Below, one piece after another: positions 1 to 64,000 of a DNA stretch of 64,000 nt. Location: positions 5,875 through 69,874 of the forward strand of contig DATDGX010000138.1 of the NCBI GenBank assembly GCA_036521875.1, in the 5' to 3' direction. The DNA is from Candidatus Binataceae bacterium (lineage in GTDB: Bacteria > Desulfobacterota > Binatia > Binatales > Binataceae). Each line of letters opens with the position of its first letter. Within the stretch, counting starts at the first letter, position 1. The notes beneath the pieces are model-generated. The model was given only the letters and a program-made list of their open reading frames with translations, ran no database searches and was not told the origin of the DNA. Made by a program: the position numbers and the translations under genes.

Positions 1-702
1 AGCGAGATTGCCGAGGGTCAGGACCTTTCGTTCACCGCGCAGGCGCGGATGCTCGCGTCGTTTCTCGACGCACTCGGAGTCGGCGCGGTTGACCTGGTCG
101 GCAACGACAGCGGCGCTGCAATCTGCCAGGTGTTCGCCGCGCATCACCCGTCGCGCGTGCGCACGCTCACCTTGACCAACTGCGAGGTCCACGACCTGTG
201 GCCCAAGCCGATGCTCCGCGCGCTGCTCGACGCTTTCGAAAGCGGCGCCGCTATCCAGGGAATCAAAGCGATGCTTCAGGACCCCGCGGTGGCGCGCGCA
301 CAATTGGAGTCGGTCTACGAGAATCCCGCGATCGTTACGCAGGAGATGCTGGAGGTCTACTACCGGCCGCTGGTTGCCGACGATCGGCCTATCCGTAAAT
401 TCGTCGGCGCCGAGGTGAACCGTGCGCAACTGGTCGCATCCGCGCCGATGCTCAAGCAGCTCACCGTCCCGGCGCAGGTGATTTGGGGTGATGGCGATAC
501 GGTCTTCGACGGTCCTGCTTCAATCGATTGGCTGGTCGCCAACGTTCCCGCGATTCGGCGGGTGACGAGAATACCGCTGGCGCGGCTGTTCTTCCCGGAG
601 GAGCATCCGCGTTTGCTGAGCGTGTTGCTGCGCGAGTTCTGGAATTCGACCGCTTCGAAAACGACCTCCGGGAAGCAGTCGGTCGAGATGCGCCCGGCTT
701 GA
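1..702 (+). CDS. alpha/beta-fold hydrolase, C-terminal part (5' end lies outside the window)
   Basis: The frame is open from the window edge. The ORF 49..702 translation reads as the C-terminal half of an alpha/beta hydrolase: a G-N-D-S-G nucleophile-elbow-like motif, ...IWGDGDTVF..., and a conserved C-terminal His region. Confidence 0.7.
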   Translation, partial: SEIAEGQDLSFTAQARMLASFLDALGVGAVDLVGNDSGAAICQVFAAHHPSRVRTLTLTNCEVHDLWPKPMLRALLDAFESGAAIQGIKAMLQDPAVARAQLESVYENPAIVTQEMLEVYYRPLVADDRPIRKFVGAEVNRAQLVASAPMLKQLTVPAQVIWGDGDTVFDGPASIDWLVANVPAIRRVTRIPLARLFFPEEHPRLLSVLLREFWNSTASKTTSGKQSVEMRPA

Positions 703-789
703 TATCGCTCAGAGAAAAATGGGCACGCGGTCTTCGCGATGAAGATCGCGTGCCCTTGCGGACGCTGCGCGGCTCCGCTGGTGAGGAGA

Positions 790-1212
790 TCAGTAGTTAG
801 GCGCAGTCGTCGTGGTAGTCGTGGTTGTCTGCTGCTGCTGCACCGTTCCGGTGTAACCAGGGTCATAACCGTTATAGTCGGTGGTGACCTTCTTGCGGAC
901 CACGCCGTTGTCGTAAACGGTGGTCTTGGTGGTCTCAGCAGTAGCCGGCGCCGGAACCACTACAAGTGATGGGCTGGTTACCACGCTCGAGTAAGCGGGG
1001 GTGGTGCTGGTCACGGTACCGTTGGGGTACTGAGTCGTGGTCGTGGTGCTGCTGGTCGTCACCGGCGGCGCGACGTACATCGGTGCGGGAGCCGTGGTGG
1101 AATACTCAGTGGTGGTAGTGGTTGGCGCTGGCGTCTGGTCAGAGCAGGCGGCCGCGAAACCTACCGATACCGCGACCGCAGCCGCGAGGGCGAAATTTTT
1201 CACGAGTTTCAT
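790..1212 (-). CDS. Thr/Pro-rich secreted lipoprotein (hypothetical)
   Basis: The N-terminus MKLVKNFALAAAVAVSVGFAAAC is a signal peptide plus lipobox Cys. The remainder is low-complexity, Thr-rich (TTTTTTTT runs) and has no catalytic motifs. Confidence 0.55.
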   Translation of the reverse strand: MKLVKNFALAAAVAVSVGFAAACSDQTPAPTTTTTEYSTTAPAPMYVAPPVTTSSTTTTTQYPNGTVTSTTPAYSSVVTSPSLVVVPAPATAETTKTTVYDNGVVRKKVTTDYNGYDPGYTGTVQQQQTTTTTTTTAPNY

Positions 1213-1618
1213 GCGTGGATTACCTCCATTAGGTACCTAGTTTCGGCAGAGGGGAGCCCAGGTTTCGAGCCAGTTCAACGCCTGTTCCCGGTGGAATAAA
1301 CGCAAGCCTCGTGCCGCCTACCTCCCTCGGAATCCATAGCTTTCCTGTGGTCATCTATGGACGCATTGTCGCGCACGGCTAAAATCACGGTAAAATCTTC
1401 CGGGCATCGGCAAAATTGGGGCAATAACTGGGGGCAATCAGCGGCCGCGCGACGCGGGCAAACACCGGCTTCCGCCCGAACGCTTCGCCAGTCGCGTCGG
1501 CTATCCTTTTACCCGCCGCAAAGTTGGTCGAGACGAAGTCGGCTCTTTAGCTTTGGTCCTGCTGGCGGGACGTGGGGCTGGGAATAGTCCCTCAGGGCAG
1601 GCAGGAAGGGCTAGGCAC

Positions 1619-1876
1619 TCAGGCGCCGGGCTTTTCCGCATCGTGTGCGTGGCCGATCGCGTGGCGAAGCCGGCGATCGAGCTTGGCGCAGTTCAAGACG
1701 ACCTTCTCCGAATGCACCGCATCCACTGCGCTCATGGGGACCGTGAAGTCGCCGGCATTCTCGACGTAGATTACCAACTCGGGCCGGCCGCCCGGCGAAA
1801 CCTGGCGAACAGCGCCGAACTCCTCGCTGCCGTCGGAAGTAAAAGCCTGGAATCCCACTCGAATTTTTTCTTGCAT
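1619..1876 (-). CDS. small conserved hypothetical protein (DUF2171/PRC-barrel-like, tentative)
   Basis: An internal ATG at 1876 is preceded by GGAGA with 7-nt spacing. The ~85-aa product MQEKIRVGFQAFTSDG...VPMSAVDAVHSEKVVLNCAKLD has globular-looking composition, unlike the Arg-rich alternative frames. Confidence 0.45.
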   Translation of the reverse strand: MQEKIRVGFQAFTSDGSEEFGAVRQVSPGGRPELVIYVENAGDFTVPMSAVDAVHSEKVVLNCAKLDRRLRHAIGHAHDAEKPGA

Positions 1877-2043
1877 GACGTAATTCTCCAGTGCGCCAGA
1901 AGTCTTACGATCAACTCGTTGCCCCATCCGTCAGTATCCGCCGAAATCAATTTCGCGTCGAGTTGAGAAAGAGCGCAGCATTCGCGCGCGCGCTGCGCGA
2001 GACGCCGCATCCAACCGATCAGAATCCTTCCGGATGTATTGTT

Positions 2044-2340
2044 CTACGCAGCAGCGGGGAGACTGTCGAACGAAATTCCCGTGAGACGTTCGGGGACCTG
2101 CCAAAGCGTCTTCGCCACTTCGAGATCTTTTGCTTTTGAGGGAATGCGGGCGGGGCCCGGCGCTCCTTTCAGTCCCAGGAATCCGTCGGGACCATAGTAG
2201 GCCGCCCCCTTCGCATCGGGAGCGGTCGCGGCAAACAGCGTCGGCAGTGCGCCGTCGGCGGCCGATTGGCTGGCGAACGGCGCGAGCAGGCTGCTGAGCA
2301 GGTTCGATTGCGACTCTGTTTTTCTGTGAGGGAATATCCG
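2044..2340 (-). pseudogene. truncated remnant of an SDR-family oxidoreductase (C-terminal ~90 codons only, no start codon)
   Basis: The minus-strand frame ending at the TAG at 2046-2044 translates ...GALPTLFAATAPDAKGAAYYGPDGFLGLKGAPGPARIPSKAKDLEVAKTLWQVPERLTGISFDSLPAAA*. This matches the characteristic C-terminus of retinol-dehydrogenase-like SDRs (...LWEVSEELTG). The frame contains no Met and no Rossmann N-terminal region, and it abuts the end of the hydrolase gene at 2438. Confidence 0.4.
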
Positions 2341-2437
2341 CGGTCGTCCATCTAGCCATTTTTGAAATCTTCTGAACTTACAACTCGCGCGCGTGCGGAA
2401 AGATACCTAGATGGGCGTCCGTTTCGCTGAACGCTGT

Positions 2438-3448
2438 TCAAGCCGTGTCGCCGACTGCATCGCGAAGTGCGCGGATATAATCGGCCGTCGCCCGTCGACT
2501 GATGGCCGCGTCGGGAACCATGTTATCGAAGCCGTGAAAGGCGCCTGGGTAAACGTGGATCTCGGTGCGAACGCGTGCATGCATCAGCCGCGTCGCATAG
2601 GCAACGCCGTCGTCACGCAACAAATCGAGCCCGCCCACCATCAAATAGGCCGGGGGCAAACCCGCGAGGTCCCGCGCCAAAACAGGTGCGGCATAGGGCG
2701 AGGTGTTTGCCTCCGCATCGGCGCCCAAATAGTCGCGTCGATAAAACAACGCCATGCTGCGGTCGAGGACCATCCCCTTGGTCGCAATCACGTGGGTGGA
2801 TGGCGCCTGCAGCCGACTGTCGAGAGCGGGATAAATGAGCAGTTGAAATGCGGCCGATGGTCCGCCGCGATCGCGCGCCATCAGCGCGACGCCAGCGGCA
2901 AGATTGCCGCCGGCGCTTGCGCCGGCAACCGCGACCCTCGCGGGATCGAGATGCCAAGCTGATGTGTTCCCGGCCATCCACTCCAACGCCCGGTAGCAAT
3001 CGTTAAGACCGGCCGGAAAGGGATCTTCCGGTGCCAGGCGGTAGCCAACCGAAACCACGGCAACCCCAGCTTCTTCGGCGATGCGATCGCATCGGAAATC
3101 GTCCTCATCGATGCTGCCGGCCGACCACCCGCCACCGTGAATCCACAGGACGCAGCCGCGGCGTTTGCTCCGCCGTTCTGCGCAGTACAGACGTGCGGGA
3201 ATTTCTCCGGAAACGCCGCGATTCGGAATCGTGAAATCCTCGCGAGTTATGCCGTCGCGCGGTGGCTCCTTCTTCATTAAGGCCGCCTGGAGTTTTCGCG
3301 CCTCGCCGGCGTCAGTAGGCCAATGCTCGAAGAACGGCTGGAACGCCGGATAGGCGGCGCGGAGTTCCGGATCCATGTCCGCGAGGAACTCGTCGATCGT
3401 CATGGGCTCTTCGGTCTGCGGAACCGCCGGCGCATAGCTGTCCGTCAT
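2438..3448 (-). CDS. alpha/beta hydrolase fold-3 esterase/lipase (HSL/Aes-like)
   Basis: Has an HGGGW oxyanion motif (VLWIHGGGWSAGS) and a G-A-S-A-G-G nucleophile elbow. An internal ATG at 3448 has an AGGAG RBS. The longer ORF reaching 3598 is probably an N-terminal over-extension. Confidence 0.8.
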   Translation of the reverse strand: MTDSYAPAVPQTEEPMTIDEFLADMDPELRAAYPAFQPFFEHWPTDAGEARKLQAALMKKEPPRDGITREDFTIPNRGVSGEIPARLYCAERRSKRRGCVLWIHGGGWSAGSIDEDDFRCDRIAEEAGVAVVSVGYRLAPEDPFPAGLNDCYRALEWMAGNTSAWHLDPARVAVAGASAGGNLAAGVALMARDRGGPSAAFQLLIYPALDSRLQAPSTHVIATKGMVLDRSMALFYRRDYLGADAEANTSPYAAPVLARDLAGLPPAYLMVGGLDLLRDDGVAYATRLMHARVRTEIHVYPGAFHGFDNMVPDAAISRRATADYIRALRDAVGDTA

Positions 3449-3775
3449 TAGTGACTCCTGTTGCTTGGCGCTCTCAGGGTGGCGAGTGAATTCTCGCTGG
3501 TACACGGCCAGACCGAAAGGCCGACCGCATTCGCAAGACGGATTGTCACGATATTGAGAGCGGAATTGAAGAACCTCGGCTGCAACCAGCAGGTCCATCG
3601 CGCCGATGGAACGCCTCTTGACTCAAGCGCGGCCCTTATTTCCCTGTAAAACGGGCAGCTTCCGCCGGCTGAGGAGAGGTCACCGAAAGCGAGAAACTCT
3701 CTTAGAGCCTTGCCGTTGCGTTGCCGTTCTCGAGCCGTTTTCGATTGGCCGGGTCGAGTGATAGTCTCTGCAATC

Positions 3776-4072
3776 ATGGAGCTGCCAGTCATACTCAACG
3801 CCGGGTCTGACGGATACGTAATTGCGGAGTGTCCCGTGATTCCCGGCTGTATCAGCCAAGGCCGCACGCGAAGGGAGGCACTCCGCAACGTGCGGGAAGC
3901 GATCGAGTTGTGTCTAGAAAGCCGCGCAGACGAGGGATGGGAACTGGCATCGCACTACGACCTGGCACGCGTCAAAATCGCCGACGCGAGCAAAAGAGGA
4001 AGACTCGTAAGACCTCCCCGGCAAGTCCGGCGGGTCGCCCCGGGAAGGACGTTCCGGTCTCCCAAAACATAA
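3776..4072 (+). CDS. hicB: HicB-family antitoxin-like protein (UPF0150)
   Basis: MELPVILNAGSDGYVIAECPVIPGCISQGRTRREALRNVREAIELCLE matches the HicB N-terminal RNase-H-like fold signature (..DGGY.A..P.LPGC.TQG.T.EEAL.N..EA). The ORF track starts it upstream at a TTG (3710). ATG 3776 is preferred. Confidence 0.6.
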   Translation: MELPVILNAGSDGYVIAECPVIPGCISQGRTRREALRNVREAIELCLESRADEGWELASHYDLARVKIADASKRGRLVRPPRQVRRVAPGRTFRSPKT

Positions 4073-4254
4073 CAGCCAAGCAAAAGCATTAAGCCACACA
4101 GAACCTAGAGCCAACTGCTCCGAGACCCCAAGGTCTCCCCCAAAGACCCGGCCTCAACTTGCCGCCACCCAAGCAAGCGCTTAGGCTTGCTCGTATGAAA
4201 AAGCGCGAAAAAGTACAGGCTGAGGCGAACTAACACAAGCTCGTTCGGAAGTGG

Positions 4255-4677
4255 GTGAAACTGAATATGCGGGCCGGTTGGGTCGGGTTTCCCTCTGCCG
4301 TCATTCAGTTTCAAGATCAGCTTCAACTCAGCAGCGCTGAGTTGAACGTCTTACTTCAGATTGCGGACCATTGGTGGGACCCCGAGCGTCATCCATATCC
4401 TTCGAAAGGACTGATAGCAAAAAGGATGCGAATGTATCCGCGTTCGATCCAGCGGATAATCGCTCGGCTGGAGTCGAGAAGGCTTGTTGAGAGGGCCGAG
4501 AGGAAACACCCTCACGGTGGAAACAAGTCAAACGAGTACCGCTTCGCCGGCTTGATTCGCGCTATGGAACCATTCGCCAAGGAAATCATCGAGAAATACG
4601 AAAGGCGAAGCCGTGAGAAGGCTCAGAGAAATCGTCGCAAGCCGGGCTTGCACTTGGTGCACGGGCGGAAGCAATGA
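4255..4677 (+). CDS. winged helix-turn-helix DNA-binding protein (plasmid/phage-like replication or regulator protein)
   Basis: A 140-aa ORF whose central ...SKGLIAKRMRMYPRSIQRIIARLESRRLVER... looks like a wHTH, with a basic C-terminal tail. Its stop overlaps the hicA start by 4 nt (ATGA), which implies translational coupling. Confidence 0.5.
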   Translation: MKLNMRAGWVGFPSAVIQFQDQLQLSSAELNVLLQIADHWWDPERHPYPSKGLIAKRMRMYPRSIQRIIARLESRRLVERAERKHPHGGNKSNEYRFAGLIRAMEPFAKEIIEKYERRSREKAQRNRRKPGLHLVHGRKQ

Positions 4678-4898
4678 TCCGATTGCCCGTCATTTCCGGC
4701 AGAGAATGCATCGCCGCTCTGCTGAAGATGGGCTATCGAGAGACGCGTCAAAAGGGTAGCCATGTGCGCTTGGCGTGCTCGAGTAGAAGGCCGGTAACCG
4801 TGCCCCTTCATTCAGAGCTCGATCGAGGAACGCTTCGGGCGATTCTCAGGGCCGTTGAAATGAGTCCGGCTGAATTCCTGGCTTTGCTGAGGAAATAG
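4674..4898 (+). CDS. hicA: HicA-family toxin (YcfA-like mRNA interferase)
   Basis: ISGRECIAALLKMGYRETRQKGSHVRL...PVTVPLHSELDRGTLRAILR matches the HicA/YcfA signature (..G.E.I..L...GF...R..GSH......G....VP.H.....GTL..IL). Confidence 0.75.
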   Translation: MIRLPVISGRECIAALLKMGYRETRQKGSHVRLACSSRRPVTVPLHSELDRGTLRAILRAVEMSPAEFLALLRK

Positions 4899-5162
4899 TC
4901 CACGCCCGCGTCGCCGGACACCGAAGCCTAACACCCTAGCCGGCAATGGCGCTGCGCGCCGTCAACACTGAAGTGTTCAGCCAGCCGCGTCAAAAACCCC
5001 GCACTCTCGCAGCGATGAAAAAGCGGTCCGCAACCGTCATCGCCGCGCTGGACCAATTCATCGAATTTGTCGTACGCTCAAAAGTCGCAACTGGAACGAG
5101 CGCGCGGGGCTTTCACCCAACCCCGGATTGCGCTAAACGACCGGTATGCGGGAGGTGAGCCC

Positions 5163-6272
5163 ATGAAATTTGGTCTTTTCTACGAGATTTCGGTGCCGCG
5201 GCCGTGGACCCCCGAAAGTGAAAAAACTGTTTACGACCGCTGCCTCGAGCAGGTCGCGCTCGCCGATTCGCTTGGCTTCGACCAGGTGTGGGCCGTCGAG
5301 CATCACTTCCTCGAAGAATACTCGCACTGCTCGGCGCCGGAACTGTTCCTGACCGCTTGTGCGATGCGCACCAAGAAGATGCGCGTCGGACACGGAATCG
5401 TGGTCTGCGTTCCGGAGTTCAATCATCCAATCAAAATCGCCGAGCGCACCGCGGTGCTCGATATCCTTTCCGGCGGACGGCTCGAAGTCGGCACCGGACG
5501 CTCCGCCACCTGGACCGAGCTCGGCGGCTTCCGCGCCAATCCCGACGAAACCAAAAAGACCTGGGACGAATTCGTCCACTGCCTCCCGAAGATGTGGACC
5601 CAGGAGCGCTACTCCTATCAGGGGCGCTCGTGGTCGATGCCCTCGCGCTGCATTATCCCGAAGCCCTACCAGAAACCGCATCCACCGATGTGGGTCGCGG
5701 TGACCAGTCCGGGCACCGAGATCGACGCGGCCGAGCGCGGCCTTGGCAGCCTGGGTCTGACCTTCGGCGGCTTCAAGGAACAGGACGAGAAGGTCAAGCG
5801 CTATCGCAACCTCATCCGCAACTGCGAGCCGGTCGGCTCGTTCGTAAACGACAAGGTCTCCACTGTGAACTTCCTCTTCTGCCACGAGGACGACGCGGAA
5901 GGAATCAAGGTCGGACGCCGGCTGACGGGCACATTCAACTATCTCGCCGCGCAGCTACTCGCCGCGCGCGAGGCCTTTCCGACCAAGTCGTATCCGTCAC
6001 TCGGGCTGCTGCCGCAGCTCCGCCAGGAAGCTTCGGGGCCCGGCGATGAGTCCGGCGCGCCGGAAGGAATCGCGATGGGCAATCCAGCGCGTATCGTCAA
6101 GGCGATGAAGCAATGGGAATCGGTCGGCGTCGACCGCGTCAACTTCCTGCTCAACGCGCTCGAAGTGATACCGCAGGAGCAGGTGTTGAACAGCCTGCGC
6201 CTGTTCGCGAAGGAAGTGATGCCGCACTTCCAGTCGAGCGACGCGGCCGCCGCCGCCGCGGGAGGCCGCTGA
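5163..6272 (+). CDS. LLM-class (luciferase-like) flavin-dependent oxidoreductase
   Basis: MKFGLFYEISVPRPW...LGFDQVWAVEHHFLEEYSHCSAPELFL is the LLM family signature. ATG 5163 is preceded by GGGAGGTG. Confidence 0.8.
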   Translation: MKFGLFYEISVPRPWTPESEKTVYDRCLEQVALADSLGFDQVWAVEHHFLEEYSHCSAPELFLTACAMRTKKMRVGHGIVVCVPEFNHPIKIAERTAVLDILSGGRLEVGTGRSATWTELGGFRANPDETKKTWDEFVHCLPKMWTQERYSYQGRSWSMPSRCIIPKPYQKPHPPMWVAVTSPGTEIDAAERGLGSLGLTFGGFKEQDEKVKRYRNLIRNCEPVGSFVNDKVSTVNFLFCHEDDAEGIKVGRRLTGTFNYLAAQLLAAREAFPTKSYPSLGLLPQLRQEASGPGDESGAPEGIAMGNPARIVKAMKQWESVGVDRVNFLLNALEVIPQEQVLNSLRLFAKEVMPHFQSSDAAAAAAGGR

Positions 6273-7027
6273 TGCCGCCGCGCTACGGAACCCTCAACCT
6301 CGAGGCGTGGGCCAAAGACGTCTCGACTATCGCGGGCTACAAGACCGAGCCGTGGGTGCTCAAGGGCGCGCAGATTCTTGAGCTCCATTTTGAGATCGCC
6401 GACGAGCCGGCGGATGCTCTCCTCCCCAAGACGATGCATCCGTCGATTCCGGAATACGCAATCTTCAACATCACCACCTATCCCGATAGTCCGGTCGGCA
6501 AATTTTCGGTCGGCGAAGTGCGTATCGCGGGCCGCACCGGCGTGCGTCCGCGCGGCTTCGTTCTGCGGAGCTTCTGCGACAACGAGACGGCGCGCCGCGA
6601 GCTCGCTGCGCGCTGGGGCTACCCGGTCGCGCCGGGCGAGGTGAAGCTGACCCTGCGGCACGATCGCGTGGTGGGCCAGGTCAATGCCGAGGGACGGCCG
6701 GCGCTCGAGATCGAGCTTCTCGATCGCGAGGTGATCTCCGGCGGCGACGTCCAGTTTATTGCGAGCATGCATCTGGCGCGCAATAAGGACGATCAGAAGC
6801 TGGTACTCGTCCAGGTCGATCCGGAATACGTCTTCAGCAAGGCCGACCGCGGCCGGCCGCGCCTGATACTGCTCGACAACGAGGCGTTTCGCGCGGGACA
6901 TCATCTGCAGCCCGCGAACCCTATTTCGGCGTGCTTCATGGTCGGCGATGTGACCCTGCCGAAGCTTCGTTACATCTGTAATCCCGAGCTTCCCGCGATG
7001 CAGGGGACGACCAAACTCGCCGCCTGA
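6272..7027 (+). CDS. acetoacetate decarboxylase (ADC) family protein
   Basis: Its start overlaps the LLM gene's stop (TGATG). The N-terminal MPPRYGTL...EPWVLKGAQIL resembles the ADC-family N-terminus (PPAPW.L.G). The product is about 250 aa. Confidence 0.5.
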   Translation: MPPRYGTLNLEAWAKDVSTIAGYKTEPWVLKGAQILELHFEIADEPADALLPKTMHPSIPEYAIFNITTYPDSPVGKFSVGEVRIAGRTGVRPRGFVLRSFCDNETARRELAARWGYPVAPGEVKLTLRHDRVVGQVNAEGRPALEIELLDREVISGGDVQFIASMHLARNKDDQKLVLVQVDPEYVFSKADRGRPRLILLDNEAFRAGHHLQPANPISACFMVGDVTLPKLRYICNPELPAMQGTTKLAA

Positions 7028-7165
7028 TCCGCGACTGGCTATTGAGTATTTCGACTGACTATTCGACCGCGGCCCGCAACGTCGGCCGCGGTCGTTTTCT
7101 TTTCCGCGCGAATCAGAATCCGGCGAGAGCCGCACGATCTGATAATCCGATGATGCGATGACGCG

Positions 7166-8065
7166 ATGAGCGAACCGTGGCATTTTGAACGGCTCAAACT
7201 GAAGAGCGGACTGAACATGCGCGTCGCGCGTGCCGGCTCCGGCCCGCTGCTGGTGATGCTGCATGGCTTTCCTGAATGCTGGTACTCGTGGCGCCATCAG
7301 CTCCGCGCGCTCTCCGATTCGTTCGACTGCGTCGCGCCCGAGATGCGCGGCTACGGCGAGACCGACGCGCCGGCCGGGGTCGCGAACTATACGCTCGACA
7401 AGCTGGTCGGCGACGTCGCCGAGCTGGTCGAGGCGCTGGGCCGCAAGCGCGCAGTGATCATCGGCCATGATTGGGGTGGCGGCGTAGCGTGGGCGACCGC
7501 GCTCCAGCGTCCCGAAATCGTCGAGCGCCTGGCGGTGATGAACTGCCCGCATCTGGCGCGCCTCGGGCAAGAGCTGCGCCGCAATCCACGGCAGATGCTG
7601 CGGAGCTGGTACATGCTCTTCTTCCAGATCCCGCGGCTACCCGAGGCGATGATCCGCGCGCGTAACTTCGCGGCCCTCGATCGCTCGATGCGGCGGAGCG
7701 CCGCGCATCCCGAGGCGTTCACCGACGCCGACATGGAATACTTTCGCGACGCGTTCCGTAACCCCTATTCGATAACCGCCGCGATTAATTACTATCGCGC
7801 GAACTTCCGCTCCAGCCTGATGCGCCGGCCCGCCGCCGGCGGCGACTGGCTAATGCACAAGATCGGCGCGCCCACCATCCTCATCTGGGGCGAGCAGGAT
7901 TTCGCGCTGGGCAAAGAGCTGACCTACAACATGGAAGACCTCTTCACCGGTCCGTTCGAGATCAAGTACATCCCGGACTCCGGACATTGGGTGCAGCAGG
8001 AGAAGCCCGAGCTGGTGAACAGTTACCTGCGTGAGTTTCTCGCCCCGCTCGAGCGCAAGGAGTAA
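7166..8065 (+). CDS. alpha/beta hydrolase, epoxide hydrolase/haloalkane dehalogenase-like
   Basis: Has the HGFPECWYSWRHQ and IIGHDWGG (Asp nucleophile) motifs, with a C-terminal His region. Confidence 0.8.
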   Translation: MSEPWHFERLKLKSGLNMRVARAGSGPLLVMLHGFPECWYSWRHQLRALSDSFDCVAPEMRGYGETDAPAGVANYTLDKLVGDVAELVEALGRKRAVIIGHDWGGGVAWATALQRPEIVERLAVMNCPHLARLGQELRRNPRQMLRSWYMLFFQIPRLPEAMIRARNFAALDRSMRRSAAHPEAFTDADMEYFRDAFRNPYSITAAINYYRANFRSSLMRRPAAGGDWLMHKIGAPTILIWGEQDFALGKELTYNMEDLFTGPFEIKYIPDSGHWVQQEKPELVNSYLREFLAPLERKE

Positions 8066-8132
8066 ATCCCGCTCCTTCCACTTGCTCGACTACTTACTCA
8101 ACCGAGGGCCTCTGCTATCGTTATTCGCCGTG

Positions 8133-8999
8133 ATGAAACTAATTGTCTTCCTCGCTTCCTCGCGCCGAACTTGCGTCAGCGTACTGGCGACCGTGGTGAT
8201 TTCCTTGGCCTCAATGACGATCGCCGCGCGCGCGGTCCGCGCTGACGAGGTTCCCTCGCAAACGCAGCGCAACGTCGCCGGTATCGTGGCGCATCGTGGC
8301 GGCGGCCGCTCGGTGCTGGTCGGCACTGCGTTCTTTGTCGCCGTTCCGAGCCAGGCGGTTCCTGGCCGAGCGTTTATTTACCTGGTGACCGCGCACCACA
8401 ATCTGCTCGACCCGGCACGCCATCCGCTGACCGGTCTCTCGCTCACCGTCGAGGATGCGAAGACTGGCGCGATGCGCGAGGAGCCGCTGCCCGCGGAGAA
8501 CCGATGGGTCCTCGACCCGCGCGATGAAAACGCAGACATCGCGGCGGTGCCGTTCAACCCGCGGGACGCGAACATCGCGCCGATCCCGCTTAGCTCGTTG
8601 CTCGGTGGCGAGGGCGACCCGCTGGCGCGTCCCGAGACCGGCGCGCAGGTTTACTATCTGACCGCCGCGACCGTCGGGACCACGAAGCCGCGGTTCGAGG
8701 CGCTCGCGCGCTTCGGCCACGTATCGGTGCCGGTGCCGGCGGAGACCGGCGTCCCGGGTGCCGCGGCGCAGAATCTCTGCTTCCTCGACGGCGGCGGAAC
8801 GCCTGGCTTCTCGAGCGGAGCGCCGGTGTTTGTCAGCGCCGGTCTGCGCTTCCTGTTGTGGGGAATCCTGGAAGCGAACAGCGCCGCGTCGCGAGATCCG
8901 GTGTTCGCAGGACTGGCGGGAGTGCTGCCTGCGAACTGCGTCGCGGACACGGTGAATGCGATGGCGCAGGTTCAGGAGAAGGCGCTGCGCGCCAAGTGA
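8133..8999 (+). CDS. secreted trypsin-like (S1) serine peptidase-like protein
   Basis: ATG 8133 gives the signal peptide MKLIVFLASS...SMTIAARA. TAHHNL (His), a downstream Asp and GFSSGAPVF (a GDSGGP-like Ser motif) are spaced like an S1 catalytic triad. Confidence 0.5.
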   Translation: MKLIVFLASSRRTCVSVLATVVISLASMTIAARAVRADEVPSQTQRNVAGIVAHRGGGRSVLVGTAFFVAVPSQAVPGRAFIYLVTAHHNLLDPARHPLTGLSLTVEDAKTGAMREEPLPAENRWVLDPRDENADIAAVPFNPRDANIAPIPLSSLLGGEGDPLARPETGAQVYYLTAATVGTTKPRFEALARFGHVSVPVPAETGVPGAAAQNLCFLDGGGTPGFSSGAPVFVSAGLRFLLWGILEANSAASRDPVFAGLAGVLPANCVADTVNAMAQVQEKALRAK

Positions 9000-9095
9000 C
9001 GCGTGCGCGCGAGATCGCTCGCGGCATTCTCAAGCTTGCTTGATTTCGCGCTGTAAGGCAGATACCAAGGAGGGTTCCGGTCCTTCTCTTTTCTG

Positions 9096-9171
9096 CTCCC
9101 CGGTAGCTCAGTCGGTAGAGCGGACGGCTGTTAACCGTCATGTCGCTGGTTCGAATCCGGCCCGGGGAGCC
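9096..9171 (+). tRNA. tRNA-Asn (anticodon GTT)
   Basis: The cloverleaf folds by hand. The acceptor stem is TCCCCGG/CCGGGGA, the D-arm GCTC/GAGC, the anticodon stem GACGG/CCGTC with loop CTGTTAA, and the T-arm GCTGG-TTCGAAT-CCGGC. A discriminator G and an encoded CCA follow. Confidence 0.9.
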
Positions 9172-9180
9172 ATCCTGTCT

Positions 9181-10341
9181 ATGTCGGAGGTTTCAGGATC
9201 GATGAGTACCGCAATTACACCGTTCCGTATCGCCGCGAGCGACGCCGAACTCGACGACTTGAAACGCCGCTTGCGCACCACGCGATGGCCGGAGCGCGAG
9301 TGCGTCGATGATTGGTCACAGGGTTTGCCGCTCGCCTACGCACAGGAAGTATGTGCCTATTGGCTGGAGAAGTACGACTGGCGCCAACGCGAGTCGCGGC
9401 TCAACCGCTTTGCGCAGTTCAAGACCATCATCGACGGACTCGCGGTACATTTTCTGCACGTTCGTTCGCCTCATCTCGACGCTTTGCCGCTGGTCATGAC
9501 GCACGGCTGGCCGGGCTCGATCGTCGAATTTCAAAAAGTGATCGAACCGCTGACCAACCCGACCGCGCATGGTGGCGATGCCGCCGATGCGTTTCACGTC
9601 GTGTGCCCGTCGCTTCCCGGTTACGGCTTTTCCGACAAGCCCTCTCGCAACGGATGGAACACGCAACGCATCGCGCGCGCATGGTCGGAGCTGATGCCAC
9701 GTCTTGGATACCCGCATTACGCGGCTCAAGGCGGCGATTGGGGTGCGATGGTCACGACCTGCATCGGCATTCAGGATCCGGCCAACTGTGTCGGCATCCA
9801 CTTGAACATGCCGATCGTCTTTCCGGATCCGGCGACCTCGAACGATCTGACTGAAAAAGAGAAGTCTGCGATCGCCGGGATGCAGTACTACAACGATTGG
9901 GACTCGGGATATTCCAAGCAGCAGAGCACGCGCCCGCAGACCTTGGGCTATGGCCTGAGTGACTCTCCCGCGGGCCAACTCGCGTGGATATTGGAAAAGT
10001 TCTGGGCGTGGACCGACTGCGATGGCCATCCGGAGAACGTGCTTACCCGCGACGAGTTGCTTGACAACGTGATGTTGTATTGGCTGCCAGGCACCGCCGC
10101 GTCGTCGGCACGCTTATACTGGGAAAGTTTTCGCTCGCTGCCGACCGATCCGGTTACGATTCCGGTCGGCTGCTCGATTTTTCCAAAGGAAATCTTCCGC
10201 AGCTCCAGGCGTTGGGCCGAGAAAACTTTTGCCAGGCTCGTCTACTTCAACGAACTCGCGAAAGGCGGGCACTTCGCCGCGTTCGAACAGCCGGAAACTT
10301 TCGTGCGCGAGGTGCGCGCCTGCTTCAGAAGCCTGCGGTGA
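9181..10341 (+). CDS. microsomal-type epoxide hydrolase (EH N-terminal domain + alpha/beta hydrolase)
   Basis: It starts just after the tRNA (MSEVSG...). ...FLHVRSPHLDALPLVMTHGWPGSIVEF...CPSLPGYGFSD is the epoxide hydrolase N-terminal domain plus HGWPGS signature. The ORF-track N-terminus at 8956 reads through the tRNA and is rejected. Confidence 0.8.
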   Translation: MSEVSGSMSTAITPFRIAASDAELDDLKRRLRTTRWPERECVDDWSQGLPLAYAQEVCAYWLEKYDWRQRESRLNRFAQFKTIIDGLAVHFLHVRSPHLDALPLVMTHGWPGSIVEFQKVIEPLTNPTAHGGDAADAFHVVCPSLPGYGFSDKPSRNGWNTQRIARAWSELMPRLGYPHYAAQGGDWGAMVTTCIGIQDPANCVGIHLNMPIVFPDPATSNDLTEKEKSAIAGMQYYNDWDSGYSKQQSTRPQTLGYGLSDSPAGQLAWILEKFWAWTDCDGHPENVLTRDELLDNVMLYWLPGTAASSARLYWESFRSLPTDPVTIPVGCSIFPKEIFRSSRRWAEKTFARLVYFNELAKGGHFAAFEQPETFVREVRACFRSLR

Positions 10342-10344
10342 AAC

Positions 10345-10911
10345 CTATGCGCGGCGGCGGGCCCGAAACCGGAACGCGTAGGGGTTTGTGTCGACGCTGA
10401 CGTCGGTGAAGCCGGCGCTTTCCAATCGCCCCGGGAGCGTCGCCGGGTCGACCAGTACCATCGTGTCAAACACGTGAAGGAGCCGGAGCGACTTGCTATA
10501 GACGCTGTCCATCCCGGCGAACACACCAGCAGGGCGCAGAACCCGCGCGACCTCGGCGAACAAGCGGTCCTGCAGCGCCGCGGATTGCACGTGATGCAGC
10601 ATCGTGAAGCTCACCGCGCTGTCGAACGCCGCGGCGGGAAACGACATCGCGGTCGCGTCTCCGTGGAGCACGGTTACGTTCTTGCCCTTCATGCGCTGCG
10701 CCAGCGAATCGCTGAATCCCTGGTCGATTTCGACGCAGGTAAGATGTGCCACACGGCCGCACAAAAGATCGGTCGTCAAGCCCGGACCTGGCCCAACTTC
10801 GAGTACCTCCGAACCCAGCTCGACGTCCTCTAGCGTCCACGGCAGCGCGCGTGTTTCCAGCGTGGCTTTCCATCGATCGGAGCTGCACAGCCAGCGGTGA
10901 AGCAGGTTCAT
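10345..10911 (-). CDS. class I SAM-dependent methyltransferase
   Basis: Contains motif I, LEVGPGPGLTT. An internal ATG at 10911 has a GAGGGGA RBS. Confidence 0.75.
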   Translation of the reverse strand: MNLLHRWLCSSDRWKATLETRALPWTLEDVELGSEVLEVGPGPGLTTDLLCGRVAHLTCVEIDQGFSDSLAQRMKGKNVTVLHGDATAMSFPAAAFDSAVSFTMLHHVQSAALQDRLFAEVARVLRPAGVFAGMDSVYSKSLRLLHVFDTMVLVDPATLPGRLESAGFTDVSVDTNPYAFRFRARRRA

Positions 10912-11140
10912 ACTTGATCCCCTCGGTTCGTGACCTGAACGGGATTTTACTTCCGGAGTGAAGAGCCGTCTTGCGCTATTGCGTCGTGCGATAACGAAAA
11001 TGCGCCACACTCCGGATCTGGCGCGAAGCTCTGAAACTGTCGAAGATGAAACGGAAGCGGAGCGCGCGGCGATGCTTTCCGCTCCGGCGGCGGTGGGAGC
11101 GATTGGGCCGGCGGGTGCCGGCGGAGTCCGCCGGCGCCGG

Positions 11141-12079
11141 TTAGCCGGCGGTGCTGGAGAGGCTCTTCAGGACTTCGATCATCGCTGGTCCTACGATCAC
11201 CGCGATCATCGCCGGCAGCACGAACAAAATCAGCGGAATCAGAATCTTGACCGAGGCCTTCTGCGCCTGCTCTTCAGCCCGAAGCTTGCGCCGCATGCGA
11301 AGCTGATCGGAGCTGGCGTGCAGCGCGGGGGCGACCTGCGCGCCGAGCTGTTCGCTCTGAATCAGAGTCGCGGCGAGAGGCTTGATGTCTTCGACGGCGG
11401 TGCGCTCCGCGAGACTCCTCAGCGCCTGGCCGAGCGAGGCGCCCGCCGAGATGTCGGTCGCAACCAGGTTGAGCTCGAGGCCGATGTCCTGGCCCTGGCG
11501 CTCGCATTCGGCGCCCACGATCTTGATCGCTTCGTAAAGGCCGAGGCCGGCTTCCACGCACACCACCAACAGGTCGAGCACGTCGGAGAGCTGGCGCGAG
11601 ATGTTATTTTGTCGAGTGCGCCCGCGCCGTCCCAGCCAGTAGCTCGGAATAAAGAGTCCAACCCCGGCCCCGCCGACCGTGCACAAGAGCATCGGGCTCG
11701 TCGACCCGTGAGAAATGAAAAATCCGCCCACCAGCCCGAGCGCCGCGCCTGCGATTCCGGACAGCACGCGAATCACCTGGTAGGTCTGGCCGGCGCTGTT
11801 TTTGAGGAACCCCGCCTGCGCCAGGGTCTGGAAGATCTTCTCTCCCTTCGCCGAATCTTTATCCGGCGGAGTGATGCGCTGGGCCGCCCACCTGAAGATC
11901 GTCCGGCCGAGACTTTCATCGGCAAACGCGGTATCACCCTGCGCCACCCGCATCTTGACCGCGATATCGGCAAAGCGCTCGTCAACCATTCGAGTGCGGC
12001 TGAACCATGCCAGGTATACCGAGACCCCGGCCGCGCCGAGCAGAAACATAAACGCGATGCTTACGAATAGAGTGCTCAT
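11141..12079 (-). CDS. tadC: Tad/Flp pilus assembly inner-membrane protein TadC (T2SS-F family)
   Basis: N-terminal TM (MSTLFVSIAFMFLLGAAGV) followed by a T2SSF-like domain. It sits in an operon with tadB and cpaF. Confidence 0.8.
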   Translation of the reverse strand: MSTLFVSIAFMFLLGAAGVSVYLAWFSRTRMVDERFADIAVKMRVAQGDTAFADESLGRTIFRWAAQRITPPDKDSAKGEKIFQTLAQAGFLKNSAGQTYQVIRVLSGIAGAALGLVGGFFISHGSTSPMLLCTVGGAGVGLFIPSYWLGRRGRTRQNNISRQLSDVLDLLVVCVEAGLGLYEAIKIVGAECERQGQDIGLELNLVATDISAGASLGQALRSLAERTAVEDIKPLAATLIQSEQLGAQVAPALHASSDQLRMRRKLRAEEQAQKASVKILIPLILFVLPAMIAVIVGPAMIEVLKSLSSTAG

Positions 12080-12081
12080 GG

Positions 12082-13026
12082 TCAGTAAGTCACCTTCAGC
12101 AGCCAGCGAATCGTGACGATCGCGCAGAAATCCAACACCGCGGCGGTCTTGAGAATTGTCTGTCCGGCCGGATCGTAGAATAGATCGTTGGTGTAGCCGG
12201 GTTGGATCACGGAGAACACGGCGAGAATCGCAAGCGGCAGGAACCCGACCACCATGCCGCCGAGACGTGCTTGCGCGGTAAGCGCTTTAACCTGGAGGCG
12301 CAGCCGCTGCCGAGTCCGAACGATTTCGGAAAGCCGGCCCACGATCTCCGCGAGACTCGAGCCGACCTGGGTCTGCACCTTGACCGCGACCACCAGCAAG
12401 CGGAGGTCGTCCTCCGGGATGCGTCTCAGCAAATCATCGAGAGCCCGAGGCAGCGGCAATCCGATCCTGGTCTGCTCGAGCAGGGTGCGGAATTCACTGC
12501 CCAGCGGATCCGCGAACTCGGCTACCACCACTTGCAGCGCGCGCTGCAGCGAATGACCCGCCTCCAACGAGGACTTGATCAAGTCGAGAGCATAGGGCAA
12601 CTGGTTGGCGAAGGCGCGCAGCCGGCGCGTCCGGCGGAATTGTATGTAGAAGAGCGGTATCACCCCGAGAACCGCTGCAGTGCCCATCGCGAACCACGTG
12701 TCATGCCAGAAGGCCTGCCCGAAAAACAGGCCCGCGCCGAACAGCAGCACCATAACCAGCAGGACGTCGGCGACCCTGGTATACATGCCGGCCTGCCACA
12801 TGCTTTCTTCCAGCCGGCGCAGCAGGTTGGCCTCGTAGACCCATTTGAGCAGTCTGCCTTCCTGCGGCCGCCGTCTGCGCGTGATGTCGAGGTCGTCCTC
12901 TGCGGGACGGGAAATTCGGCGTAAGACCTCGCGGGTCTGCTCGCCGGTGGCGCCGTTGCTGGTGAACACCAGCAGCGCGCCCACGAACACGATCGCGAAT
13001 ATCGACGATGCGATGATCACATCCAT
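12082..13026 (-). CDS. tadB: Tad/Flp pilus assembly inner-membrane protein TadB (T2SS-F family)
   Basis: Starts MDVIIASSIFAIVFVGALLVF at ATG 13026, 5 nt after the cpaF stop. A T2SSF domain follows. The ORF-track upstream extension to 13698 overlaps cpaF and is rejected. Confidence 0.8.
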   Translation of the reverse strand: MDVIIASSIFAIVFVGALLVFTSNGATGEQTREVLRRISRPAEDDLDITRRRRPQEGRLLKWVYEANLLRRLEESMWQAGMYTRVADVLLVMVLLFGAGLFFGQAFWHDTWFAMGTAAVLGVIPLFYIQFRRTRRLRAFANQLPYALDLIKSSLEAGHSLQRALQVVVAEFADPLGSEFRTLLEQTRIGLPLPRALDDLLRRIPEDDLRLLVVAVKVQTQVGSSLAEIVGRLSEIVRTRQRLRLQVKALTAQARLGGMVVGFLPLAILAVFSVIQPGYTNDLFYDPAGQTILKTAAVLDFCAIVTIRWLLKVTY

Positions 13027-13031
13027 GGCGA

Positions 13032-14402
13032 TCACCCCGCCGAGCTTCGAAACAGCTTGGGCTCCAGCTTGTAACCGGCGGCCTCCAGCCGTTGCGCGTA
13101 CACCGACCGAATTCCGCTCGATACGAAGTGCCCCAACACCTGTCCCTCGGGACCGATGCCGGTGCGCTTGAACTCGAATAGATCCTGCATCATCACCATG
13201 TCGCCTTCCATTCCGGCGATCTCCGAGATGCGGAGCACCTTGCGGGTTCCGTCCGACAGGCGCGAGACGTGGACGATGATGTTGAGCGCGGCCGCCACCT
13301 GCTGGCGCATCGCGCGCTGCGGAATCGAAAGCCCCGACAGCAGCATCATCATTTCGAGGCGGCCCAGGCTGTCGCGCGGCGTGTTGGCGTGGATGGTACA
13401 CAGCGAGCCGTCGTGGCCGGTCGACATCGCCTGCAGCATGTCGAAGACTTCGGGGCCGCGGACTTCGCCAACCACGATGCGGTCGGGCCGCATCCGCAGC
13501 GAGTTCCTGACCAGGTCGCGCTGCGTGATCTCGCCCTTGCCTTCGACGTTGGGCGGACGCGATTCGAGCCGCACCACGTGCGGCTGCTGCAGCGATAGTT
13601 CCGCGGAGTCCTCGATGGTGACGATGCGTTCGTCGACCGGCACGAACGCGGACATGCAGTTGAGCATGGTGGTTTTGCCCGAGCCGGTACCGCCGCAAAT
13701 GAGGACGTTGAGCCGGGCGCGCACGATGGTGCGCAGGAAGTCGACGATTTCCGGAATCAGGGTGTTCTTCTCGACCAGGTCGTCGATATTGTAGCGCTTG
13801 CGGCCGAAGCGCCGGATTGACAGCGACGGTCCATCCAGCGCGAGCGGCGGGATGATCGCGTTGATACGCGAGCCATCGGGCAAGCGCGCGTCGACCATCG
13901 GCGACGCTTCGTCGACCCGGCGGCCGACTTGCGAAACGATCCGATCGATGATCAGCATCAGGTGCTGATCGTCCTGGAACTGGACGTCGGTGCTGAACAG
14001 CTTGCCGCGCTTTTCGACGTACACCTGGTTGTGCCCGTTGACCAGGATATCGGTGATCTCATCATCCCACAGCAGCGGCTCCAGGGGCCCCAGCCCCAGC
14101 AGCTCGTTCTTGATTTCTTCGGTCAGCCGCGTGCGGTCGCCCTCGGTCAAGAGGCGGCCGTCCTCATTGAGGATGCTGGTGATCGCTTCGGTGACTTTCT
14201 GCGACGCGAGCGCGGGCTCGAGGCTCTCGAGCCGCGAGACGTCGAGGGTTTCGAACAGTTGATTGTGAACCGCGAGCTTGAGTTGCTGGAAACCCTCGGC
14301 TTGGACGTCGCGTTTCGCTTTCGCCGTGCTGTTCATCAGCGAGCGTTGAAACGGGGCCGGGGTATTGGTGGTCTGCTGGGAAATTCGTTCTACAAGTTTC
14401 AT
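13032..14402 (-). CDS. cpaF: Tad pilus secretion ATPase CpaF/TadA
   Basis: Walker A motif [11 protein letters not shown] and a VirB11/GspE-like ATPase core. Confidence 0.9.
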
Positions 14403-14410
14403 TTCCTACC

Positions 14411-15628
14411 TCAGGAACGGGCTCCGATTGCGAACAGAAGTTTGGAAACCAGCGAGTTGGCGGAATCGTTTTCCACCGTCTCGGGGCTGTCCAGCCGGCG
14501 CGCGATTTCTTCGACCGTTCTTGCCAGCGCCGAGTTGGGCGCGACCTGCCAGAGATCCTGCGCGCTCAGTTGCACGCGGTCGAGAACTTTCTCGTCGCGC
14601 GGAATCCGCGCGTAAAACGCTTTGGCCAGCGTGTGGCTCAGTTGTTCCTCGCTGATCGGATGATGCGAAGCGTGCCGGCTCAGGATGAAATTCGGTTCCA
14701 CGCCGGAGAGCCCCAGGCGCCCGCACAGATCGACGAAGCGCCACGCGCAGCGTGCCGCTCCGATCGATTGATCGAGGACGTAGAACAGATGCTGCGAACG
14801 CTCCCAGGCGGCAACCGTGTTCGCATCGATATGGGTCCCGCAATCGACGATCACGTAGTCGAACAGCTCGCGCATCATCTCTAAAATGGCGCCGATCGCG
14901 GCGTCGTTGACCAGCTCGCTGTCCTCGATCCGCTTGGGCGCCGCGAGCAGGTAGGCGCCCGAGGGATGTTTGCAGAGCGCCGATTCGAGCTGGATCGAAT
15001 CTATCTTCTTTGCGCCTTCGGTGAGCGCCATGATGGTGCGCTCGGGGTCGAGGTTCAGGAATACCGAGAGGCCGCTGGTCTGCAAATCGAGATCGACCAG
15101 CGCCACTTTCTTGTCGAGCGCGTAGCGCAGCGCGAGCGCCAGGTTGCCGGCCAGGCTGGTCACGCCGGTGCCGCCAATAAGACTCACGAACGAACAGATC
15201 TGGCCGCCCTCGACGCGCTCTTCGCGCCGGCGCGTCTCGCTGATCTTGAACAACGCGCGGTGGGCGTCGCCCGCGTCGAGCGGAAGGAACAGCAGTTCAT
15301 CGGCGCCGGCCCGCAGCACCCGCTTCATCAGCTCGGGCGAGCGGTCGTGCAACAGCGCGAAGAGCACCGGATGTCCCGGCGCCGCCGCTTGCGCTTGCAG
15401 GTAGGCGAGCTCCGCGTCGTCATTACCGTTGAACACCACCATCGTGACGTCCGCGGGAATTGCGCTGGACCCGTTGCTGTGCGGAGTCAGCTCCACGATT
15501 TGAAGCGGCGGATCGCCCAGCGCCACCAGCGCGATCCTCACCTCGGTGCGATGCTGGTCGGCATTGCCTACCAACTGCACGCGCAGCGTCCCGCGACCGC
15601 CTTCACTTTTCTTGCCAAGCCCTGCCAC
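14411..15628 (-). CDS. cpaE: Flp pilus assembly protein CpaE/TadZ (receiver-like N-domain + MinD/ParA-like ATPase)
   Basis: Has a deviant Walker A region, SLIGGTGVTSLAGNLA, and VALVDLDLQ. It lies between cpaC and cpaF. Confidence 0.8.
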   Translation of the reverse strand: MAGLGKKSEGGRGTLRVQLVGNADQHRTEVRIALVALGDPPLQIVELTPHSNGSSAIPADVTMVVFNGNDDAELAYLQAQAAAPGHPVLFALLHDRSPELMKRVLRAGADELLFLPLDAGDAHRALFKISETRRREERVEGGQICSFVSLIGGTGVTSLAGNLALALRYALDKKVALVDLDLQTSGLSVFLNLDPERTIMALTEGAKKIDSIQLESALCKHPSGAYLLAAPKRIEDSELVNDAAIGAILEMMRELFDYVIVDCGTHIDANTVAAWERSQHLFYVLDQSIGAARCAWRFVDLCGRLGLSGVEPNFILSRHASHHPISEEQLSHTLAKAFYARIPRDEKVLDRVQLSAQDLWQVAPNSALARTVEEIARRLDSPETVENDSANSLVSKLLFAIGARS

Positions 15629-15734
15629 AGATTTTCCTCTCCCTCAGCCGGTTGCGAGCAGCTCGCTCACCGCCTCATCACCTGGAACCCGAACCGCGCG
15701 CGCGAACCGCGTCGCGCGCTAACGGCTTCATCAG

Positions 15735-17723
15735 CTAGAACCGCGGGCGCGTCGCGTCGGGCTGCGCGAGCGCGCGAGTCTGGATTCCCTGCTGCGTCAG
15801 CTCCGGGGTGTCGTACGGATTGTACGGCTGCCCGCCCTCGGGTAGCGGATTGACGATCTGCGGCGTCACACTCATCACCAGGTCGGTTTCCGTCAAGTTA
15901 TAACTGGTGTTCTTGAACATGGCACCCAGGTACGGGATGTCGCCCAGGTAGGGGACCTTCACCACCTGGGTCTTCTTGCTATGCAGGATAAGGCCCGCGA
16001 TTATCAGGGTCTGGTTGTCGCGCAACCGCACCATCGTTTCCGCGCGCCGCGTGATGAACGCCGGCACCGTGAAACCGAACAGTTGGACGCCTTGGGTCGG
16101 ATCGGGCTCGGACACTTCCGGCTTGACCAGCAACTCGATGTCGTTGAGGCCCACCACCGTCGGCACGAACTCGACCGAGGTGCCGAACTGCTTGAACACG
16201 ATCGAGGTGTTCAACGCTTGCGCGATGACAATCGGTATCTCGCCGCCGGACAGGAACTTCGCCTGCTCGCCGGAGTTGGCCAGCAGCCGCGGCTGCGCGA
16301 GAATCTTTGCCAGGCCGTGCGTCTCCAGGTAGTTGAACAGGAGCTGCGTCTGGTAGTTGCTGTTCCCCGCCGCCAGGCCGTAAACGATATTCGGCGACAG
16401 CAGCATCCCGGTAAGCGATCCACCAGGTAACAGGGTATTAGCGCTTTGAGTAACCACTCCGCTGGGGGACGTGACACTCGACTGAGGTGAGAACGGAGTC
16501 GCCACCGCGCCCGGCAGGCCTACCAGCGAGACGCCGGCATGCGCCAACGCGACCGCGAAATTCGTGCCCTGGTTTTCGAGGTTGTTTTTGTCCAACTCGG
16601 CCACGATCGTATTCAGCAGCACCTGTTGCTTGCCGCTCGGATCGATCCTGACCTGGCGCTCTTCGTAATGACCCTGGGTGTTCCACACCGCCAGCGTCGT
16701 GAATCCGGGCTTATGCCCGATGAGATTGATCTGGTAGGGGTTGACGACCTGGATGTCGGCGATTCCGGTGTCGGCGATCGACACTCGGCGCAGCTTCGAC
16801 GGGAAGTCGATAATCCGCGACGACCCGGTCATCAGCAATACGACGTCTTCAGGCAGGTAATGCGTGCCGCCCGAAACCGAGTCGCTCGAATAACGTCCGG
16901 CCGTATCCAGCACCCCCGGGTTGCTCGAGTAAGCACCGCTTCCCGCCGGCGCCATCTGCTGGCGTATCGGGGGCGGCGCCTGAGTCGGAATTAGCGGCGG
17001 CTGCGGAACGCCTTCCGCAAGCGGAGCTGATGCCGGCGGCGCGGGCGCAAAAGGCGCCGAGCCGTACGGCGGCGCTGAGGTGTCAGGCGCCGGCGGCGTG
17101 TAAGGTGCCGGTGGTGTGTAAGGCGCAACCGACGTTGGCGGCAATGTCCCGGCGCCGCCTGCAACTGTCACCGGTGCGCTCGCGGCGGTCGCCGCGACCG
17201 GGCCCGCGCCGGCGTCGAGTTTCGCGACCACTGGAGTAGCCGACGCCACCTCGGTTCCGCCTGCTGCCGGGCTGCTCGCCGCGTCTTCGGGCTTGGCGGT
17301 CACTGGCGCTGCGGATCCGCTCTTGGAGCCAGTGCCCACGATCGGTCCCGGACTGGTGGCCGGATTGTTGATGTCGAGATTGTTGGCCGCTGCCCTGACC
17401 ACCACGTCATAGGTGACCGCGTCGCCGCTCGCGAGCTTCACCTTGACTGCCCAGCGGCCTTTTTCGGCGCCGAGCAGGGTGACCTTGCCGGGCTCTTCGT
17501 TGTGTACGATGAGCGCGTGCGGGTTGTCGATCACCACGATGCTGGGCGCGTCGCCGGGACTGACATTGTCGATGACGTAGCTCTCACCCGCGTTGAGCGA
17601 GAGCGACATCTGGGCCGGATCATCGGCTGCCAGCAAAGGCGCGGGGCGAATCATCAGCAGGCTTGCCGCAGCCAGCATGAAGGTAAGAAATCCGTATCGT
17701 CGTATAGTTTTCATCGTGTTCAT
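15735..17723 (-). CDS. cpaC: Flp pilus secretin CpaC/RcpA
   Basis: Signal peptide, then a ~170-aa Pro/Ala/Ser-rich linker (PYTPPAPYTPPAP...), then a secretin C-domain (...GDIPYLGAMFKNTSYNLTETDLVMSVTPQIV). Confidence 0.85.
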   Translation of the reverse strand: MNTMKTIRRYGFLTFMLAAASLLMIRPAPLLAADDPAQMSLSLNAGESYVIDNVSPGDAPSIVVIDNPHALIVHNEEPGKVTLLGAEKGRWAVKVKLASGDAVTYDVVVRAAANNLDINNPATSPGPIVGTGSKSGSAAPVTAKPEDAASSPAAGGTEVASATPVVAKLDAGAGPVAATAASAPVTVAGGAGTLPPTSVAPYTPPAPYTPPAPDTSAPPYGSAPFAPAPPASAPLAEGVPQPPLIPTQAPPPIRQQMAPAGSGAYSSNPGVLDTAGRYSSDSVSGGTHYLPEDVVLLMTGSSRIIDFPSKLRRVSIADTGIADIQVVNPYQINLIGHKPGFTTLAVWNTQGHYEERQVRIDPSGKQQVLLNTIVAELDKNNLENQGTNFAVALAHAGVSLVGLPGAVATPFSPQSSVTSPSGVVTQSANTLLPGGSLTGMLLSPNIVYGLAAGNSNYQTQLLFNYLETHGLAKILAQPRLLANSGEQAKFLSGGEIPIVIAQALNTSIVFKQFGTSVEFVPTVVGLNDIELLVKPEVSEPDPTQGVQLFGFTVPAFITRRAETMVRLRDNQTLIIAGLILHSKKTQVVKVPYLGDIPYLGAMFKNTSYNLTETDLVMSVTPQIVNPLPEGGQPYNPYDTPELTQQGIQTRALAQPDATRPRF

Positions 17724-17743
17724 CTCGCCTCGGGTGGCCTTTC

Positions 17744-18898
17744 TTAAGGCACCTCGATGGTCTTCGGAGTAGGCGAATAGGTCGCATCTGTGGAACTGGT
17801 TGATAGCGCCGGCATGACTCCACTTGCCGCAGCCCTGGAACCCGCGGGCGGAGCGCCGAGCGCGGAAGCGCTCATCGGCGCGCTCACCGGCACGCCCGCC
17901 GATGAACTGTCGTTGCTCGAGACCGGCGATATCGGCGCGGCGCTATCGTGATCAGCCGAGCCAGCGCTAGCAGCCGGCGCGGGACTGCGCGCCGGAGCGG
18001 CGGCGTCGTCGGTGGAACTGGCCTGTTGCGATCCGTTGATGAAGGAGACCGACTCCGAGCTCTTGCCGTTACGCAGGATTTCGATCTCAAACGGCCTGAC
18101 TCGGGGCCGCGGCGCTGCGGCCCGGCGCACCGACGGCTGCGCGCTGATTACGGGCACGCTTTCAGGCTCGGTGCTGTAAGCGTGCAGCATCTGCGCGACG
18201 CTCGAGCCGCTGGTCAGCACGATCTTGTTGTCGTTGTAGTTGCGCATCGCCAGGCGCAGGATTCCTTCGTGGTTCGCGAGCGTAAGCCGCTCGGCCTCCT
18301 GCGGCGTCACCAGCAGCGTCACCACCTTGACGACGCTCGGCTCGTCCTTCTTCTTTTCGATTTCCTGGGCTACCGCCAGAACCTCGACGTTCTGCAGGAC
18401 GACTTTGGAGAACGGCTTGTTTTCGGCGCCTATACCGCTGCCGCTGCTAGAGACCGCCACCAGTACGTCCACGCGGCTGTGGGGAAGTACGAAGCCCGCG
18501 ATGTCGCTGACTTCATCAACCGGCACCGAGACCGCGCGCATCCCGAACGGAATCAGCAGAGGCATAACGCCCGCGGTCTTCTCGCCCAGGAACAGCTTGT
18601 TTGCGACGACCGGCTCGTTAGTGGCTAGCGTGCTTTTGACGTAGCTGCCGACTATTTCTTTGGGGTCGGTGTACGCGCCTTCCGGCACGCTGTCGCTCGA
18701 CCATCGCGCCAGCTTCAGTTCGCCCGGCTCGATCTTGGTGCCCAGCGGCAGATCGTAGGCGGCCACGACGACTTCCACGTTCTTGGCCAACGCGCGCTCG
18801 GTTTCGGCCTCGCGCGACCTGAGCGCGGAGTACACCACCACCCACGCCAGCACCGCCAATACGGCGGCGAGCGCGATGAAGATCACCGGTCGTCTCAT
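17744..18898 (-). CDS. cpaB: Flp pilus assembly protein CpaB (SAF domain) with long Ser/Ala/Pro-rich C-terminal extension
   Basis: N-terminal TM MRRPVIFIALAAVLAVLAWVV and a CpaB/SAF region (..AAYDLPLGTKIEPGELKLARW..). The last ~130 aa are low-complexity. Confidence 0.8.
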   Translation of the reverse strand: MRRPVIFIALAAVLAVLAWVVVYSALRSREAETERALAKNVEVVVAAYDLPLGTKIEPGELKLARWSSDSVPEGAYTDPKEIVGSYVKSTLATNEPVVANKLFLGEKTAGVMPLLIPFGMRAVSVPVDEVSDIAGFVLPHSRVDVLVAVSSSGSGIGAENKPFSKVVLQNVEVLAVAQEIEKKKDEPSVVKVVTLLVTPQEAERLTLANHEGILRLAMRNYNDNKIVLTSGSSVAQMLHAYSTEPESVPVISAQPSVRRAAAPRPRVRPFEIEILRNGKSSESVSFINGSQQASSTDDAAAPARSPAPAASAGSADHDSAAPISPVSSNDSSSAGVPVSAPMSASALGAPPAGSRAAASGVMPALSTSSTDATYSPTPKTIEVP

Positions 18899-19390
18899 GT
18901 TTCCCCTCCCGTCCGGCCGTCGAACTGCAGGCCGGCTGCGGATTCAAAAATTTTCATTTACGGACGGCTCGATCGCGATCTAATAGTCACCGTTGAGCAA
19001 ATAGAACACACTGGAGATGTCACAGCCTAAAATCCACAGCCTATGACGATCAGCGATGCGATTTGTTCAAATGCGATGCCAAAGTCGCATCATCAGCCAA
19101 TATTAACTCCCCGAAACCGCCTATTTTCTGGTAGCGGTCCGCGTCTCATGGTCTCTTCTGAAACGTCCGGTAGTGATAAAGGAACAATTTGTACTATCTC
19201 ATCGATGGAAATCAGTCCATTAAGCAGCTTGAAGCATCCAGAGGTCAGCATAAATCACGATTGACCAGCGTCCGACATGAAATAGCCTGTAACGCGGCGT
19301 ATGGCAAGGACCGTAATCCATGTCTAAAATGGTGTAGACAGCTCAAAGCGTGTCATCGCACTGGCTATCCCAAAAGAACGACAAAAAAAA

Positions 19391-19771
19391 TTACGCCAGC
19401 GGCTCCAGAACGATGTAGTCGCCTGGCTTTGTCAACCTGGTCGCACTCGTGCCAGCCGGCAGCTCCAGCGCCCGTCGCGCCCCGAACACCATCGACGAGA
19501 CTCGCCAGGGCTTGAGATCGCGATTGACTTTGAGCACGCGCCCCGATCGATCGAGGAATACAATGTCGATCGCGAACCGCATGAAGAACATGTGCATCCA
19601 CATGAACGGGGTGAGCCGTCCCGTCTCGAACAGCATTCCCTCTTCCGGCGCAAGGCCGTCGCGTCCCAGCAGACCGCGGCTTTGCCCGCGAAGGCCGCCC
19701 GCGTCAGTGAGCTTCGCGCACAGTACGGTGCCGCGCGTTTGATTGATCGCACGCCAGAGCTTCGCCATCGC
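19391..19771 (-). CDS. DUF192 domain protein
   Basis: ...MWMHMFFMRFAIDIVFLDRSGRVLKV... is typical of DUF192 (COG1430). ATG 19771 has a GGAGGGGG RBS. A T8 run follows the stop. Confidence 0.6.
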   Translation of the reverse strand, partial: AMAKLWRAINQTRGTVLCAKLTDAGGLRGQSRGLLGRDGLAPEEGMLFETGRLTPFMWMHMFFMRFAIDIVFLDRSGRVLKVNRDLKPWRVSSMVFGARRALELPAGTSATRLTKPGDYIVLEPLA

Positions 19772-19911
19772 CGTCCCCCTCCGCGCGGATTTTGTGCCTC
19801 GACGCACGCGCGATCAATCTTTCTCAACGATCCCCGACGTCGCCTGCGCGACGCGGGCAGCCGCTGTCTCGCGGCGGGCCGCTGTATTAGGATCGCGACA
19901 GCGACAGTCTA

Positions 19912-20598
19912 ATGGGATACCTGCCGATATTTCTCGACGTGTCCGGCCAGCGCTGCATGGTGATCGGCGGCGGCGAGATCGCCGCGCGCAAGGTTGCGAG
20001 CCTGCTCGAAGCCGGCGCTGTCGTCACCGTGATAAGCCCGACGCTGGTGCCGACGCTCGAATCGAGCGCGGCGCGCGGCGCGATCACGCACGAGGCGCGC
20101 GCCTATCGCCTCGGCGACATGAAAGGATTCCTGATCGTCTTCGCGACCACCGACGATCGCGATCTCCAGCGCGCGCTTGCTGCGGAGGCGCGCGAACTTG
20201 GAATCCTGATCAATATCGCCGACGCGTCCGAGCTGTGCACTTTCATTGCGCCGGCGGTGGTTAGCCGCGGAGCGCTTCGGATTGCGATCTCGACTTCGGG
20301 CGCGAGCCCGGCGCTCGCCAGCCGAATCCGCCGCGAGCTGGAGCATCAGTTCGGCGCCGAGTACGCGCGCGCGCTCGATATCCTGCGCGCGGCGCGCCAT
20401 CATCTTCGCGGTTCCGAGCCGCGGATCGAGACGCGAGCGGACAAGCTACGCGCGCTCGCCGATTCCGCATTGCCCGATCACTTAAGGCGCGCCGACTTCG
20501 GCGCGGTCGACCGCATCCTGCGCGAGCATCTGGGCGTCGGCCTCGAAGCCCTCGGCCTGAAGACTGCGGAGTTGAGGACGTCGGGCGCCGCTCATTAG
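19912..20598 (+). CDS. precorrin-2 dehydrogenase / sirohydrochlorin ferrochelatase (SirC/CysG N-domain-like)
   Basis: N-terminal NAD-binding region MGYLPIFLDVSGQRCMVIGGGEIAARKV, which is siroheme synthase N-domain-like. It heads the heme cluster. Confidence 0.75.
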   Translation: MGYLPIFLDVSGQRCMVIGGGEIAARKVASLLEAGAVVTVISPTLVPTLESSAARGAITHEARAYRLGDMKGFLIVFATTDDRDLQRALAAEARELGILINIADASELCTFIAPAVVSRGALRIAISTSGASPALASRIRRELEHQFGAEYARALDILRAARHHLRGSEPRIETRADKLRALADSALPDHLRRADFGAVDRILREHLGVGLEALGLKTAELRTSGAAH

Positions 20599-20632
20599 AT
20601 TCGGCGCTGCAAATTTGACTTAGTCGATTCCG

Positions 20633-21460
20633 ATGGAAACGTTTTGGCTGATGCCCGCCCTGGTCTGCTACGCGGTTTCCGCCGCGATGTTCGTGGTCGA
20701 GCGCGCGCGCGGCAAATCGCAGATGGTCGGCTACGCGGCGGCGGTGCTCGCGCTGGGCGCGGTGTTCCATGCTTTTGATCTAACCGCACGCGGATTGCAG
20801 GCGGGCAATATTCCGGTCGCCAACTTCGCGGAATCGCTTTCCTTTCTCGCGTGGCTTACCGCGCTGGCAGGGCTGGTGCTGATCGTACGTCGGCACATGG
20901 CGGTAATCGGCGCATTCGTCGCTCCCGCAGCGACGTTTGCGCTCGGCGCCTCCTCGCTTACGATGCGCGGCGGCCATCTGGTCCTGCCCCCGACGCTGCG
21001 CAGCATCTGGCTTCCGATCCACGTGACGCTGGCGTTTTTCGGCTATGCGATGTTCGTGCTCGCGGCAATCGTGAGCCTTGTCTATTTGGTCAACGAGAAG
21101 CGGCTCAAGGCCAAGCGCCCGATGGGTCCCGCGCAAGAGCGCGCACCGAGCCTCGAGAAACTCGACCGGATCAATTATCACCTGCTCGGCTGGGGCTTCG
21201 CGATGCTGAGTCTGGCGATCTTGAGCGGCGCGATTTGGGCCGACGCGACCTGGGGGCACTTCTGGTCATGGGAGCCGAAGGAGTCGTGGTCGCTCGCAAT
21301 CTGGGTGCTCTATGCGGGCCTGCTCGAGTCGCGGCTGGCGGCCGGATGGCGCGGCCGGCGCGCGGCCGCTTTGACCATCGTCGTGTTCACAGTTCTGATC
21401 GGTTCGTTCGTCGGCGTGAGCCTGATCTTTCCCGGCAAACACGGAGGCAGCTTCGGCTAG
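20633..21460 (+). CDS. CcsA/ResC-family cytochrome c assembly-like membrane protein (HemX-like)
   Basis: Polytopic membrane protein with the W-rich heme-handling motif GHFWSWEPKESW, located immediately upstream of hemA. Confidence 0.7.
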   Translation: METFWLMPALVCYAVSAAMFVVERARGKSQMVGYAAAVLALGAVFHAFDLTARGLQAGNIPVANFAESLSFLAWLTALAGLVLIVRRHMAVIGAFVAPAATFALGASSLTMRGGHLVLPPTLRSIWLPIHVTLAFFGYAMFVLAAIVSLVYLVNEKRLKAKRPMGPAQERAPSLEKLDRINYHLLGWGFAMLSLAILSGAIWADATWGHFWSWEPKESWSLAIWVLYAGLLESRLAAGWRGRRAAALTIVVFTVLIGSFVGVSLIFPGKHGGSFG

Positions 21461-21464
21461 GGCG

Positions 21465-22844
21465 ATGGAGCAGACGCTGTTCATTGTGGGCGTGAACCAT
21501 CGCACGGCAGCGGTCTCGGTGCGCGAGCGTCTCGCTTTTGCAGAGGACGAATTCGTACTCGCGCTGCGCCGTCTTAAGGAGCGCGCGCCCGCGGTTGCGG
21601 AGTGTGCGCTGCTCTCCACCTGCAACCGGGTCGAGTTCGTCGCAGTCGCGCCTGATCCGATTCGCGCCGCTGGCGAGATCGTACAGTTCGTCGGCGCCGA
21701 TCGCCGCGTCGAGCCGTCCGCGTTCGGCGACGCGCTCTACCGCTTCGAGGGCCGCGAAGCGGCGCGCCATCTGTTCCGCGTCGCCGCGAGCCTCGACTCG
21801 ATGGTGGTCGGCGAGCCGCAAATTCTGGGACAGGTGAAGCTCGCCTACGCGCAGGCGGCCGAGGCCGGCACCGTCGGCCTGGTGCTGCATCGCGCATTTC
21901 ACAAAGCCTTCTCGGTCGCAAAGCGGGTGCGCAGAGCGACGCTCATCGGCCACGGCTCGGTCTCGGTGAGTTCGGCTGCGGTTGCGCTCGCCAATCAAAT
22001 TTTCGACACTCTCAGCGACAAGACCGTGATGCTGATGGGAGCGGGCAAGATGGCGGAGCTGACCGCGCGCCAGCTGAAGACCATCGGAATCGAGTCGCTG
22101 CTGATCACTTCGCGCACCTTCGACCGCGCTGTCGCGCTCGCACGCGAGCTCGGCGGCACCGCGGTGCCGTTCGAAAGCTACAAGCCGTATTTGCGGATCG
22201 CCGACGTCGTGATCGGTTCGGTTGCCGCGACCAGACCAATCCTCGGGCCTGACGACTTCGACCCCGTGATGCGCGAGCGCCGCTACCGCGCGATGTTTCT
22301 GATCGACCTCGGCGTGCCGCGCAACTTCGACGAGCGGCTGAACGCGCTCGAAAACGTCTACCTCTACGACATCGACGATCTCGGCAAGGCCGTCGAGCAG
22401 TCGCTCGGCGAGCGCGAACACGAAGCCGAAAAGGCCGAGGAGATTGTCGAGCTTGAGATCGAAGCGTTCTCACGATGGATGGCGGGCCTCGACCTGGTGC
22501 CGACCATCAAGGACATCCGCTACAGTATCGAGCGCCTGCGAGAAGCTGAGCTGGGACGCCAACGCGGATGGCTCTCCGCGCTCGATCCCGCCGAGCGTGC
22601 GCGCGTCGAGCTGCTCACCCGCAGTCTTACCAACAAGTTGCTGCACCGAATTCTCGCCGGGCTGAGAAAAGGTGGCGGAGGCTCGCCGGATGCCGCCTAC
22701 GCGGCGGAGATCGCGCGCCGTCTCCTGGTCGGCGAGTTCGCCGTCGGCGACGAGTTGGACGACGAGTTGCTGTTGGACGATGAATTGAACGGCATCGACG
22801 GCGACCTCGATGAGGGTGACGACGACGGCGAGGCAGAGCGTTGA
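21465..22844 (+). CDS. hemA: glutamyl-tRNA reductase
   Basis: Starts MEQTLFIVGVNHRTAAVSVRERLAF and contains the STCNR active-site Cys region. It ends in an acidic C-terminal tail. Confidence 0.9.
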   Translation: MEQTLFIVGVNHRTAAVSVRERLAFAEDEFVLALRRLKERAPAVAECALLSTCNRVEFVAVAPDPIRAAGEIVQFVGADRRVEPSAFGDALYRFEGREAARHLFRVAASLDSMVVGEPQILGQVKLAYAQAAEAGTVGLVLHRAFHKAFSVAKRVRRATLIGHGSVSVSSAAVALANQIFDTLSDKTVMLMGAGKMAELTARQLKTIGIESLLITSRTFDRAVALARELGGTAVPFESYKPYLRIADVVIGSVAATRPILGPDDFDPVMRERRYRAMFLIDLGVPRNFDERLNALENVYLYDIDDLGKAVEQSLGEREHEAEKAEEIVELEIEAFSRWMAGLDLVPTIKDIRYSIERLREAELGRQRGWLSALDPAERARVELLTRSLTNKLLHRILAGLRKGGGGSPDAAYAAEIARRLLVGEFAVGDELDDELLLDDELNGIDGDLDEGDDDGEAER

Positions 22845-22881
22845 ACGCACGCGCGTATCGCCGCCGACGGCTGCAGCCCTG

Positions 22882-23865
22882 ATGGCAACAGCTCTTAAGA
22901 TAGGTTCGCGTCCCAGCCAGCTCGCGCTGGCGCAGGCCGCGATCGTGCGTGAGCGGCTGATTGCGGTGATGCCGGGGCTGCAGACTGAAATTGTCGAAAT
23001 CAGGACCAGCGGCGATCGGATGACCTCGGCGTCGCTCGCCAGCGTCGGCGGCAAGGGCCTCTTCATCAAAGAGCTCGAGCAGGCCTTGGCGGAGCATCGC
23101 GTCGACCTAGCAGTCCATTCGATGAAAGATCTTCCGGCCGAGCTCGCGCCGGAGTATCGAATCGCCGCGGTGCCGGAACGCGCGGACGCGCGCGATGCGA
23201 TCGTGTCGCGCGACGGCCTCGCGCTCGAAAAGCTGCCGCCCGGCGCGCGCGTCGGGACCTCGTCGATACGCCGCCAATTCCAGGCGTTGAAAGTCAACCC
23301 GCACATCGCGATTTCGCCACTGCGCGGCAACGTCGACACGCGGCTCAAGCGCGTCACCGACGGCGAGCTCGACGCGGTGATTATCGCGATCGCCGGCATT
23401 CGGCGGCTATGGCGCGGAGCCGATGTAAAGCGCGGAGCCGATATAAAAGTAGTCGAGCTCGACGAGCGCGACTTCATCCCGGCCGGCGGGCAGGGCGCGC
23501 TCGCCGTCGAGACTCTGGCTGGCGCGGCGCCGGGACGCTCGGGCGATCTCGAGCGCGCGCTGGCCGCGATTGACGATCCGATTGCGCACTGCGAGACCGC
23601 GGCCGAGCGTGCATTCCTTGCGACCATCGGCGCGTCGTGTCTGACGCCGGTCGGGGTCAGGGCGACACAGGTTGACAACCTGCTGACGATTCGCGCGATT
23701 CTGTTCAGCGCCGACGGTTTGCGCGAGCTGAATGAATCTGTCGAGGAGCCGCTCGCAGCTCCGCTCGATACCGAGCTCGCGCGCGCGGCCGCTTCCAGAG
23801 CGGGCGAGCGGCTCGGCCAGCGTATGCTCGCGCGCGGCGCGCGCGCTCTCATCGGCGATGAGTGA
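22882..23865 (+). CDS. hemC: hydroxymethylbilane synthase (porphobilinogen deaminase)
   Basis: IGSRPSQLALAQAAIVRERL... with a C-terminal cofactor Cys region. Start taken at ATG 22882. Confidence 0.9.
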   Translation: MATALKIGSRPSQLALAQAAIVRERLIAVMPGLQTEIVEIRTSGDRMTSASLASVGGKGLFIKELEQALAEHRVDLAVHSMKDLPAELAPEYRIAAVPERADARDAIVSRDGLALEKLPPGARVGTSSIRRQFQALKVNPHIAISPLRGNVDTRLKRVTDGELDAVIIAIAGIRRLWRGADVKRGADIKVVELDERDFIPAGGQGALAVETLAGAAPGRSGDLERALAAIDDPIAHCETAAERAFLATIGASCLTPVGVRATQVDNLLTIRAILFSADGLRELNESVEEPLAAPLDTELARAAASRAGERLGQRMLARGARALIGDE

Positions 23866-25426
23866 GCGCGAGGGCAGGGTCTTCCTGGTCGGCGCCGGTC
23901 CTGGCGCCGCCGATTTGATCACGATGCGCGCGGTTGACAGCCTGGAGCGCGCCGACACCGTGGTTTACGACGCGCTAGTAAATCCCGACTTGCTGCGCTT
24001 CGCGCCCAATGGCGCTGAGTTGATTTTTGCCGGCAAACGCGGTGGCGGCGGCCGCGCTTTTGAGCAGGATGATCTCAGCCAGATTCTGGTCGAGCGCGCG
24101 CGGCGCGGCGAAATCGTGGTCCGGCTCAAAGGCGGCGACCCGTTTATCTTCGGCCGCGGCGGCGAGGAGGCTGAAGCGCTCGCGGCGGCAAATGTCGCGT
24201 TTGAAATCGTGCCGGGCGTGACCTCCGCAATCGCCGGGCCGGCGTTCGCGGGAATTCCGGTGACCCATCGCGAGCGCGGTTCCTTCGTTGCGTTCGTAAC
24301 CGCGCACGAGGACGAGAGCAACGCGGCTCGCCCCGCAACGCCGTGGAAAGAGCTGGCCGCGGCCGCCCGCGGACGCGGCACGCTCGTGATTCTGATGGCA
24401 TCGGCGCGGATGCGCGCGGCGCTCGAGCGTCTCGAGCAAGCGGGGCTTCCCGCCGCGACTCCGGCCGCCGCCGTGCAATGGGCAACCACCGCGGCGCAGA
24501 AGACGGTGCGCGGGACAATTGAAACCCTTGCCGAGCGATGCGAACGCGCGGAGCTTGGCGCGCCTGCCGTGATCGTGGTGGGCGAGTGTGCCGGCCTGGG
24601 CGAGTATCTCCGCTGGTATGAGCGGATGCCGTTGTTCGGGCGGCGAATCGTGGTCACGCGCACTCGCTCGCACGCGTCGGGATTTGCCCGCGACCTGCGC
24701 CGGCTCGGCGCCGAGGCGATCGAGTTTCCCACTATCGATACCGTGCCGCCGACCAGCTATACCGCGATCGACCGCGCGCTCGCGCGCCTAGCGGATTTCG
24801 ACTGGATAATTTTCACCAGCGCCACCGGCGTCGAGGGTTTCATCGCGCGGCTCAAAGCGCTCGGCCGCGATATCCGCGCGATCGGAAGCGCGAAGCTCGC
24901 CGCGATCGGTCCCGCGACGGCAGCCCGCCTTGGCGACTACGCGCTCCACGTCGATGCGATGCCCACCGAGTTCCGCGCCGAGGCGATCGTCCCCGCGATC
25001 GGTGACGAGCGAATCCGCGGCGCGCGCTTCCTGATCCCGCGCGCCGAGGTCGCGCGCGAAGCGCTGCCGGAACTGCTGCGCATCAAGGGCGCGCGCGAAG
25101 TCGTGGTCGCGCCCGCCTATCGCACCGTCAAGCCGCAAGGCGCCGCCGTCGAGCGCATCCGCGAGCTCGTCGCGTCGGGATCGATAGACATGGTGACGTT
25201 CACCAGCTCGAGCACGGTCACCAATTTCTACGAGCTGGCCGGCGCGAGCGCCGCGGGCCTGAAAGCGGCGGCGATCGGTCCTATCACCGCGAAGACCGCG
25301 GCAGAGCTCGGCTTCGAGGTGGTGGTGAAGCCGGCGCAATATACGATTGCCGCGCTGACTGCCGCGATCCGCGACCATTTCTCCGCGGAAGTCGCACGGA
25401 ACGTGGCCCCGAGCGGGGCTTCTTAA
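23858..25426 (+). CDS. cobA-hemD: bifunctional uroporphyrinogen-III C-methyltransferase / uroporphyrinogen-III synthase (CobA-HemD fusion)
   Basis: N-terminal SUMT domain (VFLVGAGPGAADLITMRAVDSLERADTVVYDALV) and a C-terminal HemD-like domain. The start overlaps the hemC stop by 8 nt. Confidence 0.85.
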   Translation: MSEREGRVFLVGAGPGAADLITMRAVDSLERADTVVYDALVNPDLLRFAPNGAELIFAGKRGGGGRAFEQDDLSQILVERARRGEIVVRLKGGDPFIFGRGGEEAEALAAANVAFEIVPGVTSAIAGPAFAGIPVTHRERGSFVAFVTAHEDESNAARPATPWKELAAAARGRGTLVILMASARMRAALERLEQAGLPAATPAAAVQWATTAAQKTVRGTIETLAERCERAELGAPAVIVVGECAGLGEYLRWYERMPLFGRRIVVTRTRSHASGFARDLRRLGAEAIEFPTIDTVPPTSYTAIDRALARLADFDWIIFTSATGVEGFIARLKALGRDIRAIGSAKLAAIGPATAARLGDYALHVDAMPTEFRAEAIVPAIGDERIRGARFLIPRAEVAREALPELLRIKGAREVVVAPAYRTVKPQGAAVERIRELVASGSIDMVTFTSSSTVTNFYELAGASAAGLKAAAIGPITAKTAAELGFEVVVKPAQYTIAALTAAIRDHFSAEVARNVAPSGAS

Positions 25427-25475
25427 CTTCACCAGCCGCTATATATAATCAGCGCATGCGGATGGTTCTCTGCTG

Positions 25476-26450
25476 ATGGCATTTCCGGTTAATCGGCCGC
25501 GGCGCTTGCGCCGCACCGAATCGCTCCGCCGGATGGTGCGCGAGACGTTGCTCGTCCCCGAGGATCTGATCCAGCCGATGTTCGTGTGTCCGGGGCGCGA
25601 CGTGAAGCGGCCGATCGAGTCGATGCCGGGTGTGGCGCAGATGTCGGTCGACAATATCGTCGCCGAGGCGCGCGACACGTTCGCCGCCGGAGTGCCGGCG
25701 GTGATCCTGTTCGGAATTCCCGCGCGCAAAGACGCTCAGGGCAGCGAGGCGTGGACCGACGACGGCGAGGTGCAGCGCGCGGTCCGCGAAATCAAGGAGC
25801 GGGTGCCGGGGCTGGTGGTCATTACCGACGTGTGCCTGTGCGAGTATACCGATCACGGCCATTGCGGTGTGATCGCGGGCGGCGACGTCGACAACGACGC
25901 GACGCTCGAGCTGCTTGCGCGCGAGGCGCTTTCGCACGCGCGCGCCGGCGCCGATATCGTGGCGCCGTCCGACATGATGGACGGGAGGGTCGGCGAGATT
26001 CGCGAAGCGCTCGACGAGGACGGTTTCTCGCAAATCGCGATCATGGCGTACTCGGCGAAATTCGCATCCGCGTTCTACGGACCGTTCCGCGAGGCCGCGC
26101 AGTCGACGCCCAAGTTCGGTGACCGGCGCTCCTACCAGATGGACCCGCCCAACGGCGACGAGGCGATTCATGAAGTCGCGCTGGATTTGGAAGAAGGCGC
26201 GGACATCGTGATGGTGAAGCCGGCGCTCGCGTATCTCGACCTCATCTATCGCGTCAAGCGCGAGTTCGGCGTGCCGGTCGCGGCTTACAACGTGTCGGGC
26301 GAGTACTCGATGATCCGCGCGGCGGGAATCAACGGATGGATCGACGAGGAGCGCGCCACGATGGAAGTGCTGACCTCGATCAAGCGCGCCGGCGCCGATC
26401 TGATCCTCACTTATTTCGCCAAAGACGTCGCGCGCAAACTGCGTCCGTAG
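25476..26450 (+). CDS. hemB: porphobilinogen synthase (delta-aminolevulinate dehydratase)
   Basis: Starts [26 protein letters not shown], a classic HemB N-terminus, and contains active-site Lys regions. Confidence 0.9.
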
Positions 26451-26702
26451 TCTCCGCGCTCCTTCCGTGGTCCCGAGCAAAGGGTCTGAGCAGGCGATCG
26501 TGGTGGCTACGGTGGGTGCACGCGACCTGAGCGGCTACCCCATAGGGGTGAGCTTGCGCGCGTCGAGATAGGATCTCACCGCCGTAGCGCTGCCTTCAGG
26601 ATTCGCCAGGGCCACGTAGCCATCGGGTCGCACGAGGTAGACGGCATTGCGCCGCAGGCCGGTCCGACCCGTCTCCGGACGCCATGGAAAGACGTGCAGC
26701 GG

Positions 26703-28088
26703 CTATTTTCGCGCATCGCACACCGCCCGGAGCTCGGGCGCCGCGTCGCCGTACACGTGGACCTGCCAGTCCAGCGAAGTCAGTGGCGTGAAGTTGTTCT
26801 CGTCGCCGCGGTTCAAATCCGTCTTCACCCATGGCAAACGGTCGCCGCCGTGAACCGTTCCCGCGCGCCCCTCGCTCAAGCTGCTTCCACGGTAGTTAAC
26901 CGCCGTCTGTGAGACCGTGCGAAACAGGAAGCGTCGCACGGCCGCGAACTTGAAAAGGGCTGGGAACAAGAGCGGCACGAGGTCCAGTCGTACTAGCCGG
27001 GCGAGCGCTCCGCGGCTGGTCACTCCTGTGAAGGCCTGATCGGTCGTCGCGACCAGGCGCCGGGCAAAGGCGATTCGTTCCGGCTCGTAGCTGTCCAGGA
27101 GCGACGCGTTCGCACGCCCGTGCAGGACGGCGGCGAGTTTCCAGGCGAGGTTCACCGCGTCGCCGATGCCGGTGTTCATGCCCTGTCCACCCACGGGACT
27201 GTGGATGTGTGCGGCGTCGCCGAGCAGGAACGCACAACCCTTGCGGAAATGATCGGCGACCCGATGGTGCACGCGGTAGGTCGAGAACCAGTTTACGCGC
27301 TGGACGTCGATACGCATCCACTCGACCACGCGCTTGCTCACGTCGTCCCACGACAGGTTCTCAAGCTGGTGTTCGGCTTCCTCGCGCATGGTGCCGATGA
27401 GCCGCGCGCGCCCGTCGCCCTTCAACGGGAAGACGGCGAGAAAATCGGTGGTGTCCAGCGCGACATGCAGCTCGCCGTTCATCGTCGCTCCACCCGCTTC
27501 CACGTCGGCGACATAAAAGAGGTGGGCGTACGCCCCGCCCGGGAAGCCGATGTGCAGCGCCTCGCGCACGGTGGAATGTGCGCCGTCACACCCGGCAAGG
27601 TAGGTTGCCTCGCACGCCTCCCGGGCTCCGTCGGGCCGTTTCAGGTTCGCGAGCACACGACCGGCCGCATCCTCGAAGCTCGCCAACTCCGCCCCGCGCT
27701 CGACCTCGACGCCGGACTCGGCCAGGCGATCGACTAACAAACGCTCGTGCTCGTCCTGCGGAAAGATCAACGCGTATGGGAACGGGCTGAGTCCTGCGCC
27801 CATGTAGCCGAAAACGGCGCGTGCGGCCTGCTTGCCGGATACCCAGAGATTCGCGGCGACGACCTTCCGTCCATGTTCGACGACCGCCTCCGCGAGGCCG
27901 ATCTGGCTGTACAGCTCGAGCGTGCGTGCCTGCACTGCAAGCGCGCGCGAGGTCGTCCCCGGCTCTCCCGTTTTGTCGACGATCCTCACGCGCACGCCCA
28001 GCCGTGTCAGCCACAGGGCCAACACCAGGCCGGTCGGCCCCGCGCCGACGATGAGGACGTCGGTGTCGTGAATCGACGATGAACTCAT
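26703..28088 (-). CDS. FAD-dependent aromatic-ring monooxygenase (PheA/TfdB-like)
   Basis: VLIVGAGPTGLVLALWL (GxGxxG) plus a GD motif GDAAHIHSPVGGQGMNTGIGDA. Confidence 0.85.
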   Translation of the reverse strand: MSSSSIHDTDVLIVGAGPTGLVLALWLTRLGVRVRIVDKTGEPGTTSRALAVQARTLELYSQIGLAEAVVEHGRKVVAANLWVSGKQAARAVFGYMGAGLSPFPYALIFPQDEHERLLVDRLAESGVEVERGAELASFEDAAGRVLANLKRPDGAREACEATYLAGCDGAHSTVREALHIGFPGGAYAHLFYVADVEAGGATMNGELHVALDTTDFLAVFPLKGDGRARLIGTMREEAEHQLENLSWDDVSKRVVEWMRIDVQRVNWFSTYRVHHRVADHFRKGCAFLLGDAAHIHSPVGGQGMNTGIGDAVNLAWKLAAVLHGRANASLLDSYEPERIAFARRLVATTDQAFTGVTSRGALARLVRLDLVPLLFPALFKFAAVRRFLFRTVSQTAVNYRGSSLSEGRAGTVHGGDRLPWVKTDLNRGDENNFTPLTSLDWQVHVYGDAAPELRAVCDARK

Positions 28089-28157
28089 CGCCTTAAATCG
28101 TTTTCAATCAAATCGCGTAGCTGCGGTTGTTTCGGCACGATCCGGATCGCCATAAAT

Positions 28158-28925
28158 TCAACTGGCGGGCTTGGGGCGGAGGTGCGCTTCGTACCATGGG
28201 CGCATCGCGCGCAACGAGCGCATCTGATGATACGCGAGTTCGTCGTCCGGGTAGCGATGCTCCGGGCCGAGCACGCAGCCCGCCCGCGCGTGGCATCGCG
28301 GCGCGCAATCCGGCTCGACCTCGACGCGATGCTGCAGGCACTTGGGAATGTCCCATCCGGCCGGGAAGCTCACCGCGCCAACCGGACAGGCCGGCATGCA
28401 GGAGCGCACGGTGCAGCTCGGACACGGATCGAAACCGAGGCCGTCGCCGGGTGCGTCGATCAGTTCGTCAATCAGCAGCGCCGCGCGAAACGCGATCCAC
28501 GGCCCGTAGACCGGATGCACGACCACGCCGAGGATGCTGGGTCCGGCGAGCCCCGCAGCCTTGCCCAGCTCGATAAAGTTCAAGGTGCGGCCGACTGGCG
28601 AGAACGGATAGATGATTTCGCATCGCGCGCCGGCCGCGACGGCGGCGGGCGCCGCATCGCGCTCGATTACTTCCCGCGTGAAGTCGTCGAGCGGATGCTC
28701 GCGATTCCACCATCCGGGATGCAGCTCCGCGTGGTGCTTGAGTGCGTTCCAGAACGCACTGCCGCCATTGGCGATCACGACGATCGATCGCGCCCACGGC
28801 ACCATCGCGGCGGCGCGCATCGGCGGCGATGCCGAATCGTCGTAGCGCGCGACGGGAATCGCGGCGACCAGGTTCAGGCCCTGCGATGCGACCGCGGCGC
28901 GAATCGATTGAAGCGTGGTGCTCAC
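28158..28925 (-). CDS. 4Fe-4S cluster-binding protein (possibly QueG/DUF1730-related, uncertain)
   Basis: Has a CPSCTVRSCMPACP ferredoxin-like cysteine cluster and a second Cys cluster. The N-terminal ~150 aa have no recognisable motif. Confidence 0.45.
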   Translation of the reverse strand: MSTTLQSIRAAVASQGLNLVAAIPVARYDDSASPPMRAAAMVPWARSIVVIANGGSAFWNALKHHAELHPGWWNREHPLDDFTREVIERDAAPAAVAAGARCEIIYPFSPVGRTLNFIELGKAAGLAGPSILGVVVHPVYGPWIAFRAALLIDELIDAPGDGLGFDPCPSCTVRSCMPACPVGAVSFPAGWDIPKCLQHRVEVEPDCAPRCHARAGCVLGPEHRYPDDELAYHQMRSLRAMRPWYEAHLRPKPAS

Positions 28926-28988
28926 GAAATCATCTTATTCGCGGTAATGAGGAACTCCGATAACGACTGCGCGATTTTGCAAATCACG

Positions 28989-29399
28989 CTATGCGATTTT
29001 GTAGGTGACCAGCGCGTCGGCGACCAGCGCGCCGGAGTCGTCGCGGATTTCCACCGTGAGGCTCGCGATACGGTTGCCCTTGCGCCGCACCGCCGCGCGC
29101 GCTGCCAGGCCGGTTTTCACGGCGAAGCCCGCGTAGTTCACCGTCATCGAGATAGTCGCGCTGCGCGAGGTCTCCGCGAGACTCCACACCGCGGCGCACG
29201 CGGCAAAATCGGCGAGCGACGCGACCGCGCCACCATGAATCGGAGCCCCGGGGCCGCCGTCGTTGAGCGCCATCAGATGATACGGCATCCGCGCGACGGC
29301 GACGCCGTCCTGCGCTGATTCGATCTTCAGTCCCAGGGCGACGGCGAACGGCGCTTTCTCGAGCGATTCGATTGCGGGACTGCGATTGGGAGCGGCCAT
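28989..29399 (-). CDS. PaaI-family hotdog-fold thioesterase
   Basis: Has the HGGAVASLAD motif and is about 136 aa long. Confidence 0.75.
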   Translation of the reverse strand: MAAPNRSPAIESLEKAPFAVALGLKIESAQDGVAVARMPYHLMALNDGGPGAPIHGGAVASLADFAACAAVWSLAETSRSATISMTVNYAGFAVKTGLAARAAVRRKGNRIASLTVEIRDDSGALVADALVTYKIA

Positions 29400-29425
29400 G
29401 GGTGATTTTTAATCGGCGGGTTCTT

Positions 29426-29902
29426 TTATTTCGCTCGTGAGCGCGAGTCCATCAGGCGTAGCGCAGTCGCGACCGCATCGTGGGGCGTCGCGGCGCGCTC
29501 CAGCTCTTTGATTTCGTGCCACGAGTTGAGCGCGACGATCGGCCGCTTGAGCTTCAGCGCAAATCCGATTTCCGCGAGCGTGCCGCCTTCTCCGGCGAGC
29601 GCGATTACCGCGTCGGCGCTGGCCACCACGATCGCATTGCGCGCCTCGCCCATTCCGGTTGCGATCGCGAATTCGATGTGCGGATTCGCGGCGCCGAGGT
29701 CGTAGCCCGGCAGAACACCGATGGTGTGGCCGCCCGCCGCGCGCGCGCCCGCCGCCGCCGCTTGCATCACGCCGCCGAGGCCGCCGTTGACCAGCACAGC
29801 GCCCGCACGAGCCACCTCGCGGCCGACTTCGAACGCGGCGTCGCAGACTTCTTTGGGCGCGTCGCCGGCGCCGATGACGGTGATGGTGCGCGCGCGAGCC
29901 AT
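29426..29902 (-). CDS. TIGR00725/LOG-like Rossmann-fold protein
   Basis: TVIGAGDAP...VLVNGGLGGVMQAAAAGA...GEGGTLAEIGFAL matches the LOG/DprA-like SLOG pattern. Confidence 0.6.
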   Translation of the reverse strand: MARARTITVIGAGDAPKEVCDAAFEVGREVARAGAVLVNGGLGGVMQAAAAGARAAGGHTIGVLPGYDLGAANPHIEFAIATGMGEARNAIVVASADAVIALAGEGGTLAEIGFALKLKRPIVALNSWHEIKELERAATPHDAVATALRLMDSRSRAK

Positions 29903-29903
29903 G

Positions 29904-30701
29904 TCAGCATCCGATCAAATCCGGCAGTTCGGAGAGATCGTCGATGATAAAATCGGGCGCGGGCACGCCCTCGGGAATTTCCTTGTCCGCGCGCCGGATC
30001 CACGCCACGTGCATCCCCACCTGCTTGGCCCCGAGCACGTCGTCGTGCGGCGTATCGCCGACGAACAGGATGTCGTGCGCGTCGAGGCGCATCATCTCCA
30101 TGACGCGCTTGAAGATGAGCGGATTCGGTTTGCGCATTCCCACGTCGGCCGAGATTATTATCGCCTCGAACAACTCGCGCACGCCGGTATCGAGCATTAT
30201 TTCGTAGCCGGCTTGCGAGTCGTCGAAGTTCGAGACCAATCCCAGCCGGTAGCGGAGCGCGATCCTCTTCACTGCCTCGATGCGCGCAGGCGGCGCCGCG
30301 GTCACGCTCCTGACCCCACCCATATGAATCCGCGTGAGGCGTTCCGCGATGCCACGCCGGTCGGCCTGGTCGACTTCGAGGCGCGCGAGCGTCCGCACGA
30401 AGCGCTCGTGGCAGGTTATTTCGGTCAGTTGCGAGTTCCGCTCGGTGTGGACCTCATCGAGAGTCGTGATGTAGGCGCGGATGAAAGCGTCCTGCTGGTA
30501 GCGCGCGCCGAGCGCCGACTCGGCCGCCTCGAAAATCCACGGCATCGTGCTGTGGATCTGGCGCCCCTTCCATTCCATCGCAGGGAGCCGTTTTGGATCC
30601 CAGGTGACGATCGTGTCGAACAGATCGAAAACGACGGCCTTAAAACTGATGCGGGAATTATCACTCAAGCGCGTTTCACCTATCGGTCGCGTTTCAGCCA
30701 C
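29904..30701 (-). CDS. HAD-family hydrolase
   Basis: Motif I VVFDLFDTIV (DxD) plus downstream HAD motifs. The stop is 2 nt after the previous gene's start. Confidence 0.75.
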   Translation of the reverse strand: MAETRPIGETRLSDNSRISFKAVVFDLFDTIVTWDPKRLPAMEWKGRQIHSTMPWIFEAAESALGARYQQDAFIRAYITTLDEVHTERNSQLTEITCHERFVRTLARLEVDQADRRGIAERLTRIHMGGVRSVTAAPPARIEAVKRIALRYRLGLVSNFDDSQAGYEIMLDTGVRELFEAIIISADVGMRKPNPLIFKRVMEMMRLDAHDILFVGDTPHDDVLGAKQVGMHVAWIRRADKEIPEGVPAPDFIIDDLSELPDLIGC

Positions 30702-31164
30702 GGGAGTTCAAAGCTCCCGCGGTTGCGGCCAGCGCGGCGAGATTCAGCATCAGTACTGCGCCGTTCAGGACGACAGACAGATGGTGCAGATGATCGAACT
30801 CGGCCTTGCGCGCGGGGTCGGGATTTTGCTCCTCGGCAACGGTTCGAATCTGATCGACGCGCGGGCGCACCACTACTCCGGCATAGAGCGTGAGCGCGAG
30901 CGCGATCGCGAGTGCGAACGCCGCCGCACCCCACCACAGTCGTGGCCCGCGCGCGGTTGCGAAGTAAATCGCGCTCGCCACCGCGATGGCGCCGGCGCCG
31001 TAGCCGAGTGCGTAGTAGAGTGGGAAGATTCCGCCCACCACTTTGCCCGCCTCGGCGATCGGAAGCCGCGTGAAAACGATCGGCGCGGTGAAGAACGAGA
31101 AGAACACCACCGACCCGAGCCAGCACGCGACCGCGAGCAGATAAACGAACAGTACGATTACCAT
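30694..31164 (-). CDS. membrane protein (DUF4149-like)
   Basis: Four predicted TM helices. Start taken at MVIVLFVYLLAVACWLGSVVFF. Confidence 0.55.
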   Translation of the reverse strand: MVIVLFVYLLAVACWLGSVVFFSFFTAPIVFTRLPIAEAGKVVGGIFPLYYALGYGAGAIAVASAIYFATARGPRLWWGAAAFALAIALALTLYAGVVVRPRVDQIRTVAEEQNPDPARKAEFDHLHHLSVVLNGAVLMLNLAALAATAGALNSRG

Positions 31165-31240
31165 CGGACGGTTATACCGCGAGGCTCACGATGCGCGCGC
31201 ACGTCAATTGGGATGCGTTTTTCAGTCGAGATAAGTCGTT

Positions 31241-31666
31241 TCAGTTGAGATAAGTTTTGCGCGCGCCGGGCAGCGGCTTGCGCTCCGAGAATCCGCTGTC
31301 CATCGTATGCCACGCGACCACTCTCGGCTCGCCGAATTGCCAGCACAGGAAGACAACCTCCTCGCCGGTGTCGCAGGGAAAATCCACCAGTCCCTGGTCG
31401 ATGTCCTTGAGGAAGCATCCGAGCGCTTCGATCTGGCCGGCGGCGTCGGACATGCTGGTGGTAAACGTCCTCAGTTCCGGATGCAGGTCGACGATGTCCG
31501 GTAGCTCCATCCCGAGGAGCGACGAGTCCGCGTCGGCGAGCTGTTTGACGCGCTCGCGGAGCGAGTTCGCCTGCATCTGGAGTTTGCGCACCAGTATCTC
31601 CAGACGGGGGATTAGTTCGTCGGCTTCTTCGGTGCTGAAGAGCTTTTCAAAGCGCTGTTTGGCCAA
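31241..31666 (-). CDS. DUF2203-like hypothetical protein
   Basis: A 141-aa soluble protein with globular composition. It is convergent with, and upstream of, lon. Confidence 0.5.
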   Translation of the reverse strand: MAKQRFEKLFSTEEADELIPRLEILVRKLQMQANSLRERVKQLADADSSLLGMELPDIVDLHPELRTFTTSMSDAAGQIEALGCFLKDIDQGLVDFPCDTGEEVVFLCWQFGEPRVVAWHTMDSGFSERKPLPGARKTYLN

Positions 31667-31883
31667 CGTTATTACGGCAGTGGCGCAGGCGTTCGACCGT
31701 GATTAGCTTAGTTACCGGAGGTCACCTTGTCTGCCCGAGATCGCTATACTACGGTAAATCACGGCAGCCGCGAAAGTCACGCACGCGATGGAAGCCGCGC
31801 GGATGTTGAAAGTCGCACCTGCGGAATTGGCGCAAGGTCCCCCTCCTTAACTGATCTCCACAGATCCCTTATGAGAAGGCCTA

Positions 31884-34385
<2,502 letters not shown>

Positions 34386-34522
34386 ACTGAAGTTCTTCAA
34401 AGTTCTCCACAGTTAGTAGTGGATGCGCGCCTTGGCAGCGGCCAGGGCGCCTTGCGCCAGTTCCGCGCGCCGAATAATTACGAAGGAGCAGGGGAATCAG
34501 TTCGCGGGGAGATACGTTCTCG

Positions 34523-35563
34523 ATGCCAGAGCTCAGAAAGGATCCGGTCGTAGGCCGGTGGGTAATTATGTCCACGGAGCGCAGCAAGCGCCCGTCGGAT
34601 TTCAACAAAGCGCGCGAAGGCCGCAAGGGCGGCCCGTGCGTGTTCTGCGCCGGGATGGAGCATCTCACTCCGCCCGAGGTGCTGTCGTATCGTGAGCCGG
34701 GAACCGTGCCCAATCAGCCCGGATGGCGGGTGCGCGCGGTGCCGAACAAATTTCCCGCCCTCAGGATCGAGGGCGCGGCGGGCCGCCGCGGCGAGGGCTT
34801 GTACGATCTGATGAACGGGATCGGCGCGCACGAGGTCGTGATCGAAACGCCCGATCATGACCAGACGATGGCCGACATCACGCCGCGCCAGATCGAGGAA
34901 GTGCTGTGGGCGTATCGCGACCGCGTGCTCGATCTCGCCCGCGACGAGCGCTTTCGCTACGTGCTCATATTCAAGAACCACGGCGCAGAGGCCGGCGCCA
35001 GCCTCGAGCATCCGCACTCGCAACTGATCGCACTGCCGATTCTTCCGCTCAGCGTCCAGCAGGAGCTGCGCGGCTCCAGTGACTACTACCAGCTCAAAGA
35101 GCGATGCATCTTCTGCGATATCGTCAGCCAGGAGGCGCAGGCGCGCAGCCGCGTCATCCTGGAGAACGAGTTGTTCATAGTGGTGTGCCCGTTCGCGGCG
35201 CGCTTCCCGTTCGAGCTGGTGATGATTCCCAAGGTGCACTCCTCGCACTTCGAGTTTGCCACCGCGAGCGAATACCGTGCGCTGGCGCATTCGATCAAGG
35301 CGACACTGGGCGCGCTCAAGACGGCGCTGTCCGATCCGCCGTTCAACTACATCATCCACTCGGCGCCGCTGCGCGAGCCGGAGAGCAAGCATTACCACTG
35401 GCATCTGGAGATCACACCCGCGCTCACCAAGGTGGCGGGTTTCGAAGTCGGCACCGGGTTCTACATCAATCCGATGCCGCCAGAGGACGCCGCCGCGCAT
35501 CTGCGCGCGACTATGGCGGAGAGCAGCGAGCTTCCCGAAAAGCAGGCCGCGCAGGTGATCTGA
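34523..35563 (+). CDS. galT: galactose-1-phosphate uridylyltransferase-like HIT-family nucleotidyltransferase
   Basis: Starts MPELRKDPVVGRWVIMSTERSKRP. The HPHSQLIALP region matches GalT-type H-x-H-x-Q. Confidence 0.75.
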   Translation: MPELRKDPVVGRWVIMSTERSKRPSDFNKAREGRKGGPCVFCAGMEHLTPPEVLSYREPGTVPNQPGWRVRAVPNKFPALRIEGAAGRRGEGLYDLMNGIGAHEVVIETPDHDQTMADITPRQIEEVLWAYRDRVLDLARDERFRYVLIFKNHGAEAGASLEHPHSQLIALPILPLSVQQELRGSSDYYQLKERCIFCDIVSQEAQARSRVILENELFIVVCPFAARFPFELVMIPKVHSSHFEFATASEYRALAHSIKATLGALKTALSDPPFNYIIHSAPLREPESKHYHWHLEITPALTKVAGFEVGTGFYINPMPPEDAAAHLRATMAESSELPEKQAAQVI

Positions 35564-35769
35564 GCATCGCGGGCATGGCTCCTCGGCCGAGAGAGCGCGG
35601 CTCTCGAAACTGATCTCTTGGCAGCGCGATTCATATTCAGCTTCCTCGCGCTTCACGGCAACGATTTTTTTTCGAGACGACAGCCGATTTCTTTTGCGCT
35701 TGCTCGAATCTCCCTGCATGATGTCTGGACGCGCACGATTCACGTGCGCGGAGATGAGCTTCCCAATCC

Positions 35770-37227
35770 GTGAAGATCGCGATCGTTGCCGCTGAAATTG
35801 CCCCGTTCGCTAAAGCGGGCGGCCTCGCCGACGTTATCGGCGCGCTACCCGGCGCGCTCAAGGCCGCGGGCGCCGATCCTGCCCTCATTGTCCCGGGTTA
35901 CAAGGCCATCCTCAGCAAGCTCGAGACGGCGCCGGTCGGCCAAGCGATGACGGTCCGCGTCGGCGATCGCCCGGAGCCATTTACCGTGCGCCGCGGCGCC
36001 GATCGCACCGGGGTGCCGATTTATCTGATCGATCATCCTGAGTACTTCGGACGCGACGGAATTTACGGCGAGAAAGGCGCCGACTACCCAGACAATCTAC
36101 GCCGCTACATCTTCTTCGGCCGCGCCGCCGCTCTGGTATCCGCCGAGATCGTGCATCCCGACGTTGTCCACGCACACGACTGGCACGCCGCGGTGGCGCC
36201 AATCGTGATGCGCGCCGATCCGGCTTTGCGCGCGCGATTCGCGCGCACCCTGGCCGTGTTCACGATCCACAACCTCGCTTTCCAGGGCCTCATGGAGCGC
36301 GCTGAATTTTCGCTCCTCAATCTCGACGCGTCGTACTTCTCGGTGGACTATCTCGAGTTCTGGGGCCGCGTGAATCTGATGAAAGGCGCGGTGGTGCTCT
36401 CCGACGCCGCCTCGACGGTCAGCCCGACCTACGCGCGCGAGGTTACCACTGATCCCGAGCTGGGATTCGGACTGGAGGGCGTGCTCCGCGCCAAGGGTAA
36501 TCGGTTCGTTGGGATCCTCAATGGCGCTGACTACCACGAGTGGGATCCGGCGACCGACTTGATGATTCCGGCAACCTTCAGCGCGCGCAATCCGCTCGGC
36601 AAGCGGGTGTGCACGCGCGAGCTGCGCGCCAAGCTCAACCTACCGCCCTGGGACCATCGCCCGCTGGTCGGGATGGTAACCCGAATGACGGCGCAGAAGG
36701 GAATCGATCTGCTCAAGGAGGCACTCGAGCAGGTGATGGAACTCGACTTGCAACTGGTGATGCTCGCGAGCGGAGATCCCGAGATGGAAGCCTACTTCCG
36801 CCAGGCCGAGCAGCGCTATCACGACCGCCTGCGCGCGCTGATCGAGTTCGACAACACGCGCGCGCATCAGATCCAGGCCGGCAGCGACGCGTTCCTGATG
36901 CCGTCGCGGTTCGAGCCGTGTGGACTGACGCAGATGTACGCGCTGCATTACGGCAGCGCGCCGGTGGTCCGCGCGACCGGCGGATTGCGCGACACGGTGA
37001 CCGAGTTCAGTCCGGAAAGCGGCAGCGGCAACGGTTTTGTGTTCGAGGATTGCAGCCCCGAAGATCTGGTCGCGGCCCTTCGCCGCGCCGCCGCGATGTT
37101 CAAGAACGGGCCGCAATGGCGCCGCCTGATGCAGAACTGCTTCGCGGCGGATTTCTCCTGGGACCGCGCCGCGCGCGAGTATCTCGGATGGTTCGAGCGG
37201 CTGCGCGCCGCGCGTGGCTCCGATTAA
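35770..37227 (+). CDS. glgA: glycogen synthase
   Basis: Starts at a GTG with MKIAIVAAEIAPFAKAGGLADVIGALP, a classic GlgA N-terminus. Confidence 0.9.
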   Translation: MKIAIVAAEIAPFAKAGGLADVIGALPGALKAAGADPALIVPGYKAILSKLETAPVGQAMTVRVGDRPEPFTVRRGADRTGVPIYLIDHPEYFGRDGIYGEKGADYPDNLRRYIFFGRAAALVSAEIVHPDVVHAHDWHAAVAPIVMRADPALRARFARTLAVFTIHNLAFQGLMERAEFSLLNLDASYFSVDYLEFWGRVNLMKGAVVLSDAASTVSPTYAREVTTDPELGFGLEGVLRAKGNRFVGILNGADYHEWDPATDLMIPATFSARNPLGKRVCTRELRAKLNLPPWDHRPLVGMVTRMTAQKGIDLLKEALEQVMELDLQLVMLASGDPEMEAYFRQAEQRYHDRLRALIEFDNTRAHQIQAGSDAFLMPSRFEPCGLTQMYALHYGSAPVVRATGGLRDTVTEFSPESGSGNGFVFEDCSPEDLVAALRRAAAMFKNGPQWRRLMQNCFAADFSWDRAAREYLGWFERLRAARGSD

Positions 37228-37253
37228 CCTGAGCCGCGGATTAGACCGGGGAA

Positions 37254-37673
37254 ATGGCCGGCACCCGAAAGCACTACCTCGTCTATGCCGATGGCTCCTG
37301 TATCGGCAATCCCGGCCGCGGCGGATGGGGCGCGGTGATAATTGAGGAAGGCGAGGGCGAGCGGCGCGAAATAAACGGCCACGATCCCGCGACCACCAAC
37401 AATCGCATGGAAATCCTGGCCGCGGTTGAGGCGCTGCGCCACACCGATCCAGCGTCGAGCGTCGTGCTCAGAAGCGACAGCCAGTACCTAGTGCATACGA
37501 TGAACAAAGGATGGAAGCGCAAGGCGAACCTCGACCTGTGGCAGCAGCTCGATGCGGAAGTGGCGCGCCGCCACGTCCAGTTCGAGTGGGTCCGGGGTCA
37601 CGGCTACGATCCGCTCAACGATCGCGCCGACCAACTCGCCAACCTCGGCTCCGACCGTAAAATAGTGGACTAG
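37254..37673 (+). CDS. rnhA: ribonuclease HI
   Basis: Has YADGSCIGNPGRGGWGAVI and the DEDD catalytic residues in RNase H spacing. Confidence 0.9.
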   Translation: MAGTRKHYLVYADGSCIGNPGRGGWGAVIIEEGEGERREINGHDPATTNNRMEILAAVEALRHTDPASSVVLRSDSQYLVHTMNKGWKRKANLDLWQQLDAEVARRHVQFEWVRGHGYDPLNDRADQLANLGSDRKIVD

Positions 37674-37685
37674 GCTTTGCTCCGC

Positions 37686-38342
37686 TCACCAGACGCTCGG
37701 GATCATCGCGTCGGTCTCGCGGCGGTACGCCTCGTAGTCCTCGCCATAGCGGACGAGCAGAATCAACTCCTCGGCTCGCACGCTGCGCCGCGCGACGATC
37801 ACTCCAATCACCAGGGTGAGCAGCGCCACGATCGGCGCACCGTACACCAGCGGCCAGGCGAACAGCACCAGGAACTCGCCCGCATAGATCGGATGGCGGA
37901 TGTAGCGATAGAGGGCGCGGCGCACCAGCACGCGTTGCTCGCGGCCGGACCGATCCGCGGAAAAGAAGTGGAGCTGGATTCGGGCGCCCAGCGCCAGCCA
38001 TAACCCCGCCAGTTCGAGCAGCAGTCCGAGCGCGCCCGCCCATGCCGGCGCCTCGCCGCCGTAGATGTAGGTGCGCTCAAACGGCGCGGCTGCAAATAGC
38101 ACCAGGATTGGCACCTGGTTCATGATGCGGGCGCCGAGCGAGTCGCGGCGCACCGTCTCCGGGTCGTCTTCGCGCACCAGCAACTCCGACAGGCGGAATC
38201 CGCCGTAGGCAAGCAGGTACGCCGCGACATAGTGATGGTCGCGGAAGTACGCGGTGATGCCGAGGCCGAGCGCGACCGAGCCGATGATCGCGGTCAGGAA
38301 AATCGCGAGCTCGCAGATTCGCAGCGCGAAGTCATGACTCAT
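37686..38342 (-). CDS. ICMT/PEMT-family membrane methyltransferase (isoprenylcysteine carboxyl methyltransferase-like)
   Basis: Polytopic membrane protein with the C-terminal signature RRALYRYIRHPIYAGEFLVLFAWPL...EE, the ICMT/PEMT SAM-binding motif. It is divergent from the small-peptide array. Confidence 0.75.
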   Translation of the reverse strand: MSHDFALRICELAIFLTAIIGSVALGLGITAYFRDHHYVAAYLLAYGGFRLSELLVREDDPETVRRDSLGARIMNQVPILVLFAAAPFERTYIYGGEAPAWAGALGLLLELAGLWLALGARIQLHFFSADRSGREQRVLVRRALYRYIRHPIYAGEFLVLFAWPLVYGAPIVALLTLVIGVIVARRSVRAEELILLVRYGEDYEAYRRETDAMIPSVW

Positions 38343-38926
38343 CACGAGCCGCGGCGCTGCTACCTTCGTTTGCGCAGTGAGCGGTCCTGTCGCACGCAAA
38401 GGACCCGTGGACTTCGAGGGTTCGGCTGAGTCAGGGATTCGGTCGCTGTCCATAAACCAACTTTCTCAGATGCGCGATGCGGAGCAAACAGGACCGGCGC
38501 GCGACGCACAGGGGTCAGCCCCCCTGCACCCAGGGTTAGGAAAAGCCGGCGCGCTTCGCGCTGTCACAACTCTTCAAATGGCGTCCGTTGGCGCTGCCCG
38601 ACGTTGTTCGATCCTCGACTGACGTCGTGCCTGAATCGATGTCATCCACGCCCAAATCGACGACGTCCAGACGCGGCAGCGCTGCAGGCGGTTTACTGCA
38701 GTGTTTCGCAATATTCGAAATTTAACATCAACGGCAAAATCTAGCCTTTTGCATCTCGCAAACCGCGAATCACCTGAATATGCCGTAAGATACTAGGGTT
38801 TTCGACCTTGCTCTGCTGTTTATGCACAATACGAATAAAGAAAAACGCATAGGAAATCGAGAGAATGTCGATGGCACAAGCATTGCTTGTTGACGGCTGA
38901 AGCTCGAACCCCAGGGAGGGATGGAA

Positions 38927-39103
38927 ATGAACGCAAGGACAAACGAGGCAAGGTTGGCGGGTCTGGATCGAAGCTCGTATGACATCGAATCGAACGACGG
39001 AACCCGCTCCGCACAGAACGCGCTCCTGAGCGAGTGGCCGGGTGCAATCTTCGGATTGCTGACCCTCGGTTACATCGTGAGTTCGCTGGTGGCGCTGCTC
39101 TAA
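38927..39103 (+). CDS. small tail-anchored peptide, paralog 1 of 4 (58 aa)
   Basis: MNARTNEARLAGLDRSSYDIESNDGTRSAQNALLSEWPGAIFGLLTLGYIVSSLVALL. GGGAGGG lies 6 nt upstream of the ATG. The conserved hydrophobic C-terminus runs to the stop. Confidence 0.55.
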   Translation: MNARTNEARLAGLDRSSYDIESNDGTRSAQNALLSEWPGAIFGLLTLGYIVSSLVALL

Positions 39104-39135
39104 TCACCACGGAACTGACTGACGGAGGAATGACA

Positions 39136-39306
39136 ATGAACGCGACGACCACTGAAGCAAGAATGGCGGTGATGGCGCAAGAAGAGAAGGCGTCGACGAG
39201 TGCGGTGCACTACGCGCAGAACGCGATGCTGAGCGAACTGCCCGGTGTGGTGTTCGCATTGCTGACGCTCGGCTACGTCGTAAGCTCGCTTGTCGCCCTG
39301 ATCTAA
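39136..39306 (+). CDS. small tail-anchored peptide, paralog 2 of 4 (56 aa)
   Basis: MNATTTEARMAVMAQEEKASTSAVHYAQNAMLSELPGVVFALLTLGYVVSSLVALI. GGAGGA lies 6 nt upstream of the ATG. Confidence 0.6.
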   Translation: MNATTTEARMAVMAQEEKASTSAVHYAQNAMLSELPGVVFALLTLGYVVSSLVALI

Positions 39307-39352
39307 TCGCAACGAACTGAAACGACGGAACTGACTGACTGGAGGAATGACA

Positions 39353-39523
39353 ATGAACGCGACGACCACTGAAGCAAGAATGGCTGTGAGCCCGGTTGAA
39401 GAGGAGGCGTCGACCAACGCGGTGCGTTACGCGCAGAACGCGATGCTGAGTGAATTGCCCGGCGTAGTGTTCGGACTGCTGACGCTCGGCTACGTCGTGA
39501 GCTCGCTGATCGCATTGATCTGA
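39353..39523 (+). CDS. small tail-anchored peptide, paralog 3 of 4 (56 aa)
   Basis: MNATTTEARMAVSPVEEEASTNAVRYAQNAMLSELPGVVFGLLTLGYVVSSLIALI. The differences from paralog 2 in the C-terminal half are mostly synonymous. Confidence 0.6.
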   Translation: MNATTTEARMAVSPVEEEASTNAVRYAQNAMLSELPGVVFGLLTLGYVVSSLIALI

Positions 39524-39584
39524 ACCTGAACCTGAATCCGATTGGCGTGAATCGCAAGAACTGTTCTGACTTGAGAGAATGACC

Positions 39585-39767
39585 ATGGACGCAACGACCA
39601 CTGAAGAAAAAATCGCTGCGACGGCGATTGAGAAAAAGGCGTCGGCGGATTGCACGGCGTATTGTATGTCCGCGGCGGACCAAAGGATGTTCCGCCCGAT
39701 GCCCGGCATCATGCTCGAACTTACCTCGCTCGGCTACGTCGTGAGCTCGCTGAACGGGCTCGACTGA
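39585..39767 (+). CDS. small tail-anchored peptide, divergent paralog 4 of 4 (60 aa)
   Basis: MDATTTEEKIAATAIEKKASADCTAYCMSAADQRMFRPMPGIMLELTSLGYVVSSLNGLD. It shares the MxATTTE N-terminus and the LGYVVSSL core. Confidence 0.5.
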   Translation: MDATTTEEKIAATAIEKKASADCTAYCMSAADQRMFRPMPGIMLELTSLGYVVSSLNGLD

Positions 39768-40016
39768 CCTCTCATTCGCCGCCCCGCGCGGCCGGTTTCT
39801 CAACGCACCTCTGACTGGTTTCCCCGCGCCTCTGAACTGAAGAGGTCGCGAACCCTCAGAATTAGATCGCTCGAAGTTCCGCCGCGCCACGGCTCAGTAT
39901 TTGCCGGGCAACGTTTGGCTGGCTCGATAGCGACCAGTACGTGAATGCCGCCAGGGTGTGAGGTCGTGCTCATGTCAACGAACCTGAATGCATTCATCTT
40001 TGAGTAGCGGATGCTC

Positions 40017-40043
40017 CGCGCCTGATCGCAGGCGCGTTTTGTT
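40017..40043 (+). terminator. intrinsic terminator downstream of the small-peptide array
   Basis: CGCGCCTG-ATCG-CAGGCGCG is an 8-bp GC stem with a 4-nt loop, followed by TTTTGTT. Confidence 0.5.
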
Positions 40044-40067
40044 AGCTACGCGAATGACCGGGCAATA

Positions 40068-40943
40068 TCATTGCCATCGCTGGGGCACGGCCTTGATCCT
40101 CTGAACTCCAAGCTCATCACACCAGTGTTCAAAACGCGCGCGCGGTACGCCGCGAAACTCCAGATCTTTCAGCGAGGCCTCCAGTGGGACGGTGTCGACT
40201 AAAGTTGCCAGCTTCCGGTACAGCAAAGCGTCTTCGCGCCGCTCCACCAGCGTGGCCGCGAGCTGGAGCGCGCCGCGCGGTTTGACCTTCCACTGGAACG
40301 GGTCGGCGGGAATCCCCTCCAGCCGCTCGTATACGCCCAGCAGCAGCGACGCGCTTTTCTTGCCGAAGCCCGGCAGGCCGGGAAAGCCGTCCGCGCTGTC
40401 GCCGGCCAGCGCCAGGAAGTCTGGCATGCTATGCGGTCCAAAACCGCGCTCGGCGCGAAATGCCGCCTCGTTCACCACTTTCCGCTGGCGTCGATCAACC
40501 CGGACCACCCGGTCGCCTAGCAAGCACTGACCGAGATCTTTGTCAGGCGTGAGAATTCGTACTTGAGTGACCTGATCGCGAAATCTCCGGGCTCCGCTGG
40601 CGAGACCATCATCCGCCTCGTACTCGCGCATCGACCAGACCGCCACTCCGATCGCGCGCACGGCATCTTCCGCCGCGTCGAATTGAACGCGCAACTCGGG
40701 CGGAACACCTTCGTCGCTCTTGTAGGGCGGAAACAGATCATTCCGAAACGATCGGATCGGATTGTCGAACGCTACCGCAACATGCGTGACCGCTTCCTCC
40801 GGGTCCCGCAGGAGGGCCAATAGCGACTCCACGATCCCGACCGTGGCCTTGGCATCGGCGCCCGAAGGCGCGCGGTGCTCAGGGCGCGGCGCGTAATGAG
40901 CCCGATAGAGTTCGTACGTCCCGTCGACAAGATGCAATCGCAT
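40068..40943 (-). CDS. 5'-3' exonuclease (FEN/Pol I 5'-nuclease family, Xni-like)
   Basis: A PIN-like N-domain (MRLHLVDGTYELYRAHYA) and an H3TH region (PGLPGFGKKSASLLL). Confidence 0.85.
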   Translation of the reverse strand: MRLHLVDGTYELYRAHYAPRPEHRAPSGADAKATVGIVESLLALLRDPEEAVTHVAVAFDNPIRSFRNDLFPPYKSDEGVPPELRVQFDAAEDAVRAIGVAVWSMREYEADDGLASGARRFRDQVTQVRILTPDKDLGQCLLGDRVVRVDRRQRKVVNEAAFRAERGFGPHSMPDFLALAGDSADGFPGLPGFGKKSASLLLGVYERLEGIPADPFQWKVKPRGALQLAATLVERREDALLYRKLATLVDTVPLEASLKDLEFRGVPRARFEHWCDELGVQRIKAVPQRWQ

Positions 40944-40976
40944 CGAGCGAGAATAACACTTGCGGTGTCGTTACGG

Positions 40977-41513
40977 TCACCGGACCCGCTCGAGGCGCAA
41001 GCTCCCAACGGTGGCGCGCGCGGTGATGCCCGGGGCAGCGGAGGTCTCGATCGCGCGCCTGACCATCGTGAGCGAGACCAGGATGACCGCAGCGGTTAGC
41101 ACGATCGTGACCCACGTCATCACCCGGATGCGCATGAGAATCGAGTCGACCTGTTTGACCGTGAACGCCGGGCCGTCGCCGTGCGCCGCAATCTCCTCTT
41201 GCCGCCCGATCCTGAACGCGAGACCGAAAGTCAGGTAGGTCTGCAGGAAAATCAGGATAAACGCGAGCCCGAGTTTCAGCTCGAGTGGCCCGCCGATGCG
41301 GCTGAAGTAATCGAACTTCATCGATGCTTTCAGATCCGTCAACCGCATCGCGCCGGTAATCACGACCACTCCGAGCATCGCGATCGTAAACGGATTGTAG
41401 AAGCGCAGCCCGGTTATCAGGCTCGCGCGGCGCGAGCTTTCGTCGCGTGCGGTCGCCGCCGCGGGAATCAACATATAGAGGAGCGCGAACTGTGCGCCGA
41501 AATATGCGGCCAT
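40977..41513 (-). CDS. hypothetical membrane protein (4 TM)
   Basis: Hydrophobic helices in plausible coding composition. The overlapping 237-aa Arg-rich ORF in the other frame is rejected. Confidence 0.5.
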   Translation of the reverse strand: MAAYFGAQFALLYMLIPAAATARDESSRRASLITGLRFYNPFTIAMLGVVVITGAMRLTDLKASMKFDYFSRIGGPLELKLGLAFILIFLQTYLTFGLAFRIGRQEEIAAHGDGPAFTVKQVDSILMRIRVMTWVTIVLTAAVILVSLTMVRRAIETSAAPGITARATVGSLRLERVR

Positions 41514-41588
41514 CGCGCACAGATGCAGCCAGACGAGGATTTCGCCGGATTCGATGCGCGCTAACTCCCTGACCGCTTGCCGCGAGGC

Positions 41589-42947
41589 TCATTCACCGGG
41601 GTCAAAGTCGAGCGCGTTGGAGCGCGCGACGCTGGAGTACCATCGCCCGCTCTCCTTGACGATGCGATCCTGGGTCTTGAAGTCGCACCATACGATGCCG
41701 AAGCGCTGCGCATAGCCCTCGCCCCACTCGAAATTGTCGGTGAAGGTCCAGGTGAAGTAACCACGCACGTCCACCCCTTCCGCGATCGCGCGCGATACTC
41801 CCGCGATGTAGCGGCGCAGAAAGCTGATGCGGCGTTGATCGTCGACCTTGCCGTCGGCGCCGGGCGCGTCGCCGAAGGAGCATCCGTTCTCGAACACGTA
41901 GATGGGCGGCTTGCCGAAGTCGGTCGAGATGCGATGGATCATTTCGTAGAGCGCCGGCGGATAGACTTCCCAGCCGAAATCGGTGCTCTCCTTCGCGTCA
42001 GGCCGCACCTGCCTGAGCTGCAGGTTGTGCTCGTGCGGATCGTGCTTGACCACCGCACGCACGTACAAGTTGATGCCGATGAAATCGTGCGGCGCCTTGA
42101 CGATCTCCATGTCGCCGGGGCGGATGTCGAGGCGGTCTTCGATATTTCCTTCGGCATAGACCTCGGGATAGCGCCCGTGCATCGCGGGCTCCAGGAACCA
42201 CAAGTTACAGAAGCGATGCCATCGCTCGGCTGCCGCGCGATCCTCCAGCGAGTTGGTCTGCGGATGCACCGACTGCATGCTGAACGCGGTGCCGACCGCC
42301 GTCGGCTGGTGGCGCGCCGCGCGCAGCGCCCGCACCGCCATCCCCTGCGCCAGGTTGACGACGTGGGTCGCCTTGAGAGCCGCGCGCGGCTCATGACGCC
42401 CGGGAGCGTGGTTCCCGGTTAGATAGCCGAGCATCGTGAACGCCCACGGCTCGTTGAACACCATCCAGTTTTTCACCCGATCGCCAAGCTCGTCAGCGAC
42501 CACCGCCGCATAGTCGCGGAAGTATTCCGCCGTGTCGCGATTCGGCCATCCGCCGAGATCCTCGAGCGCCTGCGGCAGGTCCCAATGATACAGCGTCACC
42601 CACGGCTGCAGGTTGCGCTTGAGCAGCTCGTCGACGACGCGCTTATAGAAGTCGAGTCCCTTCTGATTCACCGCCCCCTTGCCGCCGGGAATTATCCGCG
42701 GCCACGAGAGCGAGATGCGCGCCGCATTCAGGCCCAGGTCGGCCATCAGCGCGATGTCGCCGGGATAGCGATGGTAGAAATCGCAGGCGACGTCGCCGGT
42801 GTCGCCGTTCTTGATCTTGCCCGGCGCGTGCGAGAAACGGTCCCAGATGGACTCGCCCTTGCCGTCCTCGCTGCGCCCGCCTTCTATCTGATAAGAGGCG
42901 CTCGCGGTCCCCCAGAGAAATCCTTTCGGAAACTGCATTGCCGCCAT
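41589..42947 (-). CDS. GH1 beta-glucosidase
   Basis: Starts MAAMQFPKGFLWGTASASYQIEGG. The catalytic regions are NEP (acid/base) and ENG (nucleophile, YVFENG). Confidence 0.9.
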   Translation of the reverse strand: MAAMQFPKGFLWGTASASYQIEGGRSEDGKGESIWDRFSHAPGKIKNGDTGDVACDFYHRYPGDIALMADLGLNAARISLSWPRIIPGGKGAVNQKGLDFYKRVVDELLKRNLQPWVTLYHWDLPQALEDLGGWPNRDTAEYFRDYAAVVADELGDRVKNWMVFNEPWAFTMLGYLTGNHAPGRHEPRAALKATHVVNLAQGMAVRALRAARHQPTAVGTAFSMQSVHPQTNSLEDRAAAERWHRFCNLWFLEPAMHGRYPEVYAEGNIEDRLDIRPGDMEIVKAPHDFIGINLYVRAVVKHDPHEHNLQLRQVRPDAKESTDFGWEVYPPALYEMIHRISTDFGKPPIYVFENGCSFGDAPGADGKVDDQRRISFLRRYIAGVSRAIAEGVDVRGYFTWTFTDNFEWGEGYAQRFGIVWCDFKTQDRIVKESGRWYSSVARSNALDFDPGE

Positions 42948-43201
42948 AGGCGCGTTTGTTAGCACAACCCGCCGTGCCGAGGCGAGCAGAGGCCTTCCCG
43001 ATCTGATACCGCCCATCGCATCCGCGCATCGATTCTTTGTCGCGAGGCGCAATTGGTAGCTGCGACGGCTTTATCTGTGCAAAACGCCTTGGAGCCTTGA
43101 AAAAACGCCCGGAACTATATATCTACACACAGGTCTGAACGGGTTCGTCATGTCAGCCGCTGGCCACACAAAGGTATCGGGTTCGACAGGAGATATTCTG
43201 A

Positions 43202-43522
43202 ATGCTGAATAGAACCAACGCGGGTGAAAAGGGGCGCACGATCGCGAGGCGAATGATTTCGGCGGCAGCGATAATGTCCGCGCTAGCGGCCTTGTCGCTG
43301 GGCGGATGCTCCTCGACCGCAACGCCGGCCCCGCCGTCTGAGGCGATGAAGCATGTTGAGCTAACCTTCAGCCTCGATCAGTGTCAGCCGATCGATACCA
43401 ATCTTTTCAAATGCCCGGCGGTCGACAAGCCGGTTTGCAACCCGGACTACAATGGCCAGGTCGAGTGTGTTCGAATCGGGCGCAAGAAGAGCGTCTTCGT
43501 CGAGCAAGCGATTATGCCGTAG
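43202..43522 (+). CDS. small Cys-rich lipoprotein (hypothetical)
   Basis: Signal peptide plus lipobox LSLGGCSS. The mature part carries 5 Cys. AGGAGA lies 8 nt upstream of the ATG. Confidence 0.5.
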   Translation: MLNRTNAGEKGRTIARRMISAAAIMSALAALSLGGCSSTATPAPPSEAMKHVELTFSLDQCQPIDTNLFKCPAVDKPVCNPDYNGQVECVRIGRKKSVFVEQAIMP

Positions 43523-43640
43523 CCGGGAGTATGCGCTCCTCAAACCTCACCGAGGTTTCCGGCTTCCCGTCTTATAAAGATGCGCGTGTCGCCCGGTTAG
43601 AAGATAAGGCGGACTGCAGGGGTCTGCACCGTTCTCCGCC

Positions 43641-43697
43641 GGCGACAGCGGAGCCGGGTTCCTGAGTGGTAGTGGGTGCAGGGGTCAGGCCCCTGCT
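43641..43697. repeat. REP-like palindromic element (copy 1 of 4)
   Basis: GGCGACAGCGGAGCCGGG...GGTGCAGGGGTCAGGCCCCTGC forms a hairpin over the trxB stop codon. The same unit recurs three more times at 44835-44995. Confidence 0.6.
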
Positions 43698-44652
43698 ATT
43701 CGCCCGGCTGCTCTTCCAGCCAGCGCTCGGCGTCGATCGCCGCCATGCATCCGGTGCCCGCAGCAGTGACCGCCTGCCGATAGGTGTGATCGACGACATC
43801 GCCCGCCGCGAACACCCCCGCGACGTTGGTGTGAGTCGAGCCGGGCCGCACGATCAAATAACCCAGCTCGTCCATCTCGAGCTGACCCTTGAAGATTGCG
43901 CTGTTGGGCGTATGCCCGATTGCCATGAAGATCCCATGGGCTTTGAATTCGGTGGTCTTGCCGGTCTTCAGATTCTTGAGCGTTGCCCCGGTGACGCCGC
44001 CCTTTTTGTCGCCGTGAATCTCGACCACTACCGAATCGAAAATGAACGCGACGCGCGGATTGTTGTGCGCGCGATCCTGCATGATCTTCGAGGCGCGCAG
44101 CGTGTCGCGCCGATGCACCACCGTCACCTTCGGGGAGAACCTGGTGAGGAAGGTAGCTTCTTCCATCGCGGTGTCGCCGCCTCCCACTACCAGCACGTCC
44201 TTGTCCTTGAAGAAGGCGCCGTCGCAGGTCGCGCATGCGCTCACGCCATAACCCATCAGGCGCGTTTCCGATTCGATCCCGAGCAGCTTGGCCGTGGCGC
44301 CGGTCGAAATGATTACCGACGCGGCGCGGATCACGCTCTTGCCGACCACCAGCTCGAACGGCCGCTTGCCGAGTCTGACCTCGCTCACGTGACCGCTGAC
44401 AAAACGGGTGCCGAAGCGCTCCGCCTGGCGCTTGAACACCTCCATCATTTCGGGGCCCTGCACGCCGTTCTCGAAGCCGGGATAATTCTCTACCTCGGTG
44501 GTGATAGTGAGCTGCCCGCCCGGGGAGTCGCCTTCCACGAGGAGCGGCGAAAGGTTCGCGCGCGCGGTATACAGCGCGGCGGTCAGCCCCGCGGGTCCGG
44601 AGCCGAGAATTACCACCTGGTTGATTTCGTCTTGATTGATTTGCTGAGCCAT
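43696..44652 (-). CDS. trxB: thioredoxin-disulfide reductase
   Basis: Has GSGPAG (FAD), the CATC redox-active disulfide and GGGDTA (NADPH). Confidence 0.95.
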   Translation of the reverse strand: MAQQINQDEINQVVILGSGPAGLTAALYTARANLSPLLVEGDSPGGQLTITTEVENYPGFENGVQGPEMMEVFKRQAERFGTRFVSGHVSEVRLGKRPFELVVGKSVIRAASVIISTGATAKLLGIESETRLMGYGVSACATCDGAFFKDKDVLVVGGGDTAMEEATFLTRFSPKVTVVHRRDTLRASKIMQDRAHNNPRVAFIFDSVVVEIHGDKKGGVTGATLKNLKTGKTTEFKAHGIFMAIGHTPNSAIFKGQLEMDELGYLIVRPGSTHTNVAGVFAAGDVVDHTYRQAVTAAGTGCMAAIDAERWLEEQPGE

Positions 44653-44834
44653 AAACTCCGTTTCAGAGGTCGCGCCAAGAGGCGCGACGCTATCATCAAC
44701 TTATTGTACAGGAGATCGTCTCGTACAGGAGACCTCCTCGTACGGAAAATGTTGACGGCGGCGAACTGATGCACGCTACCGCCGTTAGAACGTTCCCAAG
44801 ACGAGCAGCGCGCCATTCGCTGAACCCCGTTTCC

Positions 44835-44995
44835 GGCGACAACGCCATCCTCGCCTCCGGGTGCAGGGCTTGGCACCCTGCCTTGCCGGCGACAACGGAG
44901 CCGGCTCTTGTGTGCCGGTGGGTGCAGGGGTCAGCCCCTGCCGACAACGGAACTGGATTCTTGCGTCGAGGTGGGTGCAGGGGTCACCCGCTGCC
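44835..44995. repeat. three tandem REP-like palindromic elements (copies 2-4)
   Basis: Units of about 50-55 nt, each GGCGACAACGG-N~20-(G)GTGGGTGCAGGGGTCAGCCCCTGCC, containing the inverted repeat GCAGGGG....CCCCTGC. They lie between trxB and moaC. Confidence 0.6.
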
Positions 44996-45040
44996 TGTAT
45001 ATCTGAACGCGGTCAACGTAAGCTCTTATCCGCTGCTGCG

Positions 45041-45592
45041 ATGCCGGGCAAGAAACAGAAGTCGGATTCGGCGGCGCCGCCAGGCCGCGGCGTGCGAGCG
45101 CTCACTCATCTCGATCGTCGCGGGCGGATCCGGATGGTCGATGTCGGCGACAAACCGGTGACCCGGCGCGAGGCCGTCGCGCGCGGACGAATCGCGATGG
45201 CGCCGGCAACGCTCGCGGCGATTGTCGGCGGCAAGCTCAACAAGGGCGAGGCGATCGCCGCGGCGCGCATCGCCGGGGTGATGGCGGCGAAGCGGACCCA
45301 CGAGCTGATCCCGCTATGCCATCAGATTCCGCTCGAAGTGGTGGAAGTCGATTTTCGCCCCGACCGCGCGCGCTCGGCGCTCGAGATCGAGGCGCGCGCC
45401 GTCACCGCGGCGCGCACCGGCGTCGAGATGGAAGCGATGGTCGCGGTCAGCGCGGCGGCGCTCACCATCTACGACATGGCCAAAGCGATCGACCGCGCGA
45501 TGGAAATCGGTGCGATTCGATTGGTGAAGAAGAGCGGCGGCCGCAGCGGCGAGTTCATCCGTGCGGGCGAACGCAAATGGAGCGCGCGCTAG
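45041..45592 (+). CDS. moaC: cyclic pyranopterin monophosphate synthase
   Basis: ...[19 protein letters not shown]...[31 protein letters not shown]... is the MoaC signature. ATG 45041 follows the REP array. Confidence 0.9.
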
Positions 45593-45627
45593 CTCCATCC
45601 GCGCATGCAAAGCGACGCCGTCACCTG

Positions 45628-46225
45628 AGGGTCTGCGAATTTTTTTTCGAAAGTAAAAGTGAAACGAAAATGCTGCCCGGGTCGCGATCGCTGGGAAACC
45701 ACCGTCCTTCGCTAAATCGACAAAGGACGAACGTCGTCCTGAGAGCCTGTGATTTTTTTGAAAAGTGAAGACGAATTCGATTTGCACCGCGGCTTGGAAC
45801 GGAACCTGAATCACCGTCGTCTCAATGAGTCACCAAAAAAAAGGTGTCATCCTGAGACTCTGTGACTGTTTTTTGAAACCAAAAGTGAAAAATGAAAATG
45901 CTGCCCAGGTCGCGACCGCTGGGGAACCACTGTCGTCCGCTGAGTCAGCAAAGAAGCAACGTCATCCTGAGCGCATGCTGCCGGAGTCGAAGGATCGCTA
46001 CGTACGTATGGTTTGAATACTCAGCGATGGATGTCCACGCGCCGCTGAATCGCCTTGCCGTTGCGTCGATGCCAGGCCGCTCGCATGGCGGTGCAGCAAG
46101 GACACGCGCTGCGCTCATTGAGGCGACAGTGGTTTCCCGGCGTTCGCGACCCGGGCAGCATTTTCGTTTTCACTTTTACTTTTCAAAAACTCACAGACCC
46201 TGAGGATGACCTCCCTTTATTCCAA
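45628..46225. repeat. lower-GC intergenic array of ~115-nt tandem repeats (about 3.3 direct copies) plus one inverted terminal copy
   Basis: The unit begins GTCATCCTGAG..CTGTGA-TTTTTTGAAA..AAAAGTGAAA..GAAAATGCTGCCCGGGTCGCGA.CGCTGGGAAACCAC. Direct copies start near 45631, 45746, 45851 and 45968. An inverted copy lies at about 46131-46220. Confidence 0.6.
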
Positions 46226-46323
46226 CTCATCGGGACGACCGTGGTTTCTCTCTCACCGTAGTCCGGGCAGAATTGGTTTGTTCTCCTGGTACTCATAAGC
46301 TCTGAGATCAAACCCTTGCTCCC

Positions 46324-47544
46324 ATGTCCTCATCGAAACCATCGATGGCCCCTGCTGCGCGCGTGATTCTCAAGCGCGGCCGTGACGGGCCGGTCCGCGG
46401 TGGTAATCCGTGGATCTTCTCGCAGGCGATCGAACGCGTCGAGCCGCCTGCGATCGCACCGGGCGCCGCGGTCGAAGTTTACGACGCGTCGCGCACCCTG
46501 CTCGGCGTCGGGCACTACCACCCCGCCACCACCATCGCGGTGAGGATGCTCGCATGGGGCGCCGCTCCCGACCTGCGCGAGATACTCGCGCGCCGGCTGA
46601 GCAACGCGCTGGAGATGCGCCGCCGGATGATCGCGAGTGACACCGACTGTTACCGCCTGGTCAACGGCGACGGCGACGGCCTCTCGGGAATCGTCGTCGA
46701 TCGCTACGGTGACGTCGCGGTGCTGCAACTGCTCTCAGCGGGCGCCGACGCGATGCGCGACGAGATCACCGCCGAACTCACGCGCCTGATTAATCCGCGC
46801 GCGCTTCTCGAGCGCAGCGTCGGCGCGGTGAGGAGGCAGGAAGGCCTCACCGATCGCGTCGCTTTGCTCGCCGGCGAGCCGGTAGCCGAAACCATCGTGA
46901 GCGAAAACGGAATCCGGCTCGCAATCGATTTCGAGCACGGCCAGAAGACCGGATCATTTCTCGACCAGCGCGAGAACCGCCTGCGTCTTCGCGCGCTGGC
47001 CGCCACCAGCGGAGTAAAGCCCGCGCGGATGCTCGACGCGTGCTGCTACAGCGGTGGTTTCGCGCTCGCGGCGCTTGCGGGCGGTGCGGCGCGCGTGGTC
47101 GCCGTCGACACTTCCGCGCGCGCACTGTCGTGGGCCGCGCGCAACCTCGAGCTGAACGGGCATTCCGCCGGCGCGATCGAATTCGTCCACGGCGAGGCCG
47201 GAAAGTACATGGCGGAGACCGAGCAGCGCTTCGATTTGATCGTTCTCGATCCGCCGCCGCTCGCGCGCAGCCGCGGCGACGTGGAGCGCGCCGGCCGCAT
47301 GTACGTGGAATTGAACGCACTCGCGATTCGCGCGCTCGCGCGCGGCGGCCGGATGATGACCTTCAGTTGCTCGGTGCATTTCCGTGGCGAGGATTTTCTG
47401 CGCGCGGTCCGCATCGCGCAGGCCAAAGCGGGGCGCAACCTCCGGATGCTCGCGCGGCTCGGTCCCGGAAGCGACCATCCGGTGCTGCTCGGCCACGTCG
47501 AGGGTGAATACCTGACCGGGTTTCTGCTCGCCGATCTTGAATAG
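46324..47544 (+). CDS. class I SAM-dependent rRNA (m5C) methyltransferase, RlmI/RlmK-like (PUA + MTase)
   Basis: N-terminal PUA-like region, an MTase core with DxGxGxG-like motif I (LDACCYSGGFALAALAGGAARVVAVD), and D/P-P motif IV (VLDPPP). Confidence 0.75.
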   Translation: MSSSKPSMAPAARVILKRGRDGPVRGGNPWIFSQAIERVEPPAIAPGAAVEVYDASRTLLGVGHYHPATTIAVRMLAWGAAPDLREILARRLSNALEMRRRMIASDTDCYRLVNGDGDGLSGIVVDRYGDVAVLQLLSAGADAMRDEITAELTRLINPRALLERSVGAVRRQEGLTDRVALLAGEPVAETIVSENGIRLAIDFEHGQKTGSFLDQRENRLRLRALAATSGVKPARMLDACCYSGGFALAALAGGAARVVAVDTSARALSWAARNLELNGHSAGAIEFVHGEAGKYMAETEQRFDLIVLDPPPLARSRGDVERAGRMYVELNALAIRALARGGRMMTFSCSVHFRGEDFLRAVRIAQAKAGRNLRMLARLGPGSDHPVLLGHVEGEYLTGFLLADLE

Positions 47545-47635
47545 CCAGTGCGATTGAGAATCGTGCCAAAAAAAACTGGCTTGCGAATACGCACGCTTTG
47601 CCTGAGTATAGAGCCAATTTTCGGACCCGAATTGC

Positions 47636-48778
47636 TTGATGACGATGCGATCAAAATCCGCCCGCGCCTACGCCTGCGCGCTCGTGCTGACGCTGGCGCT
47701 TTTCGCGGCGTCCGGATGCCATCGCGAGGTCGCCGTCCCGCCCATCACCCCGCGCAACATCACGCTCACCGACGAGTTCTTCGACGTGTGGCCGACCAGC
47801 CCGACCCGCGCGTTCATCGTGGGCGCGCGCGGCAAAGTGCTGCTCACCGAAGACGGCGGCCGCCATTTCCAGCGCGTCGATATCGGCACCACGCTCGGAA
47901 TTTTCGGCATCCAGATGACCGACGATCAGAACGGATACCTGTGCGGGCAGGACGGCCTGCTGATGCGCACCCGCGACGGCGGCAAGAAGTGGGAGAAGAT
48001 CAACTCGCGGACCCATCTGTTCATCTTCGGGCTTTCGTTTCCGGATCGGCTGCATGGATTTCTGGTCGGCGATCGGGCTCTGGTGCTCAGCACCACCGAC
48101 GGCGGCGAAACTTTCTTCAAGCGCCAGCTCCAGCGCGTGGTTGCGCCCGAGTTGCGTGACTATGCGCTGCCCTACGAAGAGCCGGTGCTGTACAGCGCGA
48201 ATTTTATCGATCCGCAGCACGGCTGGGTGGTCGGCGAGCTGGGCCGCATCTGGGAGACCGCAAACGGCGGCAAGACCTGGAACGAGCAGCAGCAATCATT
48301 GCTGAGCCAATGGAAACGGCCGCTGGGCCCCGACGACGATCCGCGCTTCGCCGATTTTCTGCTGCCGACTCTTTTCGGCGTTTCCTTCCGCGATCAGAAT
48401 CACGGCGCGGCGTGCGGACTCGAGGGATGGGTGGTGCAGACTGACGACGGCGGCAAGACCTGGCGCTTCGCGCATCAGGCCGACACGCCGGGCGCGCCGC
48501 CGGATTCGCTGGTGCCGGGCGCGCGGCAAATTCCCGCGCGCGATCCGCTGTTCTCGGTTGATCTGTATGGCACGCAGGGAATCACCACCGGGCTGACCGG
48601 CACCGTGTTGCGCCTCCAGCCCAACGGCGCGTGGGCGCACGATCCGAGCGTGCCCTCGCTGCCATTTCCGCTGAGCCAGGTGCGCTTCTTCGACGACCAG
48701 CACGGATGGATCGTCGGCTACGGCACGATTCTCTACACCGAGGACGGCGGCAAGAGCTGGCGTTTCTGCCAGGGCTGA
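47636..48778 (+). CDS. Ycf48-like BNR-repeat beta-propeller lipoprotein
   Basis: Lipobox LFAASGC and six BNR-type motifs (TEDGGRHF, TRDGGKKW, TTDGGETF, TANGGKTW, TDDGGKTW, TEDGGKSW). Confidence 0.8.
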   Translation: MMTMRSKSARAYACALVLTLALFAASGCHREVAVPPITPRNITLTDEFFDVWPTSPTRAFIVGARGKVLLTEDGGRHFQRVDIGTTLGIFGIQMTDDQNGYLCGQDGLLMRTRDGGKKWEKINSRTHLFIFGLSFPDRLHGFLVGDRALVLSTTDGGETFFKRQLQRVVAPELRDYALPYEEPVLYSANFIDPQHGWVVGELGRIWETANGGKTWNEQQQSLLSQWKRPLGPDDDPRFADFLLPTLFGVSFRDQNHGAACGLEGWVVQTDDGGKTWRFAHQADTPGAPPDSLVPGARQIPARDPLFSVDLYGTQGITTGLTGTVLRLQPNGAWAHDPSVPSLPFPLSQVRFFDDQHGWIVGYGTILYTEDGGKSWRFCQG

Positions 48779-48799
48779 CGGCGCGCCCGGGAGCACGCG

Positions 48800-51190
48800 A
48801 TGGTCTGGTATCGATTTGGCGAATGGATCCTGCGCCGGCGCTACCTGGTGCTGGGTATCGTCGGCGTGCTCACCGCGTTCTTCGGTTATTTCGCGGCGCA
48901 GACCCGGCTGGTGACGAGCTTCGGTGATCTGCTGCCACAGAACCATCCGTTCATCAAGGTCGCCCACAAGTACGACGAATTCTTCGGCAGCGTGAACAAC
49001 GTCACCATCATGATCGAGGCGCGTCACGGCACCATCTACACGCCCGAGCTGATCGGCAAAATCGTCCGGATGACGCGCAACATGGACGTGGTCTACGGCA
49101 TCCAGCACGGCTCGGTGCGCTCGATGGCGACGGCGAGCTACTTCCGCCCGCTGGCGGGCGGCGTGATCCTGAACACTCCGGTGCTGCCCAACGGCGACGT
49201 GCCCAAAACCCAGCGCGACCTCGACGAGCTGCGCAGCAACGTCCACAAAAATCCCGGCGTGGTGTTCGGACGCTTCGTCTCGCTCGACGATCGCGCGGCG
49301 GTCATCGAGGGCAGCTTCCTGGAGTCGCGCCTCGACTATCGCCAGATCTTCAACGAGGTGCGCAAAATCGTCGTCAAGCCCGAGTTGGACGACACGGTGC
49401 GGATCTACGTTGGCGGGCAGCCGATTCTGTACGGCTGGGTCTATTATTACTCGCCGCAGGTTTTCAAGATTTTCATCGCGACCGTGTTCGCGGTCTGGAT
49501 TCTCCTCTACCTCTACTTCCGCGACTGGCGCGGCGCGCTGCGTCCCACCATCTCGGGCGTCATCTGCGCCATCTGGGGCCTCGGCTTCATCCGCCTGATC
49601 GGCTTCGGCCTCGATCCATTGGTGCTGGTCATCCCGTTCCTTATAACCGCGCGTGCCGTGAGCCATTCGGTGCAGATGCACGATCGGTACTATGAGGAGT
49701 TCTATCGGCAGCGCGACAAGGAAAAAGCCATCCTCTCGGCGTTCTCGGAACTGTTCGTGCCCTCGCTCTCGGGGATTCTCACCGACGCCTTCGGCGTGCT
49801 GGTGATCCTGCTGGTGCCGGTGCTGTTCCTGCAGAAGCTCGCGATCACGGCGAGCTTCTGGATCGCGGCGATCATCGTGAGCGAGCTGCTGCTCAATCCG
49901 ATCGTCTACTATTACCTGGAGCCGCCGCGGATCGAGGTGATCGAGCAGCGCGAGCATGGATTTTTCAAGCGGATGCTGCAGGCGATCGCGCGCCCGATGC
50001 TCGAGCGTCGCGGCCGCATCGTGACCCTGCTCGCTACCGTTGGCGCGATCGCGCTGTGCGGGTTTTTCTTCAGCGGGCTCAAGGTCGGGGACCCGTCATC
50101 GGAATCGCCGATTCTGTGGCCCAACGCGCCGTATAACCGCGCGATGGCGGCAATTGGGCGCGAGTTCGGCGCGATCGAGGAATTCGTGGTGGTCGCCGAA
50201 CTCGAGAATCGCGACGCGCTCAATAATCCCAAGCTCTACCACGTGATGGATTCCTACGAGCGCTACATGGACGGCGACCCCGCCGTCGGCCGCACCTTCT
50301 CGGTCGCCGACCTGCTCTCTAACAGCGGCTTCGCGCTGCGCGAGTTCCAGCCCAAGTGGAATGTGCTGCCGACCAGCGTGCGCACCACCGGACAACTGGT
50401 GGGCGGCCTGTTCGCCGGCGCCTCGCCGGAGTCGACCGCCTACATCATCACCCCCCGGCGCGACGCCACCCAGATTACCGTCTTCGCCAAGGATCGCGAG
50501 GGCGACAACATCCAGCGCATCGTGCTGCGCACCCAGCGCTTTTTCGGCGACCCGAACAACCATGTCGAGGGCGTCAAGTTCTCGCTCGCCGCCGGACTCA
50601 TCGGCGAGCTTGCCGCCGCCAATCAGGAAATCATCGACAATGACGTGCTGCTCAACGTGCTCGCCTTCGCGACCATCTACGTGATCATCCTGATCACATA
50701 CCGATCGTTCATGGCGGGACTCTACCTGTTGTTCCCGCTCGCGCTCGCGAACGCGGCGATCAACGCCTACATGGGCGCGCACGACATCGGCATCAATATC
50801 AACACGCTGCCGGTGGTGACGGTCGGAGTCGGGTTTGGCATCGACTACGCGATTTACATCGTGAGCCGCATCATCGAGGAGCTTGCGCTTGGCCGCGAGC
50901 TCAACGACGCGACCTACACGGCGCTCATCACGTCGGGCAAGGCGGTCGCGTTCACCGCGCTCACGCTGGTCGCGTCGGTGCTGTTCTGGTACTGGTCCGA
51001 CATCCGCTTCGACGCCGAGATGGGGCTGCTGCTCGCGGTCTGGATGTTCGTCTCGATGCTCGGCGCGATGACGATTCTGCCGGTGCTGATCGTGACTTTT
51101 AATCCGGCCTTCGTGCAGCGCGAGAAGGAACGCGTGCTTTCTTCGCGCCGCCCCGATCTCGCCGAGCGCAGCGCCGTCGCGTCGTCCTGA
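48800..51190 (+). CDS. RND-superfamily transporter, MMPL/HpnN-like (12 TM, two large periplasmic loops)
   Basis: Two TM bundles with sterol-sensing-domain-like segments (GIDYAIYIVSRI...). It is probably co-transcribed with the upstream BNR lipoprotein (21-nt gap). Confidence 0.8.
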   Translation: MVWYRFGEWILRRRYLVLGIVGVLTAFFGYFAAQTRLVTSFGDLLPQNHPFIKVAHKYDEFFGSVNNVTIMIEARHGTIYTPELIGKIVRMTRNMDVVYGIQHGSVRSMATASYFRPLAGGVILNTPVLPNGDVPKTQRDLDELRSNVHKNPGVVFGRFVSLDDRAAVIEGSFLESRLDYRQIFNEVRKIVVKPELDDTVRIYVGGQPILYGWVYYYSPQVFKIFIATVFAVWILLYLYFRDWRGALRPTISGVICAIWGLGFIRLIGFGLDPLVLVIPFLITARAVSHSVQMHDRYYEEFYRQRDKEKAILSAFSELFVPSLSGILTDAFGVLVILLVPVLFLQKLAITASFWIAAIIVSELLLNPIVYYYLEPPRIEVIEQREHGFFKRMLQAIARPMLERRGRIVTLLATVGAIALCGFFFSGLKVGDPSSESPILWPNAPYNRAMAAIGREFGAIEEFVVVAELENRDALNNPKLYHVMDSYERYMDGDPAVGRTFSVADLLSNSGFALREFQPKWNVLPTSVRTTGQLVGGLFAGASPESTAYIITPRRDATQITVFAKDREGDNIQRIVLRTQRFFGDPNNHVEGVKFSLAAGLIGELAAANQEIIDNDVLLNVLAFATIYVIILITYRSFMAGLYLLFPLALANAAINAYMGAHDIGININTLPVVTVGVGFGIDYAIYIVSRIIEELALGRELNDATYTALITSGKAVAFTALTLVASVLFWYWSDIRFDAEMGLLLAVWMFVSMLGAMTILPVLIVTFNPAFVQREKERVLSSRRPDLAERSAVASS

Positions 51191-51234
51191 AAAGCGCCGC
51201 CGCGGGGCCCAAGTCTCATGAGGTCATCGTCGCT

Positions 51235-51624
51235 GTGGCCGTGAAGCTCGAACGCCTCGATCACTTTGGCGTTGAAGTAGCGGAGCTCGCGCGCGCCGAG
51301 CGGTTCTACACCGAGGTGCTCGGCCTCAAGGTCGTGATGCGGCTCGGCGATCAGGTGCTGCTCGATTGCGGCGGTCAGAATCTGGCGCTGTTCGCGGCGC
51401 CGCGCGCGGTGCTCAGCACGGCAGAGAGGCGGAGCCGAATAGCGAATCCGCTCGGCAGAGCACATCATGCGTTTCGCGTCAGCCGCGCCGATTTCGTCGC
51501 AGCACGCGAGCGGCTCGCTGCGGCCGGCGTCGAGAGCGCGGCGCCAATCGATTGGGGCGATCACGATTGCATTTATTTTCTCGACCCCGACGGCAACCTG
51601 CTCGAGATCGTGAGCTACCGCTAG
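51235..51624 (+). CDS. VOC-family protein (glyoxalase/bleomycin-resistance fold)
   Basis: LDHFGVEVAELARAERFYTEVLGLKV... is a VOC beta-alpha-beta-beta-beta module. Confidence 0.75.
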   Translation: MAVKLERLDHFGVEVAELARAERFYTEVLGLKVVMRLGDQVLLDCGGQNLALFAAPRAVLSTAERRSRIANPLGRAHHAFRVSRADFVAARERLAAAGVESAAPIDWGDHDCIYFLDPDGNLLEIVSYR

Positions 51625-51696
51625 CCCCTCACCGGATGAAGACTCGATGCGGACTCGCTTGGCGCGAGCAGCCGCGATCAACTACAACATCGGGAC

Positions 51697-52611
51697 ATGG
51701 ACGGTCTGGCGATTTTTCCCGGCGGCGCGAAACTTCCCGCGGCGGTCGCGCAACTGGCGGAGCAAATCGGCGCCGACGGCGGCGCCGCGCTCGCCGCATA
51801 CCAGGAGCCGCTCGGCGACCACTGGCACCTCTTCGCGATGCTTCCGCTCGCCAAGGTCGAGTCGACTCCTTATCAGCGCGACCTGTCGCCCGCGCACCTC
51901 AAGCGCATGATCGAGGTGATGAAGAAGCTCGATCGCTTCACCGAGCCGATCGTCGCGATTCAATCCGGCGGCACCTATTGGACTCCCAACGGCAACCATC
52001 GCCGCGCCGCCGCGGTCAAGGCGGGCGCGAAGATGATTCCCGCGATCGTCATTCCCGAGCCGGAGGTCGCGTTTCAAATTCTCGCGCTCAATACCGAAAA
52101 GACGCACAACCTGCGCGACAAGTCGCTCGAGGTGATCAGGATGTATCGCGCGCGCCGGGAAGAGCATCCGCGCAGCGCCGAGAAGGACTTCGCGTTCGAG
52201 TTCGAGCGCGCGCACTACATCACGCTCGGCATCGTGTACGAGCGCCACAAGAAGTTCGGTGGCGCTGTGTATGCGCCCATCCTGAGCCGGGTCGACAACT
52301 TCCTCGCCAAGCCGCTCAAGGAGGCGATCGAAGAGCGAAACGAGAGGGCGGAGCAGGTCGAGCAGGCCGACGCCACGCTTGTCAACCTGGTCGCCCTCGG
52401 GAAAAAGCGCGGCCTGGTCCATCCGTACCTGAAAAATTTCATCGTCGCGCGATCGAATCCGCTGACCCGCGCTCGCAAGACCATACCGTCGTGTAAGTCC
52501 GCGCTCGCGAGTCTGAACAAGGCGCTGGACGAGTTCGATCTCGGCACGATTCACTTCGGCCAGATTCGCGCCGCAGCACAAATCGCCGCGGCCAGCGCCA
52601 CCGACGCGTGA
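51697..52611 (+). CDS. ParB/Srx-fold (ParB-like nuclease domain) protein
   Basis: ...PYQRDLSPAHLKRMIEVMKK...TPNGNHRRAAAVKAG... matches the ParB N-domain arginine-patch motif (GxxRxxA). No centromere HTH is evident. Confidence 0.55.
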   Translation: MDGLAIFPGGAKLPAAVAQLAEQIGADGGAALAAYQEPLGDHWHLFAMLPLAKVESTPYQRDLSPAHLKRMIEVMKKLDRFTEPIVAIQSGGTYWTPNGNHRRAAAVKAGAKMIPAIVIPEPEVAFQILALNTEKTHNLRDKSLEVIRMYRARREEHPRSAEKDFAFEFERAHYITLGIVYERHKKFGGAVYAPILSRVDNFLAKPLKEAIEERNERAEQVEQADATLVNLVALGKKRGLVHPYLKNFIVARSNPLTRARKTIPSCKSALASLNKALDEFDLGTIHFGQIRAAAQIAAASATDA

Positions 52612-52678
52612 TCGTTCAGCATCGCAAATCGCTTCAGGTGATGACGCGGACGGCCGAGCAGCCGCCGCAGGAGGTCTG

Positions 52679-54331
52679 CTACGCAGCGGCGGGAGCCTGG
52701 CCGAGCTCGAACGCGCCCGGCTCGATCCCTTCCTTGGAGCGCAACACGATCTTCGCCGACAGTCTGCGCTCGAGCGCTTCGAGATCCTTCTTGCCCGCGT
52801 CGTAGAGATAGTCCGCGACTTCCCGATTGAGCTTTACGATCAGCATGTCGCCGGGCGGCCGGCGCGCGGCCTGCCGCTGAATTCCGCGCAGCACTTCCGC
52901 CGCGAGCGTGGGCACCGACTTCACCACGCGCCGCCCCTGGCATCGCGAGCACGGCTCGGTCAGCAGCGCCTCGAGGCTGTCGCGGGTGCGCTTGCGCGTC
53001 ATCTGGACCAGGCCCAGCTCTGAAATTCTGAGCGCCGAGGTTCGCGCCTTGTCCCGCTTGAGCGCCAGCGCGAGCGCGTCGCTGACCCGTTTGCGATCCG
53101 CCTCGCGCGACATGTCGATGAAGTCGACGATGATGATGCCGCCGATGTTGCGCAGCCGGAGCTGCTTGACGACCTCGTCAGCGGCCTCGAGGTTGGTCTT
53201 CAGGATGGTCTCGTCCTGGTTCTTCTTGCCGACGAAGCGGCCGGTGTTGACGTCGATCGCGGTGAGCGCCTCGGCTTGATCGAATACCAGGTAGCCGCCC
53301 GACTTGAGCAACACTTTGCGATCGAGCGCGCGCTCGATCTGCGGTTCGATATTGAAGCGATCGAACAGCGGCTCCTGGCTCTCGTGCAGGGCAACGCGCG
53401 AGCGCAGGCGCGGCATGTACGACTGCACGAAACCCACGATGCGGCCGTAGGTCTGCGCGTCATCGACCCACAGCCGCTCGACGTCGCTGGAGAACAGGTC
53501 GCGCACCGTGCGCAGTGCCACGTCGAGATCGTTGTACAGGATCGACGCGGGCGCGCTGCGCTCGCTCTTGGCGACGATCGACGACCACAGCTTGGTGAGA
53601 AACGCGATGTCGCGCTGGATTTCGCGGCGCGAGAGTCCCTCGCACGCGGTCCTGACGATAAAGCCGCCCTGTGGCGGGAGCAGCTCGTTGACCACCGCGC
53701 GCAGCCGCGCGCGCTCCTCGGCGCTCGCGATTCGCCGCGACACGCCGACATGGTTGCTGGTCGGCGTGTAGACCAGATATCGCCCTGGCAGCGAAATCGC
53801 CGAGGTCAGCCGCGCGCCTTTGGTGCCCATCGGCTCTTTCGCGATCTGAACGATTATCTCCTGGTTGCGCTGGAGCTGCTGCTCGATGGGAAGCCGGCTG
53901 CGCGGACGCTCGCGCCGGCCGCGACGCCCGCGACGGCCGCTCGACGGGGGTGGCGAGGACTCGGCAGCGGATACCTCGCCGTCCATCTCGATGTCGATTT
54001 CAATATCCGCTAGTCTCCGCTCTCCCGCGTCATCGCCATTAGCCGGTTCGGTTTCCACATCCTCTTCGCCGACCACTTCCGCGGCGGTCGCGAGCGCCTC
54101 GATTCCGCTGTCGAAATCCGAAACGTGCAGAAACCCTGCTTTCTCCAGGCCGATATCCACGAATGCCGCCTGCATCCCGGGCAGAACGCGCGTGACCTTG
54201 CCTTTATAGATGTTGCCGGCGAGGCCGCCGTGTTCCTCGCGTTCGAGAAAGAACTCGGCGAGCGAGTTATCTTCGAGCAGCGCGACCCGCACCTCGAGCG
54301 CGGAGGCGTTGATTGCAATTTCACGTTTCAC
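52679..54331 (-). CDS. rng: ribonuclease E/G family endoribonuclease
   Basis: S1 domain (GNIYKGKVTRVLPGMQAAFVDIGLEKAGFLHVSDF) and a DNase-I-like catalytic core. The likely start is the GTG at 54331 (AGGAAA RBS). An acidic/Arg-rich insert precedes the catalytic region. Confidence 0.85.
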   Translation of the reverse strand: MKREIAINASALEVRVALLEDNSLAEFFLEREEHGGLAGNIYKGKVTRVLPGMQAAFVDIGLEKAGFLHVSDFDSGIEALATAAEVVGEEDVETEPANGDDAGERRLADIEIDIEMDGEVSAAESSPPPSSGRRGRRGRRERPRSRLPIEQQLQRNQEIIVQIAKEPMGTKGARLTSAISLPGRYLVYTPTSNHVGVSRRIASAEERARLRAVVNELLPPQGGFIVRTACEGLSRREIQRDIAFLTKLWSSIVAKSERSAPASILYNDLDVALRTVRDLFSSDVERLWVDDAQTYGRIVGFVQSYMPRLRSRVALHESQEPLFDRFNIEPQIERALDRKVLLKSGGYLVFDQAEALTAIDVNTGRFVGKKNQDETILKTNLEAADEVVKQLRLRNIGGIIIVDFIDMSREADRKRVSDALALALKRDKARTSALRISELGLVQMTRKRTRDSLEALLTEPCSRCQGRRVVKSVPTLAAEVLRGIQRQAARRPPGDMLIVKLNREVADYLYDAGKKDLEALERRLSAKIVLRSKEGIEPGAFELGQAPAAA

Positions 54332-54592
54332 TGGCGAATTTTCCTGGGCGCCGGCGCGACAGGCGCGGCGAGAATGCCCGATGGTGATTGGACCGACGAT
54401 AGCATCGCGACCGCGATGACGAACGGCAGGTCGGTTGGCAACGATTGATTCCCTTCCGCCTCCACAACTTGGCAAAAGATCATACGGGGCACCCGCTGGC
54501 ATAGCAAGGCAACGCTTTTTCGACTCGATTTCACGCGGGTTTCATCACGCTGCAGCTTGACTTGGGTAATTGGGGCCGTTACTCGTTTTAGG

Positions 54593-55240
54593 ATGTCAGC
54601 GTATGCGGACACGATGGCGGGGGGGCCGGGCGGTGCGGCGGTGCTGAACACCCGGGTCCTGATCCTCAACCGTTCTTATTTGCCGGTCCACGTAACTTCG
54701 GTGAAGCGCGCATTTGCGCTGCTTTACCAAGGGGTTGCGCGCGCGGTCGACGAGCAGTATCGCACCTTCGACTTCGAGAGCTGGCGCGACCTTGCGATTG
54801 AGGTGCATCACGAGCGCCTCGGCGTCGTCAACGGATTCATCCGCGTCCCGCGAGTATTGCTGCTGACCGCCTACGAGCGCGTGCCGCGCCGCCACGTGCG
54901 CTTCTCGCGCTTCAACATCTTCGCGCGCGACTCGAATACCTGCCAGTATTGCGGCCGCAAGCTGCCGCGCACCGAGCTCAACCTCGATCATGTGGTGCCG
55001 CGCTCGCGCGGGGGAACGTCGACTTGGGAGAATATCGTCTGCTCGTGTCATCATTGTAACCGGCGCAAGGGCGGACGCACCCCCGAAGAGGCCCGGATGG
55101 CGCTGGTGCGTCGGCCGCGGCGTCCGGAATGGACTCCATTCAGCGCCGAGATGTTCAGCCTTCGGCGCTACAGGGAATGGATGCCGTATCTGTCCCAGGT
55201 TGACAGCGCATACTGGAACACGGAGCTGATTCAGGACTGA
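54593..55240 (+). CDS. HNH endonuclease (stand-alone)
   Basis: CQYCGRKLPRTELNLDHVVPRSRGGTSTWENIVCSCHHCNRRKG is an HNH/zinc-finger motif. Confidence 0.8.
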   Translation: MSAYADTMAGGPGGAAVLNTRVLILNRSYLPVHVTSVKRAFALLYQGVARAVDEQYRTFDFESWRDLAIEVHHERLGVVNGFIRVPRVLLLTAYERVPRRHVRFSRFNIFARDSNTCQYCGRKLPRTELNLDHVVPRSRGGTSTWENIVCSCHHCNRRKGGRTPEEARMALVRRPRRPEWTPFSAEMFSLRRYREWMPYLSQVDSAYWNTELIQD

Positions 55241-55379
55241 AGGCCGACGGTGCGCCTGAAGGCACAATCGGCAGGGGTAATGGTCGATTAGTGCGCGACA
55301 GATTTGCGGTGGTATTGACCCCCGCGGGATCTCTGGGATAAGCCCAAGGGGGTGGTGGTGCGGTGGAGGCGTCGGTTGT

Positions 55380-58300
55380 ATGCGTCTTAAAAGCCTTGAG
55401 TTAGTAGGCTTCAAATCATTTTCCGAAGCAACGACGATTAGCTTCGCGACGGGGATGACCGCGGTGGTCGGCCCGAACGGATGCGGCAAGTCGAACGTCG
55501 TCGATGCGATCCGATGGGTTCTCGGCGAGCAGGCACCGACGCGGTTGCGCGGTAAGAGCGCCGAAGATCTTATCTACGCCGGTAACGACTCCAATTCGGC
55601 CGCCGGGATGGCGGAAGTCACTCTGGTCCTGGAAGCGGAAGAGGGCAGCAGCCTGCCCGAGCCGTACTCGACGCTGAGCGAAGTCGCCGTCACCCGGCGC
55701 GTCTATCGCTCCAGCGACTCCGAGTACCTGCTCAACAAGATTCCCTGCCGGCTCAAGGACATCACCGAATTTTTCATGGCCGCGCAAATTTATAGCCGCG
55801 GTTACGCGCTGATCGAGCAGGGACGAATCGAAGAAATCATCCAGGCCAAGCCGCACGAGGTGCGGTCGCTGGTCGAGGAGGCGGCGGGACTCTCACTGTT
55901 CAAGGGGCGGCGGGAAATCAGCGAACGCAAGCTCGAGCGGGTCAAGGAAAATCTCGCGCGGCTCGACGACGTGCTGAGCGAAATCGAGCGCCAGCTTAAT
56001 TTCGCGCGCCGCCAGGCCAAAAAGGCTGAGGCATTCAAGATAATCAAGGCGGAACTTTCCGAGCTCGAGCGCCTTGCCGCAGCGCGCCGCCTGCTCGAGC
56101 AGCGTGAAGAACTCGCAAAGCAGAACATCCGCGACAGCGAACTGAAAGCTTCGGCCGAATCCGCACGCGATAAATCGTCGGCGGCGCAAACCGAAGTCGA
56201 GGCCGCATCGTCGGCGGCGCAAGCGGCGCGCTCCGAGCTCGGCGGTTCCGAGCGCGAGCTCGAGAACTTGCATATTGGAGCGGAGGAGCGCGCGCGCACC
56301 CGCGGATTTCTCGAGCGCAGGCTCACCTCGATAAACGATCTCGAACCGACGCTGATAGCACGGCTTGCCGAGCTCGAAACCAAGGCCACGCTCGCGCGCG
56401 CTACACGCGCCGACGCCGGCGCACGGCACGCGCGCGAATGCGCCGGCACGGGAGGCGACAGCGAAGCGGCGCTCAAAGAAATCCAGGCGCGCAACGACGC
56501 CGCGCAGCGCGAGCTCAAGGACGCGGAGCGCCGCGCCGAGGAACTCAAGGACGATCTATCGGAAACCATCCGCGAGGCGGCGGTGCTACGCGGCCGTCTC
56601 GGCGATTTCGCCGGCGAACGCGCCGAACTCGAGGAGCGCCTCCGCTCCGGCGGCATCGATGCGCCTGCGCGCACGGCGGATATCGAGCAGGCTCAAGCCG
56701 CGCTTCGCGCCGGCGAAGAGCGGCTCGAAGCAGTCCACCTGGAAATCGCGGCGCTCGAAGGAAACTCGCGCGAGAGCGCGGAACACGAAATCAAAGCTCG
56801 CGCAGCGCTGGAACATCTGGCGGCGCAGGTCTCCGCGCTCAGACTGAAGCTCAGCGCGCGCCGCCCGCTGGGCGCTTCGACCGTCGATGGCGCAGGCGAG
56901 CGCCTGCGCACCGTGCTCGAGTCTCTCAACGGCGATCGCCCAGCGCGCGATCCAGCGATGTTCCGCGAAGTGGTGAGAGCGCCTGAGGCGCTGCGGCCTG
57001 CGCTACGTGCGGTGCTCGGCGAGGAGCTGGACGCGGTGGTCGTCGACTCGCCGATGTTCGCGATACGCGCGATCGAAATTCTGAAGGAGAACAAAGCGGG
57101 CCGCCTGAGCTTCTTCCAGGAGTCCGACGCTGCCGCCGCAGCCTATCCGGCGATCGAGGCGCCGGGAATCGCGGGACGGCTGGTCGACATGCTCGAAGTC
57201 GAAGCGCGCTTCGCGCCGGTGGCCGAGGCGATGCTGGGTCATGTGATGGTCGCGGACTCTTTGCGTGCCGCGCTCGAGGCGTCGAACTTGAACGGGCACG
57301 GCGCCATGTTCGTGACGCGCGAGGGCGACGTGGTATGGCCGGGGCGCTTGATCCGCGGCGGCAGCGCCGAGGAAGACAGTTCCAGTGCCGGCGCCGCTCA
57401 GGAAGACGCCTCCGCTGCGCAAGCGCAGACCGAGGAGCTCGCGCTCGGCGAGGACGAGCATCGCGCGGCAATCGTGCGGCTTGGGGACTTTCGCGCCTCG
57501 CGCGCGCGCGTCGAGGCGGACCTCGACGCGGCGCGCCGCCGCGCGAAAGACGCCGAGCACACCGCGGGCGAGCTCCGCGCGACGCTCGCGCGCGCGGAGC
57601 AGGCGCAATCGCTTGCCGAGGCTCATCTCGGCGCCGCGCTAAGGCGCGTCGCCGAGATTGGCGAGACGGTTGCGGTGTCGAATGCGCGCATGGAAGAACT
57701 TGCGCACGACGAACGCGAGGCGCGCGAGCGCCTCGCCGCGCTGCGCGAGGACGTCGCTGCCCGGCGCGCTGCGGCCGAGGAACTCAGCGCCGCGATGGTG
57801 GAGGCGGCGGCGCACTTCGAGGCGTGCAAATCGCAGCTTGCGGCCCTGGAGCGCGAGCTCGCGCACGCGGTCGAGAGCGCGCGCGACCTGGAAGCGCAAA
57901 TCGACGAGCATCGCTCGAACCTGGAGCGCTCGCGCGTCGAGCGCGCCGATTTCGAGCGTGAACTGGAAAAACTCGGCGCGCAGGATCAGGCGGCGCGCGC
58001 GCGCGAGTCGGAGCTCGCGGATTCGATAGCCACGCTCAGCGCCCGATGCGAACGGTGCGAGCGCGAGCTCGAAGAAAAGCGGGCCGAGCTCAAGCTCGCG
58101 CATGAGGTGCTGGCCGCTCTGGAAGCCGAGGTGAACGAATGCGCTCTGCGGCGCGAACGCGCGCGGACGCTGAGCGAAGAACTGGCGCGCGGCTTTCTCG
58201 AGAAGTTCTTAGCCGAGTTCGACGCGGTCGCAGCGGAGCTGGTGTCCACGCTTCACGGCCGCGACGCCGCTCGCGACGAGCAGCGCCTCACCGAGCTGCG

Positions 58301-58919
58301 CGCCAAGGCGGAGCGGATTGGAGAGGTGAATCTGGCGGCGGAGAGCGAGGTCCACGAACTCGAGGAACGCGCGAATACGCTGGGCAGCGAGCGCGCCGAT
58401 CTCAAACGCGCCGTCGACGATCTCTCACAGACGATAACGCGGCTGAATCGCGAGGCGCGCAAGCGCTTCGCCGAGACTTTCGAGGGCGCCGCCCGGAATT
58501 TTGCCGAGCTGTTTCCCAAGCTGCTCCGCGGCGGCAAGGGCCGGCTCGAACTCACCGAGGCGACCGACGTGCTCGAGGCCGGCGTGAACATCCTGATTCA
58601 GCCCGCGGGCAAGAAGGTCAAAGAGATAGCCCTGCTCTCGGGCGGCGAGAAGGCGCTGTCTGCGATGGCGCTGGTGTTCTCGCTGTTTCTGTTGAACCCG
58701 AGCCCTTTCTGCGTAATGGACGAAGTCGACGCGCCGCTCGACGAGTTCAGCCTCGCCGCGTTCACTTCGCTGCTCGCCGAGCTCAAGCAGCGCTCGCAGT
58801 TCATCGTGATCACGCACAATCAGCGCACCATGCAGCGCGCCGACCAGATTCACGGCGTGACGATGGATCGGCCGGGAATCTCGCGCGTGATCTCGTTGCG
58901 CATCCCCGCCGCCGCCTGA
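55380..58919 (+). CDS. smc: chromosome segregation protein SMC
   Basis: Walker A GPNGCGKSN, long coiled coils, a hinge, and a C-terminal signature plus Walker B (LSGGEKALSAMALVFSLF...CVMDEVDAPLD). Confidence 0.95.
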   Translation: MRLKSLELVGFKSFSEATTISFATGMTAVVGPNGCGKSNVVDAIRWVLGEQAPTRLRGKSAEDLIYAGNDSNSAAGMAEVTLVLEAEEGSSLPEPYSTLSEVAVTRRVYRSSDSEYLLNKIPCRLKDITEFFMAAQIYSRGYALIEQGRIEEIIQAKPHEVRSLVEEAAGLSLFKGRREISERKLERVKENLARLDDVLSEIERQLNFARRQAKKAEAFKIIKAELSELERLAAARRLLEQREELAKQNIRDSELKASAESARDKSSAAQTEVEAASSAAQAARSELGGSERELENLHIGAEERARTRGFLERRLTSINDLEPTLIARLAELETKATLARATRADAGARHARECAGTGGDSEAALKEIQARNDAAQRELKDAERRAEELKDDLSETIREAAVLRGRLGDFAGERAELEERLRSGGIDAPARTADIEQAQAALRAGEERLEAVHLEIAALEGNSRESAEHEIKARAALEHLAAQVSALRLKLSARRPLGASTVDGAGERLRTVLESLNGDRPARDPAMFREVVRAPEALRPALRAVLGEELDAVVVDSPMFAIRAIEILKENKAGRLSFFQESDAAAAAYPAIEAPGIAGRLVDMLEVEARFAPVAEAMLGHVMVADSLRAALEASNLNGHGAMFVTREGDVVWPGRLIRGGSAEEDSSSAGAAQEDASAAQAQTEELALGEDEHRAAIVRLGDFRASRARVEADLDAARRRAKDAEHTAGELRATLARAEQAQSLAEAHLGAALRRVAEIGETVAVSNARMEELAHDEREARERLAALREDVAARRAAAEELSAAMVEAAAHFEACKSQLAALERELAHAVESARDLEAQIDEHRSNLERSRVERADFERELEKLGAQDQAARARESELADSIATLSARCERCERELEEKRAELKLAHEVLAALEAEVNECALRRERARTLSEELARGFLEKFLAEFDAVAAELVSTLHGRDAARDEQRLTELRAKAERIGEVNLAAESEVHELEERANTLGSERADLKRAVDDLSQTITRLNREARKRFAETFEGAARNFAELFPKLLRGGKGRLELTEATDVLEAGVNILIQPAGKKVKEIALLSGGEKALSAMALVFSLFLLNPSPFCVMDEVDAPLDEFSLAAFTSLLAELKQRSQFIVITHNQRTMQRADQIHGVTMDRPGISRVISLRIPAAA

Positions 58920-58938
58920 ATCGCGACGGGCGCGCGGC

Positions 58939-59832
58939 TTACGAATCCGGACGCGTTGTGGGGCGGCGCGGCGGCATCGAGATACCCGACGGCATTTGCG
59001 AGTACCCGCTGCCCGGAAATTCGACGCCGATTCCGTGCGCCTTGTCGAGCAGGCCGAAATCTTTCAGCAACTGCTGGCTGTAAGTCACCAGGCCGGTCAC
59101 CCGGTCCAGCGGCTCGGTCGCCAACAGCAGCGTCGCCTTCGCCATCAGCTCGGGCGGCTCGCCCTCGTTCGGTCCTTCAACCAGGTGATGAAAAACCGTC
59201 CCCGGCGTCACCACGATTTCCGACGGCGACAGGCAGGTCACCGAGATGTTGTATTCGAATACTTCTTCGGCGAGTCCCTGCGTGAAGCGCTCGAGCGCCG
59301 CCTTCTCCGCGCCGTAGCATACGCCGCCGCGAAACACGCTGGCGGGATTGTATGGTCCGCGCCCGGGTCCAATCGCTGCGCCGGATGAAATGTTCACGAT
59401 CGCGCCGGATTTGCGCGGCACCATGTCTTCAAGCGCGTGACGGCTAAGGATGAACGGCGCGTGCAGGTTCACCGCGAACGAGCGGATCCATCGGCGGGGC
59501 GGAAAATCCTTGACCGGGATGAAATAGGTCAGCGCGGCGTTGTTCACCAGCACGTCGATCGGGCCGTAGCGCGAGCGCGTCTCCTTGACCAGGTTCTCGA
59601 TGGATTCTTCCGAGGACACGTCGCATGCGACCGCGATCGCCTCGCCGCCGGACTTTTTGATTTCCGCTATGGTCGTTTCCAGCGAGCCTTCCAGTGGGTG
59701 CTCGCCCTCCTTCATGGTCCGCGCGCTGCAGACCACCTTGGCGCCTTCTTTCGCGAACAGGTCCGCGATCGATTTTCCGATTCCGCGGCTTGCGCCGGTC
59801 ACGATCGCTACCTTGCCATCAAGCTTGCCCAT
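58939..59832 (-). CDS. SDR-family oxidoreductase
   Basis: TGASRGIGKSIA (TGxxxGxG), NNAA, and Y-x3-K. About 70 extra C-terminal residues follow. Confidence 0.85.
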   Translation of the reverse strand: MGKLDGKVAIVTGASRGIGKSIADLFAKEGAKVVCSARTMKEGEHPLEGSLETTIAEIKKSGGEAIAVACDVSSEESIENLVKETRSRYGPIDVLVNNAALTYFIPVKDFPPRRWIRSFAVNLHAPFILSRHALEDMVPRKSGAIVNISSGAAIGPGRGPYNPASVFRGGVCYGAEKAALERFTQGLAEEVFEYNISVTCLSPSEIVVTPGTVFHHLVEGPNEGEPPELMAKATLLLATEPLDRVTGLVTYSQQLLKDFGLLDKAHGIGVEFPGSGYSQMPSGISMPPRRPTTRPDS

Positions 59833-60082
59833 CTAAGTCGCTCTCCTCGCGATACTCTTTCGATACAGCCCGGGATCGGCAGCGGAGCATCCGCTTGCCG
59901 GGTCCATTTGTTCTTATAGTCGGTCACGGCGTCGTTCGGCCACCGGAAAGTGGGACCATCGCGTCACGCCACCGTCCAAGCCGCAGTAATCTGCTGCCCG
60001 CGATGCGCACCCACTCCGCGCCCCGAGCCTATGGTTTCGGACCTTCCGCGCGGCTGTTATTCTCAGATGCGCGCCCCTTTGG

Positions 60083-61345
60083 TTGGTTCGCGAGAGGCAC
60101 TTCGTTTTGACTATCACAGACAACATTCTCGCGATTGCGATCGCGCTTACCGTTGGCCCCGGCCTGGTTTTCATCGGCGTCCTGATTCAATGGAGTCTGC
60201 GCAAGGCGCGCCCATATCCGAAGCCCGAGGCTCCGACGGAATCCGCCGCGGCGCCCGCCACGACTACGATCGCGACGCCGTCGGAAGCGGTTCTATCCCA
60301 GGAGACTCTGGCCGAAACGCCTGCGCGCGGCACGGCGGCCGCGGGCGCTCCGGAACCTGAACTGGGCGCCGCGCCAGCTCCTGCCGCGGCGGAGCCGATG
60401 CGGCAGCCGCCCAGATTTGGTCTCGGACTCCGCCGCACGCGCGAAAATTTCCTGCAGCGGATTCGCGCCGCGATTACCGGCGCGGCCAAGGTCGAAGAAA
60501 TCTACGAGGGACTGGAAGAGGCGCTGATCGCGGCCGACGTCGGCGTCGAGGCGAGCATGAAGCTCGCCGCGTCGGTTCACGCGCGGCTGGGCAACGACAA
60601 TCGGCCCGACGTGATTCGCGACGCGCTCAAGGATGAGATCGCCGCGATGCTCAAGTCGGCCGAGCGTCCACCGGCGGATCCGGGCGCATCGCCGCTGGTC
60701 ATCCTGATGCTGGGGGTCAACGGCGCGGGGAAGACCACGACCGTCGCGAAACTTGCAGCGCGGCTCAAGGAACGGCGCGGCAGCGTGATCGTCGCGGCGG
60801 CGGATACCTTTCGCGCCGCGGCTATCGAGCAGCTCCAGGTATGGTGTGAGCGCGCCGGCGCCGAAATCATCATGCATCAACAGGGCTCCGACCCGGCGGC
60901 GGTCGCCTTCGACGCAGTCCGCGCGGGCATCGCACGCAAGGCCGGCGCGGTGCTGATTGACACGGCGGGACGGCTGCAGACCAAGGTCAACCTGATGGAG
61001 GAGCTCAAGAAGATCGCGCGCGTCGCCGGCCGCGAGCTGCCCGGCGCGCCGCACGAGACCTGGCTGGTGCTGGACGCGACCACCGGCCAGAATGCGCTCA
61101 GCCAGGCGACAATCTTCGGCGCGGCGGTGCCGCTGACCGGCGTGGTGCTGGCAAAACTCGACAGCACCGCGAAGGGTGGGGTGGTAATCGCGATCGCGGA
61201 GAGGCTAAAGATACCGGTGCGGTACGTGGGCTTGGGCGAAGAGCTGGAGGATTTGCGCGAATTCGATTCGCGCGAGTTCGTCGACGCGCTGTTTGCGAGC
61301 GACGAGAGCGACGCGCAAACTGCCAGTGGTTCTTATGCGGCTTGA
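60083..61345 (+). CDS. ftsY: signal recognition particle receptor FtsY
   Basis: NG domain with GVNGAGKTTTVAKLA, DTFRAAA and DTAGR. Its hydrophobic N-terminal segment suggests a membrane anchor. The ORF starts at the TTG at 60083. Confidence 0.9.
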   Translation: MVRERHFVLTITDNILAIAIALTVGPGLVFIGVLIQWSLRKARPYPKPEAPTESAAAPATTTIATPSEAVLSQETLAETPARGTAAAGAPEPELGAAPAPAAAEPMRQPPRFGLGLRRTRENFLQRIRAAITGAAKVEEIYEGLEEALIAADVGVEASMKLAASVHARLGNDNRPDVIRDALKDEIAAMLKSAERPPADPGASPLVILMLGVNGAGKTTTVAKLAARLKERRGSVIVAAADTFRAAAIEQLQVWCERAGAEIIMHQQGSDPAAVAFDAVRAGIARKAGAVLIDTAGRLQTKVNLMEELKKIARVAGRELPGAPHETWLVLDATTGQNALSQATIFGAAVPLTGVVLAKLDSTAKGGVVIAIAERLKIPVRYVGLGEELEDLREFDSREFVDALFASDESDAQTASGSYAA

Positions 61346-61391
61346 CAGGCTGATTAATCGAAAATTAAACTAAAGGTAGAAGTTCTCTGTC

Positions 61392-61640
61392 ATGGCGAAT
61401 GATGTCTTAAAGCAACTTGATGAGCGAATTCAGGCCTCAGTAAATCGAATCCAGCAGCTACGGCGTGAAAGCGATCAGCTCGCGTTAAAACTTGCTGAAA
61501 GCGAAAAGCGCAATGCGGAGGCTGCCGCGCAGATTAAGGCGCTCAACGCGGAGCGCGCCCAGCACGAGCACGAGCGCGGCGAGGTGCGGAGCCGGATCGA
61601 GAAAATTCTGGCCCGCTTCGACGGTATCGATCTCGGCTAG
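61392..61640 (+). CDS. zapB: ZapB-like coiled-coil cell-division protein
   Basis: An 82-aa all-coiled-coil protein immediately upstream of zapA. The identification relies mainly on composition and context. Confidence 0.5.
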   Translation: MANDVLKQLDERIQASVNRIQQLRRESDQLALKLAESEKRNAEAAAQIKALNAERAQHEHERGEVRSRIEKILARFDGIDLG

Positions 61641-61646
61641 CAGTAG

Positions 61647-61925
61647 ATGAAGGGCGTCAGCGTCGAAATCATGGGCCAGAACCTGACGGTTGCCAGCGAC
61701 GCCGGCGACGATTGGGTGAAAAGCGTGGCCAAGACGGTCGACGCCAAGATCAAAGACATCCGCGCCGGGAGTCAGACCGTAAGCTCGGTCAGTCTGGCGA
61801 TCCTGGCCGCATTAAATTTTGCCGACGAACTCGAGCATCTGCGCAAGGAACATCAGGAGCTCGTGAACCGGATCAAGGCGATGAATAAGCGACTGTCCGA
61901 CGCGATCGACGGCGATGAAGTCTGA
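61647..61925 (+). CDS. zapA: cell division protein ZapA
   Basis: ...SVEIMGQNLTVASDAGDDWVKSVAKTVDAKI...SLAILAALNFADEL... is the ZapA signature. Confidence 0.8.
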   Translation: MKGVSVEIMGQNLTVASDAGDDWVKSVAKTVDAKIKDIRAGSQTVSSVSLAILAALNFADELEHLRKEHQELVNRIKAMNKRLSDAIDGDEV

Positions 61926-61929
61926 GCTG

Positions 61930-62140
61930 GCCGCCGAACGCGCAGGAGAGTCGAACGAACGAGGGCGGGGAATTGGATTTCGAGACTAGCCACAACGCGG
62001 TGCTTTCGGGCATCGTGCAAAACTTCCGCAGCCGTATCACGCCATCACCAATCGTCCAGGGCATGAATTGCGCTGAATCGAGAGCTGCACGATCGACACG
62101 AAGTGGTTGAGTAACTGATCCAAAACCCGCCATGGAAAAA
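61930..62140 (+). ncRNA. ssrS: candidate 6S RNA (ssrS) by conserved zapA-ssrS-5FCL synteny
   Basis: A 215-nt non-coding gap between zapA and the 5-formyltetrahydrofolate cyclo-ligase gene, all on the same strand. The 5' GGCCGCC/GGGCGGGG and 3' CCCGCC/GGCGG segments could form the closing stem. No covariance model was run. Confidence 0.4.
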
Positions 62141-62142
62141 CC

Positions 62143-62883
62143 GTGGCGGACGACAAGAAACATCTTCGCGCGATTCTGAGCGATTGCCGCGCGGCCTTTG
62201 CACCCGAGCGCGCAGCCGAGTGGTCGGCCGTCGTGCAGCGCCAGGTGCTCGCGAGTGATTTCTATCGCGATGCGCGAACGATCGTTCCCTACGCCGCCCA
62301 ACAGAATAACCAGCAGGAGGTTGCTACCAGCCTGGTCCTCGAGCACGCGCTTGGTTCGGGGCGCGCGGTGTTCTTTCCCCGGCTCGAGAGCGGCCGCGAC
62401 GGTGCCCGTCGTATCGTGGCAGCGCGGATTCGCGACGCCGGCGCGCTTGTGCCCGGCGCCTTCGGGATACTCGAGCCGAACGCCGATGCCGAAGTCGCCG
62501 AACCGTCAGCGCTCGGCGCCGCATCAACGTTGATCTGCGTCCCGGGGCTTGCCTTCACCCTCGAAGGCGATCGCCTCGGCCGTGGCGGAGGCCATTATGA
62601 TCGTTTCCTCGCCGAAGCCGGCCCGGAAGCGATCAGTGTGGGATTCGCCTATTCGTTCCAGCTGCTCGATCGGATTCCTCGCGAGGCATCCGACGCGCGG
62701 CTCAACTTTATCGTGACCGAGTCCGCCGTCCATCGGGCCTGCGATGCGCCACTGCCAGCCCCACGGACACGGACCGAGGAGGTACACCCGGGTGATGTGG
62801 ATAGCAGCAATCCTGGGATTCATCGTTGGTGGCGCGGTCTTATTCGCATGGGGAATTTTGCAGCGGCGCACGGACGCCGTTGA
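62143..62883 (+). CDS. 5-formyltetrahydrofolate cyclo-ligase
   Basis: GTG start. Has the C-terminal-domain motif GRGGGHYDRFL (the GGGYYDR family signature). A ~45-aa non-conserved tail reads through into the rny start. Confidence 0.8.
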   Translation: MADDKKHLRAILSDCRAAFAPERAAEWSAVVQRQVLASDFYRDARTIVPYAAQQNNQQEVATSLVLEHALGSGRAVFFPRLESGRDGARRIVAARIRDAGALVPGAFGILEPNADAEVAEPSALGAASTLICVPGLAFTLEGDRLGRGGGHYDRFLAEAGPEAISVGFAYSFQLLDRIPREASDARLNFIVTESAVHRACDAPLPAPRTRTEEVHPGDVDSSNPGIHRWWRGLIRMGNFAAAHGRR

Positions 62884-63990
62884 CTTGGAGGCCGCGCGTT
62901 CACAGGCCGAAGAAATAACCAGGGAGGCGGAGAGCCAGCGACAACTTCTGATCAAAGAGGCTGAAGTAAAAGCCAAGGACCTGCTGGTCGGCGCGCGCGC
63001 CGACGCCGAGCGCGATATGCGCGAAAATCGGCGTGAGCTGCAGGCGATGGAGGCCAAGCTCGAAACGCGCGAAGAGAGTTTCGAGAAGCGCCAGGAGGCG
63101 TTCGAGCGGCGCGAGGCCGAATCGAATCGGCGCGAGCAGAGCCTGCGCGCGCGCGAGAAAAATATCGGCGACAAGGAAGCGCAGCATCAGCAGCTAATCG
63201 ACGAGGCTCGCGCGCGCCTGGAAGCGGTCGCCGGACTCACCCGCGAGGAAGCCAAGCGAGGCCTCATCGAAGAGATGACCGGGCAGGCGCGCACCGAAGC
63301 GGCCAACCATATCCGGGTCGTCGAGGAAGAGGCGCGCGAGGAGGCGGATCGCCGCGCCAAGCGGATCATCTCGATCGCTATCGAGCGGCTCGCCGGCGAG
63401 TTCGTCGCCGAGCGCACCGTCTCGGTTATCGCGCTGCCCTCCGACGAGATGAAGGGCCGCATCATCGGCCGCGAGGGACGCAACATCCGCGCGATCGAGG
63501 CTGCCACCGGGGTCGACATAATCATCGATGACACGCCGGAAGCGGTCGTGATTTCATGCCACAACCCGATTCGCCGCGAGATTGCGCGGGTCGGTCTCGA
63601 GCAGCTCATCTCCGACGGCCGCATCCATCCGGGCCGCATCGAAGAGGTGATTCGCAAGGCCGAGCAGCAGGTCGAAGAGTCGATTCGCGAGGCGGGCCAG
63701 CGCGCGATAATCGAGGTCGGCGTGCACGGGATTCATCCCGAACTGGTGAAGCTGCTCGGGATGCTGAAGTACCGCTACAGCTACGCGCAGAACGTCCTGA
63801 TGCACTCGATCGAAGCGGCGTTCATCTGCGGTTCGATGGCGGCGGAGCTGGGACTCAACGAAAAACAGGCGCGCCGCGCAGCTCTGCTGCACGACATCGG
63901 CAAGGCGCTGACCCACGAGGTGGAAGGCTCGCACGCGCTGATCGGCGCCGAAATCGCGCGCAAGTACGGCGAGTCGGCGAAGATCGTCAA
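62795..63990 (+). CDS. rny: ribonuclease Y, N-terminal ~400 codons (3' end outside the window)
   Basis: ATG 62795 has a GAGGAGG RBS. The product has an N-terminal TM (MWIAAILGFIVGGAVLFAWGI), a coiled coil, a KH domain (IIGREGRNIRAIEAATGVDIIIDD) and an HD domain (LLHDIGKA). The frame is open to the window edge. Confidence 0.85.
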
Positions 63991-64000
63991 CGCGATCGCG

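Follow-up and report, generated by a model that had tools for sequence, protein, structure and literature searches.

The gene-free spacer between moaC and rlmI in the window, by which the whole analysed stretch of 64,000 nucleotides of Candidatus Binataceae DNA is meant, is probably selfish DNA: a non-autonomous, nested and gene-less member of a mosaic family of mobile repeats in the Binataceae, associated with a GIY-YIG nuclease gene. On the alignments presented here a family of this architecture exists, and it would be a kind of bacterial mobile element of which no description could be found in the literature search. The family plan, as read from its copies, comprises two facing SE hairpin elements (GTCATCCTGAGCG…CGAAGGATC) and, outside them, one or more bodies of ~100 nt whose outer ends are inverted termini (AGTCTGTGAtttt…) adjoining CTNAG. 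Complete copies carry a gene for a GIY-YIG protein of ~100 aa between the SEs, of which the window copy has the upstream region only. New copies probably enter the CTNAG core of an SE, duplicating CTNAG. Each element has its own SEs beside its termini, and therefore insertions would nest, leaving tandem units of GTCATC-CTGAG plus body that appear as “113-nt tandem repeats”.

The repeat array and its site

The spacer, positions 45593-46323, holds three direct units of ~113 nt, a 36-nt SE hairpin, a centre of ~115 nt and two inverted units (Table 1). The five units were scored by nhmmer with E values from 3e-30 to 5e-20, and no unit copy beyond them was found in the 64-kb window. The repeats described in the sequence-only reading are real, since a 22-nt core occurs three times in the window compared with 0 expected from 100 shuffles. 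From the three to four direct copies counted there, three stand as units c1-c3, whereas the fourth is the hairpin element, which has only its first 11 nt, GTCATCCTGAG, in common with the units; the copy starts proposed (45631, 45746, 45851 and 45968) were displaced by 5-13 nt. The inverted copy noted earlier corresponds to c5, which has a stretch of 45 nt with 93% complementarity to c1, but a second, degenerate inverted unit, c6, had been overlooked. The lower GC content was also confirmed (0.39-0.53 in the spacer, 0.62-0.75 in the flanking genes), and an open reading frame from 45892 to about 46203 was rightly regarded as not credible, with 0 relatives among 5.8 billion proteins. Unit c1 is composed of a remnant of the SE start (GTCAC-CTGAG), a body of ~100 nt that starts with GGTCTGCGAATTTT and contains an AT-rich core, and finally a tail. 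A CRISPR array was rejected, as the units abut without spacers and no cas gene lies in the neighbourhood, and neither plasmids nor phages had a blastn match to the spacer.

Table 1. Features of the window from moaC to rlmI, in window positions
Feature	Position	Strand	Evidence
moaC (183 aa)	45041..45592	+	Pfam MoaC E 4.5e-53; identical 183-aa product on L007 and L008
Left flank, moaC stop codon to element	45593..45619	.	unlike the 5' region of rlmI in relatives (p 0.67-0.93 against shuffles)
Unit c1, subfamily A	45620..45732	+	nhmmer E 3.5e-28; 88% identical to orthologous unit in L008
CTGAG at left outer terminus; candidate target-site duplication	45625..45629	+	direct repeat of 46302-46306
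Unit c2, subfamily B	45733..45845	+	nhmmer E 6e-27
Unit c3, subfamily A	45846..45960	+	nhmmer E 2.8e-30; 79% identical to c1
SE hairpin element GTCATCCTGAGCG-CATGCTGCCGGAGT-CGAAGGATC	45961..45996	+	exact fit to SE pattern
Central region, gene-less	45997..46113	+	homologous to L008 stretch between SE and GIY-YIG start codon (alignments)
Unit c5, subfamily A, inverted	46114..46210	-	nhmmer E 6e-29; inverted repeats with + units
Unit c6, degenerate, inverted, right outer arm, body end 46301	46211..46313	-	nhmmer E 4.6e-20; direct repeats at 112-nt spacing
CTGAG at right outer terminus	46302..46306	+	direct repeat of 45625-45629
rlmI-type rRNA methyltransferase	46345..47544	+	Pfam PUA_3 and Methyltrans_SAM; start annotated at 46345, further in-frame ATG upstream at 46324

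An assembly artefact was ruled out by Logan contigs that reproduce parts of the array: L007 is identical to the window over c1-c3 and the hairpin, and L001 and L002, from two samples, cover c6 and the 3' portion of c5 from 46151 on, differing from the window once, in L001. The second copy, taken previously for a partly degenerate one, belongs instead to a second subfamily. Unit c2 is 87% identical to a strain-variant unit at another locus (L008 640-751), 71-74% to units of the genome MFD01248.bin.1.68 and 65-67% to its neighbours c1 and c3, and the subfamily B form is present both at this second L008 locus and in MFD01248.bin.1.68. Adjacent units are thus not each other's nearest relatives. 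These affinities, the dispersal of the family and the agreement of three independent assemblies refute, as sole explanation, a purely local product unique to this site, formed by inverted duplication together with slippage of one 11-nt GTCATCCTGAG repeat on another, or by misassembly, and leave it hardly any probability, even though direct 11-nt repeats flank each body and could allow slippage, and the copy number is three in one strain and one in another. Slippage may nevertheless add or remove units.

Because the last 16 nt of moaC overlap the start of rlmI, with no spacer, in four of four relatives (L003-L006; 70-74% protein identity), the comparison establishes the spacer as a lineage-specific insertion. 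In the window rlmI, whose product is 100% identical over 399 aa to protein P0001, named Candidatus Binataceae, no longer overlaps moaC; the element would have landed between genes overlapping in all relatives examined and so have uncoupled them. It was also considered whether the short flanks are a duplicated and decayed copy of the rlmI 5' end with the SE-like ATCCTGAAGCG as target, but the alignment scores were no better than those of shuffles.

The array had also been proposed to be a set of small RNAs or riboregulators, or an iterated promoter/operator module. In Rfam 15 no match was found at E<=1 (45000-47000), the fold z-scores of the two strands lay between -0.8 and +1.4, no better than shuffles, and RNAalifold gave a consensus of -0.45 kcal/mol over seven copies with no covariation; the scan gave no promoter-like or terminator-like site. 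A regulatory module of benefit to the host, whether made up of such RNAs, of iterated promoter/operator sequences or of sites bound by proteins (of the IHF type, for instance, within the AT-rich cores), that controls rlmI or stabilises the moaC transcript, is therefore very unlikely, the more so as none of the relatives examined has the sequence at this locus, as it varies between strains and as its units recur at 17 unrelated loci of another genome. What speaks for it are the AT-rich cores of the units with phased GAAA hexamers in a GC-rich genome, and the need of rlmI, once uncoupled from moaC, for some expression signal. The BIMEs of E. coli, which are known mosaic repeats, bind IHF and gyrase and count on the same side.

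A dispersed, nesting family

The SE pattern consists of GTCATCCTGAGCG, a variable insert of 3-30 nt and CGAAGGAT, with a paired ATCCT/AGGAT stem. The insert in the window is 14 nt long and ends in GGAGT, as do the commonest 14-nt inserts, and the pattern GTCATCCTGAGCGN{3,30}CGAAGGAT was found in at least 120 IMG/VR stretches. Because the paired stem forms ATCCT…AGGAT and ATTCT…AGAAT are present in at least 120 stretches each and the mixed forms in 2 and 4, the SE is, judged by this covariation, a selected hairpin. SEs stand in converging pairs, six of them in L083, and a search of SE-rich loci against Rfam yielded no family above its gathering score. The GTCATCCTGAGCG…CGAAGGATC hairpins are frequent in the scanned IMG/VR environmental metagenome contigs and the tails of genes can run into them, as in a GIY-YIG open reading frame whose last residues, DPSLRSG, are coded by the SE hairpin.

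Among 185,579 species genomes scanned, the SE subtype of the window was detected in 90 stretches, nearly all of them of Binataceae. Besides the species of the window, units were detected in one genome, MFD01248.bin.1.68, where unit HMMs found 39-40 copies at 17 of 19 loci on several contigs. The loci share the layout [unit]n-SE> ... <SE-[unit]n, with the units outside converging SEs; an intergenic copy of ~700 bp in L169 (1700-2400) is arranged as in the window. The window's own species has at least two sites, the window locus and the second site of L008. The 22-mer core of subfamily A had 0 matches in species genomes and, in JGI metagenomes, only two chance matches inside a putative glycoside-hydrolase-like coding region, and the unit-end, subfamily-B and SE-subtype patterns had 0 matches each in IMG/VR. 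L008, whose MoaC is 100% identical to that of the window, has one unit downstream of moaC where the window has three, and upstream of moaC a further element bounded by terminal inverted repeats (TIRs), where the window is empty. As these contigs stand, the strains are polymorphic at the moaC-rlmI site in copy number and in gene content.

The unit ends are inverted termini (AGTCTGTGA…) adjoining CTNAG. In the upstream L008 element they read AGTCTGTGAG(T) … CTCACAGACT and are perfect over 10-12 nt, and in L144, L148 and L201 they match over ~20 nt. The outer termini in the window are degenerate (GGTCTGCGAA vs AGCTTATGAG), but c3 and c5, the inner pair, show 82% complementarity along 66 nt. Bodies adjoin CTGAG or CTCAG in 31 of the 63 terminus-like matches, the flank being usually one half of an SE. 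Three complete elements (L144, L148 and L201) interrupt an SE and have a duplicate of CTNAG at each end, which suggests that the family inserts into its own hairpin and nests there. L154 and the window likewise show a direct CTNAG repeat at their two flanks; since CTNAG is palindromic, a duplication of 1, 3 or 5 bp would fit equally. The window array does not resolve into a clean succession of nesting events: unit c5, with the + strand end CTCACAGACC-CTGAG-GATGAC, has GTCATC-CTCAG where the nesting model expects CTGAG.

Of the three suggestions that the sequence-only reading offered side by side, that of a MITE-like or composite element with inverted ends is the one that finds support, in the lineage-specific insertion, the inverted arms, the CTGAG at both outer sides and the dispersed multi-copy family.

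The GIY-YIG gene and the question of mobility

Seven genes for GIY-YIG proteins of ~100 aa (UPF0213/Slx1-like) were found in five genomes, and in these loci, all of them collected via the SE, so that the association has been sampled from this one side, converging SEs bracket all seven. The bracketing of the nuclease gene by SEs is evident from these alignments. The gene matches Pfam PF01541 (E 6e-16), and its relatives in the PDB, 1YWL and 1ZG2, are annotated UPF0213. In the gene-bearing relatives with the same ends (L201, L180, L183 and L008) the GIY-YIG nuclease is the sole gene; L201 keeps it intact within a nested element, and C-terminal remnants lie between or beside SEs in L131, L148 and L172. 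In the cassettes of three genomes the DNA homology runs exactly from SE plus hairpin to hairpin plus SE. Of the three GIY genes of MFD01248, two have a frameshift at an AAAGGG run, which may be a long-read error or decay.

At the locus of the window L008 starts a GIY-YIG gene, 71% identical to the N-terminus from L183 (E 8e-12). This 24-aa start had no match in Pfam, NCBIfam, PDB or plasmid tblastn and was identified by comparison with the full-length genes of relatives. Tblastn with GIY-YIG proteins found none in the window, and in IMG/VR contigs totalling 1.1 Mb, with 170 copies of the SE, neither motif search nor tblastn found one near an SE. The earlier remark that there is no transposase and no cas gene holds for the window, but its transposase part is limited to this copy, as full-length relatives encode the GIY-YIG nuclease.

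We infer that the SE hairpin is cut at CTNAG by the GIY-YIG protein, which would drive the spread of the family and act in trans on gene-less copies. To our knowledge, no GIY-YIG protein is known as a transposase, and it is DDE transposition that has inverted termini and target duplication as its hallmark. The bodies might accordingly be a conventional MITE that happens to prefer the CTNAG of the SE and is moved in trans by an unlinked DDE transposase, with GIY-YIG gene and SE as a separate resident element or a passenger. L144, L148, L201, L154 and the window, in which inverted termini accompany a duplication of CTNAG (or of its inner TNA), agree with this, a possible comparison being the IS1031 group of the IS5 family with its 3-bp TNA duplications, and so does the upstream element of L008, ~255 bp long with perfect 10-12-nt TIRs and a right arm that is just a stub. 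Other Binataceae genomes moreover have the GIY cassette with SE ends and without the 100-nt bodies, and body and cassette are therefore separable. It is nevertheless unlikely that a DDE enzyme moves the bodies, because 682 kb of loci held 0 transposase-size open reading frames between inverted terminus-like sequences, the sole open stretch of at least 150 aa there crossing the repeats themselves, and because an SE lies beside the body in every body-bounded element examined.

More tentatively, and with somewhat less than even chances, the family could represent a new class of mobile element, in which an Slx1-like (UPF0213) GIY-YIG protein, bracketed by hairpins, would be the mobility enzyme, cutting CTNAG at the base of its own hairpin and spreading gene-bearing cassettes as well as gene-less REPIN- or MITE-like derivatives; the repeats of the window would then be scars of self-targeted nesting. 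In the phylogenomic survey of Dunin-Horkawicz et al. 2006 (PMC1564403) the relationships of the Slx1 family fit vertical descent, and selfish GIY-YIG proteins (homing and restriction endonucleases) belong to the UvrC-related lineage, not to Slx1. The literature search returned no paper linking bacterial GIY-YIG genes with REP, REPIN, MITE or TIR elements, and none with the SE sequence.

Known systems and implications

REP/REPIN-RAYT systems (“REPtrons”) and the BIMEs of E. coli are similar in having dispersed short extragenic hairpins as inverted doublets and mosaic clusters with a variable number of units, and in REP/REPIN-RAYT systems a small nuclease-type gene likewise lies between two inverted hairpin copies. 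The bracketed gene of the Binataceae family, however, codes for a GIY-YIG protein of ~100 aa (PF01541, UPF0213) and not for a Y1 (IS200/IS605-type) RAYT, and has several copies per genome; a GTAG tag is absent, and the elements have inverted termini, a duplicated CTNAG and nesting in their own hairpin.

MITEs such as Correia elements of Neisseria and pneumococcal BOX and RUP are also non-coding, ~100 to ~700 bp long and furnished with TIRs and a short duplicated target. They are likewise intergenic and multi-copy, polymorphic in presence between strains and variable in module number, as boxB in BOX, and originate from a gene-bearing relative through internal deletion. In contrast to them, the gene-bearing relative here encodes no known transposase, and the element contains the preferred target in its own hairpin, with the result that copies nest into arrays.

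With free-standing GIY-YIG homing endonuclease genes (phage seg, I-TevI family) the family shares a nuclease gene in selfish DNA, and occupied and empty alleles in one species; the gene itself is missing in the window copy and found in L008 and relatives. Its protein is, unlike theirs, a minimal Slx1-like domain without a DNA-binding extension, its elements lie at many unrelated sites with long inverted ends, and its duplicated target is not produced by homing. Insertion sequences that target REP sequences, such as IS1397 and IS621, have DDE or DEDD transposases and also insert site-specifically into a repeated extragenic hairpin, but that hairpin is not within their own ends.

If the proposed role of the nuclease is true, it would give a biological context to small bacterial UPF0213/Slx1-like GIY-YIG proteins, which are poorly understood, and predicts that such a protein cuts a defined hairpin at CTNAG. 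It would also provide a non-Y1 parallel to REPIN-RAYT, in which hairpin repeat families can pair with a different nuclease. The family would account for the origin of the common GTCATCCTGAGCG…CGAAGGATC hairpins, and its elements would be able to split overlapping, translationally coupled genes, as at moaC/rlmI. They also break short-read assemblies, Logan contigs ending inside the array.

Repeat units of the moaC–rlmI spacer

The 731-bp spacer, which extends from the stop codon of moaC (45592) to rlmI, is best explained as a non-autonomous, nested member of a repeat family associated with a GIY-YIG nuclease gene. Its parts, mapped by direct sequence reading and alignments, are listed in the table, and its GC content falls to 0.39-0.53 (0.62-0.75 in the adjoining genes).

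Repeat units, hairpin element and centre of the spacer (window coordinates)
Feature	Position	Strand
Unit c1	45620-45732	+
Unit c2	45733-45845	+
Unit c3	45846-45960	+
Hairpin element SE	45961-45996	+
Centre	45997-46113	.
Unit c5	46114-46210	-
Unit c6 (degenerate)	46211-46313	-

The repeats far exceed chance: a 22-nt core has three copies in the window and none in 100 shuffles, and an HMM of the unit detected five copies (E 3e-30 to 5e-20) in the 64-kb window and no further one. The shuffles and the HMM bear out the tandem repeats and inverted copy described in the sequence-only reading. Its "fourth copy" near 45968 is indeed a repeat, though not a unit: it is the hairpin element SE, and the sequence common to SE and the units is limited to the first 11 nt of SE, GTCATCCTGAG. 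Tandem Repeats Finder did not detect the array because the copies are just 60-80% alike. An assembly artefact was ruled out, as the array is matched in separate Logan contigs: c1-c3 with SE exactly in L007, and c6 with the 3' part of c5 (from 46151) in L001 and L002, which come from two samples. One base differs between L001 and the window (GAGGTTGAC against GAGGATGAC). Logan contigs of the same samples end at about 46003 (L007) and resume exactly at 46151 (L001 and L002). An exact repeat of at least 31 nt that would account for the break is lacking, which suggests a sampled population mixed for several variants of the centre, some with the gene and some without it.

Two readings proposed from the sequence gained no support. 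Against a tandem small-RNA or riboregulator array, Rfam 15 gave no match at E<=1, the folds of single units, taken on both strands, did not surpass those of shuffles (z -0.8 to +1.4) and RNAalifold of seven copies returned three pairs and -0.45 kcal/mol; against an iterated promoter/operator module, a promoter and terminator scan gave nothing. The spacer's only ORF, already doubted, has no relatives among 5.8 billion proteins. These searches speak against both an RNA gene array and an operator module.

Insertion, strain polymorphism and dispersal

A Candidatus Binataceae bacterium protein matches the rlmI product at 100% identity, and the next relatives reach at most 74%. Four of four loci of such relatives (L003-L006) retain the order GH1 – pyridine-nucleotide oxidoreductase – moaC – rlmI – BNR protein, and each has a 16-nt overlap of moaC and rlmI and no spacer, so the entire spacer is specific to the window's lineage. 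It is an insertion which parted two genes that overlap in all relatives examined. Compared with its relatives, RlmI lacks about 5 N-terminal residues (MAPAARVILKRG, in relatives MAGGVSASAARVILKRG; window 46324-46380), and no Shine-Dalgarno-like sequence precedes the candidate rlmI ATGs at 46324 and 46345.

A strain variant, JGI contig L008, encodes the 183-aa MoaC of the window residue for residue. On its 3' side moaC is followed by one unit (three in the window), then by the same SE and centre and by an ORF start, MPSPVANFYVYVLSSDAGILYIGI, which continues off the contig end and is 71% identical (E 8e-12) to the N-terminus of the GIY-YIG protein of locus L183; the window's centre is homologous to the L008 stretch between SE and this start codon. 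On the 5' side, at a site empty in the window, L008 has a second element of about 255 bp with a c2-type unit, SE, a short centre and a right end, CTCACAGACT, exactly inverse to the left end, AGTCTGTGAG. Units thus occupy at least two sites in the species, and the elements are polymorphic among strains in presence/absence and copy number.

The window's SE subtype (CCTGAGCGNNNGCTGCCGGAGTCGAAGG) was found in 90 stretches in a scan of one genome per species, nearly all of them in soil and peat MAGs titled Binataceae, Binatus or "delta proteobacterium". Unit HMMs detected 39-40 units beside these SEs, all in MFD01248.bin.1.68 (17 of 19 fetched loci); other Binataceae genomes have shorter modules ahead of SE with the same beginning, CTGAG-AGTTTGTGAATTT. 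The family and its recurring layout, [unit+]n – SE+ – 70-500 nt – SE- – [unit-]n, are thereby established, and an intergenic copy of about 700 bp (L169, 1700-2400) is arranged like the window's spacer. Unit c2 shares 87% identity with the unit at L008's other site and 71-74% with MFD01248 units, but just 65-67% with its neighbours c1 and c3, which rules out a recent local duplication as the origin of the array. With the insertion, the inverted units and the dispersed family, the early suggestion of a MITE-like or composite element with inverted ends is supported. Taken by itself, the window's copy belongs with known mosaic repeats such as MITEs or BIMEs; seen alongside the gene-bearing relatives, it represents a new form of them.

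Hairpin element, target site and GIY-YIG gene

The pattern GTCATCCTGAGCGN{3,30}CGAAGGAT matches at least 120 IMG/VR contig stretches, and among the matches listed the insert is 3-4, 12, 14 or 18 nt long and converging pairs are frequent. SE is absent from Rfam. Counted as copies and not as independent events, at least 120 stretches have the paired stem ATCCT…AGGAT and at least 120 the doubly changed ATTCT…AGAAT; the half-changed forms have 2 and 4. The SE stem is under selection, and since G·T is tolerated no better than C·A, pairing at the DNA rather than the RNA level is hinted at. In the IMG/VR contig L083 one half of each of six converging pairs, e.g. 712-744(+)/786-830(-), has ATCCT/AGGAT and the other ATTCT/AGAAT; such halves would mispair with each other, so it is each half's own small hairpin that is kept. 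On L086 SE stands five times in tandem at a spacing of 87 nt. A second small hairpin, TCGCGCGGTCCTCCGCGCG, directly follows SE in most Binataceae genomes (L136-L210) and is missing after the SEs of the window and MFD01248, where GGATCG(A/C) continues differently.

The body of the unit (about 100 nt) starts with AGTCTGTGAtttt and always adjoins CTGAG or CTCAG (CTNAG), beyond which lies either the opening hexamer of SE, GTCATC, or the rest of SE as its reverse complement. Three complete elements each interrupt an SE and have CTNAG at either end: L144 reads GTCATC-CTGAG–element–CTGAG-CGCAGGCTGCC…GGATCC, and L148 and L201 read …GCCTRCG-CTCAG–element–CTCAG-GATGAC. The insertion site of the family is therefore the CTNAG core of SE, of which 1, 3 or 5 bp are duplicated, the palindrome masking the length. 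At the spacer a candidate target-site duplication, CTGAG, stands at both outer ends (45625-45629 and 46302-46306) with non-SE flanks, as in L154. Each element has one SE just inside each body, and insertion at this internal SE would repeat GTCATC-CTGAG-body in tandem, giving the window's "113-nt repeat". The c5 junction is GTCATC-CTCAG, CTGAG being expected, and the right-hand split-SE remainders predicted by nesting are absent in the window, which makes it necessary to assume that its array later underwent deletions or recombination.

By tblastn, SE-anchored loci of five genomes contain seven GIY-YIG genes, all seven bracketed by SE+ 50-130 nt upstream and SE- 15-105 nt downstream. Pfam PF01541 matches the L191 ORF (E 6e-16) and the N-terminal halves of L180 and L183 (about 1e-6); the solved relatives 1YWL and 1ZG2 are annotated UPF0213. 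The intact paralogue of L201 lies inside one of the three nested elements. The L180 (2642-2945, -) and L183 (6698-7001, -) genes of MFD01248.bin.1.68 share a +1 frameshift in an AAAGGG run, which may be a long-read homopolymer error or a common inactivating mutation. In cassettes from three genomes DNA homology runs exactly from SE and a GCGCGG hairpin through the inverted hairpin and SE, with inverted ends of about 55 nt. In L131, L148 and L172 pieces of the gene's C-terminal end remain between SEs or adjoining them, so gene-less copies can arise by internal deletion. The L191 ORF (3718-4023, -) reads through the downstream hairpin, its end …DPSLRSG* being the translated reverse complement of SE (compare the region upstream in L162); gene callers can therefore read SE hairpins into protein tails.

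Because the elements contain no other gene, we infer that the GIY-YIG protein would be the enzyme that cuts SE and drives the spread of the family. Also in favour, the arrangement resembles RAYT/REP systems, in which a gene is likewise bracketed by hairpin repeats. Inverted ends with a duplicated target are the mark of a DDE transposase; they count against the GIY-YIG protein as the engine and favour the main, though less likely, alternative, a conventional MITE mobilised by a transposase encoded elsewhere, but no ORF of transposase size was found between such ends in 682 kb. It also counts against the GIY-YIG protein that no GIY-YIG protein is known to be a transposase and that, in 1.1 Mb of viral contigs, the SEs have no GIY-YIG gene near them. 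In favour of its role, eukaryotic Slx1 is a structure-specific endonuclease according to reference titles in PMC1564403, an activity that fits a hairpin target. Neither the SE sequence nor a link of bacterial GIY-YIG genes with REP, REPIN, MITE or TIR elements was found in the literature searched, of which coverage was incomplete, so that this is absence of evidence only.

Other repeats of the window

An unrelated second family, with units of about 53-60 nt each bearing a terminal GC hairpin GGGTGCAGGGGTCAGCCCCTGCC (window 43616-43696, 44860-44996), has about five copies, which flank a minus-strand oxidoreductase gene (43696-44652). These repeats are missing from the matching intergenic region of L008, where a unit+SE element stands instead; the strains thus differ in the repeats of one intergenic region. 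A 367-aa ORF (43666-44769, +) without a Pfam match is unlikely to be a gene; it overlaps the oxidoreductase homologue of 318 aa on the minus strand. Four tandem repeats of about 217 nt (39036-39756, 77-88% identity) are probably tandem paralogous small genes, given that two 58-aa genes occupy the corresponding position in relatives.
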